Origin: Okamejei kenojei
Lineage: Eukaryota
Reading direction: 5' to 3'
DNA length: 64,000 nt
Assembly: GCA_035221665.1 (NCBI GenBank)
Contig: CM069133.1
Span: 51,584,001 to 51,648,000 of the forward strand
Below are positions 1-64,000 of this stretch, piece by piece. The notes beneath the pieces are model-generated. The model was not told where the DNA came from and searched no databases. It saw only the letters and a program-made list of their open reading frames with translations. Positions within the stretch are counted from its first letter, which is position 1. Each line of letters starts with the position of its first letter. Both the position numbers and the translations under genes were made by a program.

Positions 1-964
1 CTTATTTAACATCTTTCGTACAGAACGTCTCAAGGTGCTGTACAGAAATGTGATTCTGAGTCACAGAAGACAAGATAGGAAATGTATGACTGCAAGACTG
101 ATGAAATGCAAGATAAGGACGGAGAGGAATGTGAGGTATTTAGTGCTAACTCACATTTAATGGCTGCTTCAAGTCCATTTGGAATGGACAACTTTGAAGG
201 AGGAAGATGCTTGTAGGGGAAGTGGGTGGAGATTGGAATCATTCCATTGATGGAATCTAAGATATCTCTCTTATTTTACATCTCTGAAGTAGATTGTTAC
301 AAATGAATTGCCTGCTAGACCGCTTCAGAGGATGATTAACAGTCAACTGCATTGTTATAGACATGAGAAACTAGAGCAGAGAGAACATTTAATAACATAA
401 GCTAACTTGGGTACTGGAAAGCAGTTTATCAATTGTTTCCTGGGAGTAGGAGGCAAGTCTCATTGAAAAGATCATACAGAGGACAAGGCAGGAATACAAG
501 ATAGATGACAAATTCAGGACTGGAGCTAAGGGAGGCTTCGTCAAAAAAGTTTGCCTTAGGGGCAAGAAGAAATAGAATCGGAAGAGGGATCTGAATGGAT
601 GGACTTCTCAAGACATGTTGTGCAATACACCAAAATTTCCTTTTTAAGAAAAATGATAACCTATGAAACATTGCACAATTATTGACAAGGGCAATGAATC
701 AATAGTCTTTTATATTCCGTGGCAGAAGGTAGCAGGCACTGAAAAAAGCAATGACTGTGAACAAAGATTTTATTTCGGAGTCACGTGAGTGACTACGTGA
801 AGACCCCGTCCAGCACGCATGCGCGACATTAGCGTTCATGTAGTGCACCCGCGACGAACGGGAGTTCAAGGCGCTCCCGCTACATATTGAAAAGTCGGGC
901 CGACAGGTAAGTTTTACCGTGGCCGTGTGTATTTTCTCTGTGGTATGCTTTATGTTCCAGGTGA

Positions 965-2222
965 ATGAGCAAGACCAGAGGGAGGAAATCTGCAGCTCGT
1001 CCCCGTTCGTCTTCCGTTGGGGAACGTTCTTTGGAGGGGGGGCAAGAGGCGGCAGGAATAACTACCGAGCCGAGCCCAGCACCGCCAGTGCAGCCTGAGC
1101 AGCTACCTGGAGCCAGAACAGACGGTAGTATCTGACGATTCGGATGAGGATGCCTCACCGCTCGAGAGCGGCACCGGCAGCCGCCTAAGCCGAATGGAAC
1201 AGCTTATGGAGCAATTGCTCCAGCGAGATCTGCTGAGAGAGCAGCAGCAGACTCGCCAAGGGAGCTCAGGCACTCCCGCAGTGCCCTTTACGGCACTGAC
1301 CATTGCTTCACCTTCTTTTGAAGGCAGCATTGGCGACCAGGTCTAGGCTGGTCAAGATGAGGGGTTGTTGGCTGAAGATGTCCGGAGTACGCAGGGTGTA
1401 CAGGCTCAGGAAGAGCTGCTGGGTGTGGTCGACCGCTAGTTGGTCATTCCACGAGCGGGTCGGCCTTTAGAGCCAAAACTTGCAGCCAGCATTGACCACC
1501 TGTCCTCAAAACCCCTAAAAGAACAGGTGGTCAATGAGGCTCTTGAACAATATACAGCCCCAGAAAATTGTACATCATTGAATGTACCAGCTGTAAACAG
1601 CCAAATATGGGGACATTTGGCGCAGAACATCAGGAACCTGGAGTTGAAGCTCCAGAAAATCCTTAAACTCCTGACTGCAGGAATAACATCATATGCTCGG
1701 TCCATTGATGGTGTGGACATCTCCACAAATCACCAAGACACATTAGCTCTGCTGGGCACCACTCAATATGAGATAAACAATTTACGTTAGGAAATCATCA
1801 AGCCTGCCCTCAACCCTAAATTTGCGGGACTTTGCAAAACACCAGGTTCAGAACCTCCAATTCTGCTCTTTGGAAAGGACCTTCCGAAAAAGGTGAAAGA
1901 CCTAGAGGAAGAATCCAAGACCTTTGGTCTCGTGAGGGCAGGTTTGGGACCGAGCAGACCTAACAAACCCAGGCGGCAGTACCCCACGGCGTCCACCAGT
2001 CGTCGACCACCATATGTGACTGGTGAAAGCTCGGGGTCCGCAACCATTCCCCGTAAGCCTTTTTTAGGCCAGGGCCCAGAGCGGACCCCATGGAAAATGC
2101 GCCACCCCCAACAACAACAACATCAACATCAACAGCAGCCCTCTACAGCTCAGCAGAGACCTCATCATCCAGCGAAGAGGCAGGAGAAGCACAGTAACCA
2201 TGGAGTAGGGGCTCTATACTAA
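965..2222 (+). pseudogene. DIRS gag-like ORF1, broken by stops and frameshifts
   Basis: ATG at 965. Fragments 1440-1790 (YTAPENCTSLNVPAVNSQIW...LQKILKLL) and 1893-2222, plus the intervening LFGKDL motif, resemble DIRS ORF1. Position is upstream of the RT. Confidence 0.7.
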
Positions 2223-4099
2223 CAGGGGGAAGATTGCACTTGTTTTTGGATGCATGGGAATCCATCACTAATGACAAGTATATACTCAGCAGCATTCATG
2301 GCTATAAAATTGACATTGTTCATGAAAACATTCCGCCAGTTCAGTATATACCCCAAAGGGTATTCACACTCTCAGTCAAAGAGAAACAAGAGGGTCAAGC
2401 TGAACTGATGAGGCTACTAGCAAAAGGTGTCATTGAAAGAACAAAACATGAACCTTTGGAATTTGTGTCTAATATTTTCACTAAAACTAAAAAAGAGGGT
2501 GGATGTCGCATCATCATTGACTTAACTACTTTAAACAAGTCTGTTAAGTATATACATTTCAAGATGGAAACTTTTGAAACAGCCAGACTATTGATTTCTA
2601 GAGGTTACTTTCTAGCAAGCATTGATTTAAAAGATGCCTACTACTCAGTACCCATACACAAGGAGCATCGTAAATGCTTAAAGTTTATCTGGATGAAACA
2701 GCTATGGCAATTTAAAGCCTTACCAAATGGTCTAACCTCCACTCCAAGGTTGTTCACTAAAATCTTAAAACCCGCTTTGGCATTATTGAGGAAACAAAAA
2801 CATATAGTCATGGCGTACTTAGACGACATTTTAATAGTAGGGAAAACCTTGGAGACAGCTATTTTGGCAGTAGCAGCCACCAAATGTTTGTTTGAAACTT
2901 TGGGGTTTGTCATACATCCAGATAAATCCAATTTTACACTGTTCACTACCATGGACTATCTTGGATTTACGATTGATACTGTTCGCATGATTGTAACTCT
3001 GCCGAGGGGGAAAGCATCAGAATTGGCACTATCATGCAATGAACTAATGGATAAACATCAGTCAACCATACGGTAGGTAGCTAGAGTTATTGGTAAAATG
3101 GTAACAGCTTTTCCAGCTGTACAATTTGCGCCTTTGCACTATCAAAATTTGCAAAGAGCAAAAGTGCACGCACTAAAGCAAAACTCAGGTCACTTTGACC
3201 GAGTTATGAATTTAACTGCTGAATCCATTCCAGAGTTACAATGGTGGACAAAGAACATTAGGCTCAGTTCCAGTCCCATAATAATCACCAACCCAGTATT
3301 AACCATTCAAACGGATGCCAGTGCTTTGAGCTGGGGAGCAACTAACATGCAATCCAGCACAGGGAGCAGATGGACTAATTCTGAATCATCCTGCCTACAG
3401 ACACGGGGTATCAACTACTTAGAAATGTTGGGTGCGTTTTATGGTTTAAAAGCATATTCATCTAATACGCGTCATGCACATGTCCGGTTGCAATTAGATA
3501 ATACCACGGTGGTGGCTTATATCAACCACATGGGTGGTGTAAAGTCCATATCGTGTGACAATTTGGTCAACCTAATCTGGCAATCGTGTGTCGAAAGACA
3601 TATTTGGTTATCAGCAACTTACCTACCAGGTAAGCAAAATACATTGGCAGACACCACGTCACGCAAATTTAACGATAACATCGAATGGATGTTAAATCCC
3701 AAAGTATTTGCTGAAATTACAAAGCAATATGGCACACCAGATATCGATCTATTTGCATCCAGGCTGAATCACCAGGTACCAACGTATGTCGCTTGGGAAC
3801 CAGTCCCTGAGGCAGCAGCAGTTGATGCATTCACGCAGCATTGGGGGAAAATGTTATTTTATACTTTTCCTCCTTTCTGCCTCATCAGTCGGGTATTACG
3901 CAAGATTCAATTGGATTCCGCTTCAGGAATCTTGATAATACCCGACTGGCCTACACAGCCATGGTTCCCAGTGGCCCTCGACATGGCTGTCGAAACACCG
4001 TTGGAATTCCCCAGCAGTCCAGAATTATTAATCCACCCAGTGTCAGGCATTAGTCACCCGTGCCATGACAGAGTCAATCTCCTGGCTTGCAGATTCTAA
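2200..4099 (+). pseudogene. DIRS pol: reverse transcriptase, RNase H and methyltransferase-like domain; in-frame TAG at 3074-3076
   Basis: RT motifs SIDLKDAYY, LPNGL and YLDD. RNase H motifs TDAS, INYLEM, LDNTT and NTLAD. C-terminal DIDLFAS...DAF...YTFPPF...PDWPTQPWF is typical of the DIRS1 MT domain. Confidence 0.92.
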
Positions 4100-4376
4100 A
4101 AAGACCTCTACTGGGCCTGGGACTGTCTGAGGACGCCATCAACATGATGACCGCATCCCACCGGGAGTCCACCAGGAGACAATAGCTGACCAACATAAGA
4201 AAATGGGAACGGTATTGCTCCAAAACAGGAACTACCTACTCAACAGCTACAGCCACCAGTGTTGTGGAGTTCCTGGTTGGATTACATCGGGAAGGACTCA
4301 GCTACAGTGCCATCAATACAGCCAGGAGTGCGTTGTCAGCTTATTTGGTTCCAGCAGCAGGATCACAGAGCTTTGA
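4090..4376 (+). pseudogene. DIRS tyrosine recombinase, N-terminal part only (catalytic domain deleted)
   Basis: The frame reads LGLSEDAINMMTASHRESTRRQ*LTNIRKWERYC...SVVEFL...GLSYSAINTARSALS and then runs straight into the ICR. No catalytic R-H-R-Y region is present. Confidence 0.8.
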
Positions 4377-4894
4377 AGTCTTCACGTAGTCATTCACGTG
4401 ACTCCGAAATAAAATAGTGAGATTAAATGAGAACTTACCAGTTCGAAGATTGATCTGTATTTTATGAGGAGTTACGATGAGGGATTACGTGCCCTCCGCT
4501 CCCACCCTCTATTATACAGATCAACTGGTAATTAAGTTCTTATTTTTTCTTTACTATATTTATTTCAATTGTTGTGTTTTTTCTGTGAATCCACACCGCT
4601 GTTTTGAAGAATGTCGTGCATGCGTGCTGGACGGGATCTTCACATAATCCCTCATCGTAACTCCTCATAAAATACAGATCAAACTTCGAACTGGTAAGTT
4701 CTCATTTAATCTCACTATTTTATTCCACTGAATTTTCATCACATTGACATTCTTTCACATCTTAATGTATTTGAAACAATTGCCACCAAAGATAGATAGA
4801 GCATAAAATATTTGAGATTGTTGGCACTTTGCATAAATCGTACTTCACACATATCAGGTTTTATGCATATCTGCACAACTATATCAAACCACTA

Positions 4895-5777
4895 CAGCTC
4901 CACCACCAATTTTCTGGCAAATTGTTGTCCGGCACCTCGTTTAATATGGGCAAAATTACGAAAGCAACTTGAAATCCCCCCCGTAAATCCACCTGCAAAT
5001 GTGGCGCCTAGGTGAGGCTGCCGATCTCAATCTCATCGGAACTTCTGTAGCCAATCGGCGGGTCAAATTTGATCTCTGCAGTCGGGGCTCTGGAAAATTG
5101 ACCTGGCCGGAGCCAATAGACAATAGGTGCAGGAGTAGGTCATTCGGCCCTTCGAGCCAGCGCCACCATTCAATGTGATCATGGCTGAACATCCCCAATC
5201 AGTATCCCGTTCCTGCCTTCTCCCCATATCTCCTGACTCCACTATCTTTAAGAGCCCTATCTAGCTCTCTCTTGAAAGTATCCAGAGAACCGGCCTCCAC
5301 CGCTCTCTGAGGCAGAGAATTCCACAGACTCACAACTAACTGTGTGGAAAAAGTATTTCCTCATCTCCGTTCTAAATGGCTTACCCTTATTCTTGAACTG
5401 TGGCACCTGATTCTGGGCTCCCCCAACATCGGGAACACGTTTCCTGCCTCTAGCGTGTCCAAACCCTTAATAATCTTATATGTTTCAATAAGATATCCTC
5501 TCATCCTTTTAAATTCCGGCAGATCCGTTCTCATAGCCGATTTCTGTGACTGATCGGCAAATTTGCTCCCTGTGGCTGGGACTGGAACTGCGGCCTAGCC
5601 ACTTCGGAGGCCGACTTTGCTGGCCGGTATCTCAGCCCCTTGGCGGCCTAGGCAAACCATTCGGTACCATTTGACTTTTCTCAGAGGCCACGACCTATGT
5701 TGCCTCGATCAGTGGCAAAATGGATAATCCAGCAAGGCTCTGGAACCAATGGTGCCTGAAAATCAGTGGTGGGCCTG
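4895..5777. mobile_element. TcMar/Tigger-like non-autonomous DNA transposon with a CR1 fragment inserted
   Basis: Imperfect ~25-bp TIRs CAGCTCCACCACCAATTTTCTGGCA and TGCCTGAAAATCAGTGGTGGGCCTG, flanked by TA at 4893-4894 and 5778-5779. Confidence 0.65.
5114..5517 (-). mobile_element. CR1-type LINE 3' fragment
   Basis: Reverse complement of the 3' ends seen at 33180-33590 and 56200-56610 (GYLIETYKIIKGLD region, 3' UTR and short-repeat tail). Confidence 0.9.
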
Positions 5778-6483
5778 TATTACATTATTAATGAGTCTGC
5801 TTCCATCCATAAACAACAATTTGTATTTCTAGAACTACTTTAATATCATGGTTCATCAGCAGTATTTATCAGCAGTATTAAAAAAAAAACACATGTAAAA
5901 ACTTAAAGGAAAGAAGCTCTTAAATTCTGACTCTCTGACCTAGTATTAGCCATCTGCCATAACATTTTCTTAGATGAGGGAGATGAGGGGTGTTTATGAA
6001 GGAAATTCTGGAGCTAAGTCCAGACAGCTAAATGAAAAGCCACCAAGGGATAGCAGTGGAAAACAGTAATTATTAAAATGGAAAAGTGCAGATGTCTCAG
6101 TGGGATGGAGGGCAAGAAGAAATAAGTAGGATCACAGAGACATGTTGAAAACACCAATAAGTATTGTAAACTCATAATCTTATTTAGCAAAGAACAATGT
6201 AAATTGTAGGGTGATAGCTGCTCTTACGACAAAGGCAATTGAGAATAAGTTTATGAAGGGCAAACAGGGTCTTCATAACTCCTGTAAAGTTGATCAGAAA
6301 TCAATTTCCAATCCAGATATTGGGACTCAGGACTTAAACATCTGCTATCTTTCCCAATGAGTTCCAAATTTATTCGTATTAATGTTTATCAAGAATTAGT
6401 TCACAGAACTAAACATTTCTCATTCAACGATCTCTGTCAAGACATATTTACAATCAATAATGATGCAGCATCCAACCCTTTAC

Positions 6484-6583
6484 CTGATGCCAGACCAGTC
6501 AGAGTTACAACCAGCCATCCAGACCAAGCATCATATAAGCTTTTTATGAACTCCCATACAGAATCTTTCTTCTTGCTAGTAAT
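6484..6583 (-). CDS. CLCN3: CLCN3 internal coding exon (100 bp), start of the membrane domain
   Basis: Acceptor ttttgttgcag|ATT and donor TCAG|gtaaag. Encodes [33 protein letters not shown]+G, in phase 0 with the preceding exon. Not shown in the ORF track. Confidence 0.95.
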
Positions 6584-8212
6584 CTGCAACAAAAGAGTAT
6601 TGAATTATAAACTACATACACAGCTAATTGTCCAGCAGTACTCAAACTTCCTGCTTGGACATCAAAAATAATGTTTATGAAATATTTTCCTGAATTCTAA
6701 TCACTCTGATCTTTTCATCATGCACACGGTAAATTTAAAATAAATACAGAAATCAATGTTGCACTGATAAGCAAAAACTAGTAATTGGTTCCTAATCCTC
6801 TGCCTCAGCAATGGTCTCGATAAATAAGCTTTGTCAGTCTTTGACAAAAAAACAACCTTCAACACTGTTGCAATTATTATCTGAGCTATAAAAATGTTAT
6901 TGCAATCATGTCATCTCTCATTTTTCCCAACACAATTTGAATCGTTTCTTAAATGCAGTTAATTATCGTTAACCTAAGGATAAACTGATTTTATAAATAT
7001 GATTGCAATTGAATGAACGAGGGAATCCTGAATAATACAAAGTGCTGCAGTAACTCAGCTGGTCAGGCAGCATCATCTGTAGAGGGAATGGTGACATTTT
7101 GTCGAGTTCGAAGATGGGTCCTGATTTGAAATGGTGCCTACCATTCCCTCCACAGATGGCGCTTGACCCAGTCATTATAGTGCAAGCTCAGTTCAATAAT
7201 AAGCTGCTGGAGGAGATAGTTGAGGCAGGTACCAGAATAGCATTTAAGAGACAATCGTACAGGTCCATGGATAGGACAGGGTTAGATGCTTATGGCCAAA
7301 TGCAGGCAGGTGGGAATAGTGTAGATGGAATGTTGGTTGGTGTGGGCAAGTTGGGCTGAAGGGCCTGTTTCCACGTTTTATGACTTTCTGTCCCTAATAA
7401 TGACTTCTGTTCACCTGGCATGCATTTCTGAAAAGGCTCAAAGTACCAGCTGGATTGCAAGCTCAAAATGAGAGGGTTTAAGCTAGTCTGGCTAGATAAA
7501 TTTGAAAGGTGCCAGAGAAATGGGGAACCAGACATATTGTACCATTATTTAAGAAAACTGTTCTGTCAGCTTAATCTTGGTGGAAGGCAAGAAAATCTAA
7601 GGGACTGTTCTAATCATCATCTCTGTGGATGAAGATTAACCACCGATTAACCAACCAGCATGGATAGGATGATGACATTGAAGCAAAAAAACACAGGTCC
7701 AAAAGTCCAAAATAAAAATCGAAAATCCCAGAGAGACTCAACATGTCAGACAGTGCCTGTGAAGAGAAAGAATGAGGCAAAGTTTCAGCTGTGATTCTGT
7801 AAGGTTTATTTTCTATCATTCCTTTAGCAGCCCTAGATATTCCATCAACATTGGCTCTATCTTTTTATCAACAGAAGCTGACTGATCTGCTGAGCATTTC
7901 TATTTTTGTTAAGAGAAAGTTGTATTGAACAAAATTGATTTGAAGTTTTGAAGAGGCAACAAGGATGTCGACATGGATTTCTACCAAGGCGCCATGAGGA
8001 AGATTGATCAGTGAAATTTAAGGTGCCATGATGTTCTGCAGGCTCAGTAGGAGGTGTCACAATGCTTGTGATATTCATTAATGGATTGCACCAAAATGTT
8101 AGAGGTATTTTTAAGAAGTCAGCAGCTAATAAGAAAAAAAGTATTGTGGTAATAGTGGGGGCAAAAAGTTATTTTCAGACAGGAACAAGAGAGCAGTTAG
8201 CAAAAAAAGTGG

Positions 8213-8840
8213 GTCCCCTTCAAGACCATTGGAAGGTTTGAGTTATAGAGAGAGAATAGATAGGCTAGCAGTACTTTCCCTGGAGCAACGAAGGCCACGG
8301 GGTGACCCTATACTTAAAATAAGTGGCACAGATAAGATGGATTGTCACAATCTTTTCCCCCTCAGTTGTCTAAATGTAGAAACATAGGTTTAGGGTCGAA
8401 GGGTAAAGATTTAAAGGGGTCCAGACAGAGGGGGTGGGTAGGTGGAACAAGCAGAAACAGAAAGCGCTAAATGCAGATACAATTACAATGTTTAAAAGAC
8501 ATTTGAACAGGTTTATGGATAGGAAAAGCTCAGTGGGATGTGGGCCAAATGCAGGCAAATGAGATAAGCTCAGGAATGTAACTTGGTCAGCATGGACCGA
8601 AAGGCCAGTTTTTATGTGATACAATTCTATACCTCTGTTGGACAGTATTCATTGGGAAAGAAGTATGATCCTGTGAGGAAAAAATCCTGCCTCACTAATT
8701 AGAGTTTTTTTGTGGAGGTAACTCAGACAAAGTTCAGAAGGCAGGGCAGTAGATATTGTCTACGTCGACTTTAAGATATTTGACGAGGACCTGCGTTGTA
8801 GGCTGGTCGAAAAGGTTTAGGCAACAAGGGACCTGAGATG
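8213..8840 (+). mobile_element. old CR1 fragments (3' end, then an RT piece)
   Basis: Degenerate matches to the CR1 3' region and to the NLLEFFE / VDIVYMDF coding sequence seen intact at 41220-41320. Confidence 0.6.
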
Positions 8841-9086
8841 CTTGCTAATTAGAACTAAGAATATCTTTGGTCCTCTCTCCACTATCTGCCCTGCTGAATA
8901 TTTTCAGCATCTTCTGATCTCCTCTAAATGAGCTCTGCAAGTTGTGATCGACACCACTGGCGGTGATCTCAAAACTTAAGACAACAGAAATAGTAGTTAT
9001 TAAAATAAATATATTTAGATTCACCACTTTTCTGAATTGTTCACCTCTCCACCAATATTCAATGTGAAATTACTTGCCCCACTCAC

Positions 9087-9244
9087 CTTTCTGTGCCTTT
9101 CTCGGTCTTTACACTTCTCCCGCACCCAGTCAATGGTGTGGAAATCATCATATGTTCCAACGCCAGGTATTGGTTCGTCCAAAAGGTCCAATAAATGCGT
9201 TGTGCTGTTTATACCACCCCCATTCGTCATTGTATAGTTGGCTC
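9087..9244 (-). CDS. CLCN3: CLCN3 internal coding exon (158 bp)
   Basis: Acceptor ttttcttgttaaag|GA and donor AAG|gtgagt. Encodes (G)[52 protein letters not shown], nearly identical to the ClC-3 N-terminal region with the LLDLL dileucine cluster. It also contains the Met used as start by the short ClC-3a form. Confidence 0.97.
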
Positions 9245-10229
9245 CTTTAACAAGAAAATTCATGTTAATTTCATTCACAGCAATGAACTGTGTGTGTGAT
9301 TTTCTTTTTTTTTTAAACTGACATTGATCCTGGAAACGATCAACCATTATGCTATAATTAGATTCCAATTATATAAATTCACATATATTTTAATCCAAAT
9401 TGCAATGACAACATTCCATGAATTCCTGCTCCAGACTCCTCTCAATTTACAGGCAGTGCATCATCTACTGTGAAGACACAGTGCTGGTGTAGCTCAGCAG
9501 GTCAGGCAGCACCTCACGAGAATATGGATAGGCAACATTTTGGGTCGACACCCTTCCGAGTCTGAAGAATGGTCCCGACTTGAAACGTCACCTGAGTACA
9601 TCTATCTTTGACTTCACCCTGTGCCAACTGACAGAATCAATAAGCACAAGGAATCTATTTTAATGCTGTATTGATGACAATATACAATGCTAGAAACTAA
9701 TTCCAAGCATTTCTTTCTTTTTTAACAAAGCAAATTCTATAATCTTATTTAAAATACAAAAATAATTCCCAACAAAAATTATGACATAATATTCTGAAGT
9801 TGGTTGTGTGGACTAGACTGCAATACGAACCAGTAACAAGCTGAAAATATACAACCATGACCCACTGGCATCTAAAAGTAAAGCAATAGTGTTACAGTTA
9901 CAGATAAAGTGCAGATAAAAGAAATGCAAGGGCTGCAATGAAATCTGTTGAAATTTCTTGCAGCCTTGGACAGAGCATTTTCCAAACTAAGCTGTGATGC
10001 ATCTCAGTGGGATTCTTTCTACGTTTGAGTTCAGTTCAGTTCAGTTGAATTTTGTTTATTGTCATGTATAGTGAGAAGCTTTTGTTGCATGCTGACTAGA
10101 TTAGAATCTAGCCATCCACAGTGAACAGATGCATGATAAAGGGAATAACGTGAATAAAATTTAGTGCAAGATAAAGTCCAGTAAAGACCGATCAAAGATA
10201 GTCCGAGGATCTCCAAAGAGGTAGATAGT

Positions 10230-10510
10230 AGCTCAGGACTGCTCTCTAGTTTTTGGAAGGATGGTTCAGTTACCTGATAACAACTGGGAATAAACTGTCC
10301 CTGAATCTGGAAGTGTGTGTTTTCATACTTCTATACCTGTTGCCTGATGGAAGAGGGGAGAAGAGGGAGTGATTCGTCCTTGATTATGCTGGTGGCATTG
10401 CCGAGGCAGCGTGAGTTATAAACGGAATCAATGGAAGGAAGGCCAGTTTATTTGATGGTCTGTGCTGCGTCCACAATTCTCTACAGTTTCTTGCAATCTT
10501 GGATGCTGCT
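10230..10510 (-). mobile_element. Rex/Babar-type LINE 3' fragment
   Basis: Similar to 62455-62700 and 63563-63720 (cagcatccaagattgcaagaaactgtagagaattgtgg on the minus strand), with a (CAGTT)n tail nearby at 10027-10046. Confidence 0.55.
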
Positions 10511-10964
10511 GTTCAGTTCAGAATACTGACACAAAGATTTAAACAAAATTCTGAAGGACATTACAGACTCGCTGTGACTGCTTCCATTAGTAACATGACA
10601 CCCATATTTTCTGAAGGAACATTAACTTCACAAAGAAGACATGAATGAAAAATAAATAGTTGATATCAAGGTCTTCAGCCTTTAGGAATATTAGCCTAAA
10701 TCTGCTGTTGTATACTTTCAGATAAATCATCCACTGCCATAGCTGGAAACTTTCTTCAATTCTGGCATTAATAGTCATAGCATGAACTCTGTGACAAACT
10801 GTGAGACTAGTTTTAATTGAAAGTTTCCAGAGATGCCCCTCTGACCCGCTGAATTGCTCCAGCACTTTGTGTCTTTTCTTCAATTCTGGCATTAATAGTC
10901 ATAGCATGAACTCTGTGACAAACTGTGAGACTAGTTTCAATTGAACAAGAACAGTCATTAACAA

Positions 10965-11185
10965 AAAAGACACAAAGTGCTGGAGTAATTCAGCGGGTCA
11001 GAGGGGCATCTCTGGAGAACATGGGTTGGTGATCTTTTGGGTCAGGAATCTTCTTCAGATTGAAGAAGGGCCCTGACCCAAAACATCACCTATCCATGTT
11101 CTCCAGTTGCTGCATGACCTGCTGAGTTACTATAGTAGTTTCTGCCTTTTTTTGTAAATCAGCATCTGCAGTTTCTTGTATCCAC
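10965..11185. mobile_element. palindromic PLE-terminal element
   Basis: Two inverted copies of the Penelope terminal sequence, centred on cttcttcag-a-ttgaagaag at 11059. Confidence 0.8.
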
Positions 11186-11924
11186 ATTAACAAAACGGCA
11201 TCAGCTAAGGAGTTGGAGGTGGAGCAAGTTATATGACTGAGAACTCACAGCCTATGTGCAGTAAAAAATAATCTACTCTGAAAATAGTCTCTTTAAAGGA
11301 GAAAAGGAACAGAACCTACAGTGACATCTCTCTTTAAAAGCAGGGTAATATTTCCAGAACATTCCTTGCATGGAGGAGTATTGCAGATACATTATGCAGA
11401 TATTAATCAATCTTAGTCAGGTATAGAGGTGTGGTCTGCAGGTTTACTGTTAACAGGGAATATGGCCCCATGATCTCTTCTTGAGCGGGTTGAAGTGCTA
11501 CCGCCCCTATTGCTACTCTTGGAAGCTCTGAAGTGCATCAAATTAATTGAAATATCCAAATTCTTTTAACTCCTATTAACATAATGAAATCACTTTGTTT
11601 TAGTTGTGATTGAACAAGAATATTTGATCTTTGTTGCTGTTCTTTTCATTCTTTCAATTTAATTGCAGCATGTAATTCTTTTTCACTCCACATTTTGACT
11701 ATTTCAGTACATGTGAGAATAGTAAACCAATACCAACCTATCTGACTATGCACATATTCAGTGTTTCCATATACACATTCTATCTTCTATGATCTCTACC
11801 GTACCAGTGAAAGATCATATGATTCAATGCTTCCACACTGGCCTGGTCTTTGAATAGGAAAGTGGCCATAATATTTGTCTGCTGAATTAACATGCATTTT
11901 ATGTTCTAAACATATTAAAAATGA

Positions 11925-12060
11925 ACTACAGATGCTGCTATACACACTGAATGAACTATGAACAATAGACACCGAATGCTGGAGTAACTCAGGGGTCAGG
12001 CAGCTTCTCTGGAGAAAATGGACGTTTCTGGTCGGGACCCTCCTTCAGACCGATTGTCGT

Positions 12061-12092
<32 letters not shown>

Positions 12093-12508
12093 GGGGGAGA
12101 AACGGGAAGTGAGAAAAAAAAAAACAGGACAAATTGGGGCCAGCACTTGATGACCAGAAGGTTTCCTGATAGGTCGATTGTTGGCTAGAAACGGTGTATC
12201 TCTCAAGAGGGATACATTATTACGAACTGTTGAACTGGCTATCCAGATTTTAGTGGAGTGGAGGGGGCAATGGGAGGGGAAGGGATAGGTGGTGTATGTA
12301 TAATTTATCTAAAATTAGAGAATAATAGGCCTTGGCTGACTAGGTGGTGGCAGAAAAGTAGGCCTTGGCGGATCGAGATTAAGTGTTCAGTGAAATGGTC
12401 GCTGAGTCTACGCTTTGTCTCGTCAATGTACAGCAGCCCACATTGGAAACACCAAATACAGTAGTGAGGTTAGAGAAGGTGCATGTGAACCTCTGCTTAA
12501 CCCGTTCT
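11925..12508 (-). mobile_element. Penelope-like element 3' fragment (GIY-YIG remnant and terminal repeat)
   Basis: KQRFTCTFSNL...YID remnant homologous to 53577-53903, a poly-G tract, and the terminal sequence tgctggagtaactcag...cttcagac. Confidence 0.8.
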
Positions 12509-12975
12509 TCAGTTAGCAATGATATACCCCTTTTGGGATCACACCGCCTCGAGCCAACAATCAACATATCAGGGAAAAAAATCACACGTGTCATTTTCTC
12601 AAGTCTTGTTGCAAAGTACAGCTTCAAAATTGAAAAGTGTTTCATTAATTGGTGTACTGTTTGATTAAAATGTTAGATTAAAGAATGCAATCAGGGAAAT
12701 AAATACACTGCATTATTTAATCTAAGATTAATGACACGGATGATCTTTAAATTTCCAAATTTAGCACGCTTAAATTCCTTTCCATCTATTCAAAGGATGG
12801 CATGTAACATAGGCAAGAACATTATCATTTTGTTATGGGAATCAAAGTTTGAAATTAACTATTATGATATGATTGCAAGAAAAATAAATGTTGGTTACAT
12901 GTTGAAAAGAATGAGAATGGACTCCGAACAGATTATTGTTACAATTTATATTGTAACTGAGGAAATTAAATGAAA

Positions 12976-13655
12976 CTAGACCAAATGGGCGGGGCGTTGA
13001 CGTAACTCGGCCTCTCCAAGCCCGCAGCTGTTGATAACTGCCAGCTGACAATAGCCCTTTAAAGCCGCTAAGGCAAGACACGTTTGCCCAGGAGCGAGCG
13101 CCGAACGAAAAAAGCACCGGCTTCTGACTCTCTGGAAACTCACAGCTGAAATGAGCGCGCAGGGGATGGGAGGGGTTCGCAGGTGGGTGGGGCTTCGCGA
13201 GCTGCACCAGCTGTAAGGAGAAAGTTCAGCGGTAGCGGAACGTGCTGCAGAACATAGGAGGAGAAGTTCAGCGCGTGAGGAGTTGCTACCGAGATCTGTA
13301 GAACAAAGAAGCTATAGCGGAACGGAACTATAGAATCTTTGTTCTGCAGAACTTTCTCAATCTTTCTGCGCATTTTAATCCACAGCGGCGGGGGGAGCGG
13401 GGCCTGAAGGCAGGTGGGCATTGTGACGTCAGCAGCTATTGAGCGGCGTTTATATTTTTTTAATTTAGTTTTGTGATCAATTTTATTCAATATCTGGGGA
13501 AATAATTGACCAAGGAGTGGATTTCTGAACTCATAAGGTAAATCCCTAACAAAATTGTAAAAATCTCTGCATTTTTGCATCTGGTTTTCGAGGAGATAAG
13601 TTTCACATGCAAAATAACACACTCACACACACACAGAGTTTTAAAAGTATATAGA
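12976..13655 (-). mobile_element. non-autonomous Helitron-like element
   Basis: On the minus strand it begins a|TCTATATAC... with a (GT)n tract near the 5' end and ends ...GGTCTAG|t. This gives TC/CTAG termini inserted between A and T with no TSD. The interior is GC/CpG-rich. No clear 3' hairpin. Confidence 0.65.
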
Positions 13656-14251
13656 TAGCTATATCAATATCAAACAAAATTAAAATGGAATTAACTAAAT
13701 TTACTGCGTGGAGATATTAGCAAGTCTAGGATGAACATTTCTGCCATAGGCCAGCTTGGACAGCTGCATTGGATTTTTAATCAATGGTAATGTGATTGGA
13801 ATAAATGTTTTAATAACATTTCCACAGTCTTGTAAATTTTCAGAAAGAGAATGAAATACAATCAATAAAGCTGATTACTTGGAGCCAAACTCCAGTTTAT
13901 GCAAAGAGATTAATTTTACAGCACAACAATACAATAGTTTGAGATTGTTTCAGAAAATTGACCATGCTGCTACAGTTGGTGCTGACCTTATTCTAAGGTC
14001 TGATGTAATCTCTGTGCTGGGAAACTGCTCATCTAGTTATGGTCTAAACTTATGACTGACTGCAGGGTAATATGATTAATCATGAAACCAGTCTCGATTT
14101 CAGTAGAATTTATGAACAGGGGATATCAGATCTGTCTATTTTTCACATCTTCTTGTTACCAGACTTGACAAGAGTATATTTACTATGCATCTCCAGACAC
14201 GATGAAATTGCCATAAAGTAAAATTGTATTCCAGCATAGGCATTCTTTCTT

Positions 14252-17200
14252 TTAAAATCTTATTATTAGTTTTTTTTCAAAAACAAAAACAAAACAAAAA
14301 ATGATAAAAAATAACAATGATATTGATACATAGGGGTCAGGATTACATTAATAACAGAAAGGCTTGATCAGCACTAAGAACAAATTAAATATGATAGGAC
14401 TCAATAAGATAAAATCATTCAATCCAAAAAACTTACGAAATTGAAACCATATTCGAAATGTGTGTCTTATTATGGGGTTAGTCGTATATTTATTCAATCT
14501 CGTAATTGCAAAAGGTAACGAGGCCCCTAGAATAGAAGCCAATGATACCCCTTGCATAGAATCACGTTCAAGATTTATCCACCCTGGCCATTGGGTATCT
14601 TCTAAATCTTTTGTCCAAACCGTCAGATAGCGAGCATTAACTGCCCAATAGTAAAATCTAAAGTTCGGCAGTGCCAAACCACCATCTTTTTTTGATTTCT
14701 GTAAGTATTTTTTGCTTAGTCTGGGATTTTTATTCTGCCATATATATAGAAATTTTGAAGTCAATAATATAAAAGAAAGATTTAGCAATAAAAATTGGTA
14801 TAGTCCGAAATATTGGTAGCATTGATTCGGCCAATTAAAGATAAGGACATTGGTGACCATTTAGTAAACTGTTGTTTGATATGGTCAATTAGAGGGGTAA
14901 AATTGGCTTTAAATAGATCCTTGTGTTTCTTGGTAATCTTAATGCCTAAATAAGTGAAACATTTGGTAGTCAATCTAAATGGAAACTGTCCATAATTCAA
15001 AATTAGATTATTTAATGGAAAAAGCTCACTCTTTCTAAGATTTAGTTGATAACCAGAAAAACTACTAAATTGATTAAGTAGTGCTACTATTGCCAGAATT
15101 GATTTCTCTGGGTTAGAGATGAATAATAACAGATCATCTGCATAGAGAGATAGCTTATGTGTCTTATTCTCACGGACAATACCAAAATATTAGGGGATTC
15201 CCTAATAGCGGTGGCCAAAGGTTCCAAAGCGATAACAAACAGTAAAAGACTTCAAGGACAGCCCTGTCTAGTACCTCGAAAGAGCCTGAAAAAAGGGGAT
15301 CTCTGATTATTGGTAAGTAGAGAAGCCTGACATATATGATATATCAGCTTAATCCAAGAGATAAATTTTGGACCAATCTTAAATTTTTCAAGTGTATTGA
15401 ATAAGTATTCCCATTCTACTATCAAATGCCTTCTCAGCATCAAGTGAAATTACATATTCTGGAGTTTTATTTTATGCTGTATATTCAATATTCAATAATC
15501 TCCAAACGTTAAAGTATTAATAACGATTTTTAATAAAACCTGTCTGATCTTCAGAAATAATTTGCGGTAAAATATTTTCCAATCTCATAGCCAGGGAGAC
15601 AGTAAATTTGAGAAATGCTTTAAAAATTCCACTATAAACCCATCTAAACTGGGAGCTTCACCAGAATTAATCGAAAGAATTGCTTTCTGTATTTCATCCT
15701 CGGTGATGGGTTCATCGAACAACAGAGATTCATCATGTGGTAAATTTGGCATGTTAAGTTTCTTTAAAAACTCATGTCTTCTATTGGAATCGGTAGGAAA
15801 TTCTGATTGGTATAGGGAGGTATGAAATTCCTGAAAGGATTTATTAATTTCATCATGGTCTATTGTCAATATACCATCCCGTTTACTCACTTTAATAATC
15901 TGATGTTTGGCTGACACAGCTTTCAACTGATTGGGTAGTAATTTGCCAGATTTATCGCCATGTATATAAAATTGACTTTTGGTTTTATGTAGCTGATTCT
16001 CAATCGGTGATACTAATAAAAAATGTCTGAATTGAAGTTCAACTGCATTCTTATAGAGCTCTAGACTAGGAGTAGAATATTTTTTATCAATTTCTTTAAT
16101 CTCATCAGCCAATATACGTATTTCATTTTGTGTTTTTTTTTAATCCCGCGGAGTATGAAATAATTTGTCACAAATAAATGCTTTAAAAGCATCCCAGACT
16201 ACACCTTTAGATATTTCTTCAGTAGAGTTTAAGAAGAAGAAAGCAATCTGATCTTTAATAAAATTAACAAAATTTAGATCTTGAAGCAGAATAGTATTGA
16301 ATCGCCATTGTTTAGCACTAAACTTGGAATCAGGTAGTTAATTGATAGTTTCAATGGTGCATGATCAGAAATAGCAATTGCATCATACTCACATGCAATG
16401 ACCGTGAAACTAGCCGAGAATCTATTATAAAGTAGTAAATCCTTGAGTGACTATGATATACATGAGAGAAAAAAGAACATTCTTTGTCATTTGGGTGTAG
16501 GAATCTCCAGACTTCTAACATTCCAGAGTCAAGTAAAAAAGAATTGATATAACTAACTGATTTATTTGGAAGCACATAATCAGATGCAGATCTGTCCATT
16601 GAGGGGTTCAAACAGCAGTTAAAATCTCCACCCATTAACAAAAGATGTTCATTTAAATTAGGAAAGGATGCAATTAACTGTTTAAAAAACTCAGGGTGAT
16701 CAATATTAGGTGCATAAACATTCACCATCACAACTTTTTGGTTATGAAGAACACCAGTGATCATCAAAAATCTACCATATGGATCAGAAATTGCTTCATA
16801 ATGAACAAACGAAATTGAGGAGTCAATAAAAATAGAGAATCCTTTCACCTTTGCCTGTGAATTTGAATGAAACTGCTGTCTTCTCCAAAACTTAAAGAAT
16901 CGTTGATTGTCGTCTTTCCTTACATGAGTTTCCTGAACAAAGATAATCTGAGCATTGAGTTTACGAAGAACTTAAAAAAAAAATTCCTCTTAATGGGATG
17001 GTTCAAACCATTCACATTCCATGAAAGGAAGTTAATAACTTTATCCATATTGTTTGTAAAAATCATGGGGAATGTAAAGGGTTAATTTCGTAGAGCATAG
17101 CAGTTCATGATACTGGAAGGAGAAGAATCTATAGTGGTGCCAGAAGTGATGACATTTCAGACATTTTTGCATTTCAAAATCTGTCCAGATAGAAAAAAAT

Positions 17201-17470
17201 AAACTGAAAGCAAAAGTCCCCCCCCCCCCCCCCCCCATGCAAAGCCCAAAACTAACCAGTAGACAGTCAGAACGCTACCTAATCCCTCCCCTACCCTCAT
17301 CCCTCCTAATGACAGCTCCAACGTAAAAATAAGGCATCTTTACCACTCCACGCTTCTTCCTTGGAGAAGCTTTTTTTCATCTTGTCTCCATCCTTTACAT
17401 GATTGAAACGTATAAAAGTGTTATCAACACTTTAAGAAAGGTTAGACCGTGTCTTGAAATCAAGTAATAA
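14252..17470 (-). mobile_element. L1-clade LINE, degenerate ORF2 with internal deletion and poly(A) tail
   Basis: ORF2 starts at 17048 (MDKVINFLSWNVNGLNHPIKR). APE endonuclease motifs NVYAPN and GGDFNC. RT motifs APSLDGF, RGTRQGCP, LYADD and GGLALPNFRFYYWA. T-rich tail on the plus strand at ~14250-14280. Confidence 0.9.
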
Positions 17471-17562
17471 CAAGTAACATTGAAAGAGTGGTAAGCAAGA
17501 AGTTAAAAGTTAAGGGAGCAAATTAGGTTGCAACCTTTACAGCATGCTGCCACTAGGGGAAA

Positions 17563-18268
17563 CTGTGGGAACCGTTGGAGGTGGCGAAAATGTCGGAGGA
17601 TTATCTGTTGTATGTGACGGCTGGTAGGGTGGAAGGTGAGGTCAAGGGGGATTCTGCCCTTGTTATAAGTGGGGGCATGGGGCATGAGAGCAGAGTTACA
17701 GGGTATAGAAGAGACTCTGATGAGAGCCTCATCTATAGTAGAAGAGGGGAACCCCCATTCCCTAAAGAATGAGGACATCTCCGATGCCCTGGTTTGGAAC
17801 ACCTCATCCTGGGTGCAGATGCGGCAAAGAAGGAGGAATTGGGAGTTGGGGATGGAGTCCTTACAGGAAGTAGGGTGTGAAGAAGTGTAGTCCAGATAGC
17901 CATGGGAGTCAGTGGGTTTATAGTAGATGTCGGTCAGTAGTCTGTCACCTGCGATGGAGATAGTGAGGTCTAGAAATGGTAGGGAGATGTCGGAAAAGGT
18001 CCAGGTGTATTTGAGTGCCGGATGGAAGTTAGTGGTGAAAAGTCTGTGAGTTGTGTATGGGTGCAGGAGGTAGCACCAATGCAGTCACCGATGTAGCGGA
18101 GGTAGAGTTCGGGGATAGGGCCACAGTACGCCTCGAACAAGAATTGTTCGACGTACCCTACAAAGAGGCAGGCATAGCTTGGACCCATGCGCGTGCCCAT
18201 AGCTACGCCTAGGATTTCCATCGCTCCATAGATGCTGCCTCACCTGCTGAGTTTCTCCAGTTTTTTTG
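17563..18268 (-). mobile_element. Penelope-like element RT fragment with an inverted terminal piece at its 5' junction
   Basis: Encodes GVAMGTRMGPSYACLFVGYVEQ...YLRYI(G)DCIG and SEMSSFFRE.GFP. 18220-18268 is a terminal-repeat piece in the opposite orientation, as is typical of PLE insertions. Confidence 0.9.
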
Positions 18269-18694
18269 CAGCTTATCTTTGATGGGTTGGAGGGCAGGAA
18301 CTATATGGCTCAAAAGGTGGTGGAAATGGGCCGAAAAGATGCTGAAAGCTTGTTAATCTCAGCTCTAGTCCGGATGAGGTGTAAACAAACAGAAGAGGAA
18401 TGAGCACGGGGAGGGAGAAAAAAAATCAATCCTGGAAATGAGAAATACTAATATTTCTCATTTCTCAAGGAACTTTCATTTGGAGCAAGAATGGAAAAAA
18501 AGCATCAAAGCACCAATCCTAGAAATATGCCTCTCTTCACTTTTTGTGAAACATAGAGAGGAACTGTACTCAGGATTGCCTTTAGTATGACTAGGATCAC
18601 CAGTGTTATATTAAAATAGAGCAAATCACTAAGTTTTAAGGGCTTGTCGGTCACACTTCGCAATTGCAGTGCCCTGATACTTATTTTGAAGGCT

Positions 18695-18900
18695 AGAGAC
18701 AGAGTGCCTGAGTAACTCAGCGGGTCAAGCAGCATGTCTGGAGAAAAGGATGTGTAATGTTTCGGGTCTTCTTTCTGAAGAAGGGTCCTGACCTGAAACA
18801 TCACTGATCCTTTTTCTCCCGAGATGCTACCTGACTCGTTTAGTTATTCCAGCACTTTGTGTCTACCTTCAATATAACCCAGCATATGAAGTTCCTTTCT
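18695..18900. mobile_element. palindromic PLE-terminal element
   Basis: Inverted arms gagtaactcagcgggtca... / ...gacctgaaacatcac...gttattccagcactttgtgtc around ctgaagaaggg at ~18775. Confidence 0.75.
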
Positions 18901-19519
18901 ACTCTAGTTATTTTGAGGAGAGCTAACTAAAAGTCAGCGCTTTAAATAAAATGTCCATTGCTGAAAATCAGGTTCTGCAGACTTCTATCTTTTTTTTTTA
19001 TTACTGTACGTTACATTCAAGAAGCAATGAAAGCTTTCAGAGATAGGGTTAAATGAACAAACAACACATTTGTGCCAATATTCTCACAAGAAAATGGCAT
19101 CCCCAAGTCCGAAAATCACATGGCTATGTAATTAACTTAATTCTTTAAATATTTGCAAGTGTGTAGTTTTCAGACAAATAATTGATGTTAATTGCATCTT
19201 GACACATTCCTGCAATTCAATATGATGAGGTACCCATGGTGTTGATTCCTACTTAATCACACGTTGAACCCAAGCCAATTGCATGTAATGATGCATTAAA
19301 TCTACCCAAGAATTTCATCTTCATTGAAAAGCAAAAGTCTTCAGATACAATGAATTACTAATGGAAAATGCTGGAAATAGTCAGGAGGTCAGGTAACATC
19401 TGAAGACTTATTAATTGCAGTTAATCTGTTTGGAGGAAGAGTGTGTGTATAGATAATGAATGAGAATGGGAGAAGATAATTTTATTTTTATTCAGTAATT
19501 AATTCAGGGTAAAATAGGA

Positions 19520-20150
19520 GAGACCTCGGGGGACAAGTACGTAGTTCCTTGAAAATGGTGACACAGGTCGGCGGGGTGATGAAGATGGTGTTTGGCACAC
19601 TGCCTTCCTCAATTGGTGTATTGCACACAGGAGTTGAGAGTTCATGTAACAATTGAACATGACGTTGGTGAGACCACAATTGGATTATTGTGCAGTGCTG
19701 GTCACCCAACTAAAGGCAGGATGTATTAGTCCGGAAATGGTGGAGAAAACATTCACTGTGACTGGAGGGCTTTAGTTGCAGGGAAAGAATAGATAGGCTT
19801 GGCCTTTTACCCTGGAGCATGGGCTGAGGATTGATCTTATGGAGATGTAATTCAGGGTATGTTAAGTCTTTTTCTGGAGTATGGGAATTAATATTAGAGA
19901 CCATAGATTTAAAGTGGGAGAGAAAAGATTTAAAGGACTACCTAAGGGCGAGTTTTCACCTGACTGATGGATATGTGAAACCCGAGGAAGTGGTTGTGGC
20001 AGGTACAATTTCAACGTTTAAAATACATTTACATTGGTATATATACAATGGAAAGGTTTAGCGGGATATGGGCCAAATGCAGGCAAATGGGACTAGCTCA
20101 GGAAGGCATTGGCATATTGGGCTGTCGGTCCGTTTCCATGCTATATTACT
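19520..20150 (+). mobile_element. old CR1 3' fragment
   Basis: Degenerate match to the CR1 ORF2 end (LVRP.L.YCVQ.WSP) and 3' UTR. Confidence 0.65.
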
Positions 20151-20160
20151 ATGGTGACAC

Positions 20161-20672
20161 ATATCCCTTGATCTCCCCATATCCCTTGATTCCGTAAGAG
20201 CTGAATCTACCTCTCGCTTGAAATCCAGTGAATTGGCCTCCACTGCCTTCTGTGGGAAAGAATACCACAGATTCACAACTCTCTGAGTGAAGAACGTTTG
20301 GCCTCATCTCAATCCTAAATGGCCTACCCCTTATTCTTAAACTGTGACCCCTGGTTCTGGTCTCCCCCAACACCGGGAACATTTTTCCTGCATCTAGCCT
20401 GTCCAATCCCTTAAGAATTGTATATGTTTCTATAAGATCCACTCTCATCCTTCTAGATTCCATTGAACACAAGCCCAATCGACCCATTATTTCATCATGT
20501 CAGTCCCACCATCCCTGGAATTAACCTGGTGAACCTATGCTGCACTCCCTCAATAGCAAGAATGTCCTTCCTCCAATTAGGAGACCAAAACTGCACACAA
20601 TACTCCAGGTGCTGTCTCACCTAGGCCCTGTACAACTGCAGTAGGACCTCATTGCTCCTATACACAAATCCC
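20161..20672 (-). mobile_element. CR1 fragment
   Basis: ORF 20149-20487 (DLIETYTILKGLDRLDAGKMFP...TRGHSLRI); homologous to 32957-33590. Confidence 0.9.
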
Positions 20673-21429
20673 TGGGTCCCTGGATGTATGTGAGGAGGGG
20701 AAGGTATAGAAGTATTACATCTTCTGCGGTTGCAGGGTAAAGTACATGGGGAGGGGATAGTTTTGGGTAGGAAGGCAAGAGTGAACCGAGGAGCTGCAGA
20801 GGGAGCGGTACCTTCGCACCCAAAGATTCACTCATGCCTTCCCACCCAAAAACCATCCCCTCCACAACTTCTTGGTTTACTCATCCCTTCCCACCCAAAA
20901 CCCTTCCCTCCATAACTGACTGAAATCCAAACAAAATAATAATGCAGAGAAAATAAACGGTTGAACTAACCAGCTTGACCAGAATTTTAAAGTTACGTGT
21001 AAATATCCTGATCTCTTTATTTCCATCATTCAACCACCTACACACAGGCATGACCCAGAGCCTACAAATTTTAACGGGGAGAACATACAAACTCCATACC
21101 CGTGGTAAGGACGAACCGGGTCTCTGGCGCTGTAAGGCAGCACTCTATCAACACTCAACATTAAGCTCCATTTACAGAACACACTTTTAGTGGAAGCACT
21201 GAATACGATGCCCATAATTATAACGGCAAATGATTTTATGCATGGAATCCAGGACGACACAACCAGAATTTCAGGCAACCCAGACAAGGGACAACTGGCA
21301 AGACCTACGGAAAAGACCCAGACTTCATTGAAGTATTGGAAAAGTACATATGCCATGAATTCACTCTCACGAGTACAGGAGTATATGCAGACAACCTCAG
21401 AGATACGTAGAGTACAGCCGTTCTCAGAG

Positions 21430-21544
21430 GCCGGCACGGTGGAGCAGCGGTAAAGTTGCTGCCTTACAGCGCCAGAGACCCGGCGGATGGAACCCGGGTC
21501 TCTGGTGATGTAAGGCAGCAACTCACCACTACACCACCGTGCCG
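21430..21544. mobile_element. inverted dimer of tRNA-derived SINE heads
   Basis: cggcacggtggagcagcggtaaagttgctgccttacagcgccagagacccgg followed by its approximate reverse complement, flanked by CTCAGAG direct repeats. Confidence 0.8.
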
Positions 21545-22910
21545 CTCAGAGTCGACTGATTACTGTAAATACGAGTCCCCTTGCTATTAGCCACAGGGAA
21601 AGTCAGCACAAAATCCCTCCTCAATTGCCTTTTCCCTAATGAATATTAAAGAGCTGAGTTTCTTATTAATGATTGGGATGAGAATGTACAAGGCGTGATT
21701 AAGTTTGCAGGTGTCACTAAAGAGGATGGTATCGCAGATAGTGAAGATAGTTATTAAATATTATGGGGGAATCTTGATCAGCTGGTGATGGTTAATGGAG
21801 TTTAATGCAGATAAGTGTGTGTTATTGCATTTTGGGAAGTCAAACCAGGGCAGGACCTTCACTGTGAATGTGGAACCCTGGGGACTGTTGTAGAGCAGAC
21901 GGATCACACACTACCCATTCTGCCTCCCAATCAAACACTTCCTTTTGTAGTGAGCTTGTGACTGCTACAGAAAGGCACTGCAGAATGTACAGAACTGGAG
22001 TGAAAGCACATCATCCTCAAACCCGACCAGCTGTCAAAGAAAAAGAATCAAGAGTGTTTAATTGTCATTCGTCATATGTGAAAACAGGACAATGAAATTC
22101 TTACTTGCAGCAGCATAATAGGTCTGTAACCACAATACTCATATCACAATAAACAAAAGAAAGTTCAATTAATTTTATAAAGACCTAATATTAGTGCAAA
22201 ACAAAAGCATAAAGTCCCTACTGCGACCAAGAGTCCCAATCGCAACCAACAGTTCGTAGTTTAATCGTTTTTTGTGTTCAAGAGCCTGATGGTTGCTGGG
22301 AAGAAGCAGTTCCTGAATCTGGCGGTTATAGCTTTCAGACTTCGACAATTTATTCTCCATAACGGGAGGGAAATGAGAGCATGGCTAAGGGGCTTGGTGA
22401 TACTAGCTGCCTTTTTGCGGCAATGCCTGATATAGATCCCTTTGATGATGAGGAGATCACGCGCGATAGTGGCAACACTGCAACAAACTAGAATGGAGAT
22501 GATTGATCACACCTATTAGGCATGCAAGATTGCCAAGCTAATGTGTACACAGCAGATTGATTTTGTGTAAATAACATCCACAACTGCAGTCAACTTTGTT
22601 TATCTGCAGAAAACACCAGGCTCTTATGAAGAGAAATTGCTGTATTTTGTTTCTTCTGCTTTCTGTGTAGACTCTATCTACCGAATAAACTGACTATATG
22701 GTTTTCAGTAGATTGCTGAGTCATATTCTGACTCAGAATATGGGAAATCTGACCTCATCCAAGTCTGCCTGATGGTTTTCTGAAAGATGAAATGAAATGT
22801 TACCTTTATTGTCATTCAGACCTTTCGGTCTGAACAAAATTTCGTGCCTGCAGTCATACATATAATAAAAATAACAAAAACACACAGTAAACACAAATTT
22901 CACATCCAGA

Positions 22911-23004
22911 GTTACACAAAAGGCTGGAGAAACTCAGCGGGTGCAGCAGCATCTAAGGAATGAAGGAGATAGGCGACGTTTCGGGTCGAGACCCTTCTTC
23001 AGAC
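22911..23004 (-). mobile_element. short PLE-terminal unit with hammerhead motif (94 bp)
   Basis: Near-identical to 60528-60622; intact motif at 22975-23002. Confidence 0.85.
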
Positions 23005-23485
23005 GGATGCTATTTAGAATCGCATTTCACATCCAGATGCTATTTAGAATCGCATTGTGCAACATTGAAACAGGTCCTCTAACTCACTGTGTTGATGCCA
23101 ACCATCATGCCTATTTATACTTAGTACATCAATCCCGCACCTACATCAATTCTATGTATTCTTTGCTGATTCAAGTACCTGTCTGGATGCCTCTTAAATG
23201 GCGTCACTATTCCTGCCTCTACCACCACCTCTGGCAGCTCAATCCAGATAGCAACTACTTTGTGAAAAACATATGCTATAAATCCTTTTTTAAACTGCCT
23301 CCCTCGCACCTAAAATGTATGCCCTATGATTTTAGACCTCTACCAAGGGAAACAGATTCAGCCTGTCTGTGCCTCTCGTAATTTTATATACCTCTATCAT
23401 ATCACCTCCACAGAAAATGGACCCAGCCTATCCAATTTCTCCTTAAAACTCAACTCCTCTGATCAAGGCAATATCATTGTGAATC

Positions 23486-23801
23486 TTTTAGTTTTAGTTT
23501 AGTTTAGAGATACAGTGTGGGAAACAGGCTCTTCGGCCCACCGGGTCCGCGCCGACCAGCGATCCCCGCACATTAACACTATCTTACACACACTAAAGAC
23601 AACTTACAATTATATCAAGCAATTAACCTAAACTGGTACGTCTTTGGAGTGTGGGAGCAAACCAGAGATCCCGGAGAAAACCCACGCAAGTCACGGGGAG
23701 AACGTACAAACTCCGTACAGACAAGCACCCGTAGTCAGGATCGAACCCGGGTCCCTGGCGTTGTCAGGCAGCAGCTCTACCGTTGCACCACTGTGCCGCC
23801 C
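23486..23801 (-). mobile_element. tRNA-derived V-SINE (HE1-like)
   Basis: The minus strand has a tRNA-like head with box B (gggttcgatcc), a central domain (ggagtttgtacgttctccccgtgac...tccaaagacg), a CR1-like tail (gagcctgtttcc) and an (CTAAA)n end. Confidence 0.85.
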
Positions 23802-26148
23802 TTGGAGACAGAAGAAACAATAGTTGCTGATTTGCCAAAAAGGACACAAGGTGCCAGAGTAACTCAGCCTATCAGGCAGCATTGTCCAGAGATGTTGCCT
23901 GACCTGTTGAGTTACTCCAGCACTTTGTGTCATCACTGTGAATCTTTTATACACCTTCTGGAGCTTACTCACACCTTTTCCGTGGCGTGGCGCAGAAATG
24001 CACACAATACTCGTTGAGTGACCTAGCCAATATATTCTACAACTGTAACCTGACATCTCAAATCCTGCCTGTACCTTCTAAACCATTCTGTCTGCCAGTA
24101 ATGCTACTTTCACTACCTATTGGTCTCTCTGTTTAACACCCATCTCCTGGGCCCTGCCATTCACTGTATATATCCTCACAACTTTAATTTCTCAAAATGC
24201 ACTTTGTATTGCTTGACTGCTAACTTGTTCTCTGGCATGTGTTGTCTGTCACCATTCTATTTATTCAGTCAACAGCAAGTGACAGCTGGAGTACATATTA
24301 GTCTAGGTGTGCCTTTAATGATTTATAAACCATTATCTTTCAGCTTTATAAATTAGTCGTTGAGCTGGCGTGTAGGTTAATTTGCCTCTGTAAAATGCTG
24401 CTAGTGCGTAGGGAGTGGATACGATACGATAAAACTTTACTCATCCCCGGAGGGAAATTGGTCTGCCAACAGTCTCAACACATAAAGTACACAAAAAACT
24501 TAAAATTAAAAGTGAAAACATAAAGAAAAAGACAAGCGACTGTTGTCCGGGTGCCGTGTGCACAGCGCCTTCACCGGAACAAATAAACAAACAACACAGA
24601 CTTATCCCCTGGGCAGAGGATTCTAAACGAGAGATGCAAAGGTAACAGAGAACAAGTGTGAATGAGTTATCGATGTTTGGCAAGGGCCTGTTTTCATGCC
24701 GTTTCTCTAAACTATACTACTCACATTTCTAGATGCATGTGTAGATATCCTTATAGAGGTGGATAAGATCATGAGAGGAATACATAGGTTAAATGCAGAG
24801 AGTCCTTTACCCAAATTAGGGGAATTAAGAACCAGAGGGCATAGGTTTAAGTTGAGGGTGTAAAGATTTAATAGGAACCTGAGGGATAACTGTTTTTACA
24901 CAAAGGGTGGTGGGTGGTTGGAACCAGCTGCCGGAGGAGGTAGTTGAGGTAGGTTCCATCACAAAATTAAAAAAAAATTGAACAGCTATATGAATAGGAT
25001 AGGTTTAGAGGGATATGGGCACGGGCACAGGCACAGGCACAGGCAGGTGGGATTAATGCATATGCAGCATGTTGGTCGGTGTGGTCAAGTTGGGACGAAG
25101 GCCCTGTTTCCACATTGTATAATACTATGAGATGATGTGGCTTCACATTATGGAAAATTGTAATATGGATCCCTGACTTGGAAATGCAAACACTACTACC
25201 CCCCCCCCCCCCCCCCCCCCCACCCACACATATAGTAGGGGTCACCTGTCTTCTTGAACACCCAGGTTGAGTTGTGCCAATTACAACCTCTTGCCCAACA
25301 CCAGTGATACCAAGGAACTAATAGTTGACTTCAGAAAGGGGAAGTTGTTAGACCACATGTCTGTTTTCATTGGGGGGTTGTTGGTGGAGAAAGCTAGCAG
25401 CTTTAAATTCCTGGGACCTGATGTATTGGATGATCTGTCACTGTAGGCTCACCAGCACATCTACTTCTTTAGAAGTTGGAAGAGGTTCAGCATATCAACA
25501 TAATTTCAACAGATATACTGGAGAATCATGAGCCTGGTAAGACAATTCATATATATTAGATGTTCTAAGGAGCAGTAGCCTTCAGGCACCTCCCAAGCTA
25601 TTTATTTTCCTTGGAGTGTGATAGAGTTTCCAGTCTAAGACCGCTTTGCATTAATCAGTTTCTGGATCAATCCAGAGAAATCACTTATGTTTTCTGTTTT
25701 CTAGTAGTAAAAAGGATTTGCTCATGACAATGCATCACAGGATTTCGAGAAATGTGAATGCACTGTGGTTCCTGTTCTGTAGGATACAGTTGTCTATGAA
25801 GCATTATCTAAGAAGAGTTTTTCTCGGGGCATCTTAAGACCTTTTACATTGATTTTCTCAAACAGATTTCTGTTATTACCCTTAGTTTGGGGTCAGGGTG
25901 ATGGAAAAATGCAGTGGATTAGACAGTAGTCGGAGATGTCCACACATTGTATGCTCAGATGACAACGCTGTCAAACAGGTGTCTGAGTTGGGTTGTTGCC
26001 ATCAGGGCTTGTACTTGTCTCTCTAATGAAACATTATCTGATCATACCTTATTCCAATCATTTTGTAAGAAGAGAAACTCTGTCAGAATTAGCTTTCCCT
26101 GCTCTCTCTTTGCCAGCCACACCTTTCGGGAGATGAATAGCCAGGAGG

Positions 26149-26252
26149 AACTGCAGATGCTGGAGAATCGAGAGTACACAAAAAGCTGGAGAAACTCAGC
26201 GGGTGCAGCAGCATCTAAGGAGCGAAGGAGATAGGCGACGTTTCGGGTCGAG
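26149..26252 (-). mobile_element. short PLE-terminal insertion with 28-bp target duplication
   Basis: Same young subfamily as 60528-60622, flanked by acctttcgggagatgaatagccaggagg at 26121-26148 and 26253-26280. Confidence 0.85.
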
Positions 26253-27849
26253 ACCTTTCGGGAGATGAATAGCCAGGAGGGAACTTCTAACATGCATATG
26301 ATAATAATGGGGTTGATCATTTCGAAGTCTAGACGACGAATTAGAGGAATTAAATAGCGTAATAATATACAAAGACAAGTCTCAGGGTTGTCAAGGTAGT
26401 TATTTTGAGGCTTTGCAATGAAGTGGTTCGATCATAAATTATTGCTTTTGATTCTGATAAATTGCGCACAGAAAAATACATATTTTACAGAAATGAAGGA
26501 ATCATCAAGTATGGAGAGAATGATCTGTTTGGAAAGATTTAAGAGACCTAAGCTTTATGGTCAGCAAAGAAGACAGTTAAAGTGGGGAAATACATTAAGG
26601 TAAAACCAATAAAATAGTAGGGTTAAAGTAAATTAAATATTGAAAAAAAACTAGCATTTATTGACTTTCTTAAACTGAGTGGGCTGCCTCTCATTTCAAA
26701 GATTAGCAAAAAGAAAAATACATGTATGTGGATCAAGAGTCACACATACACAGATTGAAGAACAGTGGCAGATTTACTTCCCTTGACCTTTCAAGGAGCG
26801 CGTGAAGAGCATTAGGGTGAATAAATCCACAAGACATGATGGAATTTATTTCAGGTTATTAAGAGAGGCAAGAGAGAAGTTTGCAAGAGCCTTGATGAAG
26901 ATCATTTTTATTTTAGCCAGAGGATGGTGGGTGTCCGGAACATGCCGCCGGGGGGGGGGGGTGATAGCAGATACAATAATGGTATTTAACAGGTTTTTAG
27001 ATAGGCACATAGATATCCAAGGAATGTTCATCACAATCATACAGAGGAGATTAATTCATCTTGGCATCATGTTCGACATGAACATTCTGGGCCTGTTCCT
27101 GTGCTGTCTTGCTCTATGTTCTTTGTACATGTGTCTTTAAAAATGACAATCACTGGAAAATCACTATTAATGATGTTCAGTTCCACATGTATTTAACTAT
27201 ATGAATGCAAACTCCCATTTGCCCTAGTTGGGTTAAAACCTTCTCCATGAAACCATTGGTCTAGGCCTGTAAAATATTCATTCTGTAATATCATAATAGA
27301 ATCTTATTTGCATTATATAAAATAAAGCCAAATTAATAGGATTAATGCACATTCAATTAAAATAGATACCAGAACATTAAAACAAAATGTTATATTTTTC
27401 CACAACGTAGTAAATATCCGGCAATAGCCAAGTAGCATGCAACTGACTGAATGTAGATACCTAAAATTTAAGGCCACAGATTGCAAAGACCCACGCTAAT
27501 TGAAGTGCTGGAGTAACTCAGCGGGTCAGACAGCATCCCCAGAGAAGATGGATAGGTGGTATTTCGAGTCAAGACACTTCTTCAGTCCCAACCCAAAAGG
27601 TCACCTATCCTGCCTGACCTGCTGAGCTTCTCCAGCACTTTGTGTCTTTTGTTTTTGTAAACCAGCAATTCCTTTTCCTGCATTCAGGGCTAATTGAATA
27701 TATCTTTCAAAGAGATGGCACAGGTAGAATGAAGTGTACAATCCAAAATGTTTTGTTTTATTGTGCTCATAATGTGATGTAACTATTGCTGCAAGGCCTA
27801 CGTTTATTGACAATTTCCAATCAGCAGTTAAACTGAGCTCATATTACTG

Positions 27850-28465
27850 GATGCCTGACCATTTCAGTGATCGATTAAGAATCAATGTCGAAGCACTGCT
27901 CCAATTCCTTCTATGAGTTCGCCGACAACACTACTGTGCAGTGGCCACATCACCAGCAGTGATGAGTCAGCATACAGGAGACAGACTGGCTGATTAGCTC
28001 AATGCCAACAAGACCTTGCAACTGGTTGGTGACTTCAGAAAGGTGAAGTGGGGAGATCACACACCAGAATTAGTTAGCAGCTTCAAATTCCTGGATGTTA
28101 ACATCTCAAATAATCCCCACAGCACCTTCCTGAGGTCATCTGTTGCCGGGCCTGATTTGTTCTCGCCTTTTCTCTTCTTCTTTCTTTCAGTCTGAAGAAG
28201 GGTTTCAACCCAAAATGTCACTAATTCCTTTTCTCCAGAGATGCTGGCTGGCCCACTGAGTTACTCCAGTGTTTTGTGTCTATCTTCGATGTAATCACAA
28301 AGGTGCATATCAGCACCGCTACTTCCCCAGATGTTTAAAGAGATTCAGCATGTCACCAAATACTCTAATAAACTTAAGAAAATGCAGAGTAGAAATTATC
28401 TTGACTGTTTACACCGCAGCCTGGTACAGCCATTCGAACGCACAGGAGTGGAAAAAGCTGCAGAG
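27850..28465 (+). mobile_element. Rex/Babar-type LINE RT fragment interrupted by a PLE 3' end (~28120-28290)
   Basis: Degenerate FAD.TT...DESAYR...LNANKT..LV.DFRK coding remnants. The insert contains cagtctgaagaaggg...gagttactccag. Confidence 0.6.
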
Positions 28466-29088
28466 TGGTGTCCATATACTCCACAGATATTGCCCAACCT
28501 GTTGAGCTACTCCAGCACTTTGTGTCTTATTTTGTAAACCAGCAATTGCAGTTCCTAGCTTCTGCAGGGGAAGGGGAAAGCCTGGCGTGTGATAGGTGGA
28601 CCAAAGGAGGAGGAGAGGAGAAATGGGTGCAAGTCCAGTTGGGGCACAAGAATAAGAGGACGGAAAAAAGAGGAAACAAGGGTTGTTTGTTGGTTAGATC
28701 GCTAAAATTGGAGAATGCAATCCTTATCTAACACCGTTTAGAGAGGTATATGGATAGGAAAGGTTTAGAGGCATATGAGCAGAATGCAAACAGGTGGGAC
28801 TAGTGTAGATGGGGCATGTTGGTCAATGTGGGCATATTTCCACGCTGTATGACTCTATGACTATGTGCTGTGAGGCTGCCATATACAAGCTTTTTATTGT
28901 ACTTGCGCAAGAAGGCACTGCAGATGTTGGTTTAAAACGAAGATCGGCGCAAAAAACTGGTGTAACTCAGCAGGACAAGCAGCAATCCTGGAGAGAAGGA
29001 ATGGAAAGATGCTGCTTGTCCCGCTGAGTTACTCCAGCTTTTTATGTCTATTTTCATTGTACCTGTACTTCACCCGACTTGTGCATAC

Positions 29089-29722
29089 TCATGGGCATGT
29101 CCCCCCCCCCCCCATGTTTTGAGAGGTGGGGGAACAATCCCCCCCATGTTATCCCTCCCCTGCTTCTTCTCCCGCGGTCAGGCAGTCAAACTGCTGCGTC
29201 GAGGCGATTGAGGCTCTCGATTTTGAAGCTCCCGCCAGGCGATGGTAGATCCCAAGGCCTATTTTTAAGTCGCGCCGGACGATGAAAGGCCCTGGGAACG
29301 GGCCGATTCAAGCCCCATGATTTGGGGCGGAAGAAACTGCTGGTGTTGCTGGAGCTCCCGAAAGTCGGTGACCCACCAGGGACCTGTGAGCTCCCGGTTA
29401 TCGTCCACAGGGCCTGTGGCCGAAGCCTCCGAAGTCGCTTCGCAGCCGCAATGCCACCAAAGCCTCCCAAGTCAGCCAGCTCCGTGATGGTAGGTACACA
29501 GGCTCTGCGACCGGAGCCCTAAAGGTTGATTCCAGTTGGAGGCCGTTAGCTCCTAGATGTTAGGCCTCAGTGCAAATAAATGTTTATTTTAGTTTACACC
29601 ACTTTTGGCGTGTGTGTGTGTGTGCCTGTGTGTAAAATTGCTAGTTGTCATGCACACTTGCCACCGAGCCACCAGGATATTATGCCCCCCCCCCCCCGTT
29701 TTAAAAGCCATTTCCGCCCTTG
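29089..29722. mobile_element. unclassified GC-rich non-autonomous element with C-run subterminal repeats
   Basis: Repeated tcccccccatgtt motifs near both ends, end ...tttccgcccttg, and a CpG-rich interior unlike the flanks. TIRs and TSD not convincingly found. Confidence 0.35.
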
Positions 29723-31473
29723 CATATGACAATAAACTCAACTTGACTTCTCGCCTGTTTCTGCACTGTGTCTCTAAAGTCTATGAGCATGAATCATGAC
29801 ACAGCAATTTAAAATTGGTTAATTTCTCCTTCTACAAAAAAGGGTATATTTTGTTGGGGTGTAGGGAGTACAATGAGCCAAGTTGCAAGTTTAAACAAAC
29901 AAGCAGCAACTTCATTTTGAGCACCATGTAATGTTCTGGGACACTAAACCAAACCAGGATCACTGTTGACTCAGAGCAAGTACATAGTACAATTACATTC
30001 TATCTAATTGCCCATTAAGTTAAAGTTCAATGTCAAGATAGGCTATCATACAAAGAATAGGAAGCATGTTAAACAGCTCACCCAAAAAATGCCATTGAAA
30101 TGGACGGTCAAAATTTATTAAATAAGATGAACGTTTGTTGGGAGTAATTGGACAAGTCAAGTGTTGCTTATACAACATGTGGAATTTACTGAGCTGGATG
30201 ACAATATATCATCCCATCAATGCATAAGAGTGTAGACAGAGTTGCCTGGATACTTTGATCAAGGAGCAGACAAGCCTCCCATGTTGGTTAATAATTTGAT
30301 TTTGGTTAGTGGTCAAGGGGACAGAATTGTGAATCAATCACTCAGGTGCAAAGAAATGTGGTGGTATCAAGTAAATACAGTCAGAAAGATAGGTATCCAT
30401 TAACCATGTCTTGGAGGCTGCTTTGCCAGTTCAATATCTGGTTTAAGTTTATCTCCCTACAGTTAAAAATGAACGTGCCGAGAGGAATAGGATTCCACTC
30501 TTGCTGTCCATGTGGGAACTAGGCACGAGGCCCATTTGAGAGGCTGAGCTCCAATGTGATAAGCATAACTTCAAAAGATAACAACCACTGGATTAAAACC
30601 TCTGGAAAAATGTTAAGTACGTTAAAGGCACTTTATTGTGGCTGGAAAAAGAAACTGAATTAAGTTAAGAAAAACAGGGAAAATTAAAATACAATTGCAA
30701 CTGTGGAGATGTCATCGCAAGGTGATCCACGTTTCTATGTTTCTATGTTTCTATGAGAACTAAATGCTCCCGAACAATGTTTCAGATGAAAGATTAATAA
30801 ACTGAAATATTAAGATAACTAGGAACTGTAGATGCTGGTTTACCACAGAAAGACAAAGTGCTGGAGTAACTCAGCAGGTCAGACAGCATTCCTGGAAAAC
30901 ATGGATAGGTGACGTTTCAGTTCAGGATCCTCTTTCAAACTTAAGTTCGGGTCAGAATATGGTTGTGGAGCCAGAGAGCAGCAGGAATCACAGGGAAACT
31001 ACAGATCCGTCTCAAGAAGGGTCCTAACCTATCCATGTTATCCAGGATGCTACCTGGCCCGCTGAGTTACTCCAGTATTTTGAGTCTTTCCAAACCAAAA
31101 TATTAATTCTGATTCTGTGCATAGATGTTACATGATCCCCTGAGTATCTCCAGCATTTTCTGTTTTGTTCCGGTGTTATGAAAGGAAAAACACAATTTAA
31201 CAAAATAGGGAGATGAGTGCTGGGAAGAATTTGTGCCATTTATGTTTTTTTTGTGTTGTCTCAGAGTCAATTTTCCTGTGATGCTGCCACATGCAAGATT
31301 TTATCATAGAAGTAGTTCTGTTATAATATGATAGCCAAGAATATATTGTTTCCTAAGAAACCTTGCGTTATATGAAATCACATTTTTAAAACAACTGTGT
31401 CACTGGTGCAAAGGAGATTTAGGGCAAGAGTTCAGATTGGCAATAACAGTTTTCAATGATAAACCTAAACTTC

Positions 31474-31520
<47 letters not shown>
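31474..31520. repeat. (TAT)n microsatellite
   Basis: Perfect tat run; explains the poly-Tyr ORF. Confidence 0.95.
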
Positions 31521-31522
<2 letters not shown>

Positions 31523-32956
31523 AGCTGTTGAAAAGATTTTTATTACTGCAAGCTAAAAATACTATAGGCCATGTGTTCTCTTGTTACACAAGTGTCAATA
31601 GAAGCGCCGACTTGTCAATTTCAATGACCACCCGCAGCTAAAATAGCTGCTGTATTTTTAAGAGACATTGGTATCTGCTTACTGCAGGGAAGTTACATGG
31701 AAACAGTGACAGCTTTTTTTCTGCTTTATCAATTTCCAAAGTTGCGTTTAAGTGGTTCTCTACTTCGTAATCAATATCGTGTTATAGAGTCATAAAGCGA
31801 TACAGTGTTACAGGGTGGAAATACGCCCTTCGGCCCAACTTACCCACGGCAGCCAACATGTCCCAACTACACTAGTTCCACCTGCCTTCATTTGGTCCAT
31901 ATCGCTCCAAACCTGTCCCATCCATGTACTTGTCTAACTGTTTCTTAAACGTTGGAATAATCCCAGCCTCAACTACCTTCTCTAGCAGCTTGGTCCATAC
32001 ACACACCACCCTTTGTGTGAAAATGTTACCCCTCAGATTCCTATTAAATGACCTAGTCTATTTATCACCTACTCTGGGTAAGAGACTCTGTGCATCTACC
32101 CTATCTATTCAGGTAACTTATAACCAATTTGCAATGTGTAATGAAGATAGCGTTCCCTAATTCATCACTTGTGCTATGTCCAATTGAAGTCATGGAAACA
32201 TTTGTTAGGGCCTCACTGTACTCGTGTACACAATAATAAATTCAGCTTGACATCTTAAGACAGTGATACAAATGTCAGGTGGAACAGCTTTGCCAGAATG
32301 GGATAGAGGAAAACAATTGACCATGGAGAGACACGAACAATTAAGATTTGACCAATCAGTCTGACAAAAAGGTCCCAACCCAGAACACCTATCCATGTTC
32401 TTCAGAGATGCTCCGAGTTGCTTCAGTACTTACGTCTCTTTTTTTTAAACAATCTTCACCATCTTTGAGATTCTACCACCGGCTTCCCCTCCTTTGCTTT
32501 CTGCATTCCAAAAGAAGTGGTTTCTTAATGACTCCTCGGTCCACTCTTCTGTCTACATCAGTTCACACCACTCTACTTCTGACCCCATTTCCATGGAACC
32601 ACAAGAGATGCAATACTCCTTTTATCCTTTTCCCTTGCCACTATTGGGACACCAACAATCCTTCTAGTTAAAACAGTGACTCCACCTTTTCCATGCTTCC
32701 TTCCCTCCAAAATACCCATAATATTCAGTCATCTTGTCTTGGCCATCTTGCAATGACTATTCCATTATGATCACTATTTATGCTATTAATTCATCTACAT
32801 CTGCATAAACCAAGCCCGAGGGTGAATGGATGGTGATGAAGTCACAGTTCAGGAGTCAAAATATTATTGAAAATAAGGGTCTCGACCCAAAACGTCACCC
32901 ATTCCTCTTCTCCAGAGAAGCTGCCTCACCTACTGAGTTACTCCAGCATTTTGTGT

Positions 32957-33591
32957 AACAAGAGGATTTCAGTACAGGAGTAAAGAGGTTCTTCTGCAGT
33001 TGTATAGGGCTCTGGTGAGACCACATCTGGAGTATTGTGTACAGTTTTGGTCTCCTAATTTGAGGAAGGACATCCTTGTAATTGAGGCAGTGCAGCGTAG
33101 GTTCACAAGATTGATCCCTGGGATGGCGAGACTGTCACATGAGGAAAGATTGAAAAGACTAGGCTTGTATTCACTGGAGTTTAGAAGGATGAGGGGATAT
33201 CTTATAGAAACATATAAAATTATAAAAGGACTGGACAAGCTAGATGCAGGAAAAATGTTCCCAATGTTGGGTGAGTCCAGAACCAGGGCCACAGTCTTAG
33301 AATAAAGGCGAGGTCATTTAAGACTGAGGTGAGAAAAAACTTTTTTACCCAGAGAGTTGTGAATTTATGGAATTCCCTGCCAGAGGGTAGTGGAGGCCAA
33401 ATCACTGGATGGATTTAAGAGAGAGTTGGATAGAGCTCTAGGGGCTAGTGGAGTCAAGGGATATGGGGGGAAGGCAGGCACAGGTTATTGGTAGCAGACG
33501 ATCAGCCATGATCACAATGAATGGCGGTGCTGGCTCGAAGGGCCGAATGGCCTCCTCCTGCACCTATTTTCAATGTTTCTATGTTTCTATG
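32957..33591 (+). mobile_element. CR1 3' fragment inserted at the end of a PLE-terminal piece (32875-32956)
   Basis: Encodes LYRALVRPHLEYCVQFWSP...RFTRLIPGM; (GTTTCTAT)n tail. Confidence 0.92.
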
Positions 33592-33855
33592 TGTCTCCCG
33601 TCAATTCTCATCAGTATTTATAATCCCATAATGACGTATGCACTTGATAACTAAGTAGATCAGTGGGCCATGAAACCTGAGCACTGCAGAAACATCGTCA
33701 ATTACCTCATGAATAAATCATTAAAATAAAGCACAAAACAGGCTATTTATTACAAACTAGACTGAACATTCCACTGCATCCTGCAGATTGAATATATGTA
33801 CCAGTTTACTAAGAATATGTAAGGTTACCTATGTGTAAACTACATAATTGGAATT

Positions 33856-34157
33856 GTTTAGTTTAGTTTAGCTTGGAGATACAGTGTAGAAACAGCCCCT
33901 TCGGTCCACCAAGTTCACACCAACCAGCAATCCCCATGCACTAGCATTATCCTACACACTAGGGACAATTTACAGTTTTTAACAAAGCCAAATGAACCTA
34001 CAAACCTGTACGTCTTTGGAATGCGAGACGAAACTGGAGCACCTGGGGAAAATCCATGTGGTTATGGGGAAAATGTACAGACAGTATCTGCAGTCAGGAT
34101 GGAATCCGGGTCTGGCGCTGTAAGCCAGCAATTCTACCTCTGCCCCATCGTGCCACC
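33856..34157 (-). mobile_element. tRNA-derived V-SINE (HE1-like)
   Basis: Colinear with 23486-23801. Confidence 0.8.
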
Positions 34158-34287
34158 TCTGTACAAATGTTATTTTATTGATTAGCTTCCTCATGAACAA
34201 TCGTTACTTCATTATTTTGCAGGTTTTTCTATTTGTATAAGAACATAAATAAAGTACATATGAAACAGGAGCAAGAGTAGACTATTT

Positions 34288-34767
34288 AACCATATAACAA
34301 CCATATAACAATTACAGCACGGAAACAGGCCCTCTCGGCCCTTCCAGTTCGTGCCGACCATTTGTTTTCCCCTAGTCCCATCTACCTGCACTCAAACCAT
34401 ACCCCTCCATTCCCTTCACGTCCATATACCTATCCACTTTACTTTTAAATGTTAAAATCGATCCTGCCTCCACCACTTCTGCTGGAAGCTCATTCCACAC
34501 AGCCACCACCCTCTGAGTAAAGACGTTCCCCCTCACGTTACCCCTAAACGTCTGTCCCTTAATTCTCATGTCATGCCCTCTTGTTTGAATCTTCCCTACC
34601 CTCAATGGGAAAAGCTTATCCACGTCAACTCTGTTTATCCCTTTCATCATTTTAAAGACCTCAATCAAGTCCCCCCTTAACCCTCTGTGCTCCAAAGAAT
34701 AAAGACCTAACTTGTTCAACCTTTCTCTGTAACATAGTTGCTGGAACCCTGGCAACATTCTAGTAAA
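34288..34767 (-). mobile_element. young CR1 3' fragment
   Basis: Near-identical reverse complement of ~41999-42460, including the GTTATATG tail. Confidence 0.92.
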
Positions 34768-35349
34768 CATTTGGCCCTATACAATCTGCTTTGCCATTTA
34801 ATAAGTTATAGGCAGAATGAGTGGTGCCAGAACAACATTCCTACTCTCAATAGTAACAAGACCAAGAAGCTGATTGTTAACTTCAAGAAGGGAAAGTGAG
34901 GGACCATGAACCTATCATTATTGATGGGATACACAGAGCTGGAGTAATTCAGCAAGTCAGGCAGCATCCCTGGAGAACATGGATTGGTGACATTTCGGGT
35001 CAAGACCCAACAAACTGCTGGAGGAACTCAGGAGGTTAGACAGCATATGTGGAGAGAAATGGACTTGCAAAGTTTCGGGTCGGGACTCTTCACCTCTATC
35101 GACGAGTCCAAGTGCAGAATAGGTAATCACTTTGCTGAACACTTGCGCTCTGTCCGCAGGGTCATCTGGAGTTCATGGTTATAAGCTACTTCAATGCTTT
35201 GGGTTTATTATTGTCACAGTGAGAAGCTTTATTGTCACATGTACCCAAGTACGGTGAAATTATTTTTTTCCATATAGTTCAATGACCATCTTATGAATAC
35301 ATTGGGCATAATCATTCGAAGAATAAGAAGGCAAGACAGTAGTCCAAAG

Positions 35350-35645
35350 GTAGACACAACATGCTGGAATAACTCAGCAGGCAGCATCTCTGGAGGGAAG
35401 GAATGGGTGACGTTTCGGGTCGAGACCCTTCTTCAGACTGACGTCAGGGTGGAGGGAGATAGATAGATAAGGATCTGTGAAGGTGTGAACACCGAGCAGA
35501 GGGAATGGAGATCAAGGAGAATGTAGAATAGATCATTGTAACAAAACAAATAGAGACAAAATGTAGTCGAAGACAGTAAGACTGGTTGGAGAACTGGGAA
35601 AGGATGGAGAGAGAGAGAGGGAAAGCAAGGGTTACTTGATGTTAG
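35350..35645 (-). mobile_element. Penelope-like 3' UTR/terminal fragment with intact hammerhead motif (35409-35436)
   Basis: gacgtttcgggtcgagacccttcttcag followed by a purine-rich 3' UTR like 55080-55330. Confidence 0.8.
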
Positions 35646-35929
35646 TAGACCACACTGTGTCAGTACACAAGAGTCACCACGTTTTAGGCCATCTTGTATC
35701 CTTCAAGTCTGATATTTTTTTTTAATGTAAAGTCTTAACTTAGCCATTAAGGTCCGTAGTCCATAAATGTTACGCTATCCAATCAGATCAGACAATACTA
35801 TACATGAAGACAATCAAGTCAAATTAACGTATAATAGGCAGATCAAAGGGGAAGATACAGAGTGCAGAATATAGTTCTCAACATTATGGTGCATTAGTTC
35901 CATAGCCAAGTCTAATGTCGGCAATGGGC

Positions 35930-36745
35930 TAGAGGTGAATCCCACACCAACTGTCGGGCCTCAGTCTCTTCTATTGCCCAAACGAGGCCACATGCAAATT
36001 GGACTAACAGAACCTCATATTCCGCTTCCGTCCAAAACCTAATTGCATGAACATTGAATTCTCCAGTTTCAGGTAAATCCCTCTTGCCCGTAATCCCTTA
36101 TCTACCCAGCTTTCCACAATTACTCCCATACCCTCTTTCATCTGCTCAGTCCATTTGTCACCATTATCCTTGTACTCCCATTTTTGTTTCTTCCCTGCCC
36201 CATTTTACTGCACCTACCATCCTATCCTGTTGTTCTACCTTTCACTCCTCACCTTCCTGTTCTATCAGATGTCACCATTTGTACCCCTTTGACTTTTCCA
36301 CTGATCACTTTCAGCCTTGGTTATCATCTCCACCCTTCTCTCCCCCAAATGACTCAACTGCCAATTAATATCTGGATCCATGTAGCACTTGAGAAGACAA
36401 AGTGCTGGAGTAACTCCAGTGCTGGCAGCATCTCCCGAGTTCTCCAGAGATGCTGCCTGACCTGCCAAGTTACTCAAGCACTTTGTGTCTTCTTTTGGAA
36501 ATCAGCATCTGCAATTCCTTGTTTCCATCTAGCACTTACAAGTTCTTGCCCCACCCCTTCCTCTCTCCGCTTTCTACCAGCTTGCTTCATTCCACTCCAT
36601 CAATCTGAAGAAGGGTCTTGGCCGGAAAAGTCATCTGTCTATTTTCCTCCACAGATGCTGCCTGAACTGCTGAGTTCCACTAGCAGCGTGTTTTTCTTTT
36701 GCTCAAGATTCCAGCATGTTCAGTCTTTTGTGTCTCTTTGTTTTT
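35930..36745 (+). mobile_element. old Penelope-like 3' region with a nested palindromic terminal element (~36390-36525)
   Basis: aaattggactaacagaacctcatattccgc...atgaacattgaattctccagtttcaggtaa corresponds to the [11 protein letters not shown]...MNIEFSNFR end; terminal motif at ~36604. Confidence 0.65.
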
Positions 36746-37022
36746 AGTAAAAGCCATCAAATTAATCAAAGTTTAATATCTCCACATACCATAAGCACAG
36801 CAAGGTCTCAGTACAGAACAAATTATGAAATGTGGGATATGTATATTTATTAACTTCAACTGACTACTGTAGTTTTTGATTATCCACACATCTATAATAT
36901 TCACAATGCTGTAATTAGTCCTCAAGTGTGGTGGAGTTAAAAATCAATAGAAGAGCACTTCTAAAATCTAAACAAAAAGTGGAAACACCACTGCACTTGA
37001 AGGACTGGTTTATGTTATATTC

Positions 37023-38622
37023 CATACATTCAGAAAGTATTCAGATCCCCTCATCCTTTCTACATTTTGTTACGTTACAGCCTTATTCTAAAATTGATTA
37101 AATTCATTTGTTTTAATCATCAATCTACACACAATACCCCATAATAAAAAAGCAAAAACAGGTGCTTAGAAATTTTTGCAAAGTATTAAAAAGAAATAAC
37201 TGAAATATCACATTTACATAAGTATTCAGACCCTTTACAGTACTCTGTTGAGGCACCTTTGGCAGCGGATTACAGCCTCAAGTCTTCTTGGGTTTGACGC
37301 TACAAGCTTGGCACACCTGTATTTGGGTAATTTCTCCCATTCTTCTCTGCAGATCCTCTCAAGCTCTGTCAGGTTGGAAGGAGAGCGTCGATGCACAGCT
37401 ATTTTCAGGTCGCTCTAGAGATGTTCAATTGGGTTCAAGTCGGGGCTCTGGCTGGCCCACTCAAGGACATTCATAGACCTGTCATGAAGCCACTCCTGCG
37501 ATGTCTTGGCTGTGTGCTTAGGGTCGTTGTCCTGTTAGAAGGTGAACCTCCGCCCCAGTCTGAGGTCCAGAACTCTCTGGAGCAGGTTTTCATCAAGGAT
37601 CTCTCTGTACTTTGCTCTGTTCATCTTTCCCTCGATCCTGACTAGTATCCCAGTTCCTGTTGCTGAAAAACATCCCCACAGCATGATGCTGCCACCACTA
37701 TGCTTCACCGTAGGTAAGGTATTGGCCAGGTGATGAGCAGTGCCTGGTTTCCTCCATATGTGACGCTTGGCATTCAAGCCAAAGAGTTCAATCTTGGTTT
37801 CATCAGACCAGAGAATCTTGTTTCTGATGCCTTTTGGCAAGCTCCAAGCGGGCTGTTGTGTACTTTTTAACTGAGGAGTGGCTTCCGTCTGGCCACTCTA
37901 CCATAAAGGGCTGATTGGTGGAGTGCTGCAGATATAGTTGTCCTTCTGGAAGGTTCTCCCATCTCTACAGAGGAACTCTGGAGCTCTGTCAGAGTGACCA
38001 TCGGGTTCTTGATCACCTCCCTGACCATGCCCCTTCTCCCCCGATTGCTCAGTTTGGCTGCGCGGCCAGCTCTAGGAAGAGTCCTGGTTCTTCCATTTAA
38101 GAAGGACGGAGGCCACTGTGCTCTTCGGGGCCTGCAATGCTGCAGAAATTGTTTTATACCTTTCCCCAGATCTGTGTCTCGACACAATCCTGTCTCGGGG
38201 GTCTACGGACAATACATTCATCTTCATGTCTTGGTTTTTGCTCTGACATGCACTGTCAACTGTGGGACCTTATATAGACAGGTGTGTGCCTGCCCAAATC
38301 TTGTCCAATCAATTTATTTTACCACTGGTGGACTTCCATCAATTTGTAGAAACATCTCAAGGATAATCAATGGAAATGGGATGAACCTAAGCTCAATTTT
38401 GAGTGTCATAGCAAAGGGTCTGAATACTTATGTAAATGTGATATTTCAGTTATTTCTTTTTAATTACTTTGCAAAAATGTCTTAACACCTGTTTTTGCTT
38501 CTTCATTCTGGGGTATTGTGTGTCGATTGGTGATTTAAAAAAAAAGATTTAATCGATTTTACAATAAGGCTGGCTGTAACGTAACAAAATGTGGAAAATG
38601 TGAAGGGGTTTCTAATGCACTG
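37023..38622 (-). mobile_element. Tc1 (IR/DR type) DNA transposon with degenerate DD34E transposase
   Basis: ~210-bp inverted repeats (37023-37236 and 38412-38622) with inner and outer aagtattcagaccc direct repeats. Transposase motifs [45 protein letters not shown] and SPDLNPIEH. Confidence 0.95.
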
Positions 38623-39962
38623 GATGGGGACTGAATATCCCACATATGGAATCCGGTAATAGATCAAAAGGAAAGCTGTAATTAACAGCTAGCAGGGTTT
38701 CACCTTAAGGCAAGACCTTCCAGCCACGTGCATTTCCTGACCTCAAATGGGAGACCAACTAAGACAGAGGCTGAAGTCAGGCAGAGGTAACATGGTACGT
38801 CATGGAAGACATGCGTTAATTGGATCACTCCTGGAGACTATTGTGAGTCGGCAGGGCACAGTCCATAGAAGAGGGCCAAAGAGAACAGGAATGGTATCGT
38901 ATCAACTGCCACGGTAAGGCTACTGTTATCTCTCAACCCCAAGTAAAGGTTTATCACCACAGAATAAATAAATCTGGTCACTTGTCATTTATTAAATCCT
39001 TTTGCACATCCACCAATAATTCAGGTACTGACATCTAAACATAGACAAGCAAGAAAAGATTACAGTTTCATATTTTTCTATTATAATTGCCAGCTAAACT
39101 GTTAGCATGTTATATTGCAGTATTCAGATGCTTTGAAGGAACTGCACATTTTATGTTATTTTCAAATGAAGAACATTGTGCAAATCGTGTTTCCATGGAG
39201 TATTTTAGATCAAGGATACTAAATATGTTTTATTTAAACAAATACTATGTTAAATAATTAAATGGAGACATTTCAGATACATGACAGTAAACAGCCCAAT
39301 TTAACAGGCATCGAACAGACTACCTGCATGCATTTTCTAGCAAATAATCATAACAGTATTAATTAAAACTATAAAACTAACTAAACCCAGGCTATTCTAA
39401 AGGCAGCTGAGTTACAGGACAGCAGTATTCAGAGGTAAGCATGGAAAATGTTTGAATGCACAGGAAAACATATCTGAAATTGTTATTTTTTTGTGACATT
39501 TCCTTGAACTAAACTCACCTCATTAGAAAATAAATATGATTCAATAAATAGTTATCCTGGTATTGACAACGTTCTCCAGGAAGAAAGGGTTTCACTGTTT
39601 GCATCCTTGTATCACTGTCCCTGTCATTAGCTTATCTTCCCCAGCCAACAATGGACCATTATGGACTCCACCATTCCTGAGGTTATCTGTTGCCGGCCCG
39701 GTTTTGTTCTCGCCTTTTCTCAAAAATCAATATTGGTATAAATTAGCATCTGCAGTTCCTTTCTACCCAAAAGATTTCAAGGGTCAGATTGCTATGATGT
39801 CATTCCTTTATGTTTTGCAAAACAAAAATGGATCAATCTGTTTGCAAAAGACTGGGGGCATTCTACTCCCATGGAGGCCATGATCAATTCTTCCTTACTC
39901 AATTCAAGAGAGACTTCTCTATGCAGAGAATGGCTGGCCTAGCTATTAATATTGAGATGGAC

Positions 39963-40022
39963 ATGGATGGTATTTAAGGGAAAACTAGATAAATGGATGG
40001 TATTTAAGGGAAAACTAGATAA
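39963..40022. repeat. perfect 30-bp tandem duplication
   Basis: atggatggtatttaagggaaaactagataa, two copies. Confidence 0.95.
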
Positions 40023-40661
40023 ATAGATAAATAATTTTTTTTTTTTTGCTCAATATTAGATGAATGGGAGAATGTTCACATGACGCCTGAGAGTCACAAA
40101 GTTGAACTAAACAATCTCCGACTTGCAAATTCCATTCAATACAACACCTGCCTTGATTTACTAAATGAGTACAATTCACGTTCTGATAAAGTCTTCAATC
40201 CGCAGTGTTTACTGTTTCTCCTTTCTCAGATTCTGCTGTACTTCCTAAATCCTTCCAGTAATTTTTTAAAAATGAACATGTACAGCTACATTTCCAGAAC
40301 ATTTGTGAAAACATACATAAATGCATTTGGTTAAGGATGTTATCTCTTTGAAACACTTCCGTGTGGAAGGCGACTCCGGACTGTCAAAACTGCCACAGCC
40401 AGACATAAAAACAGCTTTATTTCCCCACAAGTAGCAGCTCTACTCAATAACCAAAAATCTGTAGCCTCCTTTTGTTCTATATTTTATTTAATTCACTGTT
40501 TTAATCAATAATGTTTTTTATTAATGTTTAATGTTTTATGTATCATTCCTAACTGTCACTGTATGTCATTTTGTCACTTGCGGGCGGAGCCTCAAGGCAA
40601 ATTCCTTGTATGAGAATACTTAGCCAATAAACTTATTCATTCATTCGTTATGTCACTGCTA

Positions 40662-42465
40662 GTAATAATAGCAAAAGGATAACGAGGGATAAAATTGGAC
40701 CATTAGAGAGACAGAATGGACAGCTATCTGCAGAGCCAAAAGAGATGGGGGAGATATTGAACAATTTATTTTCTTCGGTATTCACCAAAGAGAAGGATAT
40801 TGAACTATGTGAAGTAAGGAAAAAAAGTAGAGTAGCTATGGAAACTATGAGATTCAAAGAGGAGTAAGTACTGACACTTTTGAAAAATATAAAAGTGGAT
40901 AAATCTCCAGGTTCTGATAGTATATTCCCTAGGACATTGAGGGAAGTTAGTGTAGAAATAGCAGGAGCTATGACAGAAATATTTCAAATGTCATTAGAAA
41001 CGGGAATAGTGCCGGAGGATTGGCGTACTGCGCATGTTGTTCCATTGTTTAAAAAGGGTTCAAAGAATAAACCTAGCAATTATAGACCTGTTAGTTTGAC
41101 GTCAGTGGTGGGTAAATTAATGGAAAGGATACTTAGAGATAATATATATAAGCATCTGGATAAACAGGGTCTGATCAGGAACAGCCAACATGGATTTGTG
41201 CCTGGAAGGTCATGTTTGACAAACCTTCTTGAATTTTTTGAAGCGGTTACCAGGGAAATTGATGAGGGTAAAGCAGTGGATGTTGTCTATATGGATTTCA
41301 GTAAGGCCTTTGACAAGGTTCCCCTTGGAAGGTTGGTTAAGAAGATTCAATCTTTGCATGTTAATGGTGGAGTAGCAAGATGGATTCAACAGTGGCTGAA
41401 TGGGAGATGTCAGAGAGTAATGGTGGATGGCTGTTTGTCAGGTTGGAAGCCGGTGACCAGTGGGGTGCCTCAAGGATCTGTGTTGGGTCCACTGTTGTTT
41501 GTCATGTACATCAATGATCTGGATGATGGGGTGGAAAATTGGATAAGTAAGTATGCTGATGATACTAAGATAGGTGGTGTTGTGGATAATGAAGTAGATT
41601 TTCAAAGTCTACAGAGAGATTTGGGCCAATTGGAAAAGTGGGCTGAAAGATGGCAGATGGAGTTTAATGCTGATAAGTGTGAAGTGCTACATCTTGGCAG
41701 GACAAATCAAAATAGGACGTACATGATAAATGGTAGGGAATTGAGGAATGTTGTGGAACAGAGAGATCTAGGAATAACTGTGCATAGTTCCCTGAAGGTG
41801 GAATCGCATGTAGATGGGGTGGTAAAGAAATCCTTTGGTGTGCTGGCCTTTATAAATCAGAGCATTGAATATAAGAGCAGGGAAGTAATGTTAAAATTGT
41901 ACAAGGCATTGGTGAGACCAATTCTGGAGTATGGTGTACAATTTTGGTCGCCTAATTATAGGAAGGATGTCAACAAAATAGAGAGAGTACAGAGGAGATT
42001 TACTAGAATGTTGCAAGGGTTCCAGCAACTATGTTACAGAGAAAGGTTGAACAAGTTAGGTCTTTATTCTTTGGAGGGGGGACTTGATTGAGGTCTTTAA
42101 AATGATGAAAGGGATAGACAGAGTTGACGTGGATAAGCTTTTCCCATTAAGGGTAGGGAAGATTCAAACAAGAGGGCATGACATGCGAATTAAGGGACGG
42201 AAGTTTAGGGGTAACGTGAGGGGGAACTTCTTTACTCAGAGGGTGGTGGCTGTGTGGAATGAGCTTCCAGCAGAAGTGGTGGAGACAGGATCGATTTTAA
42301 CATTTAAAAGTAAAGTGGATAGGTATATGGACGGGAAGGGAATGGAGGGGTATGGTCTGTGCAGGTAGATGGGACTAGGGGAAAACAAATGGTCGGCACG
42401 GACTGGAAGGGCCGAGAGGGCCTGTTTCCGTGCTGTAATTGTTATATGGTTATATGGTTATATAT
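40662..42465 (+). mobile_element. young 5'-truncated CR1 LINE with long open RT frame (40880-42091)
   Basis: Motifs [41 protein letters not shown] and YADD. One stop near 40865, a frameshift near 42075, and a (GTTATATG)n tail. Confidence 0.96.
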
Positions 42466-43314
42466 AGTCTCATGAATACCTTTTAAGCACTGCCAGAGGC
42501 ATCTTTAAGGTAGATCTATGAGAGCTCATCAAAGCTATAAATCAAATGACCCAGTTTTATTATCAAATTATTTACAAAAATCTCGTGCACAAATTTAACC
42601 AGTTTACCTTTACAATAAACAAGCAACAACAACTGATGGTGCTCATGTCTATTTCACATCTAAGATCTACTTTCATCTATATATTGAACAGCAGGCTACA
42701 TCTTTTATGGTTGCCAAAAAATTGTCAAAACTAAGTACATGCATAACTCTTTGAAGATTTAAAGTTAAATTATCTGTATGTGCCAAAAAAAGTCAATATT
42801 AATGGCAATATCAATTTTACTCCTAGAAATAAAACATTATGGTTTGGCTTGATAATCTTTAAAAACATGTCAAGATAGGTCTGAAGTAGGGTCTCTACAG
42901 AAAACATCACCCATTCCTTATCTCCAGAGATGCTGCCTCTCCCACTGAGTTACTCCAGCATTTTGTGCCTATCTTCAAGATACCACACTTGCAGCACTTT
43001 TCAAAATCAGATTACTAGTTCAAGGCCTTGGCTTAAGCACATAAATGTAGTTAAAAACTGAAGGAATATCAAATTATCTATCACATGTTCACTAGATGAA
43101 GGTGTCAAACACCTTAAGTGAGTGAAAGATTTAATTACATCACAAACTCCTGTATAACCTCAACCACAATTACTCTTCAAAATAATAGTTTCACTGCAAA
43201 GTTAGCTTCAATTTGGACAGTGATTGTACTCAGTGCATACATCATTCAGCATATGAAAGTGCTTTATAAATTCAAATCTTTCCTCTTTGTTATATTCAGA
43301 GATCTACAAGCACA

Positions 43315-43444
43315 ACACTGCAGATGCTGGTTTATACCAAAGATAGATACAAATGCTGGAGTAACTGAGCGGGTCAGGCAGCACCTCTGGAGAAAATGAA
43401 TAGGTGATATTTTTGGGTCAGAACCCTTCTTCAGGCTGAAAGAT

Positions 43445-43475
<31 letters not shown>

Positions 43476-43720
43476 AGACGAGGAAAGGCCAGAACAAATC
43501 AGGGCCGTGACAGATGACCTCACGAAGCAAGGAGTCCATAAGGGCCATTGTTAGCAGGGGAAGATGAGCTAACGAGAAGGATACAAGGGTGCCACCAGTG
43601 GAACAAGTAGGATGACAACGGTGGGGAAGGGAGGGGGAATAGAAATGCAGGAGTTACTTGAAATTAGAGTAATCAACATTCATACGGCTGGGTTGTAAGC
43701 TGCCCAAGCGAAATATGGAA
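43315..43720 (-). mobile_element. Penelope-like 3' fragment
   Basis: Terminal repeat, poly-G tract and end of the endonuclease region (IFRLGSLQPSRMNVD). Confidence 0.8.
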
Positions 43721-43869
43721 TATTTTTTCAAATATTTAATATAAAGAAAGCAAGGATAAAGTTTAGGACAGAGTAATACGTTCAACTTCCAACCCACCAC
43801 TAGCATCCACATTCAACACATCAACCTTTGCAATTTCTGTCAGCTTCAATATTCCACCATTACACATCC

Positions 43870-44520
43870 ACCGGGTGGCGCCAGCAATGGCTGCCTTGCC
43901 AACAGTCTGTCTCGTCCCTTCCTTCTTTGTTGTCTTTTTTTAGCATGTGTTAAATGAGTGTTTTAGTGTTCTTTAGCTTGTTTTATGTGGGCGGGGGGTG
44001 GGAACATTTCTTAAATCTCTTACCTCGACAGAGATGCGATGTGTTTCCATATCGTATATCCGTCCGCACTGCGGCCTATCAACAAGGAGCTGGCGGCCTC
44101 TGCTGGAGACGGACATCGAGATCTCCAACCGCGGGAGCTTGTGGACTTACCATCACAGAGCTCACGATCCCTGTCAGGGTTCGACTTTGGAACTCAAACC
44201 GCGGAAGCCTGCGGACTTTAACATCTTGGAGCTCGCGGTCCCTGGTTAGAGACTGACTTCTGGAGGACCAACCTGCAGGAGCTTCGATCGCAGGAGCTTT
44301 GATTGCCCCGACGAGGGAGCTTCGATCGGCAGCTGTGGGAGCTTCGATCGCCTCGACTGCGGATGGTTCGACTGCCCCGAACGTGGGAGAATAAAGAGGA
44401 AAAAGATTGGACTTTATTGCCTTCCATCATTGTGGGGAATCCACTGTGGTGGATGTTTACGTAGTTGTGTGTCTTGTTGCTTTATTTATTATGGCCGTAT
44501 GGTAATTCAAGTTTCACTGT
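43870..44520 (+). mobile_element. unclassified GC-rich SINE-like element with internal GGAGCTTCGATCG repeats
   Basis: CpG-rich and non-coding, with 4-5 copies of ggagcttcgatcg at 44277-44375 and a LINE-like tail (ggtaattcaagtttcactgt). Confidence 0.45.
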
Positions 44521-46259
44521 GATTTACTTGCAATTCTTGCAGTTTCATATGCTACATTCAATGTTCACAACATAGTCTGCCCTAGATAAACACAAAGAGC
44601 TTGCGTAACTCAGCTTCTCTGGAGAAAATGGATGGATAACATTTCAGGTCAGGAGCCATCTTCAGAAGCAAACCCTTACTCTCATAATCTTGGAACTGAA
44701 GACAACAAGAAATAACATATCGGTCTGTAGAAGGGCCCCTGCCCGAAACATCACCCATCCTTTCTCTTCAGAAATGTTGCCTGACCGACTGAGTTACTCC
44801 AACACTTTGTGTCTATCTTTGGTACAAACCAACATCTGCAGTTCTTTCCAATTCCACTAGATTGGGAAAAACAGGTGCAGATTAGTTGATCTTTGGCCAC
44901 CTAACCAGACATAGTGAAGTAGCAATCTTCTGAAACATTTTTTCATTTCCACGCAATCCCCACTCAGTCACCCCATTTTAAGCTGAATTCCCCAATGGCC
45001 TCGGATGTTATACATTAGCCTTAAGCTTTTCTCAGCATTACCTCCATAGCTCAGAACTAAAAAGCCACAGTTATGGGAGTTGCCTCTTAGCACAGTGCTT
45101 TTTGCGATGGTACTAACCAGAGCAGTGCAGCAGGCCCACAATATCTGTGCTGAACATAATGCCAAGTCCATCTCTTGTCTACCTGCACATAATCCACATC
45201 CCTCCATTCCAAATCCATATGCCTATCCAAAAGCCTCTTAAATGCCATTATCATACCAGCACTTCTAAAAAGATCAATGTTATAATTTAGTTTTCCAACA
45301 ATATCACATGAATGTTTATTAATGGAATCCATCTGTACCATCTTCTCTAGAACAAAAAAAGCACTGACCCATCCTATCGAACATTTTTTCAACATAGTGC
45401 ACAAGCATTCTCAATGTTTTTATTCGGCTCGCGTCAGATGGATTCTATTTTTTTACTTCACAGCAGGCCATTTGAAGGCATCTCTGTTTGAATGCTACAA
45501 CAAATCAGCCAAATTGAAAACAAGCAGGTTATATAAGAAAATGTTGGTGATACCCAGCAGCTTCAATGTGAAGGCAGTTTTATTTTTTGGGAGTGCATAT
45601 TATTCCAGATATAAACCTACTTTATTTCTCAGCTGCACAAAACCATTTGTTACTTCCAACCTGTCCAAATATCCAGGATTCAGCAACCTTGATGATTAAT
45701 GCCACAGATTGAAGAAACTAATTCAGATATAGGCTATTAAAGTAATTATTTTACTGAACAAATCAAATTTAATTATTCTATTTTACTGCTGATTAATACA
45801 AAGCAACAAAATAAAACCCGTCTCACGGTGCGAGTTGACCCACGAGTGACCCAGAGTTGTCACTCGCGGTAATCACGTACACTAAACGTAGTGGGAACGT
45901 CGGAACTCTTGCGAGCAACTTAGCGACTCGTGGTGCTAACGGCAGGTACCCGTGAAACTTGGTAACTCGTGAAAAAAATCAAACGTCAAATTTACAGTTC
46001 AAGTTAAAAATTGAAACATTTTAAACTCGTTTATAACGTGGTGGCCCGTGCGTTTACCTTAGTGATTCGTGAGTCTACCGTGGGAACTCTTTTAACTCAG
46101 CGGGCAGGCAGCATCTCTGGAGAGAAGGAATGGGTGACGGGATGACATTTCCAAATTTCGCCAGCCCCATGTGTTCACTTTTTTCAACTAGCATCTGCCC
46201 TTTCTTGTGTATGTCATTATTTGTATCTACAGTGCCTTGTGTCTTGGCAATTCATGATT

Positions 46260-46435
46260 CACACACACACAATGCTGGGGTAACTCACACACACACACAC
46301 ACACACAATGCTGGGGTAACTCACACACACACACAATGTTGGAGTAACTCACACACACACAATGCTGGAGTAACTCACACACACACACGAACAATGCTGG
46401 AGTAACTCTCGCACACACACAATTCTGGAGTAACT
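46260..46435. repeat. minisatellite: six units of (CA)n-ATGCTGG(G/A)GTAACT
   Basis: Directly visible; the last unit continues into a normal PLE terminal sequence. Confidence 0.9.
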
Positions 46436-46772
46436 CAGCGGGACAGCAGCATCTCCGGAGAGAAGGAATGATGATGTCTCGGGTCGAGACCCTTCCTTAG
46501 ACCACTACCCAGAGATGCTGCCTGTCCCGCTGAGTTACTCCAGCATTTCGTTTATCTTTAAACCAGCATCTGGACTTCCTTCCCACATAATAACCAATGA
46601 GATTCCCCACTAAACTTCCGTGTCCTCATTGTTCCCCTCTCTGTTTTCCCCAGACCTGTATATATTTATATGTGTATGTGTATATGTATATGTGTATGTG
46701 TATATATACTTTGCATGGTTCCTGGGTTGCCTACTGCTGGGTAACACCGCGAAATATCATCCCCCTGCATTT

Positions 46773-47186
46773 NNNNNNNNNNNNNNNNNNNNNNNNNNNN
46801 NNNNNNNNNNNNNNNNNNNNNNNNNNNNNNNNNNNNNNNNNNNNNNNNNNNNNNNNNNNNNNNNNNNNNNNNNNNNNNNNNNNNNNNNNNNNNNNNNNNN
46901 NNNNNNNNNNNNNNNNNNNNNNNNNNNNNNNNNNNNNNNNNNNNNNNNNNNNNNNNNNNNNNNNNNNNNNNNNNNNNNNNNNNNNNNNNNNNNNNCCGCT
47001 CAAAGTCAGTCACCCGAGCTGCTTCCTTCCTCGGANNNNNNNNNNNNNNNNNNNNNNNNNNNNNNNNNNNNNNNNNNNNNNNNNNNNNNNNNNNNNNNNN
47101 NNNNNNNNNNNNNNNNNNNNNNNNNNNNNNNNNNNNNNNNNNNNNNNNNNNNNNNNNNNNNNNNNNNNNNNNNNNNNNNNNNNNNN
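46773..47186. other. two assembly gaps (46773-46995, 47036-47186) around a 40-bp island
   Basis: N runs. The island is repeated with one mismatch at 47189-47228. Confidence 0.95.
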
Positions 47187-48817
47187 GGCCGCTCAAAGTC
47201 AGTCACCTGAGCTGCTTCCTTCCTCGGAAGTGGCGGCCAGTTCTGCTGTCCGTGCCCGGAGCGCTGCGGCAGCCACCCAAGCTAATTCAGTCCCTGGCCA
47301 CAATAAAACCATATAGCAATGACAGCACGGAAACAGGCCATCTCTGCCATTTTACTCCGTGCCGTTTACTGTCACCTAGTCCCATCTACCTGCACTCAGA
47401 CTGGAGCATGGCAAGTGGGTTACTGACCCCAATCCCCTCCTTCACAACGCCAGACTCCCCAAATACTATGAACTGAGCTCTCCCCCCACCCCGGGAAATA
47501 CAGTATTTAAAAACATAAAGCACCAAGAAATGCACTTACCACGTTATTGGTTGCTGGAGGGTGTGCATTTTCCCTTTGTAGGTCATATCAATAGATGCGG
47601 CCACGCTGAAATAACTCAAAGCCACAGGATGGAGATGTATTTTAACATTGTTGCTTTATTAAAACATACCTTAATTCACGGTTGGCTCAAGAGTAACGGG
47701 AGAGGAACTTGGTAACTCGGAGGAGGAACTTGGAACATCGCAGAAATGACATACCCGTGGGAACTCGGTTAAACACTTGAACATAAACTTGAAGTCTCGT
47801 ACACAACCACGAGTCTTTCACTCGGGGTACCTCGTGGGTCAACTCGCACCGTGAGACAGGGCCATAAGATTCCATGACTCTACGTAGGTCTTGAATTTAT
47901 ATAGGGCTTTTAATTAAAACAATTATTTCAAGGCACAATACATGAATTTAAAATGGATTTGGACATTAAACCACATAAACAGTAGGAATTTATCCTCTTT
48001 TGGGCCATACATAATGTGCAGTAATGTAGAAATGTTGAAGAGCATTTCAGACATTTTGAACAAGGAAGTGGAGTTCAACATGTATTGGTCAATACATCAC
48101 ATATCTAGATATAATGGATGTTCAATTTCTAGCCCATGATATTATAAATGAAGCAACAAATGGGAGGAGTGCCATCCAACATGGTCAAATAATTTCACTA
48201 GAACTTTAATTCAACAGACCTAGAAATTAATTCAGCAACCTGAAATTTGTACAAAAAGGTATTTCACAACCATCTATCAGGAAAATAGGGGAAGTCTATA
48301 TATAGATATGTTGTCAGCAAAACATGCATCTTGTAAAATGAAGTTTAAAATGAGAGGGGTGGGATTACAAGATCAAATAGCAATGTGTTCTACAGCTCGT
48401 CCGAGCTCACAAGATGTTATTTCTTGTTTTCTTTAGTTCCAAGATTATGACAATAAGGGCATGGTTATGAATCAGGTCTTCAAGGCAAATCATAAATATT
48501 TGCTTGCCAACGTGTTAAAAAGATAGCAGGCGTGGACGCTATCTTAATAATGTGCATCTGACCTACATTTCTCATTGGCAGGATTCAAAGGCCTCCCTTC
48601 ACTGTGATACTCAAGAACAGGCAAACAAACACTCCTAGAAAGTTGGTTAAAGGCACACATGCTTTACTGATAAATATATGGGGAGCGGCACTTAATATTT
48701 TCGTGCAGCCTGGTGCTAATTTACTTTTGCGTTATAGAGCACGATTCCAGGCTCTTAACCATTTTTAAAAACAAACTGTTTAGGAAAGAACTGTAGATGG
48801 TGATTTAAAATCAAATA

Positions 48818-48998
48818 TAGATACAAAATGCTGGAGTAACTCAGCGGGACAGGCAGCATCTCTGGAGAGAAGGAATGGGTGATGTTTCGGGTCGAGACCC
48901 TTATTCAGACTGAAGGGTCTCAACCCGAAACGTCACCCATTCGTTCTCACCAGAGATGCTGCCTGTACCGCTGAGTTACTCCAGCAGTTCGTGGCTAC
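48818..48998. mobile_element. palindromic PLE-terminal element (best-preserved example)
   Basis: ~90-bp arms in inverted orientation, centred on ttcag-a-ctgaa at 48909. Confidence 0.9.
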
Positions 48999-49239
48999 CT
49001 ATATTAGAATACTTCTTGTACAATCAATTGTTAATGTTGCTGCACAGTAACAATGCAAGAACAAAAGAGTAAAAAGTTCAAATAAATGATGTTCCCATTT
49101 GGTGTCATTACAATATTAGCCTTTGCCAACAGCAAAATATCATAGAAGACAGGAACAAAGTGAATTTTGTGTACTTTTTAAAAAGATATAGTGATTAAAT
49201 AAATCAAATTAAAAAGTCTAAAAGCAATCAACACATAAT

Positions 49240-49685
49240 GAACATAGAACAGCACAAGAACAGGCTGTGGCGAACATGATGCCAAGACCATCTCTTATAG
49301 AAATATAGAAAAATAGGTGCAGGAGTAGGCCATTCGGCCCTTTGATATGATCAAGGCTGATCATCCAAAATCGGTACCCCGTTCCTGCTATTTCCCCATA
49401 TCCCTTGATTCCGTTAGCCCTAAGAGCTAAATTTAAATCTCTCTTGAAAACATCCAGTGAATTGGCCTCCAGTGTCTTCAGTGGCAGAGAATTCCACACA
49501 TTCACAATTCTGCATATAATCCCCTTCCCTCCATTCCCTGCATATCCACAGGTATTCAAAAACCTATTGAATGCTACTTTCATATTTGCCTCAACCACCA
49601 ACCCTGGCAGCGCGTTCCAGGCACTCACCAACATTTGTGCAAAAAAAAGTTGCCCCACAAATCTCCTTTAAACATTTCCCCTCTC
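49240..49685 (-). mobile_element. CR1 3' fragments (a younger piece ~49295-49510 inside an older one)
   Basis: Both match CR1 3' ends elsewhere in the window. Confidence 0.75.
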
Positions 49686-50746
49686 ATACCTGTGAAAAGT
49701 AATCAAAAAGACCCATTGACAATTAACTATGCAGTTATATCGCCTGCCCACAGGCAATATAGCTGAAGCAAAAATAGATTTTTATCATCCTGTAACAAAC
49801 ACATTTATCTACTTGGGAAGTAATGCATATACAGGCCAAGTTTATTTAACTTCTTTCAACATGCCAGTTGTATAATTCTTATGCATCAGAAAAATTCCCC
49901 CACGAATCATGACTAAATAGACATTTAAACATGACAAAAATCAAGGTGCCATGGTTAAAACTTCAGCCATGCAGCACCTTACGGTGAATCATAATTGCAG
50001 AGTTTAAAATTCCAAGCGCAGTTACCTAGGCCAGCTTCCAGTTTTCCCCGCAGAAAGGGTTCAGCCTACCTTGCACAAATCCCCAACAGCAGCTGCTAAC
50101 AATGATGTAATTCAAGCTGCATTTTTCCACAGAATTAACTGAGATAAGAATAGCGTGTAAGGATAACTACACTATTAAAAATTACTTGAAACTATTGCTT
50201 AACCACTGAAGTGAAATAGCATTCCATTGGTGTGGAGGTGGTGGAGGGGGTTGAGCTAAGCAAATGAGATTAATACACAACACTGGATTTCTTTGTGAAA
50301 CCATTTTAGTCCAGTACTTAAAATGCGTTGCATTGAATGCTGGTTTGAAACAATAGCTTATCAACATGAACTTGATCTAGATAGGATATTCTTATAAATA
50401 TATGTGGCACAGTTGCATGCCCTGTTAAATTAAATCTCCAAATCATTTCCTTTGCCGAGGCAAAAAATAAATAAAAGCAGCATCTGTTACCATAAGCGAC
50501 GACACCAATGGTATCACTAACTGACCAGCGTAATCTTTTGGGACTAAACCATTCTTCCAAAAAAATGGGAATAACTAGAAAAAGCAAAATGAAGTAACAC
50601 AATCTCAATTCTGCCTGCAGGATTCAATTCTGTGCCAGTACAAGGGAAAGGATTTGAAAAGAGGACAGATTTTATTCAAAAATATACATATCCTACCTGC
50701 CAAGAATCATTCACTCATTTGCAAATAGAGTTGAATTAAAACTCAC

Positions 50747-50828
50747 CTTTCCTGGGCATTTCTTGCATAGGAATGCAGTCGCCACCGCCACCATCATAAG
50801 GTAAGTATGGGTCAGAAGGCATATCCAT
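50747..50828 (-). CDS. CLCN3: CLCN3 alternative first coding exon (ClC-3c-type N-terminus)
   Basis: The minus strand reads ATG...MDMPSDPYLPYDGGGGDCIPMQEMPRK+G followed by the donor gtgagt (50746-50741). This closely resembles the mammalian ClC-3c N-terminus as I recall it (MDASSDPYLPYDGGGDxIPLRELHKR). Its phase-1 end (G) joins the GA at the start of exon 9087-9244 to give Gly. Confidence 0.9.
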
Positions 50829-50882
50829 GAGAATTTGCTGCACTGAAAGTATGCTGCACCGAAAGTCTACCACACTATTCTC

Positions 50883-50909
50883 TCAATCTGCAGTCAGCAG
50901 AGCTGCCAT
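50883..50909 (-). other. upstream ORF (MAALLTAD*) in the putative 5' leader of the ClC-3c-type exon
   Basis: Sequence aacATGGCAGCTCTGCTGACTGCAGATTGA, with A at -3 and G at +4. It lies 81 nt upstream of, and in frame with, the main ATG at 50828. It is only a uORF if transcription starts upstream of 50909. Confidence 0.5.
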
Positions 50910-51060
50910 GTTAGCTCACGAAAACAGGCTGTGTGCGAGTGCAGCAGCTTGGATCCTGCGATAGGCTATGATGTAAGCAACAGGAAATTGCTCCTGTCAC
51001 GTTGCCACTGGTTACTAGTCCACTGATCCCAGAAGCTTAGCAGCAGAGTAAATGCATCGT
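50910..51060 (-). promoter_or_regulatory. putative alternative promoter of the CLCN3 c-type first exon
   Basis: Repeat-free sequence just upstream of a first coding exon. It contains an RFX X-box match (minus strand GTAACC-AGT-GGCAAC, 51001-51015), an ETS-like CAGGAAAT and a GTCACG half site. Motif-level evidence only. Confidence 0.35.
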
Positions 51061-52075
51061 CATCTAATATTTCTGAAGGTGACAGTACTAATTTTCACAT
51101 ATAACACTAACCAAAATGTAGGTAACCTACTGTGCTCTTTTGTCAAAGAGAAAACTTATATATAATGCATAATGGCATTTTGTTCAGCTTAAATTTTCAT
51201 TACAATGCTTATTTCCTTTGAACATAAGGAAAGGAGGCGATAACTGGGGAAAAGCAAGGTAGCCAAATAATGAAAAAGAAAGTAACATGTAATTGGTACA
51301 TTTTTAACATGCCTCAATATCTCAGGTCTCTTATTTAAAGAATGACAAAACAAATCCATATTATCAAGGCACATAACAAAGTAAGAAAATCTCACTATAA
51401 ATGGTTAATTGATTTAGTGACATTGATTGAGCCAGTGCACCAGAGGAACTTGCGGCTCTTCATCAAAAATATAACTGGAACTTCATCAACAACTGAGAAA
51501 TAGTCTAATCCCAAGGACAGCAACTTAATGGTGCATTCCTGCACGAGAAAGTCCATAAGCAGAACTAAAGCCTCTGCCTTTGGAGGAAGGCTGTTATCAG
51601 GTAGATGCATGTTAAAAAGTTCATGGGGGAGATGACATTATAATATTAAACTACAATGAAAAACTGTAAACTTTAGCGTTTGGAGAGTGGAAGGTAATCT
51701 CCGAATGAGGATGGTGGGGAGAGAAGTAGAAAAAGAATAAAAACTGTTATTGGAATGGCATTGGAAATTATTCAGGCAAAAGAAGATTTATAAAAACCTC
51801 AAATTGAAAGAGTCTGCCCAATATTAGAAAAGTTAATTCCTAGAAGGGAGTGACAACCTAGTGGTTATGGGGAGGAGTGACAAAGATAAGTGTTCTACAA
51901 TGCCATCCATTGTTATCATGACAAACAGCAGAAAGATTACCAGCAGATCCACCCTGTAAACGGTCAATCTACATCACTAACATGAGAAGGAAACAGAAAT
52001 TCCTGACATCTGCAGCTCTCAAGCTGTTGTTACCGGGAAGACTTTACAAGAGAACCAGACACTATTCACCCTAAA

Positions 52076-52955
52076 CTTTTTTTTAAATTATTATTTATTT
52101 TTGTTAGAAGTAAATACAGTAATGTGGTACCTAAGTACCTGATGCATACAGACATATCACAATTCTTGTACAACTTCTTATTTTTAATTTAATAATAAAA
52201 GAACAATGATAGAAAGAAGAAAATAGAGAGTGTCGGAGGAAATGGTGATGGTGCTAGTTCGTGATATAATAAGAAAAGCCCGAAAAAGAGATAGATAGAC
52301 AAGAGAGTAGAAATGAATAGCGAGAGAGACAGAAAGAAGAACGAAGAAGCTAGTGAGAAAAAAAGGAAAAGAAATTAAGAGAGATATACCTATTTAATAT
52401 CTTTACCCACCCGTCACCCGGTTCTGAACCATTTAATTTCTAAGGTTATGTTGCACCATATGCTTGTAAGAAGTCAATAAAAGGAGACCAAATCTTTAAG
52501 AATTGGTCTACTTTGCCTAATAGGAGGAATCTCATTTCTTCAAGATGTAACATTTCCGACATATTTGAAATCCACATTTTAAACGTTGGCGTGGATGCGT
52601 TTTTCCAAAATTTAAGTATGTTTTTTTGCTGTTATTAAACCATAATTAAAGAGAGATTCTTGGAACGTAGTTAGCTTACGTCCATCTTACATTGATCCGA
52701 AGATAATCAGTTCTATATTGGGGTTCAATTTTATGTTAAATAGTTTTGTAAAAGTTCCAAAGATTTCGTTCCAAAATTTGTGAAGTTTTGTACAGGAGAC
52801 TAAGGAATGTGCTATAGTGGCATTTTGAGTTAGACATTTGTCACAAATGGGGGAAACGTTTGGAAATATTTTGTTCAGTCTAGTTTTCGAGTAATATAAT
52901 CTATGTAAAATTTTAAATCGAATTAAGTTATGCCTTACATTAGTCGATAAACATT
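52076..52955 (-). mobile_element. L1-clade LINE 3' fragment
   Basis: RHNLIRFKILHRLYYSK...CDKC...AH.L.SC (C-terminal zinc-binding region), a pyrimidine-rich 3' UTR and a poly(A) tail. Confidence 0.85.
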
Positions 52956-53380
52956 TTTTATAACAAAGAAAAACTGCAGCTGGGAATCCAAAATAAAACA
53001 GAAAATGCAAGAAAGCTTCAGTGGATCATGCAGGCACATCTGCGGAGAGAGAGTAAAAACAAGAGGTAACATTTTAAGTCAATGATTTTTCATCAGAACT
53101 CTTGAAAAGCCATCAACCTAAACTGACAACTCAATTTTTCTCTCCACATTATTTATTTATTCATTATTATTGCTCACAGAATATGGATATCATTGCCAAG
53201 CCTGGCATATTTTTTATTAATTCCTAGTTTTCCTTAACCGAGGATGTAAGTAGAAGGCAAGTTGTTGGAGGGAGATTCTTACGGATAGGATCTGTCAGTA
53301 TTTGGATAAGCATAGACCGATTAGAGATAGTTAGACTTTGGCTTCTGAGAAATCATGGCTCACGACCCTGATAGTATGTT

Positions 53381-54240
53381 TTGAAGATAGACAAAAATGC
53401 TGGAGAAACTCAGCGGGTGAGGTAGCATCTATGGAGCGAAGGAATAGGCGACGTATCGGGTCGAGACCCTTCTTCAGTCTGATGTTGGGGGGGCGGGGGG
53501 CAGGAAAAAGAAAGGTAGAGCCGGAGACAGTAGGCTGTGGGAGAGCTGGGAAGGGGAGGGAGGGAGAAAGCAAGGACTACCTGAAATTGGAGAAGTCAAT
53601 GTTCATACGGCTGGGGTATAAACTACCCAAGCGAAATATGAGGTGCTGCTCCTCCAATTTGCGGTGGGACTCACTCTGGCCATGGAGGAGGCCCAGGACA
53701 GAAAGATCGGATTCGGAATGGAAGGGGGAGTTGAAGTGCTGAGCCACCAGGAGATCAGGTTGGTTATTGCGAAATGAGCAGAGGTGTTGGGCGAAGTGAT
53801 CACCAAGCCCGCGAGTGGTCTCACCGATGTAGAGCAGTTGATACTTGGAACAGCAGATGCAATAGATGAGATTGGAGGAGGTGCAGGTGAACCTCTGCCT
53901 CACCTGGAAAGACTGCTTGGGTCCTTGGATGGAGTCGAGGGGGGAAGGTAAAGCTACAAGTGTAGCATTTCCTGCAGTTGCAAGAGAAAGTACCAGGGGA
54001 GGGGGTGGTTTGGGTGGGAAGGGACGAATTGACCAGGGAGTTACAGAGGGAACGGTCTCTGCGGAAAGCAGAAAGGGGAGGAGATGGGAAGATGTGGCCA
54101 GTGGTGCAATCCCGTTGGGGGTGACGAAAATGTCCGAGGATTATGTGTTGTATGCGACGGCTGGTAGGGTGGAAGGTGAGGACAAGGGGGACTCTGTCCT
54201 TGTTACGAGTGTGGGGATGGGGAGTGAGAGTGGAGCTAAG
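53381..54240 (-). mobile_element. Penelope-like element 3' part (GIY-YIG endonuclease and terminal repeat); continues at 56612-56840
   Basis: Encodes QRFTCTSSNLIYCICCSKYQLLYIGET...HFN...[14 protein letters not shown]. Colinear with 17563-17930 once the CR1 insert is removed. Confidence 0.92.
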
Positions 54241-56611
54241 TGGAGTGCAGTCAGAAACGGGTGAATTGATCATGGGGAACAAGGACATGGCAGACCAATT
54301 GAATAATTACTTTGGTTCTGTCTTCACTAAGGAAGACATAAATAATTTGCCGGAAATAGCAGGGGATCGCGGGTCAAATGAGATGGAGGAACTGAGTGAA
54401 ATCCAGGTTAGCCGGAAAGTGGTGTTAGGTAAATTGAATGGATTAAAGGCCGATAAATCCCCAGGGCCAGATAGGCTGCATCCCAGGGTACTTAAGGAAG
54501 TAGCCCCAGAAATAGCAGATGCCTTAGTGATAATTTTTCAAAACTCTTTAGATTCTGGAGTAGTTCCTGAGGATTGGAGGGTAGCTAATGTAACCCTACT
54601 TTTTAAAAAGGCAGGGAGAGAGAAAACGGGGAATTACAGACCAGTTAATCTAACATCGGTAGTGGGGAAACTGCTAGAGTCAGTTATTAAAGATGGGATA
54701 GCAGCGCATTTGGAAAGTGGTGAAATCATTGGATAAAGTCAGCATGGATTTACGAAGGATAAATCAAGTCTGACGAATCTTATTGAATTTTTTGAGGATG
54801 TAACTATTAGAGTGGATAAGGGAGAAGCAGTGGATGTGTTATATCTGGACTTTCAGAAGGCTTTCGACAAGGTCCCATACAAGAGATTGGTATACAAACT
54901 TAAAGCACACGGTATTGGTGGTTCAGTATTGATGTGGATAGAGAACTGGCTGGCAGACAGGAAGCAAAGAGTAGGAGTGAACGGGGGTTACACAAAAAGC
55001 TGGAGAAACTCAGCGGGTGCAGCAGCATTTAAGGAGCGAAGGAGATAGGCGACGTTTCGGGTCGAGACCCTTCTTCAGACTGGTCAGGCATCAGGGAAAC
55101 GAGAGATATAGACGGTGATGTGGAGAGATAAAGAACAATGAATGAAAGATATGCAAAAAAGTATCGATGATAAAGGGAACAAGCCATTGTAAGCTGTTTG
55201 TAGTGTGAAAATGAGAAGTTAGTGCGACTAGGGTGGGGGAGGGAGATAGAGATAGAGGGAATGCCAGGGCCCGAGGGCTGAGGGAGAGGTGGAAAGGGGA
55301 GGAGACAGCAAGGGTTAACAGAATTGAGAAAATTCAATGTTCAAGCCCAAGGGATGCAGACTCCCCAAGCGGAATATGAGGTGCTGTTCTTTCAACTTGC
55401 GGTGTTGCTCACTCTGGCCGTAGAGGAGGCCCAGGACCGAGAGGTCGGATACGGAATGGGAGGGGGAGTTGAAGTGCTGAGCCACCGGGAGGTCGGGTTG
55501 GTTTTTGCGGACCGAGCGGAGGTGTTCGGCAAAACGATCGCCAAGCCTCCGCTTGGAGTGAACGGGTCCTTTTCAGGATGGCAGGCAGTGATTAGTGGGG
55601 TGCCGCAAGGCTCAGTTCTGGGATCCCAGATATTTACAATATACATTAATGATTTGGACGAGGGAATTAAATGCAACATCTCGAAGTTTGCGGATGACAC
55701 AAAGCTGGGGGGCAGTGTTAGCTGTGAGGAGGATGCTAGGAGGCTGCAGGATGACTTGGATAGACTGGGCAAATGCATGGCGGATGCAGTATAATGTGGA
55801 TAAATGTGAGGTTATCCACTTTGGTGGCAAAAACAGGAAGGTAGACTATTATTTGAATGGTAAATTAGGAAAAGGGGAGATGCAGCGAGACCTGGGTGTC
55901 ATGGTACACCAGTCATTGAAAGTTGGCAAGCAGGTGCAGCAGGCTGTGAAGAAAGCGAATGGTATGTTGGCATTCATAGCAAAAGGATTTGAGTACAAAT
56001 GCAGGGAGGTTCTACTGCAGTTGTACAGGGTCTTGGTGAGGCCACACCTGGAGTATTGCGCACAGTTTTGGTCTCCTAATATGAGGAAAGACATTCTTGC
56101 CATAGAGGGAGTACAGAGAAGGTTCACCAGACTGATTCCTGGGATGACACAACTTCCATATGAAGAAAGACTGGATAGACTCGGCTTGTACTCGCTGGAA
56201 TTTAGAAGATTGAGGGGTGATCTCATTGAGACTTACAAAATTCTTAAGGGGTTGGACAGGCAAGATGCAGGAAGATTGTTCCCGATGTTGGTCCAGGACA
56301 AGGGGTCACAGTTTAAGGATAAGGGAGAAGTCTTTTAGGACCGAGATGAGAAAATCGTTTTTCACACAGAGAGTGGTGAATCTGTGGAATTCTCTGCCAC
56401 AGAAGGTAGTTGAGGCCAGTTCGTTGGCCATATTTAAGAGGGAGTTAGATGTGGCCCTTGTGGCTGAAGGGATCACATCTGAAGAGGTATGGAGAGAAGG
56501 CAGGTACAGGATACTGAGTTGGATGATCAGCCATGATCATATTGAATGGCGATGCTGGCTCGAAGGGCCGAATGGCCTGCTCCTGCACCTAGTTTCTATG
56601 TTTCTTTGTTT
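54241..56611 (+). mobile_element. CR1 LINE inserted into the Penelope element
   Basis: Motifs [29 protein letters not shown] and FADD; (GTTTCTAT)-like tail; CTAAG duplicated at 54236-54240 and 56612-56616. Confidence 0.93.
54986..55554 (-). mobile_element. young Penelope-like 3' fragment inserted into the CR1
   Basis: 12-bp TSD ggagtgaacggg (54974-54985 and 55555-55566), endonuclease remnant, and an intact hammerhead motif at 55051-55078. Confidence 0.92.
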
Positions 56612-56840
56612 CTAAGGGATATAGAGGAGACCCTGAAGATAGCCTCATCTATAGTCAAAGAGTTGAACCCCCATTCCCTAAAGAATGAAGACATCTCCGA
56701 TGCCCTGGTTTGGAACACCTGGATGCAGATGTGGCGTAGAAGGAGGAATTTGGAGTAGGGGGATATAGTCCTTACAGGAAGCAGGGTGGGAAGAAGTGTA
56801 GTCCAGATAGTCAAGGGAGTCAGTGGGTTTATAGCAGTTG
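56612..56840 (-). mobile_element. continuation of the interrupted Penelope-like element
   Basis: Encodes FQTRASEMSSFFREWGF; matches 17700-17930. Confidence 0.85.
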
Positions 56841-56859
56841 TGTGTTGAAGAGATCACTA

Positions 56860-57980
56860 AGGGGATTGGTGTGGACAGGGAAGTGGACATTACCAATATC
56901 AACTTCAGTAAGACCTTTGATAAGGTCCTGCACCGCAGGCTGGTCTGGAAGGTTAGATCACATAGAGGCTAATGTGAGCTAGTCAAATGGATCCAAAATT
57001 GGCTTGGAGAAAGGAACCAAAGGGAGTAGTGAAGGGTTGCTCTTCTGAAAGGAGGACTCGTGCTGGGTTGGTGCTGGGCCCACAGTGGTTTGTTACCTAC
57101 TTGAATGATTTTGATGACACTGTAGTTCACATAGTATTTTTGAAGATTACATAAACATTTGTGGTTTAATGGACAGTAAAGAAGGATATCTAAGTTTACA
57201 TAAGGATATATAGAGCAGTTGGGAAGCTGGGTCAAGGAGTGGCAAATGGAACTTAAACCCGACCAGTGCCGTTGCCCTTTGATATGTCAAACCCAGACAG
57301 GACTTGCACAATAAATGGTAGCGTCCTGGAGAGAGTTACAGAATAGAAAAAATTGAGATTACAGGTGCACAGTTCCCTGAGTGAGTCAGATGGGCAGGAT
57401 GAAGATAGCATTTTTCACGCTTGCCATGATTGGGAAGGGTATTGTGTGCAAATGTTGGGACATCATGCGTTTGCACAAATTGTTGATGAAACCGTACTTG
57501 GGAGTAATGTATACAGTTCTGGTCGTCCAGCTGTACAAAGGATGTCATTATATTGGAAAAAGTGTGAAAGAAATTAACCAGGATGTTTCCTGGACGTGGG
57601 TTAGCTGGGAGAGGCTGGATAGACTGGGACTTTATTCTTTGATTGAAGGACCTTATCGAGGTGTACAAGGTTACAAAGGACACAGGTAAAGTGAACATTC
57701 AGTCTTTTCCCCCCATGTAGAGCACTAAAATTTGAGGGTATAGGCTTATTGTAAGAGGGGAGAGAGCTCTCAGTGACACTTATTCCAGTCAGAGGGTAGT
57801 CTGTATCTGAAATGTGACTGCCAAAGAATGCTATAGAAGAGAATACAAATGTGACTTTCAAAAGGCTTTTGCACAAATATATAGATATGAAGGGTTTAGA
57901 GTGATATGAGCAAAATGGGACTAGCCAAATATGTCACATTGATCGACATATATCCATGCTGTATAACTCCATGACTCTAA
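56860..57980 (+). mobile_element. old CR1 RT and 3' fragment
   Basis: Degenerate FSK.FDKV and VLGP motifs, followed by a CR1-like 3' end. Confidence 0.7.
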
Positions 57981-58102
57981 GTACTTAAGAGTCAACCACA
58001 GCAGTGGGTCTGGGGTTGCATAAGGTTAGATTGGTTAAGACTTTCAGATTTCAGGTTGGGAAACACAAGTGAAACGACTGGGTTATTTTTAACAATACTG
58101 CG

Positions 58103-58190
58103 ATGGGACTAGGGGAAAACAAATGGTCGGCACGGACTGGAAGGGCTGAGTGGGCCTGTTTCCGTGCTGTAATTGTTATATGGTTATATG
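58103..58190 (+). mobile_element. tail-only copy of the young CR1 family
   Basis: Near-identical to 42368-42456. Confidence 0.85.
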
Positions 58191-58540
58191 TAATTCCAGT
58201 TACCATTAAATAGACTAGCATTTTATTAAGTTTCAGCCTTTTATTTAACTACTTGAATTTAAAATTCCCCAGATGCAATGATGGGATGTTTCTGAATCAG
58301 CCAAACACAGCTCTGGATTTAATTTGATTATTGAACCACCTTATCCTTGCACATCAGTTCAATTCAAAATCCGACTAAACTGCTTCAGATTGCAGTAAAC
58401 TCCATTAAAATTCAAGTCCTGTTGCAAGTATACAAACTAGTCCACAGAATACTAAAATGTTTAAAAACAATGAGTCTATTATGGTACCACCTACACAATC
58501 ATATAATCATTGCCAAAATTAAAGCAAAATAACAAGCAAA

Positions 58541-58846
58541 GGGCTGCACAGTGGCACAGTAGTAGAGCTGCTGCCTCACAGCGCTGGAGACCCAGGTTCG
58601 ATCCTGACTACTGACTGCGAGTGCTATCTGTGTAAAGTTTACACATTCTCTTTGTGAACGCGTGCTTTTCTTCCGGTGCTGCACCCTTCATCCACATTCC
58701 AAAGACATGCAGGTTTGCTCTCAAAATTACCTCTCTAAATTGCCCCTCATGGGAAATTGCCCCTAGCAAAAGTGGGATGTACTGGTGACCGATGGACTTG
58801 GTGGGCCGAAGTGCCTGTTTCCACGCTGTATCTTTAAAATTAAAAT
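58541..58846 (+). mobile_element. tRNA-derived V-SINE (HE1-like)
   Basis: Head with ggttcgatcc box B, central domain and gcctgtttccacgctgtatct tail. Confidence 0.8.
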
Positions 58847-59414
58847 AGGAATGTAAAACAACAAGACAAATTTTCATCATGCACACCCAATTCTAATATG
58901 AATCAAAAATCTCATGATCATGTAGCATAAACAGCCATGACTAACAATGTCTAAAATGGCTAAACACAATAAAACAAGAGCAAACAAAGACAAGCAACTA
59001 TAGCAATTTCCAGTTAAAACTACGACTTACAATGACCTCCCTTTCATTCACCTGCTTGGACAAGCAAGGCAGAGCAATAAACCACAGACATTCTTTAAAC
59101 CGGTGAAAAGAGCAAGTCATTTGTTATTTCAAGTTTAAATTTTAGCTCCAATAAATTTAATGCTACTTCCAAAAATTATTTAATATATGGAGAACTTTCC
59201 TTTGCTTTTTCTTAAGGTTAACGGCCGAGGAAACATTTTACATGATCTTAAGTTGTACTTTCTTGTTTCTTTGAGGAGAAAAAGAACAGACAAAATAATT
59301 CTTGGAATACTGTATTTCTGATGGGCCCAACATTTATTGCTCTTTCCCTGATGTACAACTCAGTGCCTGTTAGTGCAAAATTTTATAGGAAGCGTGTAAA
59401 AACAACCTCAATGG

Positions 59415-60110
59415 TTTCTTTATTGTCAACTGTACCAGGTACTGTGAAATACATTATTTGCATACAGCTCAGCAAGACTATCCCTGTACATAAGCACAAT
59501 TGCTCCGGTCAGTGCAGAACAGCCCACGGAGTCCAGATGCAAAGGCGCTATTTTACAGTCCCAGTTGCAGCTGGCCACAAAGGACTGTTGCTGTCATCGC
59601 CTCCATTTTGGTCATCCTGCGAACCAACGTCCCTCTCCACACCTGACCCTCTTCAGCCCTTGTTCCCTGGGGAGCGCATCCTGCAGCCGAACTCAAGGGT
59701 GCACAAGGTAAGACCCCCCTCCCCCCCCCCCCTTTACTCACTGCGTCCCTTATCCAGTGTCCGCCGCCGCAACTGTTTACTTCCATCTCCTCTCCCATTC
59801 CTGGTCCATGGATGAGCAGGGGCCGGGTTTGGCATCCTTCCATCTCCGGGCTAGCCCAGCCTGCGGTTGAGATACCGCCGCAGTTCACCGGGCCACCGAG
59901 TCAAGCCCCAGGCCGCAGCAAGGTCTCCAAAGGCCCACTCCACCATCGAGGCACTCGCTCTGTCTCCCGCCACCGGTCCACTAACCGGCCCTCGGTCCAA
60001 CGCCCTTCCCTCCGATCCAAAGGGCGAGCAGAAGTCAGGCTCGGTGGCAACATCTCCGGGCTGGTTATTGTTACTGCAGCAGTGAGCCAGGCCTGTTGTC
60101 AGGCATGACC
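59415..60110 (-). mobile_element. unclassified GC-rich SINE-like element
   Basis: CpG-rich body with a LINE-type tail (tttcacagtacctggtacagttgacaataaa on the minus strand). Confidence 0.35.
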
Positions 60111-60527
60111 ATGGACTGTCAGTTGCGACATTATGTCAAGTGGCTCATAGCAAATGGAGTTACACAAAGGTAAAACCATGTAATGGCAGCAGGTTTCAAA
60201 AAGCAAGGAGAATTCGCTTTATTTTAAGTATTCAACAACTTCATTATTACTTATGCTGACGCCGATATTTTATCGCCACATCTTGTTGAGAAGCCAAATT
60301 TCTCCCAACTCTCAAACCCTAATTCTAAGTTACTAACTTTGTAACATGGCTGCCCTTTGTACTATTGTTATGTGCACTCCACTCCTCTTCACTAATTTGT
60401 GTCTTGTAGAGAAGGGCAAAACTTTCTCCTGATTTCTGTAATCCATGGAGGAATATATAACATAATTTATCATTCATAATTTAGATTCATCTTAAAATAG
60501 ACCCAAAGGTGGCAATTTGATATTGGT

Positions 60528-60622
60528 GGTTACACAAAAAGCTGGAGAAACTCAGCGGGTGCAGCAGCATCTAAGGAGCGAAGGAGATAGGCGACGTTTC
60601 GGGTCGAGACCCTTCTTCAGAC
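60528..60622 (-). mobile_element. short PLE-terminal unit with hammerhead motif (95 bp), 16-bp TSD
   Basis: Flanked by gcaatttgatattggt at 60512-60527 and 60623-60638. Confidence 0.92.
60593..60620 (-). ncRNA. minimal type I hammerhead ribozyme motif (identical copies at 22975-23002, 35409-35436, 55051-55078)
   Basis: CUGAAGA-A-GGGU(CUCG)ACCC-GAAA-CG-UC: conserved core boxes, a 4-5 bp stem II and a palindromic ACGU stem III like the dimer-active PLE hammerheads. Stem I is only ~2 bp, so activity is unproven. Confidence 0.7.
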
Positions 60623-61484
60623 GCAATTTGATATTGGTACTGGTTTATTATTGTCACATGCACCGAGGTACAGTGAGAAGCTTTGTTTGCATGCTATCTA
60701 ATAAACTAATACTATAGATGAGTACAATCAAACCATACACAAATGTAACAGGTAATTCTGAGAAAAATATCAACGTGCAGAATAAAGTGTTACAGCATTT
60801 TAGCACGACAGTTAGAGAAAAGGTGCAGGGTCTGCAATTAGGTAGGTTGGAAAATCGGGACCACACCCTAGTTTATGGACGAACTGTTCGGTAATCTGAT
60901 CGTAATGTGGAAGAACCAGTTACCAAATCTGGTTTCAATTTCGTATTGCAGTTGCTCCAAGGATTGTTAAGATAGTTAAGAGTAACAAGTTTTCCATTAA
61001 ATGGCATAAACCGCAACTGTAATTTGTATTTAAATACTACCTTTACTATTGTACATAGGTGTTTTGCAAAAGTGTAACAAATCAATATTTCTATTCTGAA
61101 TCATGAGAAGATTTTGGAAAGACAGTGGATAGATATACAGGCAATGGAGGGATATTGCTTATTTGTAGGCAGATAAAGGTTTGTCTTGGCACCATATTCG
61201 GCCTATTCCTGTACTGTTCTACGTTCTATTTCTAGATGTCAATTTAATCTGTTATTAATTAAATGAAGATTTTGCTGATGATACAAAGATGGGTGGAAAA
61301 TTAAATGGTGAAAGGACACAAAATTAGAGCAGGCTATGGATTAATTGGGAAAGCAGAATGAGTGCCAGATAGACTATGGAGTGATGCATTTTGGGGAGTT
61401 AAATCAGGTCCGGGAATACACAACAAAATATAGGGCCCCAAAGAATGCTATTAAACAGAGGTACAAATACATGATACCCATAAA

Positions 61485-62060
61485 GATCATAAGTGATAGG
61501 AGCAGAATTAAGCCATTCGGACCATCAAGTCTACTCCGCCATTCAATCATGGCTGATCTATCTCTTCCTCCTAATTCCATTCTCCTGCCTTCTCCCCATA
61601 ACACCTGTACTAATCAAGAATCTATCTCCGACTTAAATATATCCACTGACGGCCTCCACAGCCTTCTGTGGCAAAGAATTCCACAGATTCAACATCCTTG
61701 GACTAAAGAAATTCCTCATCTCCTTCCTAAAATAATGTCCTTTAATTCTGAGGTTATGACCTCCAGTTCCACTAGTGGGAACATCCTCACCACATCCACT
61801 CTAAACAAGCCGTTCACTATTCTGTACGCTTCAATGAGGTTCCCGTCATTCTTCTAAACTCCAGCGACTACAGGCCCAGTGCTGTCAAACACTCATATGT
61901 TAACCTACTCATTCTTGGAAACCTCCTCTGGATCCTCTCCAGAGCCAGCACATCCTTCCTCAGATATGGTGCCCAAAATTGCTCACAATATTCCAAATGC
62001 GGCCTGACCAGTGCCTTATAGAGCTTCAGCATTACATCCCTGTTTTTATTTGCAAGCATA
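61485..62060 (-). mobile_element. CR1 3' fragment
   Basis: Encodes LYKALVRPHLEYCEQFWAPYLRKD, plus 3' UTR. Confidence 0.88.
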
Positions 62061-62454
62061 AATGCTAGCCTGGCACCATTGGTAGTTAGAGTAAGGAAGT
62101 ACTTCCAGCATGCATGTCTTCATCGGACAGTGTTGGGAGGTCATTTGGCAGCAGTATATAACGTTGATTGGACAAAACACCTGAAATACTGTTTACAGTT
62201 CTGGTTGCTTTGCTATATGAAGGGTGTGATTAAGCTAAAGAGTGCACAGAAAAGATTAATTAAGATGTTGCCGGGACTGGAGGGCTTGAGCTATAAAAGA
62301 GAGATTGGATTTCAAGCCAAACTCAAGCACAATAAGTAGAGCAAAGGGGAAAATAAAGAGTGCAGAGTTCTCAACACTGTAGCACATCAGTGCCACGGAC
62401 AAAGTTCAATATCCGCAATGGGGTAAAGGTGAATTTGACAGTATCCTAGCTTAT

Positions 62455-63040
62455 GGAAGGGTATTGAGATAGCAGAGGGGAAGAAGCTGTTCCTAAGTCT
62501 AGTGGTGCGCATGCTTCTATACCTTTTGCCTGATAGAAGTGGGGAGGAGGAATGATTGGGGTGGGACATCCTTAATTATGTTGACTGCTTTTCAAGACAG
62601 TGTGAAGTGTAGATGGAGTCACTGGTAGGGTGTCTTGTCTGTGTGATGGACTGGGCTACATTCATAGCTCTTGCGGTGTTAAGACAGTTGTTCCAAAATC
62701 TAGCAGTGATGCATCCCAACAATATGCTTTCTAATGTGCATCTGTAGCGGCTTGTAAGAGTTATTGGAGTAAGAGTTATGCTGAATTTCATTAGTCGAAT
62801 GAGAAAGTAGAGGCGTTGGCGTGCTTTCTTGGTTGTTGCTTCAACTTAGTTGGTCCACAACAGATCATTGGTAATATTTACGCCAAGGAAATTAAAACTC
62901 TCAACCACCATTGGTGTTGATTGGGCCGAGGACTTCACCATGCTTCCAGAAAATGATAACTAGCTCATTCATCTTGCTGACATTGAGGAAGAGGTTGTTG
63001 TCCTAACAATAGATTACTAAATTCTGTATCTCCTTCCTGT
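62455..63040 (-). mobile_element. Rex/Babar-type LINE 3' fragment
   Basis: Encodes YRCTLESILLGCITA.F.N and SGKRYRSMRTTRLRNSFFPSAI. Confidence 0.75.
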
Positions 63041-63562
63041 GATTAATAAGTTTGCAAATAACAATATCTGTTGATGCTAGGAAGATCTTCACAGGCTACT
63101 GGATGACAATGATCAATTTATAAGATGGACAGAGCAACGGCAGATGGAATTTAATCCTGATAAATGACTGTGATACACTTGGGAAGATTGATGTACACAA
63201 TGAATGGTGGGGCTTCAGGAATAATTAAGAACATAGAGACCTTGAAGCATGTCCAAATATCCCTGAAGGTGGCAGCCCAAATAGAAAAGAGTGAAGGATT
63301 TATAGAAAGCATGCAGTATCATATCAGATCTTGTTAACTGGCAGAGAAGGCTCAATGAACCAAGTTGACTGCTCCTGTTCTTATGACCTACTACTTACAC
63401 CAATCTAACTTTTAAAAGCTGTCACTTTTGTTCATCTGCCAAAAACAGCACGATACACTAAAAAAGGGGTTATTTTATGACATGGATGAAAGCTGAAGCC
63501 CATTTGACAATGTAATGCATCTCAGACATTAGCAAATACATACGCATGATTAAAATTCTCTT

Positions 63563-64000
63563 GAGGGGAGAAGAGGGAATGGCCAAGGTGCAACTCATCC
63601 TTGATTATGCCTTGCTGAGATTTAAATAGAGTTAATTGAAGGGCGATTCGTTTGTGTGATGGTCTGGGCTGTGTCCACAATTCGTTGCAATTTCTTGCGG
63701 TCTTGGATGGTGCTGTTCCCAAACCATGCTGTGATGCATCCTGATAAAATGCTTTCTACGGCGCATCTGTAGAAGTTGGTGAGGACATACCGAACTTCCT
63801 AAATCTTCTAAGGAAATAGAGGCATTGGTGTGCTTTCTTGGCCATTGCATCAATATGGGTGATCCAAGAGATGTTGTTGGTGTTTTTTACTCCTAGGGAT
63901 TTGAAGTTTTCAACCATCTCTACTTTGGCACTGTCAATGCAAACTGGGGTATGTGTACCGCTATGCTTCCTATAAAGTTACTATCTCCTTTGTCTTGCTG
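63563..64000 (-). mobile_element. Rex/Babar-type LINE fragment running off the window
   Basis: Homologous to 62600-63000 (FKSLGV, KKAHQCLYFLRR, ESILSGCITAWFGNS). Confidence 0.75.

Follow-up and report, generated by a model that had tools for sequence, protein, structure and literature searches.

The window analysed here, a 64,000-nucleotide (64-kb) stretch of Okamejei kenojei contig CM069133.1, contains a palindrome centred on the A at position 48909. Both the palindrome, called by the first-pass annotation at 48818-48998, and that centre stand: 85-nt arms at 48818-48902 and 48913-48997 lie 10 nt apart and are 89% complementary, and the predicted fold of the transcript reaches -149 kcal/mol (z -18.6), with 0 of 200 shuffles as good. 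The full element is longer than first described, spanning 48777-49000, and was mapped onto an old-subfamily arm with the A of CAGTCTG taken as +1 (Table 1). Its arms are, as originally read, terminal repeats (pLTRs) of a Penelope-like element (PLE). The flanks of this old copy retain no target duplication, and no empty site was found: the contigs of four DNA-like sequencing runs break at the element on both sides, so the target duplication of this copy is not recoverable.

Table 1. Features of the 48909 element and related copies in the window (positions from the first letter of the window; arm positions relative to +1)
Feature	Positions	Strand	Identity
Two-armed insertion (7110 copy), very decayed	7032..7169		
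Two-armed insertion (9560 copy), right arm only ~45 nt	9474..9606		
Two-armed insertion, older, tailed on the right, joined at +3/+5, 11-nt duplication remnant	10963..11187		
Two-armed insertion, +19/+3 junction	18694..18900		
Two-armed insertion (23885 copy), both arms end near +45	23845..23931		
Two-armed insertion (27590 copy), +4/+14, 10-nt duplication remnant	27503..27686		
Two-armed insertion (29005 copy), tail on left arm, +33/+51	28904..29055		
One-armed parent copy, min-hammerhead core intact	35348..35441	-	
Two-armed insertion (36438 copy), +45/+44, 8-nt duplication remnant	36397..36528		
Two-armed insertion, ~55-nt spacer, +3/+2, absent from the first-pass list	44584..44857		
Two-armed insertion (46503 copy), +2/+37	46415..46587		
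48909 element: tailed arm, pLTR +1..+134 including decayed min-hammerhead and tail	48777..48911	-	90% to old-subfamily arm
48909 element: tail of ~35 nt, left arm only	48777..48813	-	
48909 element: decayed min-hammerhead of left arm, core CUGAAUA, G8 lost	48878..48908	-	
48909 element: asymmetric junction with short microhomology, where one arm extends at least to +1 and its partner begins at +9	48900..48919		
48909 element: tail-less arm, pLTR +9..+97, ends at inner start site	48912..49000	+	88%
Parent copy, 5'-truncated: PLE ORF end (linker Cys motif, GIY-YIG with internal Cys), pyrimidine-rich 3' region, pLTR	53395..54306	-	

In the window as a whole there are some 40 arm-like pieces of this repeat. 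The ten two-armed copies on the first-pass list all map as head-to-head arms, but most of those described there as centre-deleted are in fact asymmetric; in the 23885 and 36438 copies both arms stop near +45. The short interrupted palindrome TCAG(A/T)CTGA was also found where it had been reported in non-palindromic copies, at 35433-35441 and 53474-53482. Across 40 arbitrarily chosen 10-kb pieces of the genome (400 kb), adjacent arms were head to head in 22 cases, tail to tail in 2 and direct in 4, and head-to-head pairs thus exceed chance expectation; their density in this sample is about 55 per Mb, or some 150,000 by extrapolation. Part of the 10963 arm is present, together with its flanks, as a tail-to-tail inverted duplication at 10780-11016, a local rearrangement, and tandem short arm fragments with (CA)n tracts adjoin the 46503 insertion at 46093-46420. 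Overlapping ORFs at 1440-4099 resemble gag, RT and RNase H and presumably belong to a DIRS-like element; near them, at 4408-4724, is an 84-nt, 98% inverted repeat of a different kind.

The start exon of a gene that we take from its exon motifs to be ClC-3-like lies on the minus strand at about +70.7 kb, some 6.7 kb past the end of the window, and the next exon is found at about 9.3 kb of the window. The copies at 9.4-64 kb, the one at 48909 included, are therefore likely to be intronic. A Pfam search with a short piece of a ClC-3-like exon gave no match. The window copies are predicted to place double-stranded RNA hairpins in the pre-mRNA, and at their genomic density such stubs would supply many intronic hairpins, similar in kind to those formed by inverted Alus.

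The element that supplies these arms is represented both within and beyond the window. Positions 53577-54306, upstream of a one-armed copy, hold the end of a PLE ORF, and a near-full-length, interrupted copy of the young subfamily (L320) comprises, in order, a pLTR, a tail running into the ORF, RT, a CX4CxxC linker, a GIY-YIG domain with internal cysteines, and a second pLTR. The motifs, RT followed by C-terminal GIY-YIG, were read by eye from the translations of L320 and of window positions 53577-54306; Pfam searches with four window ORF pieces and two longer RT ORFs gave no match. Both ORFs carry the CCHH cysteines inside GIY-YIG and the CX2-5CxxC linker of the definition in PMC8557442, and in L320 direct pLTRs flank an ORF that follows the tail, the arrangement of EN+ PLEs. 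Judged by these motifs and definitions, the partner element is an EN+ PLE of the Neptune/Nematis type. The young tail junction is present in 11,681 exact copies in the genome, and the ORF 5' region is 99-100% identical to L320 in 40 of 40 scored copies. A short reading frame that starts inside the pLTR runs up to a donor-like AAG|GTATG (L320:6650-6640, minus strand), which may mark an intron at the ORF start. Internal ORF inversions like those of L1 twin priming, away from the pLTR, were seen in L155, L213 and L224, and six young copies (L104, L153, L156, L162, L220, L438) sit inside the 3' region or pLTR of older copies of the same PLE, which suggests a self-targeting bias.

The min-hammerhead core is intact in four one-armed window copies and in young copies. 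The first-pass annotation proposed that the palindromes carry a hammerhead on both strands, which is true of young copies but not of the 48909 locus, where the core is broken in both arms and neither combines an intact core with helix II and a palindromic helix III. An Rfam search yielded no hammerhead match within the window, and no hammerhead structure emerged when single arms were folded.

The two outer ends of these insertions are discrete and unlike. A tail is present on exactly one arm in all 32 young palindromes, which were chosen regardless of tail (in one, L111, it is internally deleted), and the proposal of a PLE 3' tail at both ends is not borne out; the exception is L076, an older two-tailed copy from the asymmetric-centre loci. 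In 45 of 54 two-armed inserts (46 including L145) the end of the tail-less arm falls at +93..+101; in 8 this arm is shorter. Target duplications are of variable length, 11-23 nt in 52 of these 54, and duplications of at least 10 nt were found in 52 of 54 inserts as against 1 of 1500 shuffled pairs. Among one-armed inserts, 17 of 40 have a duplication beside the mapped 5' end. The two-armed form accounts for 25 of 69 tail-anchored young inserts (with a tandem array, L234, left out). EN+ PLE insertion units are described in PMC3846280 and PMC8557442 as an inverted 5'-truncated copy with pLTRs and a 30-40 bp tail at one end. The palindrome is the minimal form of this known unit: an inverted pLTR with the tail on one end.

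A test proposed in the first-pass annotation, that arms should be more alike within than between copies if the structures arise de novo at insertion, came out in favour of de novo origin. Divergence was 0.0175 within and 0.0229 between copies for the arms of 32 young palindromes (permutation p 2e-4), and 0.139 against 0.180 for 12 old ones (p 0.002). At +84 the two arms carry the same variant in 45 of the 48 inserts that could be scored (p 5e-10 from the T/C table); two inserts are T/C-discordant there, and L062 and L140 have arms from different subfamilies. The within-copy likeness and the concordance at +84 together indicate that each insert was likely made anew from one template lineage. 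Arm-to-arm conversion was considered as the source of the similarity and is unlikely, given 44 private versus 8 shared arm differences in the 32 young palindromes. Left out of the young-set counts were L029 and six loci whose flanks duplicate another locus (L085, L089, L110, L114, L122, L123). Single young palindromic insertions were seen as passengers in duplicated, G+C-rich repeats in two sets, L083, L110, L122 and L123, and L109 and L114.

Junctions do cluster at the 5' edge of the hammerhead, as had been claimed. Among 94 arm 5' ends, 32 fall in the 16 nt from -5 to +11, as compared with 8 in -100..-6 and 21 in +12..+80, the others lying further upstream; the excess per base over the flanking intervals is significant on both sides (p 3e-20 and 3e-11). 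The pivot acts as a strong hot spot rather than a fixed site. One-armed and ORF-containing copies also stop there: 6 of 30 ORF-containing copies begin at +2..+11, one of them poorly parsed, and in L365 a copy of this kind is fused to an inverted arm at +2/+3. The arms are commonly unequal: of the 25 two-armed inserts, 16 have an inverted arm that extends beyond the tailed arm in the 5' direction, 5 show the reverse and 4 have arms that end level, and the inverted arm can be longer by up to several hundred nt (L152, L214, L226, L230). In those 16 the inverted arm includes sequence missing from the tailed arm and only the tailed arm has a tail, so neither can have been copied from the other. The predicted hammerhead cut at +31 was considered as the source of the pivot and rejected: the pivot lies 30 nt upstream, and arm 5' ends do not pile up at the cut (4-5 of 94 within +29..+35). 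In 7 of 30 ORF-containing copies (L360-L389) the 5' end lies at +86..+107, the inner start site, where bound protein is a possible roadblock. In L082, L097, L101, L124 and L274 the tailed arm repeats the stretch from +1 to about +28..+38 in tandem, as if RT had jumped back near the hammerhead cut after reaching the 5' end.

The centres also carry untemplated bases of a restricted kind. By hand count, the genome's 45 places with a 2-nt spacer comprise 14 CC/GG, 4 CG, 24 CA/TG and one each of TA, TT/AA and TC/GA; GC, AT, AC/GT and AG/CT are absent from all 45. The CA/TG spacers are templated, or a C plus a templated base, or decayed CG. Fully untemplated spacers are CC/GG or CG in 18 of 18 cases, the other 27 of the 45 being wholly or partly templated, and a single C/G spacer is found at 23 genome places. 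In a set of 32 young palindromes with both arms reaching +2 (drawn from 49 of 58 places), 21 carry untemplated bases; C is the first such base on the tailed strand in 17 of these 21. A further 11 single-base loci did not show this tail-side bias (C on the tailed strand in 5 and on the other in 6), so both arms can gain a C. The +1 position lies in a word, YYANWYY, that we take to be initiator-like. Some arms end at -1 to -4, which calls for a pause or for several starts. Four sequencing runs guessed to be RNA show loose contig ends at +1/+2, but these do not count as independent evidence of a start, as the subfamilies diverge upstream of +1/+2. At full-length L1 insertion junctions an extra G marks cap copying (PMC11702581). 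The untemplated C's described here are likely copies of the RNA cap; they could also reflect an intrinsic terminal-transferase or repair bias toward C.

These observations lead us to favor, as the likely explanation, a model in which a Neptune-type PLE left the palindrome as a head-to-head stub: within a single integration event, reverse transcription was target-primed twice, once on each nicked target strand. We envision that one cDNA would start at the outer site (the tail end, +129 in the young subfamily) and the other at the inner site (+96), both probably templated by a single RNA molecule and both running toward the RNA 5' end. If priming takes place on the 5'-most terminal repeat of the mRNA, synthesis would run off at +1/+2, 3-4 bases before the hammerhead core, often adding one or two untemplated C's as likely cap copies, and the cDNA 3' ends would be joined blunt or via short microhomology. 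Earlier stops would account for the lopsided and 'centre-deleted' forms, and priming on a downstream repeat for long arms. We more tentatively propose, as a version that could well prove wrong, that paired priming is obligatory, a dimer starting two cDNAs on one RNA, 33 nt apart and one per target strand, so that palindromes are joined 'strong-stop' cDNAs run off the cap. If this were true, the centres would map the transcription start to the hammerhead edge, a 5' ribozyme copy would lack most of helix I, and a single mechanism would account for why the pLTRs are inverted, why only one side has a tail and why partial tandems are needed.

Could the palindromes instead spread as a family of their own, whether MITE-like or retroposed from transcripts of either strand? 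A genome search with the whole 181 nt returned 40 loci at 89-93%, full palindromes mostly with the same asymmetric centre, and the unmutated form of that centre has 120 exact copies genome-wide, in both polarities. However, the 40-locus set was selected by its query, and the family with a shared asymmetric centre, first suggested by this search with a window copy, fell when a centre-blind pattern was used: it found 1,959 places, the first 50 of which fall into 31 centre classes. The asymmetric centre itself recurs in both young and old subfamilies, with the tail on either side. The two equivalent terminal inverted ends and shared interior of a MITE are absent, one end being 33 nt longer, and the variable duplications show no fixed length, in keeping with the earlier view that these are not ordinary MITEs. 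Remobilisation from a transcript of either strand, part of that same earlier view, is not supported: the recurring rare centres share flanks and are thus passengers of larger duplications. By analogy with the lizard PLE protein, which needs RNA beyond its start sites, the stubs would lack a downstream binding sequence and are probably dead on arrival. Already refuted as the main route, spread as a family is hardly credible. A single cDNA that snaps back at TCAG-W-CTGA and copies itself, with later deletions producing the asymmetry, was the route originally proposed, and it is akin to the self-priming proposed in PMC3846280. The symmetric centre TTCAG-W-CTGAA on which this proposal was built is the commonest single class (11 of 50), although it is exactly symmetric in only 6, the other 5 bearing substitutions; arms share variants, and centres can change after insertion, since L109 and L114 have the same flanks and different centres. 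Yet snap-back is largely refuted for unequal-arm inserts by the longer inverted arms and is not supported as a general route; moreover, the end of the second arm is not random but lies at one discrete position (+96), the 0-1 nt loops at the centres cannot prime, and extra C's occur on either or both arms. We therefore regard snap-back as very unlikely.

Two target-primed reverse transcriptions might also have taken place with the stop at +1/+2 being a splice acceptor or branch point, or a structural pause, instead of a transcription start. A pyrimidine tract and an acceptor-like CAG|TCTG lie upstream of the core, a D. virilis intron ends at helix I (PMC4209133), and the arm ends at -1..-4 would fit. 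The D. virilis Penelope start lies 46 nt upstream of this intron, whose 3' end abuts the hammerhead (PMC2377424 and PMC4209133), which counts against a start at +1/+2. However, no common upstream exon is joined to +3 among the centres listed, the runs of C suggest run-off from a template end, and long copies read through the +1/+2 site, and we consider an acceptor or pause unlikely. Staggered cuts by the endonuclease at +96 and +129 in a longer double-stranded or hairpin intermediate, the 'EN-mediated resolution' of PMC8557442, would likewise leave one tail. Such cuts would explain both the strict exclusivity of the tail and the shared variants, and the D. virilis endonuclease requires the tail for recognition, according to work cited in PMC11167929. 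Against this, reverse transcription by the lizard protein begins at each boundary of the tail (PMC11167929), and extra C's on both arms together with independent arm lengths fit two cDNAs better, which makes resolution by the endonuclease quite unlikely. We continue to favor two primings in one integration event.

The two-armed architecture is already known, and the 48909 element is ordinary repeat DNA, useful as a constraint on mechanism. Thousands of young, near-unmutated stubs provide statistical constraints (one tail, independent arm lengths, shared variants, extra C's) that can select among models. The origin of PLE inverted repeats is stated to be unresolved in PMC8557442, and later steps are left open in PMC11167929. 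Our literature search returned no description of the 48909 PLE family, no unequal-arm argument or extra-C signature for PLEs, and no paper that explains PLE inverted repeats by paired priming or by bases copied from a cap, a model that the 2004-2006 Penelope papers may hold.

The closest relative is the EN+ PLE insertion unit, which shares head-to-head inverted pLTRs, a palindromic junction, a one-sided tail, variable target duplication and a partner ORF with RT, a CX2-5CxxC linker and GIY-YIG with internal cysteines (Neptune/Nematis type). The elements described here differ in that they often consist of only two arms of about 100-135 nt and reach very high copy number. PMC3846280 and PMC8557442 invoke self-priming or endonuclease resolution, both of which are disfavored here by the unequal arms and extra C's. 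Metazoan PLE min-hammerheads (PMC4209133) have the same core, an unpaired base before helix II, G10.1-C11.1 and a palindromic 15.1-16.1, and motif pairs there lie 100-700 bp apart on opposite strands; in contrast, helix I here is only 2 bp and the core is broken in both 48909 arms. Non-LTR retrozymes (10.64898/2026.07.22.740005) are similarly non-coding, pLTR-derived and hammerhead-bearing, but they form direct tandem arrays, whereas the 48909 element is an inverted pair without direct tandem hammerhead units. A retrozyme-like array of direct tandem ~252-nt units, each with pLTR, hammerhead motif and tail, does occur elsewhere in the genome (L234:1190-2040; G000:C1 ~18.01 Mb).

With respect to mechanism, the most informative comparison is with the PLE protein of a lizard (PAc, Poseidon of Anolis carolinensis), which cuts and extends both target strands, uses two internal start sites that bound the tail, requires RNA beyond them and is predicted to be dimeric, hammerhead cleavage being dispensable (PMC11167929). 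The paired start sites, the cutting and extension of both strands and the dispensable hammerhead cleavage all match the insertions described here. PAc belongs to another clade, however, PMC11167929 is silent on inverted repeats, tail exclusivity and cDNA end points, and in its assay the start sites were alike on both strands, which counts against priming at one site per strand. LINE-1 twin priming (PMC11702581) similarly produces two cDNAs from two target ends, head to head in one duplication, with an extra G at the template end. In L1 the second priming is internal and variable, and an inversion results; here it is fixed, 33 nt from the first, and thus the same stretch of RNA would be copied twice.

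Follow-up and report, generated by a model that had tools for sequence, protein, structure and literature searches.

In the skate Okamejei kenojei a Penelope-like element (PLE) has tens of thousands of young copies, about half of which are stubs of 95 or 131 bases that begin at the edge of the element's hammerhead ribozyme. This insertion pattern is a real, non-random feature and constitutes a new variant within a known kind of PLE. Judging from the sequences, we favour with moderate confidence the explanation that reverse transcriptase (RT) primes internally and runs off the probably capped 5' end of the element RNA (-96 to -91), the resulting strong-stop-like cDNA being inserted. The stubs thus likely start at the ribozyme edge because copying starts inside the RNA and runs off its capped front end. 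The analysis departs from a stretch of 64,000 nucleotides of contig CM069133.1, hereafter the window. Positions within the element count back from its tail-less 3' end, with the unit start at -95, the start of the CUGAAGA core at -93 and the predicted scissile bond at -66/-65.

The element and its hammerhead

The element is a PLE of ~3.99 kb with RT and GIY-YIG domains. Two partial tandems (L121, L122) have a period of ~3,986 nt and show the order 95-mer, tail of ~36 nt, ~35 further bases, first ATG. Since the 95-mer precedes tail and ORF in these loci, the stub corresponds both to the front of the 5'UTR and to the end of the 3' pLTR. An initial annotation of the window had proposed a PLE RT/GIY-YIG protein as mobiliser, a proposal that is supported. 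In L038 a single frame contains RT motifs, a linker Zn-finger-like motif and a C-terminal endonuclease with LIYC-x2-C-x2-C-x3-YIG, hence one ORF with two cysteines between GIY and YIG as in EN+ PLEs. Pfam RVT_1 matches the element ORF at E 2.4e-6, under the gathering score. Homologs of L038, the nearest of those with a name belonging to sharks and rays, carry PF00078 and PF26215 and partly PF01541; Pfam gave no GIY-YIG match for the element copies studied here, including three frames of L328 and a 79-aa piece from the window. RT with C-terminal GIY-YIG, pLTR partial tandems, inverted 5' copies and an optional tail of 30-40 bp are all shared with the canonical EN+ PLEs with minimal hammerheads, as far as these are described in the accessible text of Cervera and De la Pena (2014, PMC4209133) and Craig et al. 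(2021, PMC8557442). In sample A (see below) 14 of 44 short copies are inverted; 15 of the 44 carry the tail, as do 15 of 34 long copies. Copies finish either at the tail-less site or at the tail end, ~36 nt further on; both 3' ends are already known for PLEs and agree with the two internal RT start sites that the anole PLE uses in vitro (PMC11167929). Upstream of its EN domain L038 has a C-x4-C-x2-C linker motif, which characterizes the Neptune clade and is also found in Nematis (PMC8557442); judged by this motif, the element likely belongs to Neptune.

Table 1. Features of the window (. = strand not applicable; TSD = target site duplication)
Feature	Position	Strand	Remarks
95-nt PLE stub	60528..60622	minus	From hotspot (-95) to tail-less 3' end; front of element 5'UTR
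TSD of 95-nt stub, 16 bp	60512..60527	.	Element's 3' side; matches 60623-60638 exactly
TSD of 95-nt stub, other copy	60623..60638	.	Abuts element 5' end
Minimal type I hammerhead	60591..60622	minus	Sequence read against the minimal hammerhead description in the accessible text of PMC4209133
Hammerhead stem I, 2 bp	60622-60621 with 60592-60591	minus	From sequence
Hammerhead CUGAAGA core	60620-60614	minus	Followed by unpaired A 60613
Hammerhead stem II	60612-60601	minus	Followed by GAA 60600-60598
Hammerhead palindromic ACGU (stem III)	60597-60594	minus	Predicted scissile bond 60593/60592
Second stub, 94 nt	22911..23004	minus	96.8% identity to 95-mer; 5' base shared, 3' end one base shorter
TSD of second stub, 14 bp	22897..22910	.	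Other copy 23024-23037
Filler, 19 nt, between second stub's 5' junction and TSD	23005..23023	.	18 nt are a re-copy of neighbouring host DNA
5'-truncated PLE copy, 569 nt	54986..55554	minus	GIY-YIG end (55554-55315), 3'UTR, hammerhead
TSD of 569-nt copy, 12 bp	54974-54985 and 55555-55566	.	Direct-repeat match
Fourth young stub	26146..26259	minus	Start near -88; most of PLE tail present; 3' limit approximate
Longer sister-subfamily copy, GAUA core variant	53388..53809	minus	5' limit at or beyond 53809
Head-to-head pair, older subfamily	48823..48993	.	Joint at same hammerhead edge

The insertions on which the initial annotation was built are borne out (Table 1): the 95-nt minus-strand unit lies between perfect 16-bp repeats, the second stub shares its 5' end and, but for one base, its 3' end, and the long copy has its 12-bp TSD and the common 3' end. 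Of the proposed unit boundaries the shared start holds, but the 5' end is a cluster of ~15 nt rather than one base and a second 3' end lies ~36 nt further on. The 95-nt stub is 98.9% identical to the final 95 nt of the long copy, which codes for the C-terminal 79 aa of the GIY-YIG endonuclease. A natural GAAA>GAUA variant noted earlier (53450-53477) is genuine, with the qualification that it reflects a point mutation and that the copy bearing it is longer and belongs to a sister subfamily. The host-derived filler of the second stub is a detail that the initial annotation had missed. BLAST of the 95-mer yields 38 matches in the window (E<=0.01), four of which are young (>=96.8% identity), and many of the older ones likewise start close to the hammerhead edge or exactly there. 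The PLE end is also found as older inverted pairs at 10827-11129, 18710-18862, 27507-27645, 28950-29047 and 46415-46554, some inverted pairs giving false Rfam matches to miRNA precursors. The long copy splits the RT-coding region of another, putatively CR1-like retroelement (window 54800-55700).

The hammerhead has the CUGANGA and GAAA cores, stem II with the preceding unpaired base, the palindromic 15.1-16.1 segment and the NUH site of minimal hammerheads. All core bases are present, which agrees with its earlier identification as a minimal PLE hammerhead with palindromic stem III (ACGU). A long stem II, the unpaired base before it and the palindromic stem III are common to the hammerheads of canonical EN+ PLEs; stem I is only 2 bp instead of the 4-5 bp of most, as in the D. 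virilis variant (accessible text of PMC4209133). It pairs GU with GC in young families and GU with AC in older ones, and the same core haplotype leads all five sequence groups. An Rfam scan of the window (E<=1) returned no hammerhead and 11 weak miRNA or plastid matches on inverted repeats. Dimer cleavage of PLE hammerheads was reportedly described by Luense et al. in 2017; for the skate sequence the active dimer arrangement is predicted at -6.3 kcal/mol against -19.7 kcal/mol for the minimum-energy fold of the dimer. Both tail variants can in predicted folds pair with the first core strand (L005:1465-1595, minus), which would hold the ribozyme off. These predictions fit a ribozyme that is mostly silent and perhaps protein-assisted, as reported for the anole element.

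A hotspot of 5' ends at the hammerhead edge

Two samples and a set of genome-wide counts were used. Sample A comprises 98 distinct copies and was drawn from the first 100 listed among 7,565 exact matches to the 3' 31-mer; sample B covers 60 stretches of contig C1 with 65 copies anchored on the core and, since it excludes loci fetched earlier including that region's -95/-96 starts, understates the peak. Genome-wide numbers were obtained with exact sequence patterns. In sample A, 45 of the 81 copies that reach -85 stop in -85..-100, where the rate of truncation further upstream predicts 3.0% (p 2e-46). In sample B 29 of 65 stop by -100, where 2.6% is expected (p 9e-29). Truncation amounts to 0.035/nt in -85..-100 versus 0.0017/nt in -101..-116, a twentyfold fall. 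The 5' ends form a cluster of ~15 nt that peaks at -95/-96 and has a minor mode at -91. Genome-wide, 31,564 exact matches to the core 30-mer were found, 13,052 of which also keep the 16 native upstream bases; by arithmetic that allows ~1% divergence per base, about half of the copies, ~16,000, stop within those 16 bases and about half read through the hotspot. Exact starts number 3,735 at -95, 3,580 at -96 and 852 at -92, counts based on patterns that differ by 1-4 bases at the 3' side and slightly in subfamily reach, and that include point mutants of longer copies. The genome-wide breakpoints thus peak at the hammerhead edge rather than being uniform, and the initial argument that random truncation cannot explain the repeated stop at the ribozyme edge is upheld. 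TSDs measure 9-18 bp with a mode of 14 (334 copies, of which 66 passed a strict test and were used; the floor of 9 was set by us).

Copies that reach the ORF, 653 genome-wide, show the same behaviour: 9 of 21 reaching -85 stop at the hotspot. Near-full-length L293 starts with a G followed by -96 and spans at least 3.8 kb, L291 starts at -89 and extends to the 3' end, and L292 starts at -91, continues for 2 kb and is followed by a second unit from -91, all within a 13-bp TSD. Six full units (L121, L122, L302, L311, L320, L328) have longer 5' pLTRs. Secondary 5' clusters near -350 and -570 were considered, with 8/30 and 8/18 of the copies at risk in sample A and 2/27 and 3/21 in sample B; as they are weaker in sample B, no claim is made for them. 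The long copy of the window starts at -569, beside a 6-bp hairpin.

Thousands of copies sharing two start bases could point to an independent non-autonomous mini-element, SINE-like or a mini-retrozyme, with its own promoter and priming site and amplified from short masters; the initial annotation had proposed such a distinct, ribozyme-defined unit. Some short copies could indeed be re-mobilised, as the priming site, and perhaps downstream promoter elements too, lie within the stub. We nevertheless consider an independent mini-element quite improbable. No column separates 182 short from 112 long copies (lowest p 0.14; loci picked by 3' pattern excluded), and the two sets are equally diverged, with 0.78 and 0.65 mismatches per 70 nt, respectively; the comparison covers ~1% of copies and has limited power. 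Among the copies of sample A without indels (seven were passed over), 40 short and 31 long ones share the two tail variants as well as a rarer swap of two bases. The 5' ends are ragged, the multi-kilobase copies L293, L291 and L292 start at the same hotspot, and the cleavage site lies inside the unit without any cleavage-to-cleavage repeat unit. The amplified short groups that were seen, at many places, have identical flanks and are therefore passengers in two larger repeats whose amplification came later (L185, L187, L191, L199 and L200 in one, L172, L175 and L177 in another).

Metazoan non-LTR retrozymes, according to the accessible text of PMC7229834 and bioRxiv 10.64898/2026.07.22.740005, resemble the stubs in being non-coding, in their type I hammerhead, in their origin from PLE pLTRs and in their long TSDs. 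They are, however, tandem repeats with a hammerhead in each repeat that are cut to cleavage-to-cleavage monomers and circles. The skate stubs are dispersed, with inversions and composites, start away from the cleavage site, form no lineage apart from the autonomous element and are shorter than the 170-400 nt of retrozyme RNAs (PMC7229834). Tandem units of ~64 nt that run from the cleavage position and lack the ribozyme core occur at L401-L404 (contig C2 near 137.65 Mb); this array is the closest thing to a cleavage-bounded repeat that was observed.

Junction evidence on the origin of the 5' end

Hotspot junctions carry, in modest excess, an untemplated G directly before the element start. Among resolved junctions the count is 13 of 48 at -95/-96 but 7 of 86 for long copies (p 0.005), and it is 5 of 20 for starts at -97..-101; in a set chosen for G at -96, 12 of 15 resolved Gs are untemplated. 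Compared with the -85..-93 class the p value is 0.07. A cap-derived extra G is known from full-length L1 and SVA insertions (PMC2912911, accessible text). Since an untemplated C can be added at any template end, the G marks a template end and is no proof of a cap. Furthermore, 39 rows among 61 ORF-junction copies are composite, with element sequence on both sides of the joint and a second segment that ends 40-224 nt past the tail (two rows being repeated arrays), and 14 of these 39 joints lie at the hotspot. By script, the junction G occurs in 6 of 13 hotspot and 1 of 22 other composites (p 0.006); as the script misread L308, L211 and L230 and omitted L295, L298 and L346, we give the count by eye alongside, which is 8 of 14 versus 1 of 25. 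The second segments (L201-L230, L294-L330) at times end in a short A-run (L221, L299, L308, L319), and their ends suggest many short or prematurely ended element RNAs.

Microhomology was found in all nine TSD-resolved copies starting at -85..-93 versus 9 of 33 starting at -94..-101 (p 1e-4). This suggests that the cDNA ended near -96 and was sometimes trimmed, and the same ordering has been described for truncated versus full-length L1 (PMC2912911, accessible text). The modes -96 and -91 are both pyrimidine-purine steps, the usual start pattern of Pol II.

Other counts go against run-off at a capped end, as do the read-through of about half of the copies and the longer 5' pLTRs of six full units. 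Genome-wide, G at -96 is found in only 1,271 of 3,580 starts (35.5%), and the first 100 of the -96 starts have 36 Gs versus 30% expected from flank composition (p 0.23). In the strict-TSD subset the extra G shows no difference (6/33 versus 3/22 in long copies), and long copies are also poor in microhomology (8/22), unlike truncated L1. A promoter within the pLTR has been described for D. virilis Penelope (PMC2377424), which nonetheless provides a counter-case, since its start site is upstream of the hammerhead and separated from it by ~120 nt and an intron (accessible text of PMC4209133 and PMC2377424). Two candidate signals were discarded: a preference for C before -95, seen in the first nine copies, was gone at n=100 (G 47, T 29, C 24), and a GWYV downstream-promoter-like motif at +29..+32 from -96 overlaps the ribozyme GUC and is therefore not independent promoter evidence.

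A stop imposed by sequence or structure on a longer RNA, already named as a possibility in the initial annotation, stays a rival, unlikely though not far-fetched. RT would pause at the upstream edge of the hammerhead and the cDNA be joined there, or two cDNAs would anneal via the near-palindrome at -97..-91. The 14 inverted short copies of sample A are head-to-head arms, several of them centred on this near-palindrome, the stopping share in ORF-reaching copies is similar, and the predicted pairing of tail and core would place a folded domain from ~-92 to the tail end. The majority of short copies is, however, not inverted, a structural halt is predicted at the 3' foot of a helix rather than beyond the helix, and the supporting fold is weak (z -1.85; 9 of 200 shuffles equally good). 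A stop also provides no reason why the untemplated G should be limited to hotspot junctions; a genuine RNA 5' end accounts better for the G and for the end-to-end jumps. Head-to-head insertions usually combine one tailed and one tail-less arm in one TSD of 13-17 bp (L007/L008, L014/L015, L040, L057, L066, L069, L073, L266; also 48823-48993 in the window), which is what priming of the two target strands at different RNA sites would give.

A real RNA 5' end might also result from processing, by the use of a 3' splice-site-like sequence or by 5'-to-3' exonuclease trimming to a protein-protected fold. A pyrimidine tract with CAG just before -94 is found upstream of the hammerhead in several subfamilies, and in D. 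virilis the 3' boundary of the intron coincides exactly with the start of helix I (PMC4209133, accessible text). We regard processing as distinctly unlikely: a search through plain junctions (10 at -94, 24 at -95) gave no common spliced upstream exon, the sole inspected internal deletion that ends at -95 (L090) lacks a GT donor, and the -96/-95 modes include bases that would be intronic.

That self-cleavage of the hammerhead sets the 5' end of the unit has a negligible chance of being right, and cleavage at the canonical site is refuted as its origin, since the unit starts 30 nt upstream of the bond, which thus lies inside the 95-mer. Starts at -65 do outnumber those at the nearby control -69 (188 versus 60; corrected, ~430 versus ~170), but flank-mismatch arithmetic gives ~5,000 starts at each of -95 and -96, so that those at -65 are about tenfold rarer. 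Upon inspection of 50 of the 188 loci (30 in order and 20 chosen for A-ending flanks), several of the -65 starts appeared to be palindromic inversion joints, tandem repeats or 1-nt deletions.

The inspected loci do contain what seems to be a trace of cleavage. Five copies (L419 on contig C1, L407 on C3, L408 on C4, L390 on C2 and L409 on C5) consist of the ribozyme 5' half up to the scissile bond, A-rich inserts of 1, 3, 13, 33 and 33 bases, and then the 3' half, and in L339 and L325 a segment that ends at the scissile bond is joined to a hotspot start. A-runs of at least 3 were not found at the other 65 bonds in ~320-470 intact copies per bond (not deduplicated). As this control is asymmetric, with only the scissile bond searched genome-wide, a record of cleavage is likely but not proven; by their sequence the inserts are likely fossils of in vivo cleavage, oligoadenylation and an RT jump.

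Proposed insertion route and its implications

Combined with run-off at a capped end, these observations would fit the following course. Transcription would start in the pLTR at the pyrimidine-purine steps around -96 and -91, which would put the hammerhead within the first 32 nt of the RNA. The GIY-YIG domain would make a staggered cut ~14 bp apart, and RT would prime inside the RNA at either of two sites, which lie 95 and ~131 nt from the cap, reach the cap and often add one C, seen as the extra G. The strong-stop-like cDNA could then be joined to the target directly, be trimmed back a few bases to a microhomology, anneal to a second cDNA from the other target strand to yield a head-to-head pair, or be lengthened when RT jumps to the 3' end of a further element RNA. 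For long copies the source would be priming at the 3' pLTR, or else tandem read-through RNA. Only a minor fraction of the templates that are used is likely cut by the ribozyme.

The closest experimental parallel is Poseidon PAc from Anolis (Frangieh et al. 2024, PMC11167929), for which the accessible text describes in vitro two internal RT start sites separated by the tail, priming on both target strands and uncut RNA as the main substrate. Its hammerhead overlaps the ORF start, whereas here it lies ~140 nt before the first ATG. The main text maps no 5' hotspot and has no reads ending at the cleavage site, whereas in the skate a few genomic copies mark the bond. Truncation of canonical EN+ PLEs is described as variable, whereas about half of the skate copies stop within 16 nt at the hammerhead edge; most PLE hammerhead motifs occur singly and have been read as truncated PLEs (PMC4209133, accessible text). 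Minimal hammerheads in PLE pLTRs, tails, inversions, internal priming and PLE-derived retrozymes are thus already known (PMC4209133, PMC8557442, PMC11167929, PMC7229834, as far as accessible). A literature search, with subscription journals and Repbase outside its reach, found no published 5' hotspot at the hammerhead edge, strong-stop-like PLE product or scissile-bond insert.

In LTR retroelements minus-strand strong-stop DNA is primed near the RNA 5' end, runs off at the cap and jumps to the RNA 3' end. The skate product would differ in being primed by nicked target DNA instead of tRNA, in jumping end-to-end with 0-5 nt of overlap or filler instead of via an R repeat, and in that the short product is itself integrated.

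The most far-reaching version of this proposal, in which strong-stop cDNA is a regular first step, the ~16,000 stubs represent first steps that were aborted, marking the start site, and the rare A-runs prove in vivo cutting, is possible, and we hold it tentatively. If true, 5'UTR priming, run-off at the cap and an end-to-end jump could rebuild pLTRs without a tandem master, a regeneration for which the Discussion of PMC2377424 sees no obvious mechanism. The stubs would map the element's start site at base resolution. The A-runs would be genomic proof of in vivo cutting by an animal minimal hammerhead with a 2-bp stem I, and the 5' cleavage product would be oligoadenylated and copied. The findings bear on how PLE insertions are completed, how pLTRs are regenerated and whether hammerheads cut in vivo. 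Tens of thousands of young insertions, diverged by ~1%, preserve in their junctions the start site, the priming sites, template jumps and rare cleavage events, so that these questions can be tested by counting in one genome and with one in vitro system. The findings also carry a warning, as run-off products of PLEs may be hidden among the short hammerhead repeats that have been labelled SINEs or retrozyme monomers.
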